This document shows, in pieces, positions 1-64,000 of a stretch of DNA of 64,000 nt. The translations under genes were made by a program, and so were the position numbers. Source of the DNA: Kudoa neothunni (lineage: Eukaryota; Animalia; Cnidaria); NCBI GenBank assembly GCA_964304625.1, contig OZ199838.1:7955350-8019349 (forward strand). Reading direction: 5' to 3'. The number at the start of each line of letters is the position of its first letter. Positions within the stretch are counted from its first letter, which is position 1. The notes under the pieces were generated by a model. It saw only the letters and a list, made by a program, of their open reading frames with translations, had not been told where the DNA came from and ran no database searches.

Positions 1-454
<454 letters not shown>

Positions 455-1880
455 TTAGTAAAATAAATCAGACGTTAAATGTCCAAACGAGCTTAAAAGT
501 CGTGCTTTTCCGTTGATACTAAGGTGGATTTATCCTCAGCTAGTTGATCATTTTCCACTCGATCTTTATCTTATTTGATGAATTCAACGAGTAACTTCCG
601 TAGTATTAATCGGTTTACATAGGCATGTTTTTTGGTTAATTTAGCCTTTATCTTCGGCAACAAGGGTATTAATCACCGTTATATCTCAATAAGTACACAC
701 ACCAATAACGCACGAAATTTTTTGACCCCGATCAAATTTCTGTCTTCAAAAATTACCAGAGTCCAGGAAATTAAAAAAAAGTTATAGATCCCACTTTGAT
801 GGAATTTGGGAATTCTGAAATGCCAAAAAATTCTTCACAATAATACATAATAAATAAATTTATTATGTGTTTTAAGTTGAGTGAAGATTCTGCACCTCGA
901 TAAATTAATGTGAGGGGATTAATTAAGGTCCGCTTAATGTTGTTTTACGCCTACGTATATTTTGTGTGTATATTTGCTGATCTGTGGTTTTCTTGGCGCA
1001 CATTATATGGTGGTTGTTGCAACTTATGGAAAAGTTTTAAAATGTCAGAATCAATACTTTAAATCGGTGGGCGTAAAATTTCTATCAGATTTTCATCTGT
1101 TAGTTGATTACGAATATCAATTTTATTGTAACATCATGGGAAAATTTGTTCAAAATAATGTGCTGCCAAACATGCTTGTAGAATAAGTGCATGTTCCTTA
1201 ATATTTTGAATTGTATTAGGTAGTGATATGTAAAATCCAACAACCCATTTCCTCAATAAACGTCACGCACGTCGTCAGATGATTAGAGACTTGTAAGCTC
1301 AAGCTGATAGTCCGCTGGAAAATCAACCACTGTTTCATTGAATGGGCTAATGATACGTTACGTTAACAATCTTAATTGATCAATATCTTCGAATCGCCAA
1401 CTAAAACATTGAGTCAAGGTGTTTATTTTTTGGCATAATTGTAGGTGTCAAATCTTTATTCTTCATTATATGGCGTTGAAATGTGAAGAATATGTACCAA
1501 GTTTCGTAACACTGTTTGAGCTTAAAAGTTCTACTTTTTTCAAAATGATCAGATATGGTTTGCGTAATGGTACACTAGATGATTTTTCCCCTTAAATTTT
1601 AAATTTGAATCATTTAATTGTCGAGTTATATCTACAAACAAGCTATATCAGCTTATCACATAACCAGGCTTAATTAGTCATGGAAGTGTTTTTTTATCTT
1701 TGTCATAGGGTTTCCCGATCTAACTCGGCAATTTGCAATCAAACTTCGCACGTATGCAATCAAGATTTAGGTTTCAATGCGCATTCTTGGTTAACGTTAC
1801 GCATTAATCTCGAACAAATTTTTTTGAATCTAGTTGAATTTAAACCTAGAAAGCACACCAAAAATAGTTACACTAAGACC

Positions 1881-2056
1881 CAATGGGCCCCTTTTCGGTC
1901 CAAATATAACTTGTTGAAAAAGCTGATAAAAACATACATAGAATGAATTTTTTTTGATTCCGGTATATATAATTACATTAAATTTATGATATAGAATAGT
2001 ATCCCTATATTTTTATAAGCATTTAATTAAATTTTGGACCAAAAAGGGGCCCACCG
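1881..2056. mobile_element. Short MITE-like inverted-repeat element (~176 bp)
   Basis: CAATGGGCCCCTTTTCGGTCCAAA at 1881 matches the reverse complement of TTTGGACCAAAAAGGGGCCCACCG ending at 2056; AT-rich core; no clear TSD. Confidence 0.6.
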
Positions 2057-2520
2057 AACTTTCTAAGGTTAAATATTTGCGATGTTTCAGGTGACTCAGA
2101 GTGTATAATTTCAGAGAAATTCGATTCGGCTAGATCGACTTCAACCAAGTAACCTAAAACAAAGAAAAATCATCTCTGCCGATTTAAGAGAACAAATGTG
2201 CAATTTTTGCTTAAATGGAAAAAATGATAGTTATATAGCTTCGGAAATGAAGTTACCGAGATCCACGGTTTGGTCGATATTGTCTAAGTTTAGAAACAAC
2301 GGCACTCTTGCTCCAAAACCTAGAGGGGAGACAAACGATCATTTCTTTCAATGGATCAGAAAGAAAATTCATTAATCTCTTAATAAGAACTAAAACAAAA
2401 CCTCCAGGACGAATTTGGAGTTACCGTTTCCCTTAGAACAGTCGACATGGTAATAGGAAAGTTCCATTACACTCTCAAGTCTGTTGTAAAAGTTCCTGAA
2501 AAAGGGGAATTGTTCTACAA

Positions 2521-5500
2521 CAGGGATCTCCAAATTACGGCCCCCGGACGTTTCCATAATGACGTGTAAAATTTAATTAATTAGTGTTACTTTGCAATTA
2601 AATGGTACACAACTCGCACAAAAATTGTCTTGCGTCAGATTCATAGTTAAGTTTTTCCTAATGACTGTTATTGTTATTTATAAATTAAATCATAAACATT
2701 GAAAAGTTTGCATTCTCGATACTCGTATAGTAATATTACCCTTTATTCGTATTACAAATTGTTGTGTACAGATTCAACAATATTGGAATACCCGGGAGCG
2801 ATCGGTGATATCGATTCCTAGAACCTTTAGATGATGAATTCTCGAGATGACGAATGGCAGATAAAGGGCATGTTGGTTTTACACCTCATGGTAATAATGG
2901 ATAAATGACATATACAAATCATCAACAACATACACCACGAAGAAACGATATTACCGAGACCTCCACCGAACGCGCAGCCGATGCGATCCCCGCTAATAAT
3001 AATAATCCTCGTCAAATTAGTATTTAACCCATAATTAGTTACTATACATCATTGTCTTTTCTTACATTGCCCATCTTTCTGCGCACCTCTGGATATACAA
3101 CACAAATATCACAATAGTTAAAGATATATTTATAAAAAATCGTAATTTTGTCGGAAAACTTTCAAATGTTAATTCAAATACAGAATCTTTTATTGGTTAA
3201 ATAATTGTTTAATGACACGTGTAACAATCAGGGTCTTTAATCATTCTCTTCGATTTATCGTGTGAAAAGGGCAGATTATGGAAGAAAGAAAATTCGACCA
3301 TGAGTGTCGAATGTTTAACGATAAGTGGAATACAGAGTAATTTTTTATTAAATTGGGTAACAAAGTAATATGTGCTATTTGTGACAACACTATCGCAGTG
3401 CTGAAAGAATTTACTATTCGCAGACATTACGAGACAAAACATTGGCCGGAGTATTCAAAATACATTGGAGTTGTTCGTACGGAGAAGTTCAGAACATTAA
3501 AAAATAATTTGTTGTCGAGGCACTTTAATGTTCAAAAAAATTGCCCATGAAAATGCAGCGGCCACAAGAGCTAGTTTTTATGTGGCCTATCTATTAGCCC
3601 AAGAAAGGGAATTCATTTACTGATGGTGAAACTTTCAAGGACGCTCAAACTCCAAAGGAAGTGTTGAATGAAGTATGTCCGGAAAAAGCCAGCTCATTTT
3701 CTGAGATAAGTCTTTCGGTAAACACAATACGTCGTAGAGTGGAGAACATTGGTGAAAATATTATTTCGCAATTACGAGATCAAATAGAGGAATTTGTGTG
3801 CTTTTCTATCGCATTGGATGAATCCACTGATATTTTAAACACCTCTCAACTTTTATGTTTCATTAATGGGGTAAATATCAAGATGAAAGTTACAGAGGAA
3901 CTCCTCCCCGTACATAGGTACATAGCATGCATGGAACTACAAGGGGTCTCGATCTATTTAACGGGATTGAAAGGTTATTCCAAAATTTCAACGTAAACTA
4001 GAATAAACTTATATACGTCATCACTGATGGGGGTAGAAAAATGAGTGGAAGAACAAAAGGATTAGTTGGACAAATATATAAAGCGGTCGAAAACACCGGT
4101 GGACAAAACCTCTGGCGCTTCAATGTATTATTCATCAACAAGCTCTCCGTGGAAAGAATATGGGCTTGTCATCAGTATTAAATCCCGTTGTCTCCACTGT
4201 TAATTTTATCCGGTCACATGGACTCCATCATAGACAATTTTAAGAATTTTTAAAAGATTCAAATGCGGAAAACTCGGATTTGCCATATGGCACAAATATG
4301 AGGTGCCTTAGCCGTGGGAAGGTTTAAAGTCGATTCTTTGACTTAGGACCGGCAGAAATTGAGTTTTTACTTACTGAACATAATAATCTTCGAAATTAGT
4401 TAAAAAATGATGATTGGCTCTGGAAATTGGCTTTTTTCCAGATTTGAGAGTACATCTGCGATTTTAATCTCAAATTACAAGGCGAAACATTGTTAATAAA
4501 CAATGTTTGTTCATTAGTGAAAGCGTTTCGACAGAAATTGATTTTATTTAATTCACAATTAAATAATAGTTGTTTCACTCATTTTTCACGTTGTGAAAAA
4601 TACGCCCAACAAAGTAAAGTATCTTTACCAATTGTTGTCACCCAAGACACTCTTTCCGATTTAATGCAGCAGTTTGATGGGCATTTCAACGATATTGAGA
4701 CATTTCCCTCGAATATTTTAATATTCGAAATTCCCGTTGGATGTCACATCGACCAATTACCTGCGGAATTGCAAATGGAATTCATTGACCTTCAAACAAA
4801 TGAAATACACAAACGTAAATACAGTGAGTTATGGGTCGTACGTAATATCGCAATAAAACATAAATTAATAACCTTTTGATAATTTAATTTTTACTATCTA
4901 AACTTTATTAAAAAAGTAACATATTGTATAAATTGGACTTTAGAAAACTTAAAATATCAACAGTTTTTATGCATTTAATGTGTTGCGCGCAATTATGGCT
5001 CGTACGTAACGATTTTTTTGAAAAGCGAGGAAGATTATAGGTCGTGCGTCGATGGCTAACAAAAAGAAATTTCTAACTCTTTCGAAAAAAGTAGAAATTA
5101 TCAAACACTACGAAAAGATATCGAATAAACCAAACGCCAAATTGGAAACAATGAAGGCCTTCGACGTAAGAGCAAGATCTACCTTGAATACTATCATAAA
5201 CAATAAAGACAAGTTGCTTAAGCACTATAACACGGTTCTGTTTCCAAATTAAGAAAAACTCTTAAGAAAGGAGAACATATAGATACCGATCATCGAGTGA
5301 AAAATATAGAACTTTCTCAAGAAGTTATCATCAATAAAGCCAATGAATTCCTCGATGATGCCTCAAAGGAAACACCTTTGTCTACTGACTGGTTTTATGG
5401 CTTTATAAAAAGATTTAATATCTCTCGTAATACATTTTTCGGTGAATCTAAAAGTGTAAACAATATTGTCATCGAGGAATGGAAAACCAATTTGAGCGAA

Positions 5501-7250
5501 ATCTTTAAGAGCTGGGAGCCTAAGGATATTTTTAATACAGACGAAACAGGCTTGTATTATCAGCAACGAAAAAGTTATTAATATTTTTATGTGTTATATA
5601 TCTTGCGTAGGTAGAGGATATGTATTCACTAATGAGGTAAATAAAAATGGGTGTAAACAATCAAAAAAAGAATAACTGCTTTATTTGCCTGCTCTATGCT
5701 TGAAAAAAAATTAGACCCATTAATAATAGATAAGTTTTCAAAGCCCCGTTGTTTTGGATCAATTAAAAAGCTGCCATTGGATTATGAAGCAAACACTAAC
5801 GCTTGGATGACAGAGAAAATATTTTTCCAATTCCTCATTAGGTGGAACAAGAAATTAATTATGTCAACAAGAAAAATTTTGCTTTTTCTTGACAACTGCC
5901 CCTCACACCCTAATTTGAACCTTTCCAATATTACATTATGTTTCTTCCCACCTAATGCTACTTGCGTTTTGCAACCTCTTGACCAAGGGATAATCAACAA
6001 TGTTAAAGTAATTTATAAGAAACATTTAATGGAGTCTCTTATACAGAGCGTGGAAGCTGGATCGACAAAATGCGAATTGCCCAACATTTTGGAAGCGATG
6101 TTTCTGTTGAGGAATTCATGAGATCATGTAAAAACCGAGACAATTGTAAATTGGTTTAGGAAGTCATTTTTCCCCATGCCAAGAAGAATTAGAAACTCTC
6201 ACAGCAAATGAAAATCCACCCATCGAATTAAAAGAAATGATGGAAGAAGTCAATATAATCACCAGAAATCCAGAAGTTTGTGCTGTTGATGAAGTGTATA
6301 ACGATAATATTAATATTCTTTCACATCATGATAGGATAGAAGCAGAGTCTGATAATGATTCTATTGAAGCTGTTCCCGTTTTTGATAAGGAGATGTTTAA
6401 ATATTTGGCCTGTATAAGGAGATATTTTGAAACCAAAAGCCCACAAATGTTAAAGCAAATAACAAAATTAGATGTCGAGTTCCTGAAAATTCTACGATCT
6501 GATTTTAGGAACAGCTGCATTACAAATTACTTTAAAAGTAACAGTAGTTGAGTACGCTTGTTAACGAAAATATTACGTATTATTTTTAATTTTTGGTTTT
6601 TTCGCATGTGCAAAGTTATGTGTGGTGCGTAATGACTTTGAATTCCCTTTTGATTACGCACGACCCATAAGTCACTGTATAATGAAAACAATTTATTACA
6701 ATTTTATAAGCTTTTGCCTCGTCGTGATTTTCCAAATCTTTTATCTTTTTCTAGTAAATATATTTCAATATTTGCCACAACTTATTAGTGCGAGAAAACA
6801 TTTTCAAGAATGAAATATGTGAAATCCGCATACAGAACACAGTTGTTTGACGATCACTTAAATTCAATATTGATGATAGGGACGTCAAAGTTCACGCCAC
6901 AATGGGATATTATATCAGATCCGAAACAATTTCACTCTTCACATAATGGAAAATAAACTTATTATTGTTTCTATTATAATTATTTATTTTTATTATTTCG
7001 CCCCTCAGGATTTTTTATGCGCAATTATTTAGTGTTAGGGCTTGTTGGCGCTAATCCGCCGATTACGCCAAAACCTCCGAGGAGGATTAGACAAGGACGT
7101 TAGGATTATCGTAGATTTGGTTCAATGAGTTTTTTTAACGGCTTTAACATTTAGATTTCCAAATTCTTTTGGTTTAAATTTTTAATTCGGCCCTCGGAGC
7201 AATATCAACAACCCAATGTGCCCTAGCCTCAAAAAGTTTAGAGACCCCTG
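2521..7250 (+). mobile_element. hAT (Buster/SPIN, GTF2IRD2-like) transposon, decayed
   Basis: TIRs CAGGGATCTCCAAA / rc CAGGGGTCTCTAAA; 8-bp TSD TTCTACAA (2513-2520) / CTCTACAA (7251-7258); fragments CAICDNTIAVLKEFTIRRHYETKH, FSIALDESTD, and after the nested Tigger ...CEKTFSRMKYVKS...QFHSSH. Confidence 0.92.
4822..6677 (+). mobile_element. pogo/Tigger transposon nested in the hAT transposase, decayed
   Basis: 25-bp TIRs CAGTGAGTTATGGGTCGTACGTAAT / rc CAGTGACTTATGGGTCGTGCGTAAT, TA TSD; motifs IFNTDETGLYY, LFLDNCPSHP, FFPPNATCVLQPLDQGII. Confidence 0.93.
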
Positions 7251-7522
7251 CTCTACAACAAAAGAAAAGCGGTTCTAATATGCGGAAATGTTTCGGAAAC
7301 TAGAAATCACTTCAATGAGTGAAAGTCTCATATTTTTGGACGAAGTGGGATTTTCTGTAGTTACCCGACCCAAGAGAGGACGCTCATTGAGGGGCAAGTC
7401 AGCTTATTGTTTTGTGCCGGCCGCTAGAAGTAGGAATATTTCTGAGGTTGCTCCAGCCAATAAAAATCACGTAGTTTATAATAAAATACACGATAAGGCT
7501 GTAACGGGCGAAGACTTTAATG

Positions 7523-7700
7523 TAGTGTTTCTCAACGTGGGGGATTGGAAACATTTTGGTGGGGCATGGAAATCTTTGAGCGTTTAATGAACGGCTCTTG
7601 TATGATGTGGAAAATCCTGACCATTGATGTGGCATGGATAATGGTGAGATAATTGGGCAGTGTGGCGTACATGGAAATCAATACCTCGATTTTTGATCTT
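7523..7700 (+). mobile_element. Isolated hAT left-end fragment
   Basis: TAGTGTTTCTCAACGTGGGGG resembles the hAT terminus CAGTGTTTCTCAAC and abruptly truncates the Tc1 ORF; no matching right end seen. Confidence 0.5.
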
Positions 7701-7726
7701 GTTTACTTTTAAGCGAATATGAATAA

Positions 7727-8100
7727 AGTAAGGTCTCGATATTTGCGCATTAAATTGGGGTCTGAGCTTTTACTGCCCAATATCGATTGTTAGCGCACGC
7801 GCCACTCGAACAAATTTTTTATTTTTTTACGAAAAATTGATCTATCTTGTTCGTATTACTGAATTAAAGATTTGAGAGACATCGATCCAATAATATACGA
7901 ACTTTTCTTTATCTTTCGCAAACATTTGATCAAGAGTTTTCAAAATATCAAGAAGATAGTTGGACATCTAACCATTTTTTAACCGTTAATATTTAACAGA
8001 AAATTTATAATTTCCTCTAAAACAGGGGTCTCTTTAAATTTATCGATGACACTATGTGGAAGTTTTATCTCAATAAATTAAGCACTACAATTCGATTACA
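7727..8100 (-). mobile_element. Terminal fragment of a Tigger related to the 57882-59762 element
   Basis: AGTAAGGTCTCGATAT followed by GCGCACGCGC, as at 57882-57950. Confidence 0.55.
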
Positions 8101-8144
8101 GGTTTTTCGATTGTTTCATTTCCATTTAATTCAACTCCCTTATA

Positions 8145-9381
8145 CAGTGTTTCCAGTTCAAGATGCATTATTTGAAAAAAATAGGTAATTACTAAATATC
8201 GAAACATTAAATTAATTTTCAATAACTTCGTTATTTAAGCATCGTGGAAAATAACTCTCCGCATGATTGCAATAGTTTTGACATTGTGCAAACGTCACAT
8301 CCTTCGGACTAGATTTTATCGCCTCTATGAGTTCAGTTTTGTTTTTTGGATTCTTATGTCTTACTATTATTTTTAGTTGGTTGAAAAGTTCCTCGATCAG
8401 GTTAAGGAACGGAGAATATGGCGGTAGAAACAGAATCGAGTGATTTGTTTCTGCCACAAGATCCATGATGTAATCAGTTTTGTGAAATCTTACATTGTCC
8501 ATTATGAGCAATGCATTTGGTATACCGTTCAATTGTAGCCCCATGAAAAGTTGGATTAAATATTCTGAAAATACATTTTCATTTACTGAGCCCTCGTGAA
8601 CTTTAGTTGACCATACTTTCTGGGGGCTCATTGCGGCTATCAATGTAATATTTTTGGAGCGGACGGTTCTCACGGTTAAAATTGCTCTAGATTCAACAGG
8701 GGACCTTCCAAAAAAGCGTCTCATTGATAAAGAGAATCCTGCTTCATCAATATAGAGAACAAGGGAATAGTTTGGCTTTTGTTGAAGATAATTTATTACA
8801 TAACTAATTTAGATTTCATTTTAATTTATTATATATAATTTACTTTTTTTCTTTCCTCTATATTCTCGGGTAGATTTCTGCCAACAGGAACTATGGAAAT
8901 TTTTTTTAGTGAATAGTGAAATCCTTCAAGAACATTAGCAATCGTTTGCCTGGATACATTGATGTTATATTGTGAATTTAGCATTTCCCCTGAAGATGTT
9001 ACTGTTAGAGCGCAATCATCGTCAACAAGTTGTTTTAGGGATTGTTTGTGTTCGTCGTATAATAATTGACGTCGGTTGCCTCCCATTTTTTTCTTTTCCA
9101 CATTCCCCGTAGAATCCTTCAATTTAAGAATTCTGGTGACAGTAGTTGGATGAACTCCAACATACTTGGCGATTTGTTTAGTTGGGACTTTTTCCTTGAA
9201 GTTATATAGCTAATTAATTAAAAATAACGAACTTCTGATAAATTTAGAATTAAATCTCGTGAAGTCTTATTTGTTTTGTTATATTTTCTTTTTTTCGCGG
9301 TTGAATTAATTATTATATCAGCCGAACCTATAAGATTTGCTTCATGATCGGACATCGATGAATCTTGAACTTGAAACACTG
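8145..9381 (-). mobile_element. Tc1/IS630-type DD34E transposon, full length (1237 bp); transposase ~9355-8212 with two tiny introns and a probable 1-nt frameshift
   Basis: TIRs CAGTGTTTCCAGTTCAAGATGCAT / rc CAGTGTTTCAAGTTCAAGATTCAT, TA TSD; YIDEAGF, IMDNVRFH-(34 aa)-E in FLPPYSPFLNLIEE. Confidence 0.93.
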
Positions 9382-9388
9382 TATCATA

Positions 9389-12300
9389 CTAGCGCAAAAA
9401 CCTCGCTTCGCGTGGGTTTCCTTGCCCAGACACGCTGACTAAAGCCGTGAGTAGGCTAAGGTCATTTTAAGTTCAAAGTCAATTATAATTATCTTATCAA
9501 CCTTTCTATAACAGTCATGATCGAAATAAACAGCAATAACCCGATCATCCTCATTTTACTCTTCATTGGACTTTATTTTTATTTAGAAATCATAAGTTCT
9601 TACAACTCATGGATGCATTAATCATTTTGACTAACCCGTCGATAAATTAACTAATCTAAAAATTTGTTAACAATGTTTTACTTAATTATAACGCTCTAAC
9701 ATAATTTTGTGATTATTTAAAAAATATTTCAAACTTTTTAACTTGAACTTAACGTGCAAAGTAAATAATTTATTCACGCGTATTAATGTATTAATCTCCC
9801 GTTTAAACAACAAATCTTCGTTTACACCGAGTCCCCCCGCCTACGCACCAACGAATTTTGTAGATCGTCTTAAGTACGTTCAAAAGTAGAAAAGAGTAAA
9901 CTTTCAAAGTTTCAGTTGTGTTTAAATACGGAAAATTAGAGTTATCTACGCATATCACTCAACATCATAGCGAATCACGTGCAATGGTAATCTCATTATC
10001 ATCGCCGCTAATCTGTTTCTAAAAAGTTGTGTTTAGGCAGTGGCTATTGCTACGGATCCGTATAATCCGCATGCGGGGGTTGTCTATTGCTACGGGAGGG
10101 AATAACCCCAAATCTACAAATTCACATAAGATTTGAAATTTATATTTGTAATCAATGATTTTTGGCCTAACATAATTAACCGTTTTGGAGAAAATTTGAG
10201 CTATTGAAAAATACAACATTATTGTAAGGAGTTTTGGATTAAAAAATAGCTTTAGCTCATCTTTTTAACGTTTAATAAAATTAATATGAAAAATTGCTTG
10301 CGTAAAATCAGCTAATAAGGATAATACTCAAATGAAATAAACAATTTTGGCTTCTGTTAATATGAGCGTGCGCCAAGAAACGTTTTTAATTTTGTGGCAA
10401 CTGCTCACTTATATTAGATATTAGATAGGCGGCATATTTATATAATTTGAAAATTTAAAACAGTTAGTAAATTATTAGTTTACGAAAAGTATTAAGCGCA
10501 TGAGTCAGAAATATTGTATTAGACTGAATATGATACAATTGTTGTGTTCAAATCAAACTTTTTTTAATAAACAGTTAGTAAGTTAAATAGTTAGTATATT
10601 ATTTTTTCATATGTTTTTTTCTAGAAAAAAAATGACTGTTAGCCTACGTTGTTTAGGTCATCCGATTGCTTTCACTCTCAGTGGGAATTATAGCCCGAAC
10701 TAATATTTGGTAACATTTTATTAAATTTATTTCAAGTATCAGTTGTTATTTGGTATTATTTTGGATTAACTCCCTTTGAAATATTTGTATTACACAAAGT
10801 TTACTGGTAAAAATGGGTATTTGAAGAGACAATTCCCAAAAATTCCCTTACTTTATGTTCTCAACCGCAACAACGATACATAATTTTTCATTCAAAATAG
10901 GGGAGTATTCTAAAATTTATGTCAAGAAGCCATAAATGCATGCATAAATTATGCGAAATTCTCAAATAGGATCGTTAGCAACAGTTAAATACAAGGGTGC
11001 ACTAATAAGAATACCAATCGTGGAATTTATCTAAAATATTTGATTTTACAATCACTGCGAGTTCGAAAGTTTATGTATTGCCTTCGTTAACACAAATTTC
11101 CAACGAAATTGTAGAGTAAGTCGCATTAGATGATCAACCAAAAATAATAAAGTAACAACATTGTTTTCTTTTCAGTTTTAACATCACAATTAAACTTGTG
11201 AGTTGACATACTGATAATCGTAAATACATCCATGTTGGTTATCCCTCTTGTTTTCAAATTGTGTAGGGATTTCACTGATATTTTTACTCGTTTCATAGCA
11301 TAACATTTTTTGTATACGATTTTTATTAGATCGAAGTGATTTTAATTCAAAAAGATGATTATCTGAGAAATCGACTTTTTGTTGTTGAGGTAGAAATTTG
11401 TATATCAAAGCATTACAAAGACGATCGTGTATCTCATTCAAAAATATGATTATGAATTATTTTCCATATCGTTACTAACTCAAAAAGTAATGCTAGAGAG
11501 GCAGTTACCTCTGTATGTTGACGATTTTTGTTACCATTAAGCTTTCTTTTTTTATATATAGAGTCGAAAACAATACAAACCTTATTTTGTAGTAAATTAA
11601 AGCTTCATTAAAATATTTTAGAATTTTATATTGGGAATTTTGTATTTTTCGCTATCCCCTCATTTTTAATTTGTTGGAAAAAAGATGTTCATAACGATTA
11701 ATATGACTATATAATGAGTTATATAAGCCAACTTTCAATCCGGGAGAGGATTCCATCGTACAAATGATGCTACAATGAAAACTTTGATTCGCACACAGGT
11801 TACTGTATTCAAGAATACAAAACGTGTTTCCTTCTATTGTGGACATTAATTTCAGTTAACACATTACCGTAAAATTTAAGTTTTAATGTTATTAAACTAA
11901 TAATTTATCTATATCTGTAACAATAACATTTAAGAAGATGAATTATGCTCAACGCTATTTAATTACACACAGTAAGCTTTTATATTGATTTTAACTATAA
12001 AATTAAACATTACTTTAAATATATTTACTGAATTCACTATATAGAATGTTCTAATCGTTTTCTATGAATAACGATAATATTTGAATATACTTTGTAGATA
12101 TGTAATAATACATATAAATATAATCTATAAATCAAATATATATATATATAACAAATACAATTATTTCATTTTATAAAATTCTAGTTGAGCACATTTTAAT
12201 TGATTACATTAGCTGCGCCAGATTAAACAGATTAGGTACAATCATAGGTAATAGGTTGGACGTTTTATGCATAAAAAACAACGTCTGGTATTTTCTTTTT

Positions 12301-12596
12301 TAATTAAAGAAACCTTTATTAGTAAAAAATTAAAATATTTATTTAACATTACTCATATCAAAACGTAAAACACGAAATCTATAGTCACAATATTAGAAAT
12401 TTCAATAGCTCAAATTTTCTCCAAAACGGTTAACTATGTTAGGCCAAAAATCATTGATTACAAATATAAATTTCAAATCTTATGTGAATTTGTAGATTTG
12501 GGGTTATTCCCTCCCGTAGCAATAGACAACCCCCGCATGCGGATTATACGGATCCGTAGCAATAGCCAGTGCCAAAAGTTTACACTACAAATTCAC
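9389..12596 (-). mobile_element. Non-autonomous Helitron, copy 1 (3' end at 9389), interrupted by a MULE at 10036-12573
   Basis: Minus-strand end CCACGC-GAA-GCGAGG hairpin, then CTAG|T; 9389-10030 is an inverted homologue of ~14805-15405, and homology resumes at 12574-12596. Confidence 0.75.
10036..12573. mobile_element. Non-autonomous/decayed MULE with ~175-bp TIRs
   Basis: Near-identical TIRs starting GGCAGTGGCTATTGCTACGG, the same terminal motif as the transposase-bearing MULE at 60545; degenerate AAAAGTTTA TSD; no intact ORF. Confidence 0.8.
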
Positions 12597-14520
12597 GGCT
12601 AAACTACTGTATACGTGTACCAAGTTCGGGATTCGATAAGGGCATTCGGTAAAAATCTGCATTTCATTTAATTTGTATATAATATCAATAAATATCTACA
12701 AAGTATCCTTAATTCTCGTTTGTAATACTTCCTTCGAAATAGGTAGTCTGATATATACTCAGGCACGGTTTGTGGCTTTTTTGTATTTACGTTTAAAAGC
12801 GCCCCAAATAGACTCAATCGGGTTAGTATGGACTCCATCACTTGAAACAAACTGTCATTTATGGATAACTCTTCCATGAACGAAGTCTAAACTTTCTAAC
12901 CTATTGTATACAGCCCAACCGTGAGTCCATGTTGTGGATCCTTCTTCTACGTTATCAACTATTATGTTCTCAAGAACATTCTGATTCCTGTAGCGAGATA
13001 TTTTTAAAAAACACTCACCATTTTCGTCTATTCCTCCAATTAACAAGAATTGTTGGTTCTTTAAAATTCTTCCGCGTTGTATTTTCTTCTGGAGACAGCA
13101 GTCTCATCGATTTGAACTATAACGTTCTCGCCTCCAATTTTTGTGCATTCTTCAGAGGTGGCGCTGGGACTTTGGACAGTATAGAGGAGGAAAACAAAAC
13201 ATTTCCACAATAAAAGCTTTGATAGTTCGAAAATATTGTATTTTCGAATTGAGCATCTCTTTCGGCAATATTTGCAATAAAACTGATGACCATCACCAAT
13301 GTCCTTCCTTGCCACCATTTTCATTATCGAGCCACAAGAACATTTAAGATAACTCCTCAAAAGTCCAATATTGATCAGACTTTCAATTGTATGTTTGGTT
13401 AAAGTTCAGTTCCTCCCCCCTTCGGCGTCCGCCGGTTACCCGCCATCGGTACTAATCGGGGTTCCGGCTGTTTACATTTTCCGGAGTATGCTTTCTGCAA
13501 TCTTCAATTACGAAAATTTAGATAACCTAAATTTTGAAGACTTATGTTACTTCAAGGATCATCCTGAAGATTTAATTTTTTTACAGCAACTTGACTTGCT
13601 ACCAACATCAATGGTTTGTTCCTGTGGAGGTCAAATGAAACTTTCTCCGAGGAACAATTAAACATGTTCATATTTTGTAGATTTTATTTTATTGTAAAAA
13701 TCTCTATAATTATGTCTTTTTCCAATCGTCAATGAATAAATATGTTTAGTGAAATACGGCATTGTTAAGTTTATTTTAATTAGTGGTAAGTGTTAACCTA
13801 TTATTTTTTAGAACAATTATATATATATACAAATTTATCAAATAATTAAAGTTTTTGTATAAAATGACAAAATCTTCCGAAAATTAAGTTAAAAAGATTA
13901 TTTCACATTAACATAGTCTCATTAGGATACAATTAAAAAAGAAATGGCATGATGTGTGATTTTATCTATCTAAAAACTATTAAAATTACATTAAGATATA
14001 AATATCATGAGTCGACATATTGTTTTAGTTTATATATTTTTTTAAAAAAGAACAAATAAAATCCATAATTGATCAATAATATCTATAATATCATTCAAAA
14101 TATTTGTTTACATACAACTATCAAATTTAATGATAAAAACATATATTAACTTATATATTATTTTGTTGTGTATATAAATTGACACCTAATTTTATAACTT
14201 TTAACATTTAAAACAATACATATTATATTTTTTTAATATATATATTTTGTTTAATTACGTCTAACTAAAATAAACTAGATTTTACTGGGTTTATATGTTA
14301 TGAAACGTGACCCGATTAGTACCGATAGCGGGTAACCGGCGGACGCCGAAAGGGGGAGGAACTGAACTTTAACCGTTTTTTGATGCTCTGATCATTTTAA
14401 AATTAAGCGTGACAAAAAAATCGGACATCATTGGCAACGCTGGTACTTACCACGTCGTTGGATTTAATTGGGGTACTTTTAGTGCGCAACATCCATGAAA
14501 GGCGCAGTAAGCTTGCAGCC
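12597..14520 (-). mobile_element. Merlin (IS1595/ISXO2-like) transposon, decayed, interrupted at 13397-14374
   Basis: Terminus GGCTAAACT; fragments KIGGENVIVQIDETAVSRRKYN, LIGGIDENGECF, TWTHGWAVYNRL; right boundary approximate. Confidence 0.8.
13397..14374 (+). mobile_element. Internally deleted Merlin with ~63-bp GC-rich TIRs
   Basis: GGTTAAAGTTCAGTTCCTCCCCCTTCGGCGTCCGCCGGTTACCCGC... with an inverted copy ending at 14374; retains N-terminus NLDNLNFEDLCYFKD...LDLLP homologous to 47482-47697. Confidence 0.85.
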
Positions 14521-14636
14521 AAATATTCTCTGACTACAGAGCATATTTCTAATAATAATTTTGATTGGTTAAACATTTTTAAGTGTTTATTAGAATAAAT
14601 AACAAGCTTAGGTATTTTCATTAGGAAAAATTGCCA

Positions 14637-15405
14637 TCTACTACATATATAAAGCTGAAGTGCCCGTTGTGCACTAATCTTCTCCTTATACTGAGACTTT
14701 TTTTAATATTTGAGGTTATTTTTGTACTTTAAAAAATATAAACGTAGCTACAAAAATATAACGGGTTTGTCTGTTTGCTTATAAAGTGGTGAATTGGATA
14801 TATAAACTTTATGTAAACAGATTAGCGGTGATGATAATGAGATTATCATCGCAAGTGATTCGCTATAATGTTGAGTGATATGCGTAGGTAACTCAAATTT
14901 TCTGTACGTAAACACAACTGAAACTTTGAAATTTTATTCTTTTCTACTTTTGAACGTACTTAAGACGATCTACAACATTCGTTGGTGCGCAGGCGGGGAC
15001 TCGGTGTAAACGAAGATTTTGTTTTCAACAAGGATATTAATACATGTGAATAAATTATTTGGTTTGCACGTTTAATTAGAGATAAAAAATTATATTAGTA
15101 CGTTATAATTAAATGCAACATTGTTAACAAACTTTTAGATTAGTTAGGTCATCGACGGGTTGGCTAAATCGATTAATACGCCACACGAGCCGTACGAGCG
15201 TATGATTTCTGAGCGAAAATAAAGTCCAATAAAGAAGAAAGTGAAGATGATCGAGTTTGTGATGTTTATATCGAATAACACTGTCGCCAAAAGAACGATA
15301 AAATAATTATAATTGACATTGAACTTAAAATGACCTTGGTCTACTCAAGACTTTAGTCTGCGTGCCGAGCAAGGAAACCCACGCGAAGGGGGACTTTTGT
15401 GCCAG
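14637..15405 (+). mobile_element. Non-autonomous Helitron, copy 2
   Basis: A|TCTACTACATATATAAAGCT start; 3' hairpin region CCCACGCGAAGGGGG then CCAG (degenerate CTAG); homologous to copy 1. Confidence 0.75.
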
Positions 15406-17080
15406 TCTATATAAAGCTCTTATGCCTGTCAGTGCGTGTGTGCAACGGAGAAACTTTTTTAAATACAACTTTTAGTTTGCATTCGAATAGATGATACCAT
15501 TAATAAAAATCGTTCATTTACTTAGAAGTATAAATGTAATCAATACCGCAGTTAGAAGTAAGGGATTTTCTGGTTGTTTACATCAATCACCAGATTAAAA
15601 GTACCTGCATAATAAGGATATTGGTTTACTTCGGAGTGATGCCAATTAAAATGAACTTTTTACTCACAATATAGAAAAAGAGTCTCTTAATTACGGTATA
15701 GAATGTTCTAAAAATTTTACATATGCCTGTTTGGAGTAATTTTAAGACAAATAAAACTATTAACGTTACATTACAAGAGTTTTTGCATTTCCCTTAAAAT
15801 TTGTAACATATTACACTTTTTTAAAATATAGATCCATTTTAAGCAAAAGGACTTTGATTATTTTAAATAAAACACATAATTTGAGATTATAAGTTGTTGC
15901 CATGTTGGAACAATTTAGGTTTCTATACACATTCTAAATATGATGTAAGAAGTGTGTAGAGTCTTCAAATAATTGAATTTTTGTGATAACTTCTTTTTAT
16001 CAAATATATCGATTGAGATTGAAACTATGTTCGTCTTTTCGATAAGTTTTTACCAATTTTTTTGGTTTTTCTAAACTTTCTTCCAAAACAGCTGGCACAA
16101 CTAATTCGATAAGTTTCTATATTTGATGAGATAATTTTTTAAATAACGTTTAAGTTCTTAGTTAATTAATTATTCCTTACCCCCAGACCTTAAGGTTAAC
16201 ATTCAAGTCAATATATAATTTTCTTTTCGCTAAAACTAATTCATTATAACATAAAAGCTGCATGAAAATATGCGACACCGCATTCTATACGCAGTTTAAG
16301 AATTCATATTCACGATTACTTCTGCACAAAATACAGTCCCCTCTCAATAAGTGATGTGTAAGTTAATAAGAAATTACTGGTCTATTCGATCTAATCGACA
16401 TTTTCACAACGTTTCCGTCAATCTAAGAATGGTTCAATACAAGGAAATTTTGTAGGTCAATCAAACAGTCCGTTATTTTTAAGAGGGGGCACTCCTTCGA
16501 GAAAACCAGTTCATATTTAAGCATTACTGTACTTGTTAAAACCAAAAACACATTTACATTTTAGGTTTAATCTTATTTTGTTAATTAAATGTATATATTT
16601 CTGAACCAGTAAGTATTATTGTTAAAAAACAAAGGTTGCGTTTATTAAAAAATCGGGAAATTACGTTAAACTAGTGAATATGTAAGTAATCACTCACATT
16701 TTTTTAAAACATCAATTAAAATCCTTCATAAAATTGAAAAAAAGGAGTAACAATTTATATTTTTATTTCTGACGCATCTTACGTTGATTTTATTTGTCAT
16801 AATTTGTAAAATAACCTTAAAAATACGCATTAATTTCCCTCAACACCTTTATTTATATTCAAATGTAAGGTGCGCGCATAATTTTGTTTTCCTAAATCAT
16901 CACATTGTAAAGTTAATGGATAGCTTTAAAATGCAACAATTAAAATAGGAAAATAAAATTTACAGGGTTTAGCGTGCTGATTAGATTAAATCTTACGTAT
17001 AATTTCTCCATTCAAAAATGAAACTAAAAGTTAAAATTTTCCATCGAATAGTACCAGGAAAAGCTGGGTATTAGCGCTAG
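15406..17080 (+). mobile_element. Non-autonomous Helitron of another subfamily, head-to-tail with copy 2; contains a possible ~160-bp pogo-like MITE (16334-16494)
   Basis: Starts TCTATATAAAGCT immediately after the copy 2 end; ends with the TACCAGGAAAAGCTGGGTA hairpin and CTAG|T at 17077-17081. Confidence 0.65.
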
Positions 17081-18145
17081 TAAACAGTAAATCTCGCTAA
17101 GAGTTGTAGTTTTACGCTTTACGGGATACTGTGTAATACGAATAGCTAGAAATAAAATTTTTAAAATTGTTGTCCATCAACATTGGATTGGTGCACCGTT
17201 GTCTGCGTCCGTAATTGTCAAAAGGCATTAATCTAAACGGAGCAATAAATTTCATTATTTACATAATTGCGGCATTACATTCTAAAGAACATTGACGAAT
17301 TGAAGATTTCGGCTATATCAATTTGTAGATATTCTCCAATTGTATAATTCTTCAATGGTAATCCTCCATACTAAAAAAGAAAGTTTTTTAAACGCTTTAT
17401 CCATGATAACCTAGAAAAAAACATCTTCGAATATAACAACCTATTTTTTAGAGTAGATAGGCTTGGCCGTCTTAGAGATCACAACGTGAAGTTTGATGAG
17501 AAGGGTTCTTTTTGAGCTATTGGAATTTTGAAATAGTTGATATCATCCGGGGGCCTGTGTAAAAAGTACCAATGGACGATAAACCTCGAGAATGCAGACC
17601 AATGAACAAAAGATATCCTCATGGAAAGTTCCATCTCATACAAACCGTAATGCGAGCAACATCAAACTGAATACCACGCAGCCATCGACACACTGACACG
17701 TACGAAGAAAACCACTATCGCTCAAACCCATGTATACTAAGCTCTATTCAGCCCATCACTAGGATAAATCAATTTCTGATTCGATAATTCTCAATAACTA
17801 ACTGCCGACACTCTTTAGACATCAAAACCCCATATTGTTACATAGAAATAAAAAGGCTAGATGTTATACTTAACACTAACTTCAACAAGCTCAAATATAA
17901 CAACAAACGCTACACTTTTCATAAAACAAACACTGCATCAGACAAAAACAATCAAATATATAATCAAAATAATTGTCAAGGAGATTTCCCCAGATTAAGC
18001 TTAGAAGTGTTTTAAGTACATTTGTAGAGTGTTTAACAACCTTCAAAAGCTGATCTATAAGTCGACATACTAACACGATTGGTATATTAAGTTAGCATAA
18101 AATCTTACAGAAAACTCCATACACCTTTAGAAGTTGCCTAACAAC

Positions 18146-19365
18146 TCAGTAGGGCCTAGGTCTGGTGTTAGATCCACCACCTCGATAACCTGAGCTTGAA
18201 CGCCCCCCTCTAGGTCCACCGGTAGGGACATATGCCTGTGCACCATAATTCCTATCACTATATGGCTCGTAAGAGCCTGGTACTGAATGAGATGAAACAG
18301 AGTGAATTCTATGTTCCCCAACTGGAGATGGAATACGACCTTGTGGCGAATATGCTAAACGTATACATTCATTAGACAAGATTTGGTGATAATTTAAGAA
18401 ATGTAAACCTTCATTTGATCGATATGAGGGTACAGGACCTCCTGCCATAGGCGGCGGAGGATAAAAGCTTCCTTGATCATAGTAATCAGCGGAATATTCA
18501 TAAGGGTTTGGTGGGTACATTGGTCTCCTATCGTCGTAATAATCATGGCTCCGAGGATACGTATCTCGAGAAGAACGACGAGGAGAATGCCTACTCGCTG
18601 TCACTGAACTAGCTACATTTGCGTCAACCAATCATTGTCAACAAATTATTTTGTTTACGTTTTAACGTTTGTTCTTTAGGGATAGCAGCTTTAAGATTAC
18701 ACCTCTTTCCGTGAAAAATAACGTCCAAATCCTCCAAAAGAACTCTTTCAGGGACATCCTCATTTTCAAAAATAACGAACCCAAATCCTCTGGGTTCTCC
18801 ATCACGATTCTTTTTAATATCAACTTCTTTTACAGGACCTAGGTGATAGAATTTTGAGTCGAAAAATTCCTATCGCCAACGAGAAAATTAATTAAATTTA
18901 AATCGTATCAACAAAGCACTCGAATTTCCTCAACCGTGACATCTCTATGAAGACCACCGACAAATATTTTTGGTGAGCGTTTAGGCTGTGGGTCACCCAT
19001 CTGACTTTTAGGTGTAGCTCGACGAACATCAACCTTAGAGAAAAATCATAAGGTGCAAAATAACAAGCGGCGAGCGAATTACTTCCTTGCCATCGACAAC
19101 ATGAGGTCGCGAGACAAGAACACTGTCTAAAACTTCAGGAGTCTCGTACGAAACGAAACCAAACCCTCTCGACACACGATTCTTGTCACATATAATAACC
19201 AAATCAGTTAGTTCGCCAAATTTTCCAAAGTATTCCCGGAAAACATCTTCTGTAGTATCACGTCTTAAACCCCCAACGAAAAGCTTGCACAAAGCTTCCT
19301 TTTTAGCAGATTTCTAAATAGTAATGTACTACCAAAAGTTTTTTCTTAAATCATACCTCAGACAT
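18146..19365 (-). CDS. hnRNP A/B/D-type RNA-binding protein (2 RRMs, low-complexity Y/P/G/R tail ending in PY)
   Basis: 9-nt first exon ATGTCTGAG; RRM1 KLFVGGL...RGFGFVSY; RRM2 KIFVGGL...RGFGFVIF; C-terminus RGGRSSSGYRGGGSNTRPRPY*; several ~45-nt introns. Confidence 0.9.
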
Positions 19366-19757
19366 AGAAAGTGGCAGCAACTAATTATCAGCGGATGTGA
19401 TCGGTATCCGATTTCACACGAAGGTGAGAATTTGTGAACATTGGATTGTTGTAATCCTGAAGCTGTTGAAATTCACTACGGTCGCACAATGCATCGATTT
19501 ATAATGTATTTTGGGGCTTGATTGTTCAAATATTATTTTCATCGCACGTTATAATTTTATCTTCGGTACCTTTTCAGTCAGATGAGTAACTGTTTAACGC
19601 TTGGCTTCTCAAATTTGAAATTGTTTACACATATATTACGATTAGAATACACAAAAAATTAATTAACACAATTTTTAACTTATATTATCAATAAAGTTTT
19701 TAACAATAAGTTAAAGGTAATCCCCGCCGCCTCCATGCTAAATTGCGTAAATCTATT

Positions 19758-20777
19758 GCCTAAAGTACGGTATAAGGACACTTTTCGGCATCTGTCGTGA
19801 CACATCGGATCTAAAGTAAAACGCCCAATATAAAACAATTTAAATATACTTCATTAATTATTATAAAGAAAATTGATAAAATATTATAAGAGGAAATTTC
19901 TTTGAAATAATTACAAAATTGGAGGGAAAAAATTCCGATTTTGTATTGGTGATGCATCTGAATTTGTGTGTGGTTGTATCTTGAATGACCTCTTTTTGAT
20001 TTATATTAACACACTTGACAGTCTTAAACTTGATAATATGTTTCGTGCAGCCGTTATCATTAAATAAGTGGGTTAAATTACGATAAGAAGGCTATTTGTC
20101 CATCCACAGAGTTAATCTCTATTACAATTTTGAGATACATTTCTTCAAGAATGACTTGGATGCATTTCTCAGCAAGGACATGGAAAAAGTTGGCACTAGA
20201 ATTAATCCCGCCCGATCCTAATATTCTGGTTTATGAGGACCTTCCTACAATAAACTTTTCGTTTACAAACTTGAGATTCATTTATTTTCTCAATCACATC
20301 AACACCAACAATAAGGACCCGTTAATAATGAAATATTCCGTATAAATTTCTCTTATGTAGTTTTTCTATCCATATTTGATTTCTCGTGACGATATTTTTG
20401 TTTGTTTCGTTAACATTCCATTAATTTCAAATACATCACGAAAAATATTTTCCATAATGACAATTTAGCACCATAAAAAATGATCTTATCTTAACGTAAA
20501 CCTGTTTCTTTCATTAATAAGATCAAAACACACGGTCATTCATTACGTTAAATTGTTTCAACGCCATAACTTGGTGACATTGGCAACAATCCCTCGTTTT
20601 AGGAATCAACTCAACATGTTGTAAAATTCAATAAATTTGTTATTATAATTTTTAAACTTTAAAACAGCCTCTAGAAACCAATCGCCAATAAATAAGGAAG
20701 TCAAGTTCATATTTCCGGTCAAATTCGCGGACACTTCCGACTGACGTCGAAAAGTGTTCATATACCGTACTTTGGCC
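19758..20777 (+). mobile_element. Highly decayed Merlin-like element
   Basis: Imperfect ~40-bp TIRs GCCTAAAGTACGGTATAAGGACACTTTTCG / rc GGCCAAAGTACGGTATATGAACACTTTTCG; KIGG remnant near 19915. Confidence 0.6.
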
Positions 20778-21187
20778 GGATATTGCGGCTACATACATGG
20801 ATAGACATTGATTAATTCGTTTTAACGAATAAATACGTAATTTTACAAAATGTCTAATATTTGTTTTTTATTTTTTATATGTACTGAAAGAAAATGAAAG
20901 CTCCAATATAAACTTTAACAATATAAATCTTATGCATGTACAGTTGGAATACAATGAGGCATTCTCATTAATTATATCACTAAGGACTCTACGTACTTTC
21001 ACATAGATTAAACTAATTTTAAAAATAAAAAATTTTTAAAACATACTAATGAAACGCGCTTAAAAATAAAAACTACGTGAAAGACAAAAAAATGTTACGT
21101 AGAGTACGCAGTGTGTAAAATCGGCTGCCCAATGTATAGATCCCAATAAAATTAGAATCATTTAAACCAACCCGATTCTCTATTTAA

Positions 21188-23470
21188 CCCTCCAACGGGC
21201 TTTGGGGTAAAAAAGACCCCAGATTTTTTTAATTTAATGTATGCAGAAAATTATTATAAACTTATGAGGAAAATGTGGGAAAATTCTGCCTAAGTAACGC
21301 TGAGAAAACAATCAATTACTTCATAATTAATCTTCAGTAATCCTCCTCGGCGAGATTAAGCAGATATCGCGATAAATCGTTTTTATAACGTATAATATGT
21401 TTAGTCTTATTTGAAATAATGAAAAATAACATTTTAGCAAAAAATAAAAGATAAAATATTTTCAAGGGTCCCTAATAAATTTGGTTTTTAATAGCTAGCA
21501 ATTTAGACATTTATTTGACGAATGGGCGCGACAATAGAAACTTCCACATTTTGAGCATTTGGATGAGGTTTTCTTATCGTTTTCACGAGGAAAATGTTCA
21601 CATCTTCGCTTAGAAGTATTTGAATCTGCATAGTTGTATGTTTCCATAGAAGTTGGATGAGATCTTTTTAAACATTTTTTCATATGGGAATTTCTTTCCA
21701 AAAGAGGTTTATACAACTCTCCAGCCATTTCTTTCAGAGAATCACGTCTCAATTTTGTGGAATCGTTAAATATATGTTTATATAGACAAAATGAATTTAT
21801 CAAAGTCAAATCCAACATATTATAAAAGACCACCATGGGCCAGCGTCGATTAAATCTGCGGACCGAGACGGAAGCCAACATCCAATCCACGGTATCTACT
21901 CCTCCTTTGGAACCATTATAATCCACTATTGTTTCAGGCTTTTGTTTATGTGTATCGTTGGTTATGTTGGTGTTGGTTGTTCCTGAGGATAGGAGAATCA
22001 CTGCTCTTCTTCTTTTGTTGACATATAAAGTGATCATATATTTATCAAAAAATATAAACATAGTGCTGAATAAGGAACGATTTCTAGACGGAAGAACACA
22101 CGGTGGTAAATCTCTCTTATTGTGTCGAATTGTTCCAAGATATGTCAGACGTTTGTCTAACAGCTTCTCGGCTAGTCTAAGGGAAGAGAAAAAATTATCT
22201 GCAACTATAGTTCTTCCTGAGTTATACAAGGGAGCTGTAAGGGAAAACACAATATTCTCACCAACACCATAGTTTTGGCTAGCTCGAGTTCCGTTCTTTC
22301 CTAGATAGGGAAAAATGTTTACAACATATTTGTGGACTGGATCGACAGCTAGGAAAAACTTTGCGCCATATTTCGCCGGCTTCATCGGCATATATTGTCT
22401 AAATGAGCATCTTCCTCTAAACGAGACTAACTGCTCGTCAACGGTGACATTTTCACCGGGAAAAAAACATATAGGTAGAGTCTGGATCCACATGTTCCAT
22501 ATGTTGCGAATTGGACAAAATTTATCCAATTCTCTTCTTTCAGATCTGGTGCTTGGATTGTCAAAACGAATACATCGTAGAATTTGGCGAAAACGATTAA
22601 ATGAAAAGATTTCGCGATACATCTCTCTCCCTTCCTTTATACTAAACATTTCTAAAAGAGGTTGCTCTCTGTCTTTGTAGACAGCTATCAAAATTAGTGT
22701 TCCGAAAAATCCTCTTAATTCAACGTCGTCTAAATCATTCCATAAATCAGAAAGGTGTAATTTCCCGTGAACGTTTGTTTGTCTTATTATTTCCTGGCAA
22801 ATTTCATTAGTGAAGAATACAAAAAAACAGTCAAACACGTTTTTGACTCCTTGTATGCAATAAGCTGTTGGCCCAGGACGAGGATTCATAATATTCTCCT
22901 TCAGCGTTTTTGATGGAGGTGGCTTATTCAATGTCCAAAGTATTCCGCTTTTGCTTTTCGTAGAATCCGCAGGATGTTCGCAATCTGATGTATCATCAGA
23001 TTCTTCGGAATATTCAAGAACGGTTTCAGCAATGTCGCTACTTAAAGGTTGATATTCATCGCTAAAATCCTCAGATGGCGCCATGATTATCTCAATGTGC
23101 ACAACAAACGATAAAATTGGTGTATATTTCGCGTTAACCCTCATATACGGTCCTAAGGCTTAAATTATCTATAGCTTATTTTGTAGGGGATTATTTATTC
23201 CTAGCATACGCGGTTAATATGTTAATTTTGCTTGTATTTAGCTAATAAGCATAGACCTTGCGGTATTCATATAAACGATGGCTTACGATATGTTGTGACC
23301 CACATACTTAATCGGATTACGGTGGATTATTGATTGATTAATAATTGCTAAATTTCTCAGTAATTATTAGGCAGATTTTTTTTAATTTCCTAATCATCTT
23401 ATAATAATTTTCTACATACATTAAATCAAAAAAATCTGAGGTCTTTTTTACCCCAAAACCCGTTGGAAGA
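21188..23470 (-). mobile_element. piggyBac transposon
   Basis: TTAA|CCCTCCAACGGGCTTTGGGGTAAAAAAGACCCC... with a long imperfect inverted copy ending ...CCCGTTGGAAGA|TAAA (degenerate terminus and TSD). Confidence 0.92.
21495..23084 (-). CDS. piggyBac transposase (PGBD4-like), intact ORF of ~529 aa from MAPSEDF
   Basis: DDD triad motifs VTVDEQLVSFRGRC, IVADNFFSS, YNGSKGGVDTVD; C-terminal cysteine-rich domain with one Cys apparently replaced (CEHF). Confidence 0.93.
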   Translation of the reverse strand: MAPSEDFSDEYQPLSSDIAETVLEYSEESDDTSDCEHPADSTKSKSGILWTLNKPPPSKTLKENIMNPRPGPTAYCIQGVKNVFDCFFVFFTNEICQEIIRQTNVHGKLHLSDLWNDLDDVELRGFFGTLILIAVYKDREQPLLEMFSIKEGREMYREIFSFNRFRQILRCIRFDNPSTRSERRELDKFCPIRNIWNMWIQTLPICFFPGENVTVDEQLVSFRGRCSFRQYMPMKPAKYGAKFFLAVDPVHKYVVNIFPYLGKNGTRASQNYGVGENIVFSLTAPLYNSGRTIVADNFFSSLRLAEKLLDKRLTYLGTIRHNKRDLPPCVLPSRNRSLFSTMFIFFDKYMITLYVNKRRRAVILLSSGTTNTNITNDTHKQKPETIVDYNGSKGGVDTVDWMLASVSVRRFNRRWPMVVFYNMLDLTLINSFCLYKHIFNDSTKLRRDSLKEMAGELYKPLLERNSHMKKCLKRSHPTSMETYNYADSNTSKRRCEHFPRENDKKTSSKCSKCGSFYCRAHSSNKCLNC

Positions 23471-25379
23471 TAAAAATTTTGTTCGATAAGAAATAATCAA
23501 TATTCCACATAAAAATTTTTATAAATCTATTTATTAAAATAATTTAGGAAATTAGACGAAATTTTAAGTATCCCAGATAATTATTAAATATTCTATTGAC
23601 AAATTAAAAATGATAATGTTATATGACCAAGCAAATTGATTTCTGGCGCGAAGTTTTAATTCTATTTAAAACTTTTTTAACTCGATACGTGACAGGATAA
23701 AAAATAATAAACTATGTAAGATTCGGAGGATATAAAAATTTAAATTTTTACAATAAATAGCATGAACTGCCACTGCCCGGCGTTGCTCGGTGAGGGTTTC
23801 GCGTAGAGACGTTTTGTAATACCATTCAAAAAAATATTGTATCAAATCGATTCATTGAAGCAGTCAAACTAAATTTTTTTAAGCATCATACTTTGTCGAT
23901 TTTGATTTCGAGATTTAAATCATGATCATTTCAGTGCAGGGTTGTATCAATCCCGGTTTTTAATGAACAATTTCTTGTTCCCTAATCATTTAAACTCTCT
24001 TAAAGTGCAATCTAATACGTTATTTTGTGGCCGGGGATTTTTAAAGTCGAATTCTGACTCAGCTTGGAAAATGTGAGCACTATTAACTTTAATGGATACA
24101 AAAATAGAAAATGTAATCGAGGTCGAAGAAAACATACAAAAACTAATTGATATTCCTCAAATTAATATCCTTTGGTCCACAAAAACTTTAATGCGCTTTT
24201 TCTAACAAATAATTTAAATAATCGGATGAAGTAAGCATACAACCATCTGCACTAAATTCAATCACTGAAAGTTCAATATAACGGACGATTTAAATGAAAT
24301 CTACGGACACGGTACATGCGCCGTAATGCTTCAATCTATCTGATTATAACACGCGTAACCAACTCAATAATAATGCAAATATTGACATTTTTTTATATCC
24401 ACACCTATTAATCGAGCCTTCAAAATGTGTTTATCAAGTCAATTACATTACAACTCCCGACATAAGGAATTTATTTGCGTAAATAATAAAATGAACGCGT
24501 CAATCTTATACGTCAAGACAGATGATATCGCTTAACTGACGTTTAATAAAGTACATAAGGGAAAATGTTAATTTCAACCGACCTTCACCATGATATTAGC
24601 CTGTGTTAATCTTATTGTTGAACCCAAGTAATCCGATAAATAAACTTTGAATAGACAAAATTACCATTTTCTAAACATTTTGGGGTATATTTGGAAATGT
24701 AAAAACGATTTAAAGATTTTTTAAAGCGTTGTGATTTTTAAATAATTTCATAAATATCTCTCTATAAGGAAAAAAAAATTGGACACACATGCTTAGTTTT
24801 TATGCGCGTGCGTGTTTTATTTTCTTCATTTATATATTTGGTTTTTTTCTATCCTTATACATAAATTCTGTGCGTTTCAATGCATTATCGTAACTATCTG
24901 GTGAAGACCTAATTTAAGAATTCCAAATACAACTGAGTGTGAGTGGAAATCATTTAGTCAAACAAACTTTGTTTTTGAGCCTATTCGATTCGTTTAATTT
25001 CAATTGATTGTATTACAGTCTTTCGTTAGATTTTTTAATAACACACAACAACTATACCTAGATGAGGTTTTATTTTTATGTGCGACCACTTATCCATTAA
25101 AATTAAGAAAAATTAGTCAAATAATTAATATTTAATTTGTTTAGGTAATACCTAAAATTAGGATTTTTCGAAAATTGATAACAAACACTTGTAATGATAA
25201 CTTAACATTGGATATCACCAACATCAGATTCTTTTTTTTTAATTCAAGCATTCAGAATTCAAACACAAAGATCTCTTCGTAATAATTCCGAAATTATTCA
25301 TGAAGAAACTATGTATTGCCATTAAAAATGTTAAAAAATCCAGACTGCTGGTCTTAACAGGAGCATAACATTTAAAAAT

Positions 25380-28368
25380 GTGTTCATTCTGATAAATTTT
25401 TAGCATGTTTTTTTAAGATCAATTTTTGCGTTACGTGGGCTTTAAGAATTATTAAAATTTTTTGACAGTATCTTGCGTTTGGTGAACTTCTATTGAAGAC
25501 ATTTTATACTTGAAATAAAGCATTGTTCCAAGTATACAATTATCTACTCGAAGATTTCTCGTAACGAAATCTGTAACGATTAAATTCCATTTTTTTTCAA
25601 TTTGCAAAACCTCCGTGTTGGGGTTGGGTATCGTGACCAACTGTACGATATCTGTCAAGGAAACCGTTAACGATTTCAAGGGAACCAGAATCATCAGGCG
25701 GACCTACTCCGATTGCCAATAAGTGAATAATGCGGTTAACCACGAAACGGTACACCTGGGACTTGGGTAAAATTCACATAGGAATACCCAAAGGTGAATG
25801 TACACATGTTTGGCAATCGGGTGTAGGGTCCGCCTCACAGATGCGTTATTTTGGCCTAACATTGCCATTCTCTCTTTTTTTGAGTCTTCTTCATTTTTTT
25901 CTCTCTTGTATTGAATAACAAAATCGAATTGTTTCATGGAAATGATCCATCTGGCGATTCTACCATGGCTATCTTTCGATTTGAAAAGGTACGTCAATAG
26001 ATTGTGGTCGGTAATCACTGTGAATTTGTTCCCCAATAAGTATTTTCGAAATACTTTGATTGCATAAACTATTGCTAGAGCCTCTTTTTCGTATGTGGAA
26101 TAGCGCTTTTCTTGGTCGTTCAAAGTTCGACTTGCATATTCGATAACAACTTTGTTCCCACAATTCGTTTGCTCTAACACAACACCAATGGCAAAGTTTG
26201 AGGCATCCGTCGACACATAAAAAGGTTCAATTAGCTTTGGAAATGACAGAATTGGTGGAGAAATGAGGCATCTGTTCAATTTATCAAAGCTATTTTGATG
26301 TTTATCTTCCTATGTATACTTGATGTTATTCTTACACAATGAGTACAAGTCTGACGCAACATAAGAAAATCCTGCAATATGTTTTCTACAATAGTTTGCT
26401 AGGCCAAGGAAAGATCTGAGTTCTTTCTGATTCTTTGGCGTAGGGAAGTTTTCGATGATCTTTGTCTTTTCTCTATCAACACTTATTCCACTTTTAGATA
26501 GTTCATGTCCAAGGTATTTCACTTTTTTTCATTGAAAACACATTTCTGTTCATTAACCCTCAAATTGTGTTGATTTAACATTGAGAATATTTTCTCAAGA
26601 TGCATCAAGTGTTCACTTTCAGACGTTGAAAAAACAATAATATCGTCAAGATGTACATAGCAAAACTTTCCTATATATTTTTGGAAAATGTGTGTCATCG
26701 TTCTTTGAAAGAGGGCGGGAGTATTCACGAGACCAAAAGGAATTATTTTAAATTCGAAATGCCCTTGGTGAGTTGAAAAAGCAGTTTTATATCTGCTACT
26801 TTGCTCCAATTCTAGGTGCCAATATCCACTCTTCAAATCAATCGTAGAAAATACACTCGCATTTGACATGCTAGCAAATACATCAGACGGATTCGGAATA
26901 GGGAATTGCTCTTTCTCAGTGACTAGATTCAGTTTTCTATAGTCCACGCAAAGTCTATATTCGCCACACTTTTTCTTTACCCTAACAATAGGGGAATTGC
27001 ACGAACTATTACTTCGGCACATCACTCCATTTTCCAAAATTTTTTCGGCTTGGACATCAATTTCGTGACGTAACTTGAATGGTTGAAATCTTGGTGGAAC
27101 ATAAATATAATTCTCAGAAGTTTTAATCATCATTTTTGGTAATTCTTTGGATGTTGAATGTAATTTTTGATCAAAAATATTGGAGTATTTATGTTTCAAT
27201 CGCGTGATATCAATCATATTTCTATTTATTTGACCACAAAGATTCGTATATGACATTTCTGATAATGTCTCTACCAGTGATACAATTGTACACAAGTCCG
27301 TCAACAACCACAAGTTTGCAGTTTCGTGTCACACCAAAAAGTTTTATATCAGAGTTAACTTCACCAACAACTGTAATCGGCAAATTATTAGCAGTATAAA
27401 GGCGTGTGCAACATTTTTTTAGTTTCGATGGGTCAACAATTTTTGCAGATATCAAAGAGCACCCAGAGCCAATATCTAAGAGTGCGTTTACTTTTCGGTT
27501 AAACAGTGTCAGCTCAACACAAAATTCATTCCTTTGACATAATACATTATCATTTTCACTACTGTCAATAAGATTATTGATATTTCTCTTGGATCTACAG
27601 AATTTTGCAATGTGTCCAAGTTTCCCACACGACATTTAAGTTTTTTATAGCAATCATTTGCTACAGCTACATGGTTGGGTTTTCCACAAACGGAACATAA
27701 CGGTCTTCTGTCACTTCTTTTGATAGCATTAACATCATCAATATTATCAGTTGTGGAATCAATGTATAGCTGTACTTTTTCGACAAATGTCCTGAGGTCA
27801 TGATTGATCTCAGTCGCAACGATTGGTTTATAGACAGCTGGCACGAGTCGTAAAAGCTTTGGTCTAATGAAAAAAATTTGATCCTTTATCGTGGCATTTG
27901 GTTTGGCTTCGCATATCAACTGCATCAACCTGGTGGCATAGAGTTTGACATCCTCCTCAGGTAGTTTTGACGCTTCCACGAATTCCGTCCAAATCCTTTC
28001 AGGACGTCTCAAAGATTTTTTATATTCATTTAGACATAATTTGAGAGCGTTGAAGGCTCCCAGCTCCATCTTGGACACTTCTGTAGGTATTACTTGGCTG
28101 CAAATGCTTTTTGGTATGCATAAAAGCAAATAGGCGTACGCTTGTTCAGCCGCTAAATTTTCAAGAAGAATCATAGCTTCCACTTCCTCTAATTGAGGTT
28201 CAATGAGTTTGTTTATTTTCATTTTTCTACCAATATAATTTTTTTTTAACCCTGTCACCAATATAAGACAGCGAAAGAAGACACAATTTGAAATAAGACA
28301 ACAGGATTAACAAATCAACAAATATTTAGTACTGTTATTGTAAACATACTTATTTGTTAATCCTTACA
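25380..28368 (-). mobile_element. Ty3/Gypsy LTR retrotransposon, decayed: 5' LTR (28262-28368), PBS, gag, protease, RT, RNase H; integrase largely deleted; no 3' LTR found
   Basis: Zn knuckles CSVCGKPNH and CGKLGHIAKFC; protease ALLDIGSGCSLI; RT YRLCVDYRKLN, YVHLDDIIVFS; RNase H TDASNFAIGVVL, YSTYEKEALAIV; PBS TGGTGACAG at 28260; left boundary approximate. Confidence 0.92.
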
Positions 28369-28370
28369 CA

Positions 28371-28736
28371 TATAATAAAATTAAAGATATTCCTGTTGAC
28401 CCTTCATATCAACACCCTACGGTGAATCATTCCAAAAATTTTAAAGACGCAGTAACTAGAGTCCACACGAACCATGTGGAATGTTACTGGAAGAATTGTA
28501 AGAGAAAATTCAAAAGGATGGCAGGGGTCCAAACTGCCACTCTCGCAAGTCATCATAATGAGTCTACGTGGCGTGAAATGTACACCTGTGGTGATGTGTC
28601 AGCTATGAATAATATTCTAACTCAGATATCATTAGAAACTATCTTTTAGTATTTAGATTTGTACCTATTTATTGCAATCGCAAATATAAGATTAACGGAT
28701 TATTATCGGATTACGCGGGGTCCACAATTCGACACC
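28371..28736 (+). mobile_element. Merlin 3' fragment
   Basis: VNHSKNFKDAVTRVHTNHVECYWKNCKRKF, the ISXO2-type C-terminal motif. Confidence 0.75.
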
Positions 28737-28869
28737 AGTGTCCTTTTCTCATTAAAAAAATGTCGTAAAATTTTCTAAACGGAAGAAACATGAGTTCTTC
28801 TCAAGACGGAGGACGAAGCACCATATTAGAGAGATTACCATTAACGATTGTAATCTCTCTATTATGACG

Positions 28870-29400
28870 TTGGATTAGGGTGGTCCCAAAAACCCATACC
28901 AGAGATTTGCATGGTTTTTCTCCTCCATTGGAGTTAAAGTAAAAACTCATCTATGGCACTTTGAACAATTTCTCCGTTATCGTTGATACTTGATGTTCGG
29001 TTTTTGGAGAAATTCGATATTTTATGACGTTCCATGTATCTTCGAAGGGATTTGTCGAATGTCCCAATTATAAAATCGAGTTGCGTTGATTTAACTCCAA
29101 TCAACCGATAGTATCAAAATTCAATCACCTCATTTATTGATAACTTGCGCAAAGAAGAGAAAGTAGCATTGAAAAAGGATATTTTTTATACAACGCCATT
29201 GTTTGCGATCTACAGAGAATCCAATGTTTCCACAGTGAATACAATGGCTTGGTTTGTTTATTATCCGTTCATCCAATAGGAATTTTATTGCAGCATCTTC
29301 AGAATAGAAAATATTCGACAATTTCTTTACAGGAGGAATAATTTTTAATAGGAAAGACGGGGAGTCGCGGCGGTTTAGAGGCCCTTATGTGCAAAGCCAG
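28870..29400 (-). mobile_element. Merlin remnant
   Basis: N-terminal IFYSEDAAIKFLLDERII...CIHCG...WRC zinc-ribbon; internally deleted; boundaries approximate. Confidence 0.55.
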
Positions 29401-29666
29401 CCAATATTGGATGTTTTGAAATTATAAATAATGACTTACACAATAAACAACATCTCATTGGAGTAGTCTTCTACCTCAAATTGATTAAGAAGTTAACATA
29501 CGATGATCGGAAAAATTCGTAACTTTTTCCCGGCAAATTATAACGTTGAAAAATATAGCATTAAAGCGGAAAAAATATAAACTATTTAGAATTTAAATTA
29601 TATACACAACGAAAGGAGGAAAACTAGAATTAAGTCATATGCGTGAGAACATGCGCAGTAACGAGG

Positions 29667-30896
29667 ATGGACAATCCGTGGTCTTTCAACTGGGGAAAGC
29701 ATTATAGACATTCGTTTGGAACTCGCTTTAAAAAATATCCAAGGCGTACAAAGAAACAAGAAAAATTTTCCAGAAAGTTAATTAAATCTCCGGCTATTAA
29801 AACAAACACAGAAACTCTTCAGTTTTCAAAAGAAATTAATATCGAATTTAATGCAAGAGATCCAGTTGAATCCGATTTCCGCGGAATAAAAATATTCCTT
29901 GATCGGGTTCGCATAATTATAATATTTTCATTATTTATAAATACATTTTAGCTGTTTATTGGTTCTTCAATAAATACAATAGCACTTACACGGCAAATAA
30001 TACAAGAGTCTGATGCGTCCCTTGTGCTTACGGTAAATTTGAAGCGCTTATCATTATTTCGATACAATATAGAGCGACGATGATGACCAAATATTCGGAT
30101 GTACTGCCGTAATATCATTGAACTCATCCCAAGTAATCCGTTAAATATGTATATGTGACGATATTTTCTTAAATAGAATGATAACGAAGAGTGGATTAAA
30201 ACCCGTAGAAAAATTTTAAAGAAAATCAGTGGGGTTCTAAAACCTAAAATGGATTCGGAAATGAGTTTAAAAAATCAACGAGTAGCTCTTGTTTTGAATG
30301 AAAGAATGATTAACATACCACCGCACATTTCACCTTTCATATTCAGCTCGATTAGGTTGCTTTTTAAATTATTAGAAATCAAAATTTACCCCGTTTTGGC
30401 TTGTTTAGTCATGAACTTAATAATGCAAAATCGGAGGTAAAATCCAGTAAAGATACATCATCGATTTCATTATTGCTTAGAGTCCTAACAATGCATTTGA
30501 CCTTTATGTAATTATAAGCAAAACCATTTATAGCAAACAGAAAAGGGAAGTGATAGAATTTTTAAACGAAGAAGAGGGCTTACTATACAAGGTATAGAAG
30601 AATTCAGAATTTAATATTAACTAAAAATATAACGTGTTATTTCACGTAGATGGCAACATCTAATTCTACTGGGTTCTTTTTTGTAACCGAGTTTACTGGA
30701 CCAGTATCGATTGGCGAAGAAAATGACGACGAAAAATCTGATAACAGCATAGAATGTTCTCGTCATATCTACCTCCTTGAGAAAAGTCAGTTTTTCAAGG
30801 GAGTTAGTGAGGTATTAAATTTTTATTAACAATTTCAAATAACGCTTGTTAAAGATCGAGTCTCTACGTTCAAATATTGAGAAAGATGCTATTTGA
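29667..30896 (+). CDS. BCCIP: BCCIP/Bcp1 homologue, multi-exon
   Basis: INIEFNARDPVESDFRGIKIFLDR|LF..., DDDDQIFGCTAVISL, VALVLNERMINIPPHIS, IEFLNEEEG; predicted last exon IESLRSNIEKDAI*. Confidence 0.88.
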
Positions 30897-32932
30897 ATAG
30901 ATTTTTAATATTATTTTTGTCCATAATTTTAGTATTATATGAATCTTGTAAATCTTTGGCAACATGGTAGTCTTCATGCTCAAATACATCCATGTATTTT
31001 ACGTTCTTAGAGCATTTCTCACATACAATGGTAGGCGCCATTGTTTCAGAGCAGTCACTAAATGAAAATATAGACTTGAAATAGCTGTAGCATTAGTCAC
31101 AAATTTTCCATTGACGTAACATCATTAGATAAATCATTAAGAGAAACTTGGGTACGCTTCTGTGTTTTAAATACTGTAATTGGTATAGTGTTTGAGGTAA
31201 TAGGCCGATTGTGGGCAGAGGAAGGATAAACCTCAGAATCGTAAATAGGTACAAATTTAGTAAAGTTAACAAATATAGCGGACAAAGGCGGTTCCCTAAT
31301 TAATGATGACGATTTAGTTTATGATAGTGGTAAATACCAAATAGTGATGTTGTGTGATGAACTGAATTGTTTTAACGTTTCATAAGCCTTTTTGGCAATA
31401 TCCTGCTTGGGAAGGATGTTGTTCTTAATTGTTCCTCTAAGGTTTATTGTTCTGCTGTGTCTATCTCCTTTACGTGTAACAATTCCAACAACTAAAGATG
31501 TAGGATATCGTTTATACTAAAATAGGTTTAAATAGTAAAATATAAAACATTCCAGTCAAGAGTTACTGTGTTCATATCGGAGGTTAATCGTGTATTGAGT
31601 TCTTCGCCAAATTGGTCCAACTTTTCTTTAACCTATACCACAAGTTTTTAAATGAAACGAAATACAACTTGCCTGACTGATTTTAGTGATCCTATCACCA
31701 AGTTTTTTACTGCAACCTATGGAAGATGCCATGTGCCGAATCTTGACTTTGTCGTGGCAGATTCCTCGGCAGATATCATAAACCCATTGACTAAATTTTC
31801 AAATGACGAAAATTATTTAAAACATTCTTTGTTACCCGGTTCTGTCTCCATATTTTTGACGAAGAATTTCAGCAGAAACCGATACAGCTTGGCCGATATA
31901 CTTTATATTGAAATCTCTTTTAATACTTTCACCCAATTTTCCACCCAAATTTCGTCTAAACATAGTCAATTAAGAGAATATTTTCTTAACACGCTAAATT
32001 AAAAATGGGTCCATATCTCCTATGTGTTCATAGAAGAGGTAGTAAAAATTAATACTAATGAAATGAATTCCCACGATGGCATCTAGTCAACACATGACAG
32101 AAAAATATAAAAAAAATATTGGCTAATTTCGTTATTGGTCATTAGGAACCATTTTATTAGAGGATAGAAATTACATATGTTTTATATCGGTTCGAGAAAG
32201 CAAATTTGGTATAAAATCATCAAGTAAGAGAGTTTGTTTCCCCGGTTTATTCATATTGGATACAAGCTTTGCTAGAACCTGCCACAAATCAAACTAACAG
32301 CTAGCAGCAGCAAAGTGATATCATATCTATACTTTATTCCTTGCTATACCAGCCGAACAGGTGTACCCAGTTTTATCAAATATAGCTTTTCGTATACGAT
32401 TAGTTATAACAGCTCCAACGGCTAGTCTCAAACAATGTTGGTCATTTGTGAGCAAAAGTTCAAGGTCAGATTCGTTGGCCGATTTGTGGCTTAAAATAAC
32501 ACTCTCTGATGAAATTTTTGCTGTCAGCAAATTCTCATCAATCACATCAATTTCATTATCAATAAGCAAATTTAAATCAATAAATGCTTCGTCAATACTA
32601 GCCCTTTCGTAGTGGTCGGTAAATGTTTGAATAACGCTAAATACTCTGTCACTGGCTTCTCGAAATTCCGTAAGATCAGCTCTTCCATCCTTTTCGTTAA
32701 CATAAAAGATTTTAAGGTTTGGGCATATCTTTTGGGCATCGGTTAATCGCATAATTTTATTAACGCCATAACTACGCGCTATGTAATTTGAAGCTAACAA
32801 CCCTCCGCCAGTATATTGGCTTACTGCACAAGGTAATTTTCTGGCTTCGGGTTCCTTTTCTTGTTTTACCTGAACGTAGAAACAATCCATATCGATAAGC
32901 GCTACAATATCGTAAACACCGCCCGAGCTCAT
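30889..32932 (-). CDS. POLH: Y-family DNA polymerase eta, multi-exon
   Basis: ALIDMDCFYVQV, ERASIDEAFIDL, TCSAGIARNKVLAKL, IRNLGGKLGE, SIGCSK; C-terminal UBZ CEKC...EHEDYHVAKDLQ and a PIP-like NIKNLFK*. Confidence 0.95.
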
Positions 32933-33087
32933 TTTATCATATTAGTCAATGTTCGTCTCGCGCTAAACCCATTAATCTACTGTCGTTAAACTTCCTTTTT
33001 ATTTAATTTCATTATACTCTACTAAAATATTTAACCTATACAACTTAGATAATTTTATTAATAATATTTGCGCCATAAGCTGCACTA

Positions 33088-35896
33088 GGTAATGGTAAAG
33101 TATGTGACTCCAGAAAAACACCATCTTGCGCACGTTTTTTCTCGTTTTTTCTTTTTACGATTATCAATAATAAATCAAAAGAATATAGTGTGCAAATATT
33201 GAGCTAAAAGTAATTACTTCTAAATTTTTGCCTAATTCCTATTCGACAACAGTCGGATGCACGTGTAATCTACATCGTTTTGCAATAAACACTGGAAAAT
33301 AGCTTATTATTTGCTTATTTCACAAATTATCCAAAATTTATATTTTATATTATTTTTATTAGCAATGGTATTAAATTTTTCTGCATTTATTTATCACGTG
33401 AAAACCGCTATAATGGAGCTTTTAGGTTTTAGAGGAGACGATGACTTTTTCTGTTTAATTAATGACCATGATAGTTTTTTTTTCATCTTAGTAGTAAGGG
33501 GGCTATCGAAAAGCTGCCCCAGAAAGATGTTTTAAGTGTTGGAATTATAAAACCTTTACTTTAAAAAAGGGAAAAAATAAATGTAAGGGAGACCAATTGA
33601 CCGATACTTCGTGTTACAGTAGAAGCAACATTGATTATTCTTTCACTTACAACTGTAAAAAGTACTTATCTTCTGTGAAATAACGACTTAATGTAATTAA
33701 GGTGTAAAACTAGTGTTTCCCCTCGAAATGGTACCTTTTTCTCTATGGGTTCTGTTGTATTTTTTAAATTACGCTTGAATAAGACACACACTTAAACGAC
33801 ACAACACCTCGTGATTATTGTTTTATAAACAATTAATGTTATTTTCAATAAAGGATTACAGGTTCCGTTACCTCAACAACAAAATCAACGATAAAAAAAT
33901 ATTTAAAATACTTTATAACTGTTCGATGGACAATACCATTATGTCGACCGGTTAGATGATAAATATTTCCAAACCTACCACTTCTTCATGGTTTCGCAAG
34001 ATTAGAAAAGTATGCGTATCAAGTTTTGATTGAGGAGCGACAAAAATTTGGTGGAGAAGATTACGTCATCGAAAATGATGAGACTCTTCTTCACGGCAAG
34101 AGGAAGCAAAATCAAGGGAGATACGGGGATCGTGTGGACGGCCCTTGGGTTTTCGGACTTTGTTTTTGCAAAATGGGCAACGATGGGAAAAGGCAGCTCA
34201 TGGAAGGCCGTTATTTCTACGTCCAGAAAAGAGACTAGGGAACTCTTATTCCAATCATCCAAAATGAGGTTCTTAAAGGATCTATCGTTTATAGCGATGA
34301 ATGGAGAGCCTATAGTAACCTGAATTCACTTGGTTATAGGCATATAAAAATCAATCACTCAATTGAATATGTCAGAGACGGTGCCCATACAAACACCGTA
34401 GAAGCTTGTTAGGGGAGACTTAAAACAAAGTTTCTCGGAATTAAACGGGGTGTTTCATTCCATAATTTTCCCGAATATTTGTGGGAGAAAAATTTCAACT
34501 TTTAAATAATATACTGACAAAAATTATGTTACTATATTAATGTAGTTATTAATAAGTCTATCACATTTTATATAAATGCATTTTTATTTGTTGAATTTAA
34601 TGTAATAAATGTCAGAGGACGTATAATTAGAAATTTTAAATTGGAAGTTAGATATGTAAATAATAAATTTTTTGTGTTAAATTTTTCGAGTAAAAATAAA
34701 TCAGGTTAATTCAAATTTATTTAAAATGAATACATTTGATAGTTCTATTCACGGGAATATTAAAACTGGGAGAAAAATTAAACGTATGAATTTTCATACA
34801 ACTGGTCATAAGTAAGTATGTTGCATAACACTCCAACTGCGCGTTCATAGCATGGTAGGTGCTGCAAAGAATAATTTGGGCATAAAAAATAAACTAAAAT
34901 TATAAACTATTATTTTGTATTAATGTCTTTCTTCGATGTTGTAGCCATAAATATCAAAATACGATTAATATAATTATTGTCAGTTTCAATTTCTCGAGTA
35001 GTTGGTGTATACAAATTTTTTCACTAATAACTGTTGAGTCATGGGAACTTCGACTTTCTGCGTGAGAAAAGTTAAACTAGTTTCCCATTCAAATGTTCCG
35101 TGGGAGAATAAGAGTACAAGTCGGGAAATATATGGTTGTCGGTAATTTCGATTTCTACGGCTGACAAGTTGGTCCTATGACCCGTTTTCCCTCCAAAGAT
35201 AACCAACAACAGTTCCTCCACAATTTGGTACATGGGAATACGGCGAATATGGACCACAGCAATGAACGATGACGAAATACTACTTTCCCACGGAACCCTC
35301 GCTGCACTAGTCATTTTTCCTCACCGCATCGAATTCTGGAACTGGCGCTCCTCGCTGTATTTAAGCCATATAATTTTCCCACTTTTTCAATTTCTCTCTT
35401 GTGTTCTTACTTGGATCTCTTTTTCTTTTGCGAACCTTACTGGATCCAACAATAACAATGTACAAATAAAAATTTATAAACTAAAATAAACAATTATAGA
35501 TGTGACTAAATGTTTTAAAAGTTAATTTGACATTTAGAAATAAAGATAGACGACACATTATTTCTTAATATCAGATAAGCTTATTTAGAAGGTTTACTAG
35601 CCTAAATTTGGTATGAAAAGCTTAAGAAAATTTAAATAATGGTTATCATGTACTAATCAGGATAAAATATGCAAATAATAAGCTATTTTCCAGTGTTTAT
35701 TGCAAAACGATGTAGATTACACGTGCATCCGACTGTTGTCGAATAGGAATTAGGCAAAAATTTAGAAGTAATTACTTTTAGCTCAATATTTGCACACTAT
35801 ATTCTTTTGATTTATTATTGATAATCGTAAAAGAAAAAACGAGAAAAAACGTGCGCAAGATGGTGTTTTTCTGGAGTCACATACTTTACCATTACC
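33088..35896 (+). mobile_element. Long-TIR (~226 bp) element carrying a decayed Merlin transposase
   Basis: TIR GGTAATGGTAAAGTATGTGACTCC...; 9-bp TSD GCTGCACTA / ACTGCATTA (7/9); GGEDYVIENDET...WVFG, YSDEWRAY, HTNTVE fragments at ~33950-34480. Confidence 0.85.
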
Positions 35897-36692
35897 ACTG
35901 CATTATCATATTCCAATATGAATAAAAACGATCCATAAATGACCTTATGAAAATTAATCAAAATGATTACAAAAATAAACGATCTGTAACGATATAATTC
36001 GAGACATGGAAAATAATTTTATCGGCACGAAGCGATAACGAAATCGGTTGCTGCACTCGTGCTACACGGTTCGTACCGATTGCTCTGCCGTGATTATGCG
36101 ACGAGTTATTTGCGGGTCTGGTTCGATCCAATGATTTCTTAATAAGAGTCGAACCCAACTAGAGGCTGAGTAAAGCTTTCGGGTGCTATTTTTAAGAGTT
36201 ATTTCTTTTAATTCCCCGTTGATGCATATTTTACTGTTACTTTTCTCCTTCAAATTATATACTATGAAACGTATATAACTCAATTGGAGATATATAAAAC
36301 CCTCCTCAAGTGTAGTGATAGCTTCTTAGTCTATCATAAGGGTTGGAGGAATATTTCTTGCTTTTAAATGAATAATTATTTAATTTAAAGTATGTCGTAA
36401 ATATTGTTTTGTTTTGATTGAGATTATTGTGTGGTTTGTCTTACGGGCTTTCTTTTAAATGCTAAGTTTATGCGTCCTGTATTCTGTTCACCTGGATAAT
36501 CAAGAATTACAAGGGTTCAATTAGCCATCTCAATAACTTTCATTTTCCCAGTAAATTAACCCATTCAAATATTTTTGCTCCTTGTTTTCTGGGAGCGAGT
36601 ATATAAATTTTTGATGTTGGCTACATGTAGGTTTGGGTTATTAGCGAGATCAGGTCAAAACTAAAGTCTCTAAAGTGCGTGGACGCGATTAA

Positions 36693-36824
36693 CCTTCCGA
36701 GTGATTCTGGGGTCTAATAGACCCCAGAGCCTGTTGGAATGATATTTTAGTGCATTTCCTGGTGTAGAGAGCGTTAAATATACCTTATATTTTTCCGAAA
36801 ATATTACTTTTCTATAATGTTTAA
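36693..36824 (+). mobile_element. Lone piggyBac-type terminus
   Basis: TTAA|CCTTCCGAGTG followed by the palindrome CTGGGGTCTAATAGACCCCAG. Confidence 0.5.
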
Positions 36825-36828
36825 TTAA

Positions 36829-37350
36829 CCTTCTAAAGTCACTGGAAGATTTACACCCTCCGAGTAAAATTGGGGTATTTTTACACCCCACATTTTTTTT
36901 AAACCAAACGATTAAGAATTTTTATCTATTAAATTTGAAATTATAGACCAATATTTCTAGCTACGCATGAACAGCGCACGCGCATAAACGAAATTGATCA
37001 CATTGTAGAAGTAGAGTGTTATTGACAATACGTTTAAGATTCTATTTTAGGAAAACTTTTAAGTAGCATTATAATTATTTTGTCAAATGAACGAACAAAA
37101 GAATAATAATAATAATAATAAGATAAAATTGACAATTATCGGTTAAAACAAATGCGACGTTTGTGCCTCATCTTGCTGCAAATTCCATTCCAATCATATT
37201 TGTTTTATTTGTTTAAATCGATAAATATACTTCAAAATTATCAAAAATAATTATTTTCTAATTCTTAATCGTTTGGTTTAAAAAAAATGTGGGGTGTAAA
37301 AATACCCCAATTTTACTCAGAGGGTGGAAATTTTGCAGTGACTTAGAAGG
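36829..37350. mobile_element. piggyBac-family MITE (522 bp)
   Basis: ~90-bp TIRs CCTTCTAAAGTCACTG...; TTAA on both sides (36825-36828 and 37351-37354). Confidence 0.9.
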
Positions 37351-37420
37351 TTAATCATTTACATACGAAACAGCAGAAAAAAATAAAGGAAAGAATAAAG
37401 TTCCAATTTTCAATACAATG

Positions 37421-40400
37421 TTAGCAAAAATATTCCGACAGATCTTCAAGTTTGAGAATACCGGCATTCCCACCAGTAACAATCCATCCAAGACAACAAA
37501 TATTTTCGTTTAACGCAACCTAAATCGAGATGACCAACAATAACAACGGTAAAATGTAAAACTTTGTTAAGTGAAGCAGGGTTTAAAAGAGCACTCGATT
37601 CGTTAGGATTGACACAATTGCCCACATAATTAAGGCCTCTCTTGTTTTTGTAAAGTCTGTCAAACTCATTAAACACAAGCCCATTTTGGATCGAAGAGGC
37701 GAAAGGTTGTCTAACACTGTTACTCCATTCCTCCGTAGTACATAAATTAAGTTGGGACGCTTTCTCTTTAGGAATTTCACTAACATCCATTATAGTATCT
37801 AAATTAGATTTTTCTGGTGCATAGCTTGGGTTAGTTCGTGTAGTCAGAGTGTAAACACACTAAATAAAGTACAGTTAAATCAAAACCACATTCAAAAACA
37901 AACACACAGCTTCGGCTCGACGCGAAGCTTTTGATCCTGCAAAATCTACATTTTTATTTGTTACGAGACAATCACCATTAAATGTAGTTGCTGCTATGAA
38001 TCCACTGTAATTACAAACGCTCATATCCTTAAAGCAACGAATCAGTTATTTTTACAAAAGTTAAAGTTCGTACAGAAAAATTGACGGGCAAACAGAACAA
38101 ACGGTCCCTATCAATATCGTTATTTTGGTTGGTGGTCTCGTCTTCATTCTGATCGGCCGAAGGAATAAGAACCACGGTACGGAGTCCATTTTTATAGGCG
38201 GCCGGTAAAAGTAAATCTATCATATAAGGTTCGCTACAATATTTCGTCCATTTAAGGCGATTGGCAACATCTAAACTCAAAACGATATAACAAACAATAA
38301 CACTTATTTATAGAGCTACATTTATCAACGTAGGTAAAGTATTGGTCTGGATTGTTGATATTCATGAAATAGATCTTCCTGTCCAATCCATCTAAAAGTT
38401 ATGATAAAAAATTGAAAAGGGGAGAAGAGGCTTACGAATAACGACCAAATCTTTCACATGAGGGCAAAATTCTACACCATAAATATTTGATTGGATGATG
38501 CTTTTCATCGAACGAGGAAATACATCTAAATTTATAATAGATACACTGACATGAGTCAATTGTTTTACTGGTAACATTAGAATTTCGCGATCGTGTAAAC
38601 AAATTCTCATTCAGCAAATCCCAGACACAAATAAACCCTAAAAGTAGGTAATCAAAACCGACTAATAAATAAAAAATCAATTGTTTCAGGTCGTAGTAAA
38701 TACAATAAACAACTAACATAATTAAATTCTAACGCGCATCGCAGTATTGAGTTAAGTAAAAAATTAACATACTCATTTTGTAAATTGATGCAAAAATAAA
38801 TTTTTTGTCTGAGTAAGTATAATAAATATATGAGCGATAAATGATTTTTCAAAAAATTTGAAATAAAAAATGTACACATGTCTTAAAGTCTGACTAAAGT
38901 GGAATTCACGAAAATTTAAGAGATACTTGTTATAATATTTTTTTCAACACCAATATTATTACATTTAACGTATCACGTAAACTAAACATAATTCTCCGCT
39001 AAAATTACCATTCGAAAATCCAGCTATCACCATCGTGCAAGATCTAAATGGACTCCAGTTGATGCACGAAGCATTGCCGAAAAGTTGATGACGCAATGGC
39101 AATTTTTCACTGGGAGTATGTTTAGCGCTAGGCACTAGGTTAGCTATGACATCTAGATTCATGTATGCAACACCTACGATAATCCCATAAAAATATGTTG
39201 TAGTATCATTATTACCATCCCGAGAAGCTTGGTTTTCACAGCTTTCCAAAGAAGGTATTCTATATAATTTCATTTAAAAAAAGAACGATAACTGGAAAAG
39301 AATACGATGCAATACGGACGATTTCATCGCATCCGCAAAAGGCTAACAAGCCAAGGGAATTTTCATAATTATTCTGAAATTTTAAATTATCGACATTAGA
39401 ATCGAATCAGTAGTTATAATATAATAAATACGTGAAAAGGAAACCATTTAATTTCAAAAATTGGTCCAAACTCATGCAATAATACCATAACTAATGAGAA
39501 CACCCTATAATAAAATAAATTATCATCGAAGTAACAAAAATGTGGAACTTTTTCTTATCGAATGACCAAATCTGTATGCATCCTTTAAGATTTAATTTTT
39601 CGTTAGCATATGTGAGCTAAAGTTATGATTATTTATTTCGAATGTAATCATAAATTATAAGTTGCTTTCTGGGCCGTACCCGAGTTTGGTTCCTGTGCGT
39701 GAAAACAGCCAAATATTGTGGAAAGTCTACATATTTAGAGAAATTCAATATGCAATAAAATTCAATTTTACCCGGTTTTGGACACCAAGCCATGCTCCAT
39801 ATAGGACCGCCAGCGTTGGCGTATACCTTGTACATACGATCTGAATTTTAATTTAATAACTATTTTATATGCAGTAAACCCACTCTTTTTCAATGTATAA
39901 GTCTCATATAACTGCAAAACTTTCTTAGCGACATTTTGCTTTTGTTTAGAAAAACTTTTAGACACTTTTGTAATAATGATAGTGAAATTTTTGGTGAGAC
40001 ATTCTTCTTCACATATATAATCTTCAATGCAACTATAAAAACGTAGACAGAGGTCCCATAAACTTTAAAAGGCAAGCAGAAATTTATCTTAAGATGAATC
40101 ACCCAGAAAATTTTGCGTTTTTTGACGTTTTAATACTATTGTGTAGCCAATCGGGAAGTTGTTGTTCCGATCCATTATTGTTCCATTTTTCGTCCCTACA
40201 AAGATAAAGTTTCTTAATAACATTCAAATCGTGTTACCAATTAGCAGCCGCTCTATAAGTTGGTAGTTTCTTAAACTGAACCACACCACCTTTTGATTTT
40301 TCATAAAGCTCTTCTTCGTCGTCCTCTTCTACAACGCTACTCATGAATAATATAAAAAATCACAATTCACCTTGGTAATCCGCCACATATTCTTTATCCT

Positions 40401-40486
40401 GGGGTTCAACTTTCACTTTTTGCTTTTTTCTTGCTAAAACTTAGATGTATCTTTGCTAACGCCGAATTCGAATTACTGGCAACCAT
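37421..40486 (-). CDS. GTF3C2: General transcription factor IIIC subunit 2-like WD40 protein, many tiny introns
   Basis: AGGPIWSMAWCP, QYLAVFTH, GCIQIWSF, CINWSP...IAGFSNG, C-terminal WIVTGGNAGILKL; central exons not all resolved. Confidence 0.75.
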
Positions 40487-40652
40487 AATGATAGAAAAAT
40501 TGAGATTAGCTGTAAATTAATATCTAAAATTAATTGTCAATAAGGGCACAAAATAATTACTAACCTCCAATATGTGTGTGCGCTCGCAGAAGAAAAAAAG
40601 GTAACTCACAGAGCGGCTCTTGGTCCCACGTGATTAACCAAGTTCCACTGTT
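40487..40652. promoter_or_regulatory. 166-bp bidirectional promoter region between GTF3C2 and OSGEP
   Basis: Head-to-head ATGs at 40486 (-) and 40653 (+); contains CACGTG (40627-40632) and TGCGCTCGCA. Confidence 0.65.
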
Positions 40653-43600
40653 ATGGTTGTGTCTCTTGGGTTTGAAGGAAGTGCCAATAAACTTGGTATT
40701 GGTGTAATGAGGGATAATGAAATATTAAGCAATGTCCGTGTAACATTTATAACTCCTCCAGGCGAAGGTAGCATACTAATTATTATTCTAGTGGTTTTAA
40801 GTGTGTTTAGCTACAATTTAACTTAATTTTTTAGGATTCAAACCGAGTGATACGGCCAAACACCATAGAGATAATATACATGCCCTTTTAACCAAGTGAT
40901 ATCATGAAAATTTAATATGCCGAATATTGTATTTTCCAATATAGAGCACTCGCTGAAGCAAACATATCACTCAATGATGTTGATATTATTTGTTTTACAC
41001 AAGGTAAATTAATACGATTATCGACTTTAACTCTTCTAGGTCCTGGTATGGGGGAACCTTTGAGTAGTGTTGCCATAGTCGCTCGGTTACTTTCACTTTT
41101 TCTCAATAAACCTTTGATTGGAGTGAATCATTGTATAGCCCGTAACTTATTACTTCCACTGTTTTTTTTATCAAGCTACGTATAGATATTGAAATGGGAA
41201 GATTTGTTACAAATGCGCATAATCCTGTAATATTATATGTTAGTGGGGGTAACACCCAAGTAATCTATTGAGCACCTTATCAAACACGTGTACTAAAATT
41301 ATTTATTTTTTGTAGGTTATTGTATATACTAATCGTAAATACGTGATATTTGGTGAAACCTTAGATATTGCAATAGGAAATTGTCTAGATAGAGTGGCTC
41401 GTCTGTTAAATGTACCGATGTTTTTTATTTTGACAGTGATTATAATATAGTTTATATCAGTTATCCAACGATCCATCGCCTGGTTACAATATTGAACAAT
41501 TAGCCAAATTGTAAGTATAATTCTTTAATTTGCAACGTTTCATTTAAAATCAATCTATTACTTTAAATCATGTTGTTACCTCAGATTTAACTTTCGAACG
41601 ACATGTAAACGTTTTGAATTCTTTAATTATCATTAAATGATATAGTATAGACTCTTGTTCTATATAGTAGGCAACCGATATTACGCACTTTCATCGATAC
41701 GACGTATTCAAAGTGTATATTGGGTGAAACGTTTTATAATATTTTTGTGATTGTAAAAAGATAAAAGTCTTAAAAATGTTTTTTGATTAAACTAAGAAAT
41801 TTCCAAGCTGTTATATCACGTGACTAACAGATATACTCACTTTTTCGACCAAACCATGTAGATTAAATTGTTTTTATTGGAAACGAGGGTAAAATTTTAA
41901 TTCTGACGGTTGAATTTTCGAACGAATAGAAAAGTGTTTTGTGATATCTCGGAAAAAATTATCATTTCATGAAAATGCAAATAGAATAAACTTTGTTTCA
42001 AGACAATGTTAGTTGACAATTAACCCGGCCTGTCCGAGGTGGGCCACCGAGTGACCCCAAAAGACGTATTTTGTTCATAGTTCATAGAAAACTAAATTAT
42101 TTTCCCTAATATTTTCTAAATGCGCCTTTGGTGTTTCAAGTCTTCCTTTTAAACAATAAAAGTTACCGAATTTAGTTTTTAATAGTTTAAAATTGATTGT
42201 ATTATTATATTATAATCAGAAATGTTAGACTTTTATCGTTGTAGGATTGTTTGGAGATTTACGAAAGTTAATCCCACAAGGTTGTGTTAATTCTCCGCCA
42301 GTAGTAACTTTTTGTTTCGATTATATTAATTTTCTTTTATAATAAAAATTAATATTGTGATAAAAAATTAAGTCTGAAAAGATAAATCAACTTATTGAGG
42401 GTTCATGAAGCCGCGACGATGATGTTTCATATGAATTTTCTGATAGTACGCTTACTCAAACTGATTTGTTCATTCGTAATATTGTTGATGTTACATCCGC
42501 AAAACCAAAAATTAAATTATTACATTTCGGTTTTTTAAATAAATATAGAGATCGAAGTTTAAAAGCGAGGAAGTAAACTCGACTGAGAAAAGGAGGCTTA
42601 GAACTCAAATAAATTGAAATATAATGTCAGTATATAATCAAAAAGCTTTTAAATTTTAAAACGCAACAGATTATGACCGAAGAATTCAACAAACAGCAAA
42701 AATAAAAAATTCTGCGTCTTTGGAATCAAAAATCTGCTTATATCGACCACAACCAAAAGTTACTTTTTGATGTGTGGTTTGTTGTTGTTCACATATATCA
42801 TGCTAGACTTTTGTTTTTTAAGTTTTATGATAAGCGCATGAATTATTTCTACAAATAAATCATTACTGCCGAAATATTGTCGATTTAAACCCGTGCATTT
42901 CATTTTGTGTAAAAAATGATGCGGCTAACAAACAATGCTATTTTTTGTAATGAAGGAAATAAAAATTTAGTTAATTGTTAGTTTTTATTAGCTTAATATT
43001 ATATAATAAAATAATTGATAATGATTCAAGCGCAGTCAGATGTCACTAACATTGATTTCTTCTGGGGTCGCTGGGTGCCCCACTTCAGCACGGGGATAAT
43101 TTTTTTTCGCTGAGTACGGGGAAGGTTAAAGAATGATGTAGGTGCACATAATTAAAGATTTTAAGATTAAAATATAATTTTTTAGAATTGATTATTCACT
43201 AAATTTTATCCGAGTGTAAAAAGATACAAATATTTTACCAATAAATGATTAAAACAAAAATTGCGAATTATTTTTCGGCCAAATAATCTTAATAATGTTT
43301 TTTTGTTATTATAATTTTATCAAAGGTATTATACCTATGCTAAAAAATAAAGAAAATGCACAAAAATGGTACACGCGCACGCAATTTATGTGCGTATTAT
43401 CGATTGCCTGCTGCGTTTAAAAATTTTAAAGATTTTAATATCTGAGACAAGAATAATGATAAACCAGTTTTAATATTACATAAACCGTTGATATTTAAAT
43501 GTGGAAGTATCTATTCGCACCAGGGTTGCCAGAATTGGTACGCTCGTACCAAAATGGTACTTTTTCACCTTCAAGACAAAATTTTCAATCCCGTCGACGA

Positions 43601-46600
43601 TATTCAGTTCCCGGTTAGGTATTAGTGATGAATGCAAAGTAGCGTTAATGGCTTATTTAAAAATGTATACTTTTTACGTTTATTTATTGTTATTTTAGCG
43701 TATAGATATAATATTATACGAATATATGCAAAATATGTCTTGGTATTGAATTCGATGTTATTTTAAATATCCAATTTATCTCTTTAATGTTTGGTCTCAT
43801 AAAGAAAAGAAAACAGCCAATTAAATTTCACAATATTATCATTTAACAAAATTTTATAAACTTAAGCTTATTTTTTTCTTCACCCACATGTTGAATGAGT
43901 TTCTGACCACGAGAATGTTATCTATTTATTGTTTTAAATGAAACTTTCTTTGATTTCATGGTCAAATCGGCTTCATTCAATCCCAATGTATATTTAACCT
44001 TATACGTGGGAAATTAGCTCGTTTACTTCACGAAATTAATTCTTCTGCCTAAAAGTTTTATACTTTTTGGCCTTAAATGTTTTTTTAATTAAAAAATCTG
44101 GCTCGAAAGAGTTATTGAATTTAATTGTCGCTAAAAAAATTCCTGAAAATGTTAAATTTATACATTTATAACTAGAGGAATTGTTAATAAATTATATTGT
44201 TTAAAATTGCACCCATCATTGACACCCGGAAACATTTAAATGTTATGGAAATGAAGTTGAAGAGGAAAACGATATCCGGAATGCGATAAGGATAAAATTT
44301 TATACACAGACACTTATTTTAACGTACAAATTCATTCTTAATAACGCGCGTTTTAGTAATTTACTACATAGTTTTTGCATTCAACAAGTTGAATTAATTT
44401 CTGTAACTTTTATTGTGTTATACATAATGTAATATTTGTTGGGTTAGTGATTCTTGATGGCCTTTAATCAAAACGATAGCGACTGGGGAAACGAAAGTGA
44501 TATAAGTAACACACCAATCAAGAAAATATATAAAGGTTATAAACGCAAGGTAAGAAGAGAATAGTCGGAAGATCGAAGATTTATCCAGTGGATTGATGTG
44601 AGCGAGGATAACAAAGAGGAAGTGTTCTGTAAAGTGTGTAAATGTGAAGTTTCGGGGAGTATTTCACAAATCGGAGAAGATATGTAGCAACCAAAAAGCA
44701 TTTAAGAAATATGAGACAATCCACAAATAATATGTGAATAGATAGTTATATGGAATTAAATAGTTCTATTGTATATGCTAGAAAAATAACTAAAGCAGAA
44801 TTGAAATTTTGTGCCTTTGTTGCGGGAGACAATTCGCCGTTGGCCATCTTGGATCATTTGACTGGTTTAGTTGTCAATGTTTGTGAAGATTCTGTCATTT
44901 GCGGAGATATTAAATGTGCTGGAACGGAAGGAAAATGTGTTTTTCGTCATGTTATTGGGGAATATTACTTAAAAAACTTAATCTTAAAGTTACAAAAAAC
45001 CAAATTTTCATTAATAATAGATGAAACCACATATATATCAACAACTAAACAACTAGTTTAATAGCTCGATATTATGATGTCGATTGTAAAAAGATAATGG
45101 TCAAATATTTGGTCATGTTGGAGATAACGAATTGTGTTGGCAAAGGAATTTTTGAATCATTGATAAATTTTTTTAAGATTAATAAAATCTTCATTCACAA
45201 TCTTATCGGATTTGCCAATGACAATGCAAATGTTATGATGGGTAACGAAAGTGGTGTCCAGAGTTGACTGAAACAAATAATTCCTTCGCTTTACGTGAAA
45301 GGTTGCAGTTGTCATTCAGTAAATTTATGTGCTTCTAAAGCTTATCATCAACTTTCAAACGAGCTGAAAGATTTAGCTAGAAGTATTTACACATATATTT
45401 TGAATTGCCAAAAACATTTGAGTGAATACAAGGAATTTCAAAAGATAATGGATATTTGTACTAGAAAGATATTACGCCCTTGTAGCACAAGATGGTTGCC
45501 ACTTGAACAAGTCGTCGCTAGAATACTCGATCAATGGAAGGCACTTAAAATGTTTTTTGCTACTGCAGTATCAGAAAATGGTTTTGAATCAGAAAAATTA
45601 ATAAATCATAAACTCAATAAACCAATCAATCATGTATTTTGATTCTTAAACTTTATACTCCCAATAATGAACAAACTTAATCTTGAATTCCAATCAGAAA
45701 CTTTTCGAATACACAAGCTAAAAAATTCACTTAGTGTTACAGTAAAAGTCATTCTCAGCTTATTTATGAAAAGAGAAATTATTAAAAATATGGATATTTA
45801 GATATTAATAACCCTTCAAATTATCTTCCATTAGATAGCGTTTGTCGCGGATCCAAAATGACTTCCATTATAAATTCACAAGAATATCTCCAATATAAAA
45901 TAAATACATTTAATTTTAATATTCTTTTAACAAATGAAATATTTGATCATTTTCTATACAATAATTCATTTAAATAACTTGGATTATTTGAGGAAATGGA
46001 TCCAAGTAACGTAAATGAAGGTAGGCCAGAGTCTATCATACCCCCGGCAGCAAGATTCCCCAATCGTATATCGGATGAAGAGTACACCAATTTGGATATT
46101 GAATGGAGACAATTAACTCTCGAAGACTCAAATCTCGTTTCGTTAGAAGATCCCGAAAATTTTTTGTACAACGTATCAGTAAAAATAATTGGCGATGTTC
46201 CTAAATATCCATTAATTTCAAAACTAATGATGAGCTTGCACTTATTACTTTATTCTTCTGCTTTTAACGAAAGAATACTTTCCTAATTGAACATAATCAA
46301 AATTAAAAATAGATCATTATTGAAGACGGAAACATTAAACAGCTTGGTTTATTCGAAAACTTTATTTTATAATACAGATTGTACAAAATAGAACCCGCCT
46401 GAAAATTTAATAGCAGCATTCATAGAGACAAACCTTTATGAAGATAACTGTAATGAAACAATTTCATTTTAGATAGATTAAAAAACATTTGAAATAACTA
46501 CGTTTTTCCTCCTTAATCTTTTTTTGTGCAGATTAACTGTTGATACATTTTACTTGATTTTGGTGTTTTTCAAAAATTTTGGGTACTTTTTTTGCTAATC

Positions 46601-49600
46601 TTCCGGCAACCTTGGTGAAAATAGACACCTGAAATGTAGGATACTAAAATTTTTTGGAGAAATCCATTTGAAAAATATGATTGGCTAAAGTTTACCACAT
46701 CCCCAGCAGTCGGATTTTTTCGTTTCCGAGGGTCAACGAAGAGCTGCGCAAAACATAAAGACCGTAAACTGTACATTTTAATTTTCAAAGTTATAAACTA
46801 ATTTTATTAAATTTATTAATTCAGAAAATATTTTATTTTTGTGCTTTATCTTAAAACAACACTCAGAAATATAGGATGAAATCATCTCTTTTTTCTTGTT
46901 TGTTATACTCCTATACTTACGTTTAAAAGCTCCCCACAAACTTTCAATTCTGTTAGTATGAACACCAGTGGCACTCACAAATTCATACTTATGAATCACT
47001 ACGTCATGCTGATAACCAATATTTTCTAAGTTTTCGTAGCTTGGCCATCCATTAGTGTGTATTATTGAACCTTGATTAACATATTGAAGAATAATCCCTT
47101 CTAATGTCGGCTGATCTCTAATTTCAGTTTGAACCATGAAAACCTCTCCATTTTCGTCGACACCTCAAACAATCCATACACCCTGAGTTTGCGAGATCCT
47201 TCCAACATGAAACTTTCTTTTGCAATTTTGACTTTAGTCAATTTGCATTTTTATTCCGGGGCCGCCTATTTTAGTGGGGTTCATGATATAATAACTCAGA
47301 CATAAGTCCCGCATGAAATTTTTCCAGTCGCATGCCGTCCTAGTAGACTCTAATCTGCATTCTTTCATGAGGATACGTTGGCTCTGCATCTCGTTGCACC
47401 AGAGATATATAATTTTTAAAATTTGATATAATGAGAGTTTCGATTGGTAAAAGAAAATATTATATCTAATGGATAGTTCTTTTAGGCAACCATGATTATG
47501 ACATCTGAAATTGTATCCATCTGGATATCGTGGTCGAATCGCCACAACCATTCTACATCCACAAATGCATACTCTTTAGGCAAAAGTCCAATTTCAATTA
47601 AAAATTTCAACAGTTCATTCTTCCTATCTTTGAAATATGTTATTTCTTCAAAGTTTAGTTCATCTAAATTATTAGTTGAATAAACAACGGGAAGCATTCG
47701 TGGTTTTTTGGGAGTCGTGTGACCTCGGAAGCGAAAACCCCCGACTGTTGGGGATGTTGTAAACTTTAACCATATTATTTAATAATGATAAACATCGATT
47801 ACTTCGAAAATCTCCTAAACCTTATTCGGCCTGTTTCAACAATACCCCTTATTTTTTGATTCCGGATCAAGTTTAAAATACGCCCCCAAATCCGTATAAT
47901 GCAGTGTATCATGTCAAATTAGCGCGATAACAATTATTCTGCGCGTAAAAGTATATGCACAACATATATTAATTAACAAATAATAATATAACTAAATTAA
48001 ATGTAATAAACGGGTTTTAATTCATCTAAAACCCCAGACCACAAATCTTCCTCGTGTTTACTCCTCCATTGAAATTCACCAAGAAATTCGTTGATTCCAA
48101 CTTCATCAAATTCATTTACCGATGAGGTCAGATTTCTTGGCGATATTTTATATTTAATGACATTCCACGTCCTCTCAATTGTATTTGTATATGCTCCCGT
48201 AATTGAATCCACATATTCTATTTTATTAACCTGTAAATGCCCATAAACTCATGGAATTAATTATAACTGGAAGAACAATCTATAAAGATCGTAGGTCTTT
48301 CTTAAATGTAAGTTTTATTGATGAAAATAACGACGAGTTTTCTACTACCATATACAGAGGATTATAGTCGACCGATTATAATCTCCACTACGCAGTATTG
48401 GATTTGGGGGGGGGGGGGGGCGTACGTTAAACTTTCGCCTTTTGATGAATAGCCTCACACTCCTTTTTTTTAATGTCTTATGCAATTAGTTGTAAGTTAA
48501 GAAACTGCCCTTATTATAATGGACTAATCTCACGATTAATTTCCACACTCTCTTATTGGCCACAAAATGTGAAGATATATAATGTTTCATTCAGTATGGT
48601 AATGATAGGAGTCAGCTCAGCAAACAAAGATAGTGAGTGATGCTGCAACATTGACTTTCCACTAGATATCGTTTGTGATCATATCCGATAACTCTCTCTA
48701 TGGTTGAATATACGTAGACTTAAGGATGATAAATAATCAAAACCCAAGCCAAAATCATGCTCGCACGTGCGCCATAATTTTACGTTATTGGCCGCCGCCA
48801 ACGCACGTAGAAACTGTAACAATCGCAATAAAGTTAAACTATATACTTATAATTAAACTTATCAAATGATGGAGTTCTTTAATATAGATTATATTACTTT
48901 TTAATTGATAGTTAAGTTGTCCAATTTTAGAATATTACGTGTTTGGGTTAGTTTTTTTAAAGATAAAATAACTTTTTATTTTGATGCATTTTTTTTTGAA
49001 TATTTAAAATTCCATTCATTGGATAAAGGGATAAATAATTCTTCTATTACATTATCAAATTTTGTTTCGCATATACTATTTTTGAGAGACTAAATTATAA
49101 TTTAAATGTCCACCTTTTCAATATTACAAACCTTTATTTTAATATCTTCAAGTTTGATGGAAAATGTAATTCAGAAATTTCTCCCTCCGCATGACATGAT
49201 AAAAATTTGGTTGTTACAATTTAAAATGATTTTATGCATTCGTGAAGACAGATAAATGCTGAAAAGTATTCGTTTCAATTTGTTTTCAAAATTTTGCGTT
49301 ATGTTTAAGTGACTATTTTAGATGTTTACGGTAAATTAACTAAACATAATTGATTTATTTATTATTCAGTCAATAGCATTAGGTTTTACAGCGCTCACGC
49401 AATTAAAAAAAATGATTTCGCAGTATTTGAGAGGGCTAGACTTGAATGATTTAACGAGTTCCTGGGATTAGTTGATGTATTCTTCGGTAATATAACAACA
49501 TTTTCGCTTTATCGGGCTGAATAAATATTTTCCGCTTTATCTTAACTTTAGGATTTCTTGGTGACCTTTCATTTCCCTAAACAACTAAGCTTTATAATTC

Positions 49601-51078
49601 CAAAACTATTCAATAGATAGATATGGTATTTTAATGCATCAGCGGGAACTTGAATAATCCCTCTGAAAATAATTTGTTGAGTATTTATTTTTCTTTCCCA
49701 TCTGACTCAAATCGGTGCTTTAACTTTTTTATTAATGCCCAAATTTTAAATACTTCTGTGAGCTTATTATGTTGACCAGAGGGAAAAATTGTTATAATGT
49801 TGGAATAATTGATCTTATCTATTTTATACAGTATTGAGTTTAATCTTGACATAATGCTTAATAATTTTTTTGAATTTACCATTTAATCTACTCGATATTT
49901 TTTTAAATTTATTTTTGTTTTCAGTTTAACAGATACGATGATAGATATTTTGGCGCCAGCTGCTTTCGGACACACCATAATAAGAAAAAATAAATAAACG
50001 TTAAGCATAACCTAAATTCGCTTTTATCATGTAAAATTCAAAAAGAGTTAATGAAAAGTAAGTTCTTCCAACATTAATTTTAATAATTAATCTGTGTAAT
50101 TGGACGACGTGTATATTAAAGAATTGAAAATATAATTATTTAAAATTTTATTGACATATTACACAGGGTTCATAAGTCACTGTATGTAAACTCTGAATTT
50201 AATGCATAAAAATACAAAACACATTAAATACGTATAAATTCTTCAAATTGTTACCGATTACCGTTTGGCATGTATCGAGCTATAGTAAATAATGTCTAGT
50301 TAATAGTCGTTGGTTATTTGATTGTAACAATTTTTATTTTATTAGTAATTTGATAATAGGGGTCGTCGTTTTGTTCCATTGCCTTACGTCGTAAAAGGAA
50401 TGGATGTTTCTTTCTCAGGCATCCTTTCTTTTCTTGAAGTAATTGTTTGATCGATGGAATCATTTCTTAATAATTAATTGAAGTTAAAATATTCCTATCT
50501 TGTAAGCGAAGAGGGTGGTAACTATTCACACGAAGATATTTGTTATTCACTACAAGAAGTTGTTTTTGCGATGCTAATCGAAATTACTGGTATTTGATGC
50601 CTATATCTTCCAATAGAAGCTATTGATTTCTAGAGAGAGCCATGTCAAACACGCAGGGCAATGAAGTTCTTATTGTTGGTGGTGTGGGGTGTATGTTCAG
50701 ATAGAAATGAAATATTTTTTATTGAATCTATTAGGTAACGAACGATTACAGGAAATGATGAGTATTATTACTGCAGTTTTAAACGCTTTTATATACAATT
50801 ATAGAAACTATGGCCATTGAGAGAAATGCTACGTTATACGCTACTGACGAAAGGTAAATAGTGGCTAGCATTTAACTAGTCTAACCTAATTTCAAGATAT
50901 TGCATTGACAATGGAATAATGATTGCGTATACTGGATTCCTGATGTATCAAAGTGGATTATCTACGTCTTTAGACTCATCAAGGGTTACTCAAAGGTAAT
51001 AATTCAGTACATTATGTATTTATTACTGGCCCATTTAGATTCAGAACAGACACTGTTGATATTAAATGGCGGGATTGA
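40653..51078 (+). CDS. OSGEP: tRNA N6-threonylcarbamoyltransferase OSGEP/Kae1; intact, includes an 8849-bp intron (41511-50359)
   Basis: [64 protein letters not shown]|[52 protein letters not shown]...WRD*. Confidence 0.96.
42024..43125. mobile_element. Decayed non-autonomous piggyBac-type element in the OSGEP intron
   Basis: TTAA|CCC... and ...GAAGG|TTAA; degenerate subterminal inverted GGGGTC/GACCCC motifs. Confidence 0.65.
43521..46614 (+). mobile_element. hAT (ZNF862/Tip100-like) transposon, decayed, in the OSGEP intron
   Basis: Termini CAGGGTTGCC / rc CAAGGTTGCC; [38 protein letters not shown] fragments. Confidence 0.85.
46683..47771 (-). mobile_element. Merlin transposon, full length with frameshifts, in the OSGEP intron
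   Basis: ~55-bp TIRs GGCTAAAGTTTAC / rc GGTTAAAGTTTAC; 8-bp TSD ATATGATT / ATATTATT; [36 protein letters not shown]. Confidence 0.92.
47862..48439 (-). mobile_element. Internally deleted Merlin remnant
   Basis: Degenerate TIRs AAGTTTAA..TACGCCCCC..AAATCC; [16 protein letters not shown]; flanks TTTTGATT / TTTTGATG. Confidence 0.7.
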
Positions 51079-51601
51079 TTCTAGTTTACGTAGGCTAGCT
51101 ACAACTCGCGTGCAATTTAGTCATGTTAGAAACAGATTTACGTTTATAACTTATGAATATGAATTTATTATTCGTACCATGATTCTAAAAAGATAATTTT
51201 TTTTATTTGTGTTCCAACTTTTTTGTGCCTTCAACAAACAAATTAAAACATGATGATCACGCCTAGCAATGTGAGTCTCCTTAGATTTTCAATCATTCAG
51301 CTCCTTAAGATTCTAGATAAAAATTATTGCATTATAACTAACTTGGATCCTTATAAAGGAAGGATGCAGTGATTTCAAGCTTATCTCAATGGTATAATAG
51401 AATTTATTACGATCTAAAGCTAGATTATCCTTTAACACTAAACACAGTTGGTTACAAATAGTAGTTATTTGTGAAAATAAATTTATTAAAAAAAGGATAA
51501 TTATGACAGAATTTTGGAAGAAACTGAACTTTATAGTTAAATCCTCGTATTTAATTCTGGAAACGCGCTCAAAACATTCGATCAACCATCATGCCATAGA
51601 G

Positions 51602-53883
51602 CAGGGGTTCTCGACCAGTGGTAGATTTACCCCCTGGGGGTAAATTATGTGGCATACAAATTGGATTCTAAAAATTTTAGCATAATGCTATTTGTTACAT
51701 ACCTGAGGCTGCCTAAGGAGTTATATTATTTAGTGGCATTGAACCCAACTAAGATTTTCACAGAAATGCTTAAAATATTTGTAGGAACAAGTATTTAACA
51801 ACTTTATATAAAACTGTCTGCTCCCATATTTTAGAATGTCTAAGAGACGTTCATACCTCGATTCGTATGTAAAGTATGGGTTTGATTTCATTACTGTGGA
51901 TGGAGTGGAAAAACCCCTATGCTCGTTGTGTTTAAAAATCCTTGGAAATGGATCGATGAAACCACTGACACTCAAACAACGTTTACAATCTTTACACCCT
52001 ACCCATGCTTCTGATGACCAAATATAGTGCTTGAGGTACATTGGCAAAATTTGATTTCGTACAGGAGAAGAAACCAATCCTTACAGATTTTTACCTTGTA
52101 GCGCAGCGAATAGCAAAGGCAAAAAAACCTTATGACATTGTCGAAAGGTTCATTAAACCTTGTGTTCTAGACATGTTCGAATTTATATGTAGAAAAGAAG
52201 CAAAACAGAAAATTCGAGTTGTTTCACTCTCAAACGACACCATTAATAGACGTATAACTGAAATATCTCAAGATATTTGTGAACAAGTAATTGATCAGAT
52301 TAAATCCAGCCCAACAAGAATTTCTTTGCAACTGGATGAGTCCTGTAATACAGCCAATTTTTCGCAACTTCTTGTTTTTGTTCGATACGTTGGTGGAAAG
52401 TTGTTAAAAAATGAATTTTTCTTTTGTGAGTATCTGAAAAAACACCAAAGCTGTTGATATAATGGAAGAAATATATGATTTTTTCCAAAGATATGGTTTA
52501 TCGTGGGGAATGGTTGGTTCAATCTATACAGACGGAGCTCGAGCTATGATGAGGGTGAAGTCGGGCTTCACTGCACCTGTAAAACAAAAAGTGTCTCATG
52601 TAATGTAAGAACAACCCATTGTGTTTTTCATAGGCATGCTTTGGTCTTAAAAACTCTCCCGGATGAATTAAAAATTGTCATGCAGAAAGTTGATGTTATA
52701 AACTTCATCAGAGCCAGATAATTGAATCATCGTTTGTTTAAATTTTTTTGTGAAGAAATGGGATCTGAACATTCTGTTCCATTACTTCATATTGAAGTGA
52801 GGTGGCTCTCTCGTGGATTGGCTTCGAAACGCGTGTTTGAGCTTCGCACTGAAGTGGAGATTTTCCTTCATAACCAGAATTCAATGCTTGACGAGAATTT
52901 TTCTGACCCTATTTTCATTTCTTATTTAGCATATTTATCAGATATATTCAGTCATCTCAACCAACTCAACAAAAAACTCCAAGGAACAGGTGTGACTTGT
53001 TGAAGCGCGCGAGAGAATTATTGCTTTCCTGGCAAATTTAGATTTGTGGACACAAAGAGTCCATCAAAAAAATTTTACAAATTTTCCAACCTTGGAGGAG
53101 TTCAATGAAAGACCCGATTTATCATCTGCAACAAATGAAAATATTGCAGCGCATTTGAAAATCTTAAGGAATCAGTTTACTGATTATTTTTCTGAGGACA
53201 TGATTCCAACGGAGAGACGGATTTTAAATCCTTTTGCTTTTCGGCTATCAGAAATGAATGATAATGATCTAGAAAAGGATGAATTGATTAATCTTCAATC
53301 GTCTGCTACTTTTGAGGAGGGATTTGAAAAGGGTGGTGTTAATTTTTGGGTAAAGCTTGGAGATTCATTTCCCCTCCTCATTCAGCGTGCCTACCGAGTC
53401 ATTATTCCATTTATATCCACTTACATATGTGAAACTGGATTCTCAACGTTAGTACAAATAAAGTCAAAAGTCAGGGACCGTTTGAACATCACCGATGATA
53501 TGAGAGTAGCATTGCCATCCACAGCTTCACGAATAAGCAAACTAGTTGATTCAAAGAATCAGCAATATTCTCACTAACAATCTTCTTGACTATTATTAAA
53601 GTTTTTTTATATTTTTTAAAATATGTTACTAAGTAAAATACTCATTTCAAAACTCGTTTTTATGTGACTGGATGCGCAAATCAACTGATTCACTTTTTTT
53701 GAAATCGTGTAAATATATTTAAAACAAATAAGAATTGTTCCTAAAATTTCTTTATTAAAATCATTAAGATGCGTTTTCCCCGCAATGTATTGTTTAGCTA
53801 AACCAATACAAAACCTTAAAGTAGGTAAACATTTTGTTTCCAAATTAAGGGGGTAAATTTTAAAAAACGGTGGAGAAGCCCTG
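51602..53883 (+). mobile_element. hAT Buster/Charlie (ZBED5/SCAND3-like) transposon, decayed
   Basis: TIRs CAGGGGTTCTC / rc CAGGGCTTCTC; TSD CCATAGAG / TCACAGAG (6/8); SLQLDES, HCVFHRHAL, EVRWLSRG, STYICETGFS, QQYSH. Confidence 0.93.
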
Positions 53884-54996
53884 TCACAGAGAATAGCTGT
53901 CGTAAAAATTTTATTATTTGGCCAATGTGGGTTTTCATTTCTCTGTGAAAATATAATCGAATTACCCTGTCTTTAATGTGCCTAAAATTTTAATCATCAT
54001 TGAATCTTATTATAGAAACAGCTACAGTACTATTGATCACATAAATGAAATATACTAAGTAATAAATTTAGCCTAGCGATAATATTCTACTGAGGTGCCC
54101 TATGTGAGATAAACTTGCATGGAAAATTTACGTGAAAATGAATTACCAGAAAAATTGCCGTTCTTACAATCGGGCAGGGAAGTAACGACTAAACCCTATA
54201 AAATAATAGTGCCTTCATTGGCATTTCAGTTGAACAGAATACCAACATATTTCAATCCATAACTAAAATTTTTGAGACAAAATTAAATTTATTGTGAGAC
54301 AATATTATATTTGTTAGCAAAGTGCACATGCTTGATCCCTAACGATTAATACTTTATTTTAAGTATAGTATAATTAATTATACTTAAAGCGGATTCTGCT
54401 TATTCCACTGAAACCAAACAGTTTTAAATGTTCTCATAAAAAACGAGTAAGGGACGCACACCAATACATTGAAATTATCTCAAGTTATGCTCTAGGTCAC
54501 GTTGTCGGAGAAGATGGGGGATAATCGGAGGCCTTCTGTGGTCGCTATTGTTACTAAGGCTTGATTCTCTTTTCACAGTTAGTTTAGTTTGATATTTAAT
54601 TCATTCGGAAATTAAAAAAAAATATTAAGCATTAATATTTATGTGTTTTGTTTTAAATGGCATAATTCTGTTTGAACAAAAGTGGATGCATAGGATTAAT
54701 AATAATCGCTTTAATTATCTTTGTTAAGTTTTGTGAAACGCAAAAACGTAGTATTCATTGCGTTTTTAGTGTTTCTGTCAATAGAAGTAGATATTATATA
54801 TAATTAAAATTGAATGAAACCTATAACCACATTAGTAACTTCATTAATCCGCTGGAATTATTTATTGTAAACCCGGTGATTTAACACGTAAGCAAGCACT
54901 AGGCAATATTAACAAAAGGCTACTAGAAGAATTGAATTAGGTCTGCGTTGAATTTAATACTAATTTCGATTTAAGAATATATTAACAAGTTTTAAA

Positions 54997-56254
54997 ATGG
55001 AAGTGAAAACTACCGCAATACAAGTTGAAGCAAAACCAAAGAAGAACCGATGGTATTTGGGAGGTGTTGCCGGTTGTATGGCCATATTCTTCACACATCC
55101 ATTAGATTTATTAAAAGTGAACAAGCATGTATGTTTAATGTTAGCTAAATAATTATCACTAGGTGCACCTGCAAACACAAACCCAAGGCAATTTAGGTTT
55201 GGTTGGAATGTGTAAAAATGTTGTCAAAAACGAGGGACTTCTCGGTTTGTATGCTGGTCTTTCAGCTGCACAACTTCGACAAGTTATCTCTATTTAAAAC
55301 TAAGTTCATTCTCGACTAAAGTTAGATTACATATACCACCACTAGGTTTGGTATATATGAAATTTGCTCGTCAAATTTGAAAGGCGAAACCACAACCAAC
55401 ATCCCTTTCTATCAAAAACTAGGTGTTGGAGCTGCGTCAGGATTTGTAGCTGGTATTGTTGGAAATCCTGCAGATATGGTTAATGTCAGGATGCAAAACG
55501 ATATGAAATTGCCAAAAGAAGCCCGTCGAAAGTATCTATTCCAATCCATCTATTCACCATAATTTACTCAAGTTACAAAAATGCCGTGGATGGTCTCTTT
55601 AAAGTAGCTCGCAATGGATACATCGAGTTTATTGGTTGTGCGCAATGTTGTACCCGGTTATACTGTAGAAGGTCCAATATCTTTGTTCAATGGTGCTACA
55701 ATGACGGCTACAAGAGGCTTATTGATGACTGTTGGTCAAGTTGCCTTTTATGATCAAGCCAAACAAATGCTTCTTAGTAGTGGGTATTTAATGTCCCAAT
55801 AAAAAGGTTGATTTATATGATTTAATTTTTAGCTACTTTAAAGATAATATTCAAACACATTTTGTTGCCAGCTTCTTCGCAGTAACAACTCAAATTATAA
55901 TTAGATTATTGTTACTTAATACCGTTTCATTAAAGGGACAATTGCCACTGTATTAACTCAGCCCTTCGATGTGCTGAAAACCCCCGCCTGATGAACGCCA
56001 AAAAGGAGATTATGCGGTTCTTATATAAATCGTTGAGATTATTCAACTAGTGTTTAGAATTTAGCTGCATTGATTTCCATAACTGGTCAAGAAGGTGTTG
56101 GAGCATTCTATAAAGTAATCATATTACAGTTAGGTTATGTGTATGAAAATTCTTCTAAGGGATTTATTCCAGCCTGGACCAGACTACTACCCCAAAACCA
56201 TTTTAACATGGGTAATTTTTGGAACAACTCAGAAAGCTTTTCCCCGCAAATTAA
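54997..56254 (+). CDS. SLC25A10: Mitochondrial dicarboxylate carrier; 3' exons carry several homopolymer indels
   Basis: RWYLGGVAGCMAIFFTHPLDLLKVHLQ, RQITYTTTRFGIYE, GNPADMVNVRMQND, TVGQVAFYDQAKQ, TQPFDVLKT, GFIPAWTRLLP; three PxD/ExxK/R carrier motifs. Confidence 0.9.
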
Positions 56255-56798
56255 AATTATTTCCCGTCACCACTACTGCTCTTTTGCGTGTCATTTTCTT
56301 AAATTCATAGTTCACTCTTTTTTATGCGTTTATTCCAGTTATTAGTTTTATTTATTATTATTTGTTTGTAATTACTACCAACTTTGACTTTAGTTTGCCG
56401 TTTTTAGTTCATTTTCACGCTTTAAGTGTGTGATATTTGCTTTCTTTTGTAGTTTGATTAATTTATAGCTTATTGGCGTTTTTATCATAATCTGTATAGA
56501 AGCTAACAATATTTTAAGAGCCTATGGACGTTATGCATACAGCGTTTCTTATTTTCAGGTTTATGGAAACTTTAGCCTATATTATTTGTTATTACATACA
56601 ACGTTGTCAACCTTCATCGATAGCTAATATTATGTAATATGTGTTAATGAAAATATGCATATCTTCCTTATATTTAAATCTTTGTGTTGACAAATAATCA
56701 CTTTTCGAGGGCTTCGGGTCGATTTGATCGCAAAGTCTTCAGAAAGTCAAGCGTTAACTTTCCGAATCCTACGAATTTCCCGATTATAAATTGGACTT

Positions 56799-57828
56799 GG
56801 CTAAACTGCAGTTTGGGACAATTGTCGGATATAGTCGCGCATCGGTTTTTAAAATGAGTTTTCAATAGACATTATGTTACTAGAAGACTTGTTTTTTTTA
56901 AATCCGATTTTAAAAAAACTTTTTAACACGATACAAAATTTGGGGCTGCTGTCAAAAGTTAAAAAGTGCAATAAATGCTCATCAGATATGTATCTGATAA
57001 ATCAAAAATATAAAAATGATTTGTACGCATTTTTTTTGCGGCGTTTGCAGAAAAGAAATGTTCCATCAGAAATGGAACCTTTTTTGAGGGGTCACATTTA
57101 TCGTTGTGGCAGATATTTGCCTTGATGTATTTTAATCTGAACGACATAAATGTCATATAGAACAATATGTAGACAGCTGGACATTGGTTCTGAGCACACT
57201 GTAGTTGATTGGATGCAGTATATCCGAGAAATTTACTCTGAATACTTAGACTCCCATCGCGAAAAATCGGTTCTCCTGGCTTAGTTGTTCAAATCGATGA
57301 GTCATTTATCTGCAGAAGAAAATACCATCGTGGAAAAATTTTGGTCAACCAGTCTTGTTGGAGGAATTGACAACAATGGAAATATTTTCCAGCAAATTAC
57401 AGACGTTCGAGACAAACCTACGCTGGAAAATATCATCTTGAGTAATGTCGAATTGGGCTCGATGATTTGGACGGATGGTTGGAAGGGATACAAGGATTTG
57501 TCCCTTATTGGTATCAACACGAAGTTGTGATCCATAAAAATGGCTTCAAAAGAATGGATGGAGTTCATTACTAATCGCATCGAAGCCATTTGGGGACAGT
57601 GAAAAGAAAGTATCGCCACATCACCAACAGGAGGTCAGAATTGATGGGTTCTTACCTCTCAGAATATCATTTAAAAAGAAAATTCACTATTGAAACTTTT
57701 AAAATATATACATATTAACAATTAGTGAATTATATCTCCATTGATAATGTACTTTACATATTTTATTTTATTTTGCGTAACTATACCCGACAATGCCGAA
57801 GAATGGCCCCCAAACTGCCAGTTTAGCC
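56799..57828 (+). mobile_element. Merlin transposon, frameshifted
   Basis: TIRs GGCTAAACTG...GTTTGGG; flanks TTGGACTT / ATTGACTT; VGGIDNNG, IWTDGWKGY, TNRIEAIWG. Confidence 0.88.
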
Positions 57829-57881
57829 ATTGACTTTAAATGCATTCATAGAAACAATCATCTTCATGGGTATTAAAATTA

Positions 57882-59762
57882 TAGTAAGGTCTCGATATTG
57901 TGTGGTTTTAATGGAATTTTCCACGCAATACCGAGCCGGCGCACGCGCAACACGCGAAAAATATTAATTTTTAACAAAAAAAGTCATCTATTTTTTAAAC
58001 TTATCCCTACTTTTAATAATTTTATATATTTCGTCCATTATGGGATGAGTAAAGCTTAAAGCAGCAGCAGGATCCTCCCACATAGAAATTTTTCCGATAA
58101 TATTATCACATTTTTTAATTCAGCCGAGCCAACTATTTCATTATTTTTATCAAAACCGGGGTCTTAATCGCATTTTGAAAAAATCGAAATATATTTATCG
58201 ACTTGATGTGATACGTCCTCATGCACGGTTTCAGCGTCCTCCAATTCATTTACATCGTCAAAGTCGTCTAGGGATTTATTTGAAACAAACTTACCTGAAA
58301 AACATATTTACCTACAATTATTGTTTCAGGTGTAGAGTCGACATCTGCATTAGTATCCTCTTTATTTTATATTAACGTTAATTGATTAGTTAATCACACG
58401 ATTTCTGAATATCTGAGATTTCTTGAAACAGTTTTCAATATTTTTTCTCTACCATGTCCCATGCTTCATTCAACGTATGAAAATAATCCATAATCGTGTA
58501 TTTGAAGGGTGTTGAAGTATCCTCATCGGGCAGAAACTTTCTGGTCAACAATTTGCGGTAGTTTACCTTCAAACTATGAATGATGCCGAGATCCATTGGC
58601 TGGAGGATACTGGTGGTGTTTTTAGGTAGGAACAACAATTCAATGTTATTAAAGTGATTTGTTAAATTGGGATGACACGGGCATTGATCAAGGGGGATAA
58701 GGACTTTTCTATTTTCTTGACTGAATTTGTTATCTAAATTTTTTAGAATTTCTAAAAATAGAGCCGTGGATATCCAACCATTTTTTGGGACTAATCGTTT
58801 ACTAGGAGTTCTTTGACCCCATTAAAACAATGCGGCTCCTTAAATTTTCCCATCACGTAAAGTGTAAATTTCTCGCCGGTATATGAAGCAGTACCCAATA
58901 TAATTACTCTTTTTTTTTGATTGTATTGTCCCTCTTTACCAAATTCGTGCTTGGTGACATACTTTCGCTAAAGTATTACTCGTAGAAAAGGGGGCTTCAT
59001 CCATATTTATATCTTCCCGTTTATACTTACCAAGAATATTTGAATTATTGTTTATCCATTGGGGGATCGCACCTACATCAGCACTTCCGGCCTCTCCATG
59101 TAATCTGATATTTGTCCAACAATACCTTGTCTTGAAATTAGAGAACCAACCATTCCTAAAATTAAGATCGTAAATTTTACTATCTTCAGCTATTTTTGCA
59201 GTCTTTTCGTAAATAATAAATCCATGAATATTTTTCTTCTTTTCTCTCTGAAGAACAATCCAGTTGAATAATAGACTTTCAAGCTCAACATATTTCCCGT
59301 TTTTTATTCTAATACGACTATCAGGAAAATTCGAATCGCCGATTTCGCTTTCCTTAGATAACATTCTATCCAACGAAGAATAGCCTCTGTTTATTTAATA
59401 ATGATTAGAAATTAATGCTTATTAGACAGGTTAAATTTCTTTATTGTTAAAGCTTTGGCCCTAGGAATCGATCCTAGTGATGTATAATACAATATTATTC
59501 CTCGTTTATCCTTAATGCTTCTCTGACACCTAACCATTTCAACTTCTGTAACACTTCAAAAGGCGGATTAATCGGATTATTTGATGTAAAAAAGCCACGC
59601 AATAGCAAGACCCTCGATTTTCACTGATCTTATATATATATATATATATAAATATGAAAACATATTATATTAATCATATAACAACATTTCAGCCAATTAA
59701 TTGTACAATGTGAATTAAACAAGACTACGAATTGAAAACCACGCTATATGGAGACCTTACTG
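57882..59762 (-). mobile_element. pogo/Tigger transposon, decayed
   Basis: 28-bp TIRs (C/T)AGTAAGGTCTC(C/G)ATAT.., TA TSD; CENP-B HTH GWFSNFKTRY, LHGEAGSAD, FLPKNTTSILQPMDLGII. Confidence 0.9.
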
Positions 59763-59945
59763 TAGTTTACTTTCTTTTAATATAACCCAATTTTCTATGT
59801 AAAAGCCTTTTTAATGGGTAAGTTTGCCAAGGAATCTTAGTTTTATATTCAAGGCATCCCCGTCTTTACATAGCTAATTTATTTTGTTTAGCGATGAAAA
59901 GTACAAAATTAGGGATTTGTTGACCATAAAAAGCAATTAAAATAT

Positions 59946-62900
59946 TGTGACGTCATCATAGATAATTAGTAGTCGTAATTAGCCACTTTTGAGTTAGAAT
60001 TCCAATCATCCAATAGTAATTGTGTTTTTTCCATGATTTGAAACACATTCGCCTCACCGAATAGTTTTACATGAACTTTCAAATGTTCCGACAGGATAAA
60101 CATGACTTTTTGTCCCAGAAAAAATTCGAATTCCTCTGCGGTCGCCTGTGGCCGCGCCATCTTGAAGAGTGAAAAGATCCTCTGGTAATAATCTTGGACT
60201 GCTTCTTTCGGCTTTATGGAGGCTTGCGAAAAATCGTGCAAAAATGACTCCTTACTCTTGAGACCTCTTGAATACTGCAATATGCTCTCGTTAAGAATAG
60301 TAATCATTTGGGTTGACGATAGGACCACGCTTTCATTATGTTGGTTCGGTTTGAAATATTCACGCATGTGACAAGGGATTGCCAGGAGTGTTGAAGCGTA
60401 TAGCTGTTTCTCATCCCAACCTTTTGCAACTGCTTGCAGTTGGAGCTCTTCTGTTGTTCGACGTTCTCGTTAAAATTTATCGTCATAGATGCTGTGAATC
60501 CCACCTCTGACACCATTGTGGCGCGAACGAGGAGGCAGAATTAAGGCAGTGGCTATTACCACGGGAATCAATTTCTCTGCAATTGTTATCTCTATTAAAT
60601 AACTAATTTAACATTACTATTATTTATATTTTTCTCTACTAAATTATGAAAAATAAAGAAATTTGAGATGGTTGTAAATTTATGTAAAATAGACGGTCAG
60701 AAACATAAATGTTAGCGAATTTAATAGACCAAAACAATATTAACGTTGAATTATTTATAAATAATAATCATTTCTAAATTTATTGCTTTGAACCATGCAG
60801 TATAAAACATAACTCCGCGTGTTTCACGAGTTTGGTTGAACTACAATGAGTGATTCAAATTCAGACAATTTTCATGTTGGAATGAAATTTGAAACTTTTG
60901 AAAGTTTAAAAATTTTATATTCAAGAGTATGAGAAAAGTCATTTTGTGAATTTAAAGATTCGAGATTCAAGAAGAATTGATTCAGTGCAAAAACCGGGTT
61001 AATCGAAATATTAAAACACACTAGTGTATTACGAAATAACTTACGTATGTTACTTTGGAGCCCATTACCGAAATAGAGGTAAAGGCGAACGCACAAAAAT
61101 TCCCTTAAGAGAGATTGCCCATTTAGAGTTACATTAAGAGTAAGTGTAGATGGAAATTTCCTGGAGATTAGATCTTCTAACACTGTCCATAACCATCCAA
61201 ACGATCAATGGATCTATGAAAACTTACCCAGTCAGAGGAAATTAAACCAATGTGATGGCTATTTGTCAGAGCTTCTTTCTCTCGGAGCAAACAAAAAGCT
61301 CATACAAGCCAAGATAAATGACGAGACAGACAAGAAAATACCTTTGAAAGCTATCCACAACATTAAAAAATCCTCTTAAGTCGGAACTGATGACATTACT
61401 TTAGTTTTAGAAATTTTAAAGAATCAATACAACTGCATGGTGAGCGTTTTATCAGATGATAATAAAAATGTTTGTGGAATCTTTTTTTATGGATAAGCAG
61501 ATGCTCAACACAATTCATTTCTTTCCAGGGTTACTCATGCTTGATGCAACCTATAAACTGCTAGACTCGCGGTAATCTTAGGAGGTTTTCTCTATTTCGT
61601 TGCTGTATTAGTTCATTAGTGCGCCATTGCATCTGTCTGTTGCAGAAGACTCGGTTGGTGAAACCCACATAACTAGCGGCTGCATCTTGTACGATGAAAC
61701 GGCGGAGTCAATTAAATGGTATATTTCTCAACTAATAAAAATGATGCCGAACATGACTCAAAATGTCCGAACGATCATTACTGACAAGCACCACACTCTA
61801 AGGAAGTGGTTGAAAGAATTATTTCCAAATTCCAATCTAATGATCTGCATATTTCATGTTTCTCAAAGTTTCAGACGTGAAATAACTATGTCGAAATACG
61901 GTATCACTCGAGAGAAAAGGGACCAATTGCTTGAAATTCTTAATAAAATTATCTATTCGAAAAATAAACATGAATTCGATAAACTATGCAATAATCTTTT
62001 TCAACAAAGCAACGATAAGTTTATTAACTATTTTAAATCCAATTGGGAACCAATCGCTGATGAATGGGTCATAGGATTAAGTGAAACACATCATTTCTAT
62101 GAAAACTTGACCAATAATAGATTAGAAGCCATTAATGGCCAATTAAAACAAACAATAAAGAAATTTTCAAATCTTAATGATTTTTTCCGTTATTTCTTTG
62201 ACGCTCTCAAATCAATGAGAATAGAAAGGAAATACAATATAACCAAAATATTACTGAATTCAGTTAATTTTGATACCTCAAATGAAGTTCTAAACGCGTA
62301 TTTTAATCATTTAAATCCATTTGCCTTCAATATAATCCACAAATAAATTCAAAATTTTAACGAAAACACGAATACAGATAGTTTAACTACATCCATGAGA
62401 TGTAATTGTTATATTTACAGATCGTACCTCCTTCCATGTAGTCGTATTTTTAAAAAGAGAGCGTTTAACCTGCTTCCAATGTTCGATTCAAATCGATACC
62501 ATCCTAGATAGTCAAAAGATTACATGAGCCAATTCTTGGAAATTGGAACTATAAATATCACTCCAAATAAGAGAATTTCAATAAAGCCCAAAGGAATTTT
62601 TAATTATTATGGAAAAAACTTAAAAAACTCTGTGATTTACACAAATAAGCTAGCAGCTTTGTCCGCTGAATATTGTGGGGAGTTTTATGATAGTTGCCTA
62701 TCACTATTCAACACAATAGAAAAAAATAATCAAGAACCACGACATCAAACTAATAAAACAAATAAATCAATTAGGTATTTTAAGAAAACTTAATTTTTCT
62801 TGATTTATTTTTAGGAAATCGCACCATTGAATACTCTGAGGCTATAGCCGAAGATGAAGATATCTCTGAAGGAAGAGGTATATGACGCTTAACTTGAATA

Positions 62901-63900
62901 TTTTACTCGTATCTAACTTACAAAAAATAGATGTTATTGAGAATATTTTTAATTCTCAAATAATTGTTGAGGGTGTTGGTAATAATATTGTTCCGCAAGG
63001 TGAGGAGATTATCGAGAATATTATTGTTAATAATATTTCAAATGAAAATGCTCCCGAGCTCCAAATTGTTTTATCTAAAGATCAATTAGCACCTACTTTA
63101 AATATGATCGAGCTTGATGGTACTTTCATTTCCTTTCTTTTTTTAAATTATTTTAGCCTTAAAAATTCCCTCTCGAGTGAAGTCTGTTGGGAGACCAAGG
63201 GGATACGCTTTAACCACTATTGGATACAACAAAAAAACTAAATTTTCTTAGATCTCTCATTATTTATTTGACTAGGATAGCCATTGTTCATCGTGTTATA
63301 TTCATCTAATTTCTGAAAAATGGCCTAATTATGGTTAGTTTTCTCAAATTTCTTGTCTATATTGAAATCTAAAGCGGAAAATTCACATCATTTCTGTGAA
63401 ATATAATGAGCATATCTTATCTTGAAGTTCATAATTTATGAATAGAATACAATAAATCACATAATTTAAACATTGTAAATATTGGAAATAAATTAAATAA
63501 CACGAGGTTGAACGTATCATGTGGAAGCGCGCGCTTCAAGAGTAATGTCAGACCTACAAAATCACACCAAATTCTTTAACTTTAACCTTATTATTGACAC
63601 AAAATGATATAATACAATTTTGATCATGTATTAAATTAAGATTAATAAATCTTTCATTTAATTATGGAAAGCGATCAATGAAATAAACAATATAAATATG
63701 TAAAAAAAGATATTCTCAATTGTTACCTAATTCTATAATTTAGTAGAGAAAAACATAAATAATAGTAATGTTAAATTAGTTATTTAATAGAGATACTAAT
63801 TGTAGAGAAATTGATTCCCGTGGTAATAGCTACCACCCAGAATTAATAGACAACAATAATGAGGGTATGACGACTACTAATTATCTATGATGACGTCACA
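59946..63900 (-). mobile_element. Gypsy-derived LTR+PBS+truncated gag unit bounded by 31-bp inverted termini and a 5-bp TSD; its LTR is split by a MULE
   Basis: TGTGACGTCATCATAGATAATTAGTAGTCGT (59946-59976) is the exact reverse complement of 63870-63900; AATAT on both flanks; PBS TGGTGTCAGAGGTGGGAT at 60515-60498; gag fragments 59966-60516 align with the Gypsy gag at 27509-28261. Confidence 0.85.
60545..63837 (+). mobile_element. MULE/Mutator transposon with a ZSWIM3-like transposase (frameshifted, intron-containing)
   Basis: ~80-bp TIRs GGCAGTGGCTATTACCACGGGAATC; perfect 9-bp TSD CAGAATTAA (60536-60544 and 63838-63846); CPF...HNHP, MLDATYKL, IITDK, ICIFHV, TNNRLEAINGQLK, SWIM-like CNC...LPC. 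Confidence 0.93.
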
Positions 63901-64000
63901 AATATAAAAGTGTTTCATTTCAAAAAACATATAATTACTTATTATAGAATAGTTACCAAGACAATCAGTTAAGTGAACAATTTTTATTTTAACGAAACAT

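Follow-up and report, generated by a model that had tools for sequence, protein, structure and literature searches.

The window, a 64,000-nucleotide stretch of Kudoa neothunni contig OZ199838.1, carries a composite structure on its minus strand between positions 59946 and 63900, which the initial annotation called an "LTR/TIR hybrid", a title that captures its shape correctly but overstates the nature of the element. Nested within it is a MULE DNA transposon (60545-63837, plus strand, 3293 bp, with a degenerate transposase), recognised by 99-nt TIRs at 95% identity and by Pfam MULE (5e-11) and Transposase_mut matches, and bordered by the 9-bp sequence CAGAATTAA in duplicate (60536-60544 and 63838-63846). 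At least 25 near-full copies of this MULE family are present in the genome, one of them ~100% identical and only 11 kb away, and the site of the insertion is uninterrupted in all other copies of the LTR that it splits. Excision in silico of 60545-63846, which removes the MULE and one copy of its 9-bp duplication, leaves exactly 653 bp, reproducing the unit of about that length that had been proposed. Along the minus strand this unit reads LTR, tRNA-Leu primer-binding site (PBS), ~540 bp of gag, and an inverted copy of the LTR start. The LTR lies in two parts, bases 1-54 at 63847-63900, beginning TGTGACGTCA on the minus strand, and bases 55-82 at 60517-60544, ending in ...CACA, with its final 9 bp (60536-60544) forming one copy of the MULE duplication. 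The PBS, TGGTGTCAGAGGTGGGAT, occupies 60498-60515, the 5' part of gag, from before the CCHC knuckles, occupies 59977-60516, and inverted LTR bases 1-31 make up the 3' end of the unit at 59946-59976, all on the minus strand. The flanking AATAT duplication noticed earlier is read directly from the sequence at 59941-59945 and 63901-63905.

The retroelement parts of the unit are borne out by comparison with the rest of the genome. The 82-bp TG...CA LTR (TGTG...CACA) is 92-94% identical to six other genomic LTR copies, and 17/18 bases of the PBS pair with the 3' end, CCA included, of a genomic tRNA-Leu(CAG) (G000:C1:1916410-1916494). The start codon of gag is composed of a spacer A and the first two bases of the PBS. 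A Pfam search of the gag fragment gave nothing useful and left the gag domain unrecognised; its identity comes from 93.5% DNA identity to the gag of an element with the organisation gag-PR-RT-RH-IN, and its language-model neighbours (Atlas) are Retrotrans_gag clusters. As had been claimed, gag is truncated before its zinc knuckle, ending ~90 bp short of the two CCHC knuckles present in the full-length relative. PR, RT and RNase H are likewise missing, and no PPT, direct 3' LTR, 3' R-U5, integrase or pol is present in the 653 bp. Relative to both relatives, a 4-bp deletion near 60443 shifts the gag frame. The last ORF does end inside the inverted segment, with its stop codon at 59966-59968 (the "YDY*" of the initial annotation), but this stop has no functional meaning, because this frameshift stops the reading frame from the gag start codon after 70 codons.

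The source of the unit is a low-copy "micro-LTR" Ty3/Gypsy family, represented in the 40-Mb assembly by one broken 3.87-kb element, one older copy that is only partial, and four solo LTRs. The broken element (C3:6466447-6470317) is the gag-PR-RT-RH-IN relative mentioned above. It has 83-bp LTRs, a 5-bp duplication (AACCA), a purine-rich PPT-like tract upstream of its 3' LTR and Pfam domains in the order zf-CCHC, RVP, RVT_1, RT_RNaseH_2, Integrase_H2C2 and rve, and it is 93.5% identical to the unit over LTR, PBS and gag. No intact integrase source for the family survives in the assembly. The older partial copy, on C2, was checked directly and has neither a second LTR nor an inverted LTR piece. 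There is also a young sister micro-LTR family (3.98 kb, 79-bp LTRs), whose copies are ~99% identical and one copy of which carries a 59-bp R-U5-PBS-like insert in its integrase gene, bordered by GGGAT microhomology and absent in two siblings; aberrant strand transfers do get integrated in the micro-LTR group. The unit shares with the C3 element and the sister family a tRNA-Leu PBS, a start codon overlapping the PBS, and 5-bp duplications, but differs from them in having no CCHC knuckles, PR, RT, RNase H, integrase, PPT or direct 3' LTR. Held against Ty3/Gypsy elements in general, it has the family-shared TG...CA LTR, the PBS beside the 5' LTR and a duplication within 4-6 bp; the order gag-PR-RT-RNase H-integrase is found in the C3 relative, whereas those domains are absent from the unit; and where a direct 3' LTR should follow a PPT, the unit ends instead in antisense LTR bases 34-1.

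That inverted end is the feature that needs explaining. The two arms (59946-59976 and 63870-63900) are complementary at 31/31 positions, so the perfect inverted copy of the first 31 bp of the LTR described earlier is real, and an inverted-repeat search extends them to 35 nt at 97% (34/35). A perfect match of 31 bp cannot arise by chance. The inverted piece has LTR base 1 as its exact terminus, and its sequence agrees with the beginning of every other LTR. At LTR base 32 the inverted copy has A, as do 6/6 other LTR copies, and the unit's own LTR has C; because the A is common to the inverted copy and the six other LTRs, the inverted copy probably reaches LTR base 34. A crossover register that used the unit's own C at base 32 was rejected, as the junction would then have been 3 bases longer than it is. 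Alignment to the C3 and C2 copies and to the table of LTRs places the crossover zone at 59977-59979 (minus strand; AAT on the plus strand), three bases that may be assigned either to the LTR (bases 32-34) or to gag and that belong to an 11-base patch where LTR and gag resemble each other. Within this patch the antisense LTR start, ATTACGACTAC, matches gag, as ATTATGACAAC or GTTATGACAAC, at 8/11 positions (p ~0.002), or at 9/11 (p ~0.0002) with the alternative gag state, the higher count assuming that the parental gag base was that of the unit and the C2 copy, since the C3 sequence gives 8/11. A junction inside such a patch has the appearance of a mark left by template switching. One might suspect an assembly artefact, with a chimeric or fold-back read behind the 59976/59977 junction, but we regard this as very improbable: neither an inverted piece cut off precisely at LTR base 1 nor a matching direct repeat of 5 bp, the length that the family itself uses, would come out of such an artefact, and the contigs are 11-17 Mb long. 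The flanks, AATAT and AATAT, are direct and not inverted repeats, and we therefore reject the idea that the left boundary and its flank were duplicated in inverted orientation. Autointegration is rejected as well: its product would have gag attached to LTR base 1, but in the unit gag abuts base 34, and host DNA abuts base 1.

The length of the flanking duplication ties the insertion to its family. At three other family copies the duplications are ATGAT, TCGCT and AACCA (a clean duplication is missing at 2/4 solo LTRs), so that AATAT is of the right length and, given that these three differ, is not explained by one preferred target. A 5-bp direct match would occur by chance at 32% GC with p ~0.002-0.005. 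These observations bear on the idea that two independent insertions landed head to head and that a later deletion joined LTR base 34 of one to the gag of the other, leaving a fortuitous AATAT match. A genomic deletion would be consistent with the junction microhomology, and AT-rich flanks raise the odds of matching an AT-only 5-mer. Nevertheless, with only ~7 family loci in 40 Mb, two within a few kb would be improbable, a 5/5 match is rare at the odds just given, and the other duplications show no fixed target, so we hold this account to be quite improbable. Instead, an inverted piece that ends at LTR base 1, flanked by direct and not inverted repeats, is the signature of end joining by an integrase. 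Of the 500 bp searched in the genome on each side, only the distal left part (59446-59765) is repetitive; the 180 bp and 100 bp adjoining the unit are unique in the assembly, and consequently there is no paralogous empty site.

Does this structure exist elsewhere? The gag/inverted-LTR junction has no second occurrence in the 40-Mb assembly, even with up to 3 mismatches tolerated in 24 bases; the 31-mer occurs elsewhere in the genome only as the start of ordinary LTRs, and no other inverted partial LTR was found there. Further copies with the same junction would have pointed to a mobile family; the search returned one locus, hence a one-off event. The initial annotation had offered, as one of two possibilities, an undescribed non-autonomous family bridging LTR retroelements and Ginger-like TIR transposons; its members, with LTR-derived TIRs, would have moved as DNA by means of a Gypsy or Ginger-like integrase. 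Such a family might be expected to show TGT...ACA at both ends and a 5-bp duplication, as the unit does, and oppositely oriented LTRs have been proposed as a route to Ginger TIRs (PMC2836005). Ginger1 and Ginger2 (TDD) encode an integrase-like transposase, have no RT or RNase H and form multi-copy families, with TIRs of ~40-270 bp in Ginger1 and 50-180 bp in Ginger2, and duplications of CCGG/CCGT in Ginger1, of 4 bp within RTATAY in Ginger2, and of 5 bp only in TDD-4/5 (Bao, Kapitonov and Jurka 2010, PMC2836005). Like them, the unit has inverted TGT... termini resembling Gypsy LTR ends. Unlike them, it lacks an integrase gene, RT and RNase H are encoded by its relatives, its arms (31-34 bp, at most 34-35) fall below the length of Ginger TIRs, and it stands at one locus in 40 Mb; its 5-bp AATAT is of the length used by its own Gypsy family and, among Ginger types, by TDD alone. 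With the single junction, the restriction of the 31-mer to ordinary LTRs, the missing integrase and the frameshifted gag taken together, a mobile family is barely credible, and the unit is most likely not a new kind of mobile element but an accident of reverse transcription.

Two other classes of element invite comparison. TR-GAG, TRIM and LARD elements are short non-autonomous LTR retrotransposons, TR-GAG with gag only and TRIM and LARD non-coding, that have two direct LTRs, a PBS and a PPT and multiply by reverse transcription; the unit is similarly short and has an LTR and a PBS, but it lacks both the direct 3' LTR and the PPT and is present in a single copy. DIRS-like elements have inverted terminal repeats, use a tyrosine recombinase and make no target-site duplication, whereas the family to which the unit belongs has a DDE integrase (rve) and the unit itself a 5-bp duplication.

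The explanation that we favour, with a probability of roughly 60%, is that the unit arose when an aberrant cDNA of this low-copy micro-LTR Ty3/Gypsy family was inserted a single time, dead on arrival. A fold-back or template-switch cDNA with two U3 ends, the other possibility raised at the outset, fits the single copy, the end at LTR base 1, the 5-bp duplication and the 8-9/11 microhomology. We infer that the strand switch took place, that it preceded integration, and that integrase made use of two U3 ends. Since the far end of the unit repeats the U3 start in antisense, the switch would have been one between opposite-sense strands: during reverse transcription a growing DNA strand would have changed template across strands at the LTR/gag similarity patch. 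This might occur by either of two routes. The plus strand, while in gag, could jump to plus-sense U3 and run off at LTR base 1, which is the natural 5' end, where plus-strand strong-stop DNA starts; or nascent strong-stop DNA, when 34 bases long, could jump to plus-sense gag and copy back to the 5' LTR. Both would yield a 653-bp duplex of LTR, PBS, partial gag and antisense U3 bases 34 to 1. Each end of this duplex would read ...GTCACA-3', and the element's integrase could process the two ends and join them to cuts staggered by 5 bp, creating the AATAT duplication. After integration, 4 bp would have been lost from gag, the C gained at LTR base 32, and a still-active MULE inserted. Lacking a PPT, a 3' R-U5 and pol, the unit could not have replicated again. 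Strand-switched forms of defective avian retrovirus DNA were reportedly described in the 1980s.

It is also possible that a larger inverted-ended cDNA was integrated through two U3 ends and that a microhomology-mediated deletion, reaching from gag to the right-hand LTR at base 34, afterwards shortened it within the chromosome. A snap-back, near-palindromic dimer of the form LTR-gag-...-gag(rc)-LTR(rc), which would be unstable, is one example of such a cDNA. Its ends and its 5-bp duplication would be identical to those expected from a strand switch, from which it is indistinguishable, and microhomology at the junction suits end-joining repair as well as it suits template switching. Yet this history requires two events where one would do, nothing of a second arm is left past 34 bases, and no such dimer is seen elsewhere in the family; we therefore think it unlikely.

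The aberrant cDNA that we favour has partial parallels in other systems. In plant LTR elements, aberrant template-switch cDNAs have been found integrated whole, with flanking duplications (PMC1950507). The complex insertions of Sabot and Schulman (2007) are LTR-internal-LTR-internal-LTR arrays, all in direct orientation and longer than a normal element (PMC1950507). As in the unit, the whole aberrant structure sits inside one family-typical 5-bp duplication; the unit, by contrast, is a 653-bp truncation with an inverted end and without a third, internal direct LTR. A literature search for an inverted LTR end with a flanking duplication in a described LTR element returned no direct precedent among the papers searched. 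A substrate with U3 at both ends is plausible nonetheless, because terminal TG...CA suffices for insertion of the Ty1 integrase type (Friedl et al. 2010, PMC2939329), that enzyme inserting any linear DNA that ends in TG...CA, with 5-bp duplications. The Ty1 study employed overexpressed integrase and PCR fragments, whereas the unit was inserted in nature and derives from a Gypsy-type element.

Why should a dead insertion matter? Its effect on this genome is probably nil, since it is single and non-functional. If our favoured explanation is right, the unit is a base-precise natural record both of a microhomology-guided cross-strand template switch in retroelement reverse transcription and of an integrase accepting the same U3 terminus at both ends, events usually known only from experiments. 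It also provides a concrete case of LTR ends becoming terminal inverted repeats, a step that has been proposed for the origin of Ginger. We find it tempting to go further and see in it a natural snapshot of the first step from LTR retroelement to TIR element, in which integrase inserted a DNA with U3 at both ends, but this is a long shot. Were it true, U3/U3 molecules would arise recurrently in micro-LTR Gypsy elements, and one that happened to include the integrase gene would be a proto-Ginger, a route simpler than the two-element accident that has been proposed (PMC2836005). On a practical note, TIR and MITE finders would report this locus as a TIR element, and LTR finders would overlook it.

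The arrangement described in the initial annotation, a 653-bp unit with a 31-bp inverted end, AATAT flanks and a nested MULE, is real and was reproduced at 59946-63900: within this AT-rich eukaryotic DNA (GC about 32% across the window) a perfect 31-bp inverted repeat joins 59946-59976 with 63870-63900, AATAT lies immediately outside each arm, and excision of 60545-63846 leaves exactly 653 bp. Read on the minus strand, the unit consists of an 82-bp LTR (TGTGACG...GCCACA), a single spacer A, a PBS (TGGTGTCAGAGGTGGGAT) complementary at 17 of 18 positions to the 3' end of a genomic tRNA-Leu(CAG) plus CCA, about 540 bp of gag, and an antisense copy of the LTR start. It has no PPT, 3' R-U5, pol or integrase, and it could not have undergone renewed retrotransposition. 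The gag fragment is unmatched in Pfam; its identity rests on homology to a full-length element on another contig, C3 (93.5% identity from LTR through gag), on its location upstream of the CCHC knuckles, and on Atlas neighbours that are Retrotrans_gag clusters. The earlier reading of an LTR, tRNA PBS and truncated Gypsy gag holds. The inverted segment does supply the YDY* stop, as had been noted, but this is incidental because a 4-bp deletion relative to both the C3 element and an older copy on contig C2 is present in gag, and the frame from the start codon already ends after 70 codons. In this family of very short (micro-) LTRs, the gag start codon (60514-60516; L018:7235-7237 in the C3 element) is built from one post-LTR spacer A and PBS bases 1-2, so the PBS is translated.

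When the whole assembly (40 Mb, four contigs of 11-17 Mb) was queried with the unit, its closest relative and the LTR alone, the family proved small: one 3.87-kb element, one older partial copy and four solo LTRs, two with 5-bp duplications (ATGAT, TCGCT) and two without. The 3.87-kb element is the unit's nearest full-length relative (C3:6466447-6470317; L018:3448-7318), with 83-bp LTRs, of which the 3' one has a PPT-like purine-rich tract upstream of it, a 5-bp duplication (AACCA), and domains in Gypsy order (CCHC knuckles, protease, RT, RNase H, H2C2 and rve integrase), its coding region broken into six ORF pieces. The C2 copy (82-84% identity) is truncated at its 3' end and carries neither a second LTR nor an inverted LTR piece. 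Searches of the assembly with 599-bp, 3871-bp and 101-bp queries found no second gag/antisense-LTR junction, a 24-base junction pattern allowing up to 3 mismatches matched the window only, and the 31-mer, outside the unit, is confined to the beginnings of ordinary LTRs. The suggestion of an undescribed mobile family intermediate between LTR and TIR elements is contradicted by this single copy in the assembly, and the unit does not fit the definition of Ginger elements (PMC2836005).

How, then, did gag come to abut an antisense LTR? Aligned with its C3 and C2 relatives, the unit follows gag through ...GGCTAATTA and then the antisense LTR down to base 1. LTR base 32 is A in all six other LTR copies and in the inverted copy, and C only in the unit's own LTR, so the inverted copy most simply spans LTR bases 1-34, the C being a private change. 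At the crossover the antisense LTR (ATTACGACTAC) and the C3 gag (GTTATGACAAC) agree at 8/11 positions, or at 9/11 if the parent gag carried the A seen in the unit and the C2 copy; such matches make up 0.2% and 0.02%, respectively, of all LTR x internal 11-mer pairs in the C3 element, a rarity which argues that the location of the junction is homology-guided. Autointegration was rejected, as it would join base 1 to gag rather than give the junction seen. An assembly artefact might create a junction, but would yield no family-typical duplication. Two independent head-to-head insertions followed by a deletion would depend on a triple coincidence: adjacency of two out of roughly seven loci in the family, a 5/5 duplication match by chance (p ~0.002-0.005), and an end precisely at base 1. 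It is possible that a larger inverted-ended cDNA integrated and was trimmed afterwards, but this likewise requires U3/U3 integration.

The best explanation, and one of the two options initially proposed, is that the unit is an aberrant strand-switched cDNA integrated via two U3 ends, a mechanism that we infer from its single copy, homology-guided junction and base-1 terminus. On the bottom strand, plus-sense U3 bases 1-34 come first, followed by antisense gag, and a switch between opposite-sense templates would yield exactly this order. Plus-strand strong-stop DNA naturally has its 5' end at LTR base 1, so the exact terminus of the inverted piece could reflect run-off there. Both duplex ends terminate ...GTCACA-3', and the aberrant cDNA would have integrated through two U3 ends; even in normal members of the family the two ends resemble each other (TGTGAC... 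versus TGTGGC/TGTAAC..., read inwards). Linear DNA of any kind is known to be inserted by Ty1 integrase, with 5-bp duplications, provided that it ends in TG...CA (PMC2939329), and in grasses whole aberrant template-switch cDNAs have been documented with normal flanking duplications (PMC1950507). We regard the locus as an informative fossil trace of an uncommon error of replication, of modest interest and representing no new element class.

A young sister micro-LTR family (3979-bp copies, ~99% mutually identical, 79-bp LTRs) offers a parallel. Its copy at C2:9058584-9062621 (L029:1085-5122; identical 79-bp LTRs, duplication AGTAT) carries within the integrase gene (L029 ~4025-4083) a 59-bp insert that combines the final ~45 bases of the LTR with the first 13 of the PBS, has GGGAT microhomology at its bounds and is missing from both ~99% identical siblings (L031 and L032). 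The insert looks like an integrated strand-transfer error of strong-stop DNA, and would thus indicate that aberrant strand transfers get fixed in this element group.

The unit's insertion was not recent, given its 6.5% divergence from the C3 element and its decay. The nested MULE (60545-63837; 3293 bp, 99-nt TIRs, 9-bp duplication CAGAATTAA, Pfam MULE / Mutator transposase with a broken ORF) entered it recently, as judged from its ~100% identity to an oppositely oriented copy that lies 11 kb downstream (C1:8030143-8033423). This pair suggests very recent and local transposition despite the broken transposase ORF in the nested copy; genome-wide, the MULE family has at least 25 near-full-length copies (91-96% identity). 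The C3 element itself lies inside a member of this MULE family (flanks matching MULE ~1384-2197 and 2191-3286, 87%), so Gypsy and MULE have each inserted into the other. Elsewhere on that contig, 15 bases at C3:6314009-6314023 (L026) match the tRNA-Leu-like PBS complement exactly; ARAGORN calls no tRNA there, and the site may be a tRNA-derived SINE or another retroelement's PBS. The right flank of the unit was analysed over 100 bp, up to the end of the window. Finally, 180 bp to the left of the unit, 59446-59765 is occupied by a dispersed repeat of ~320 bp, of which there are at least 15 copies, 80-92% identical.
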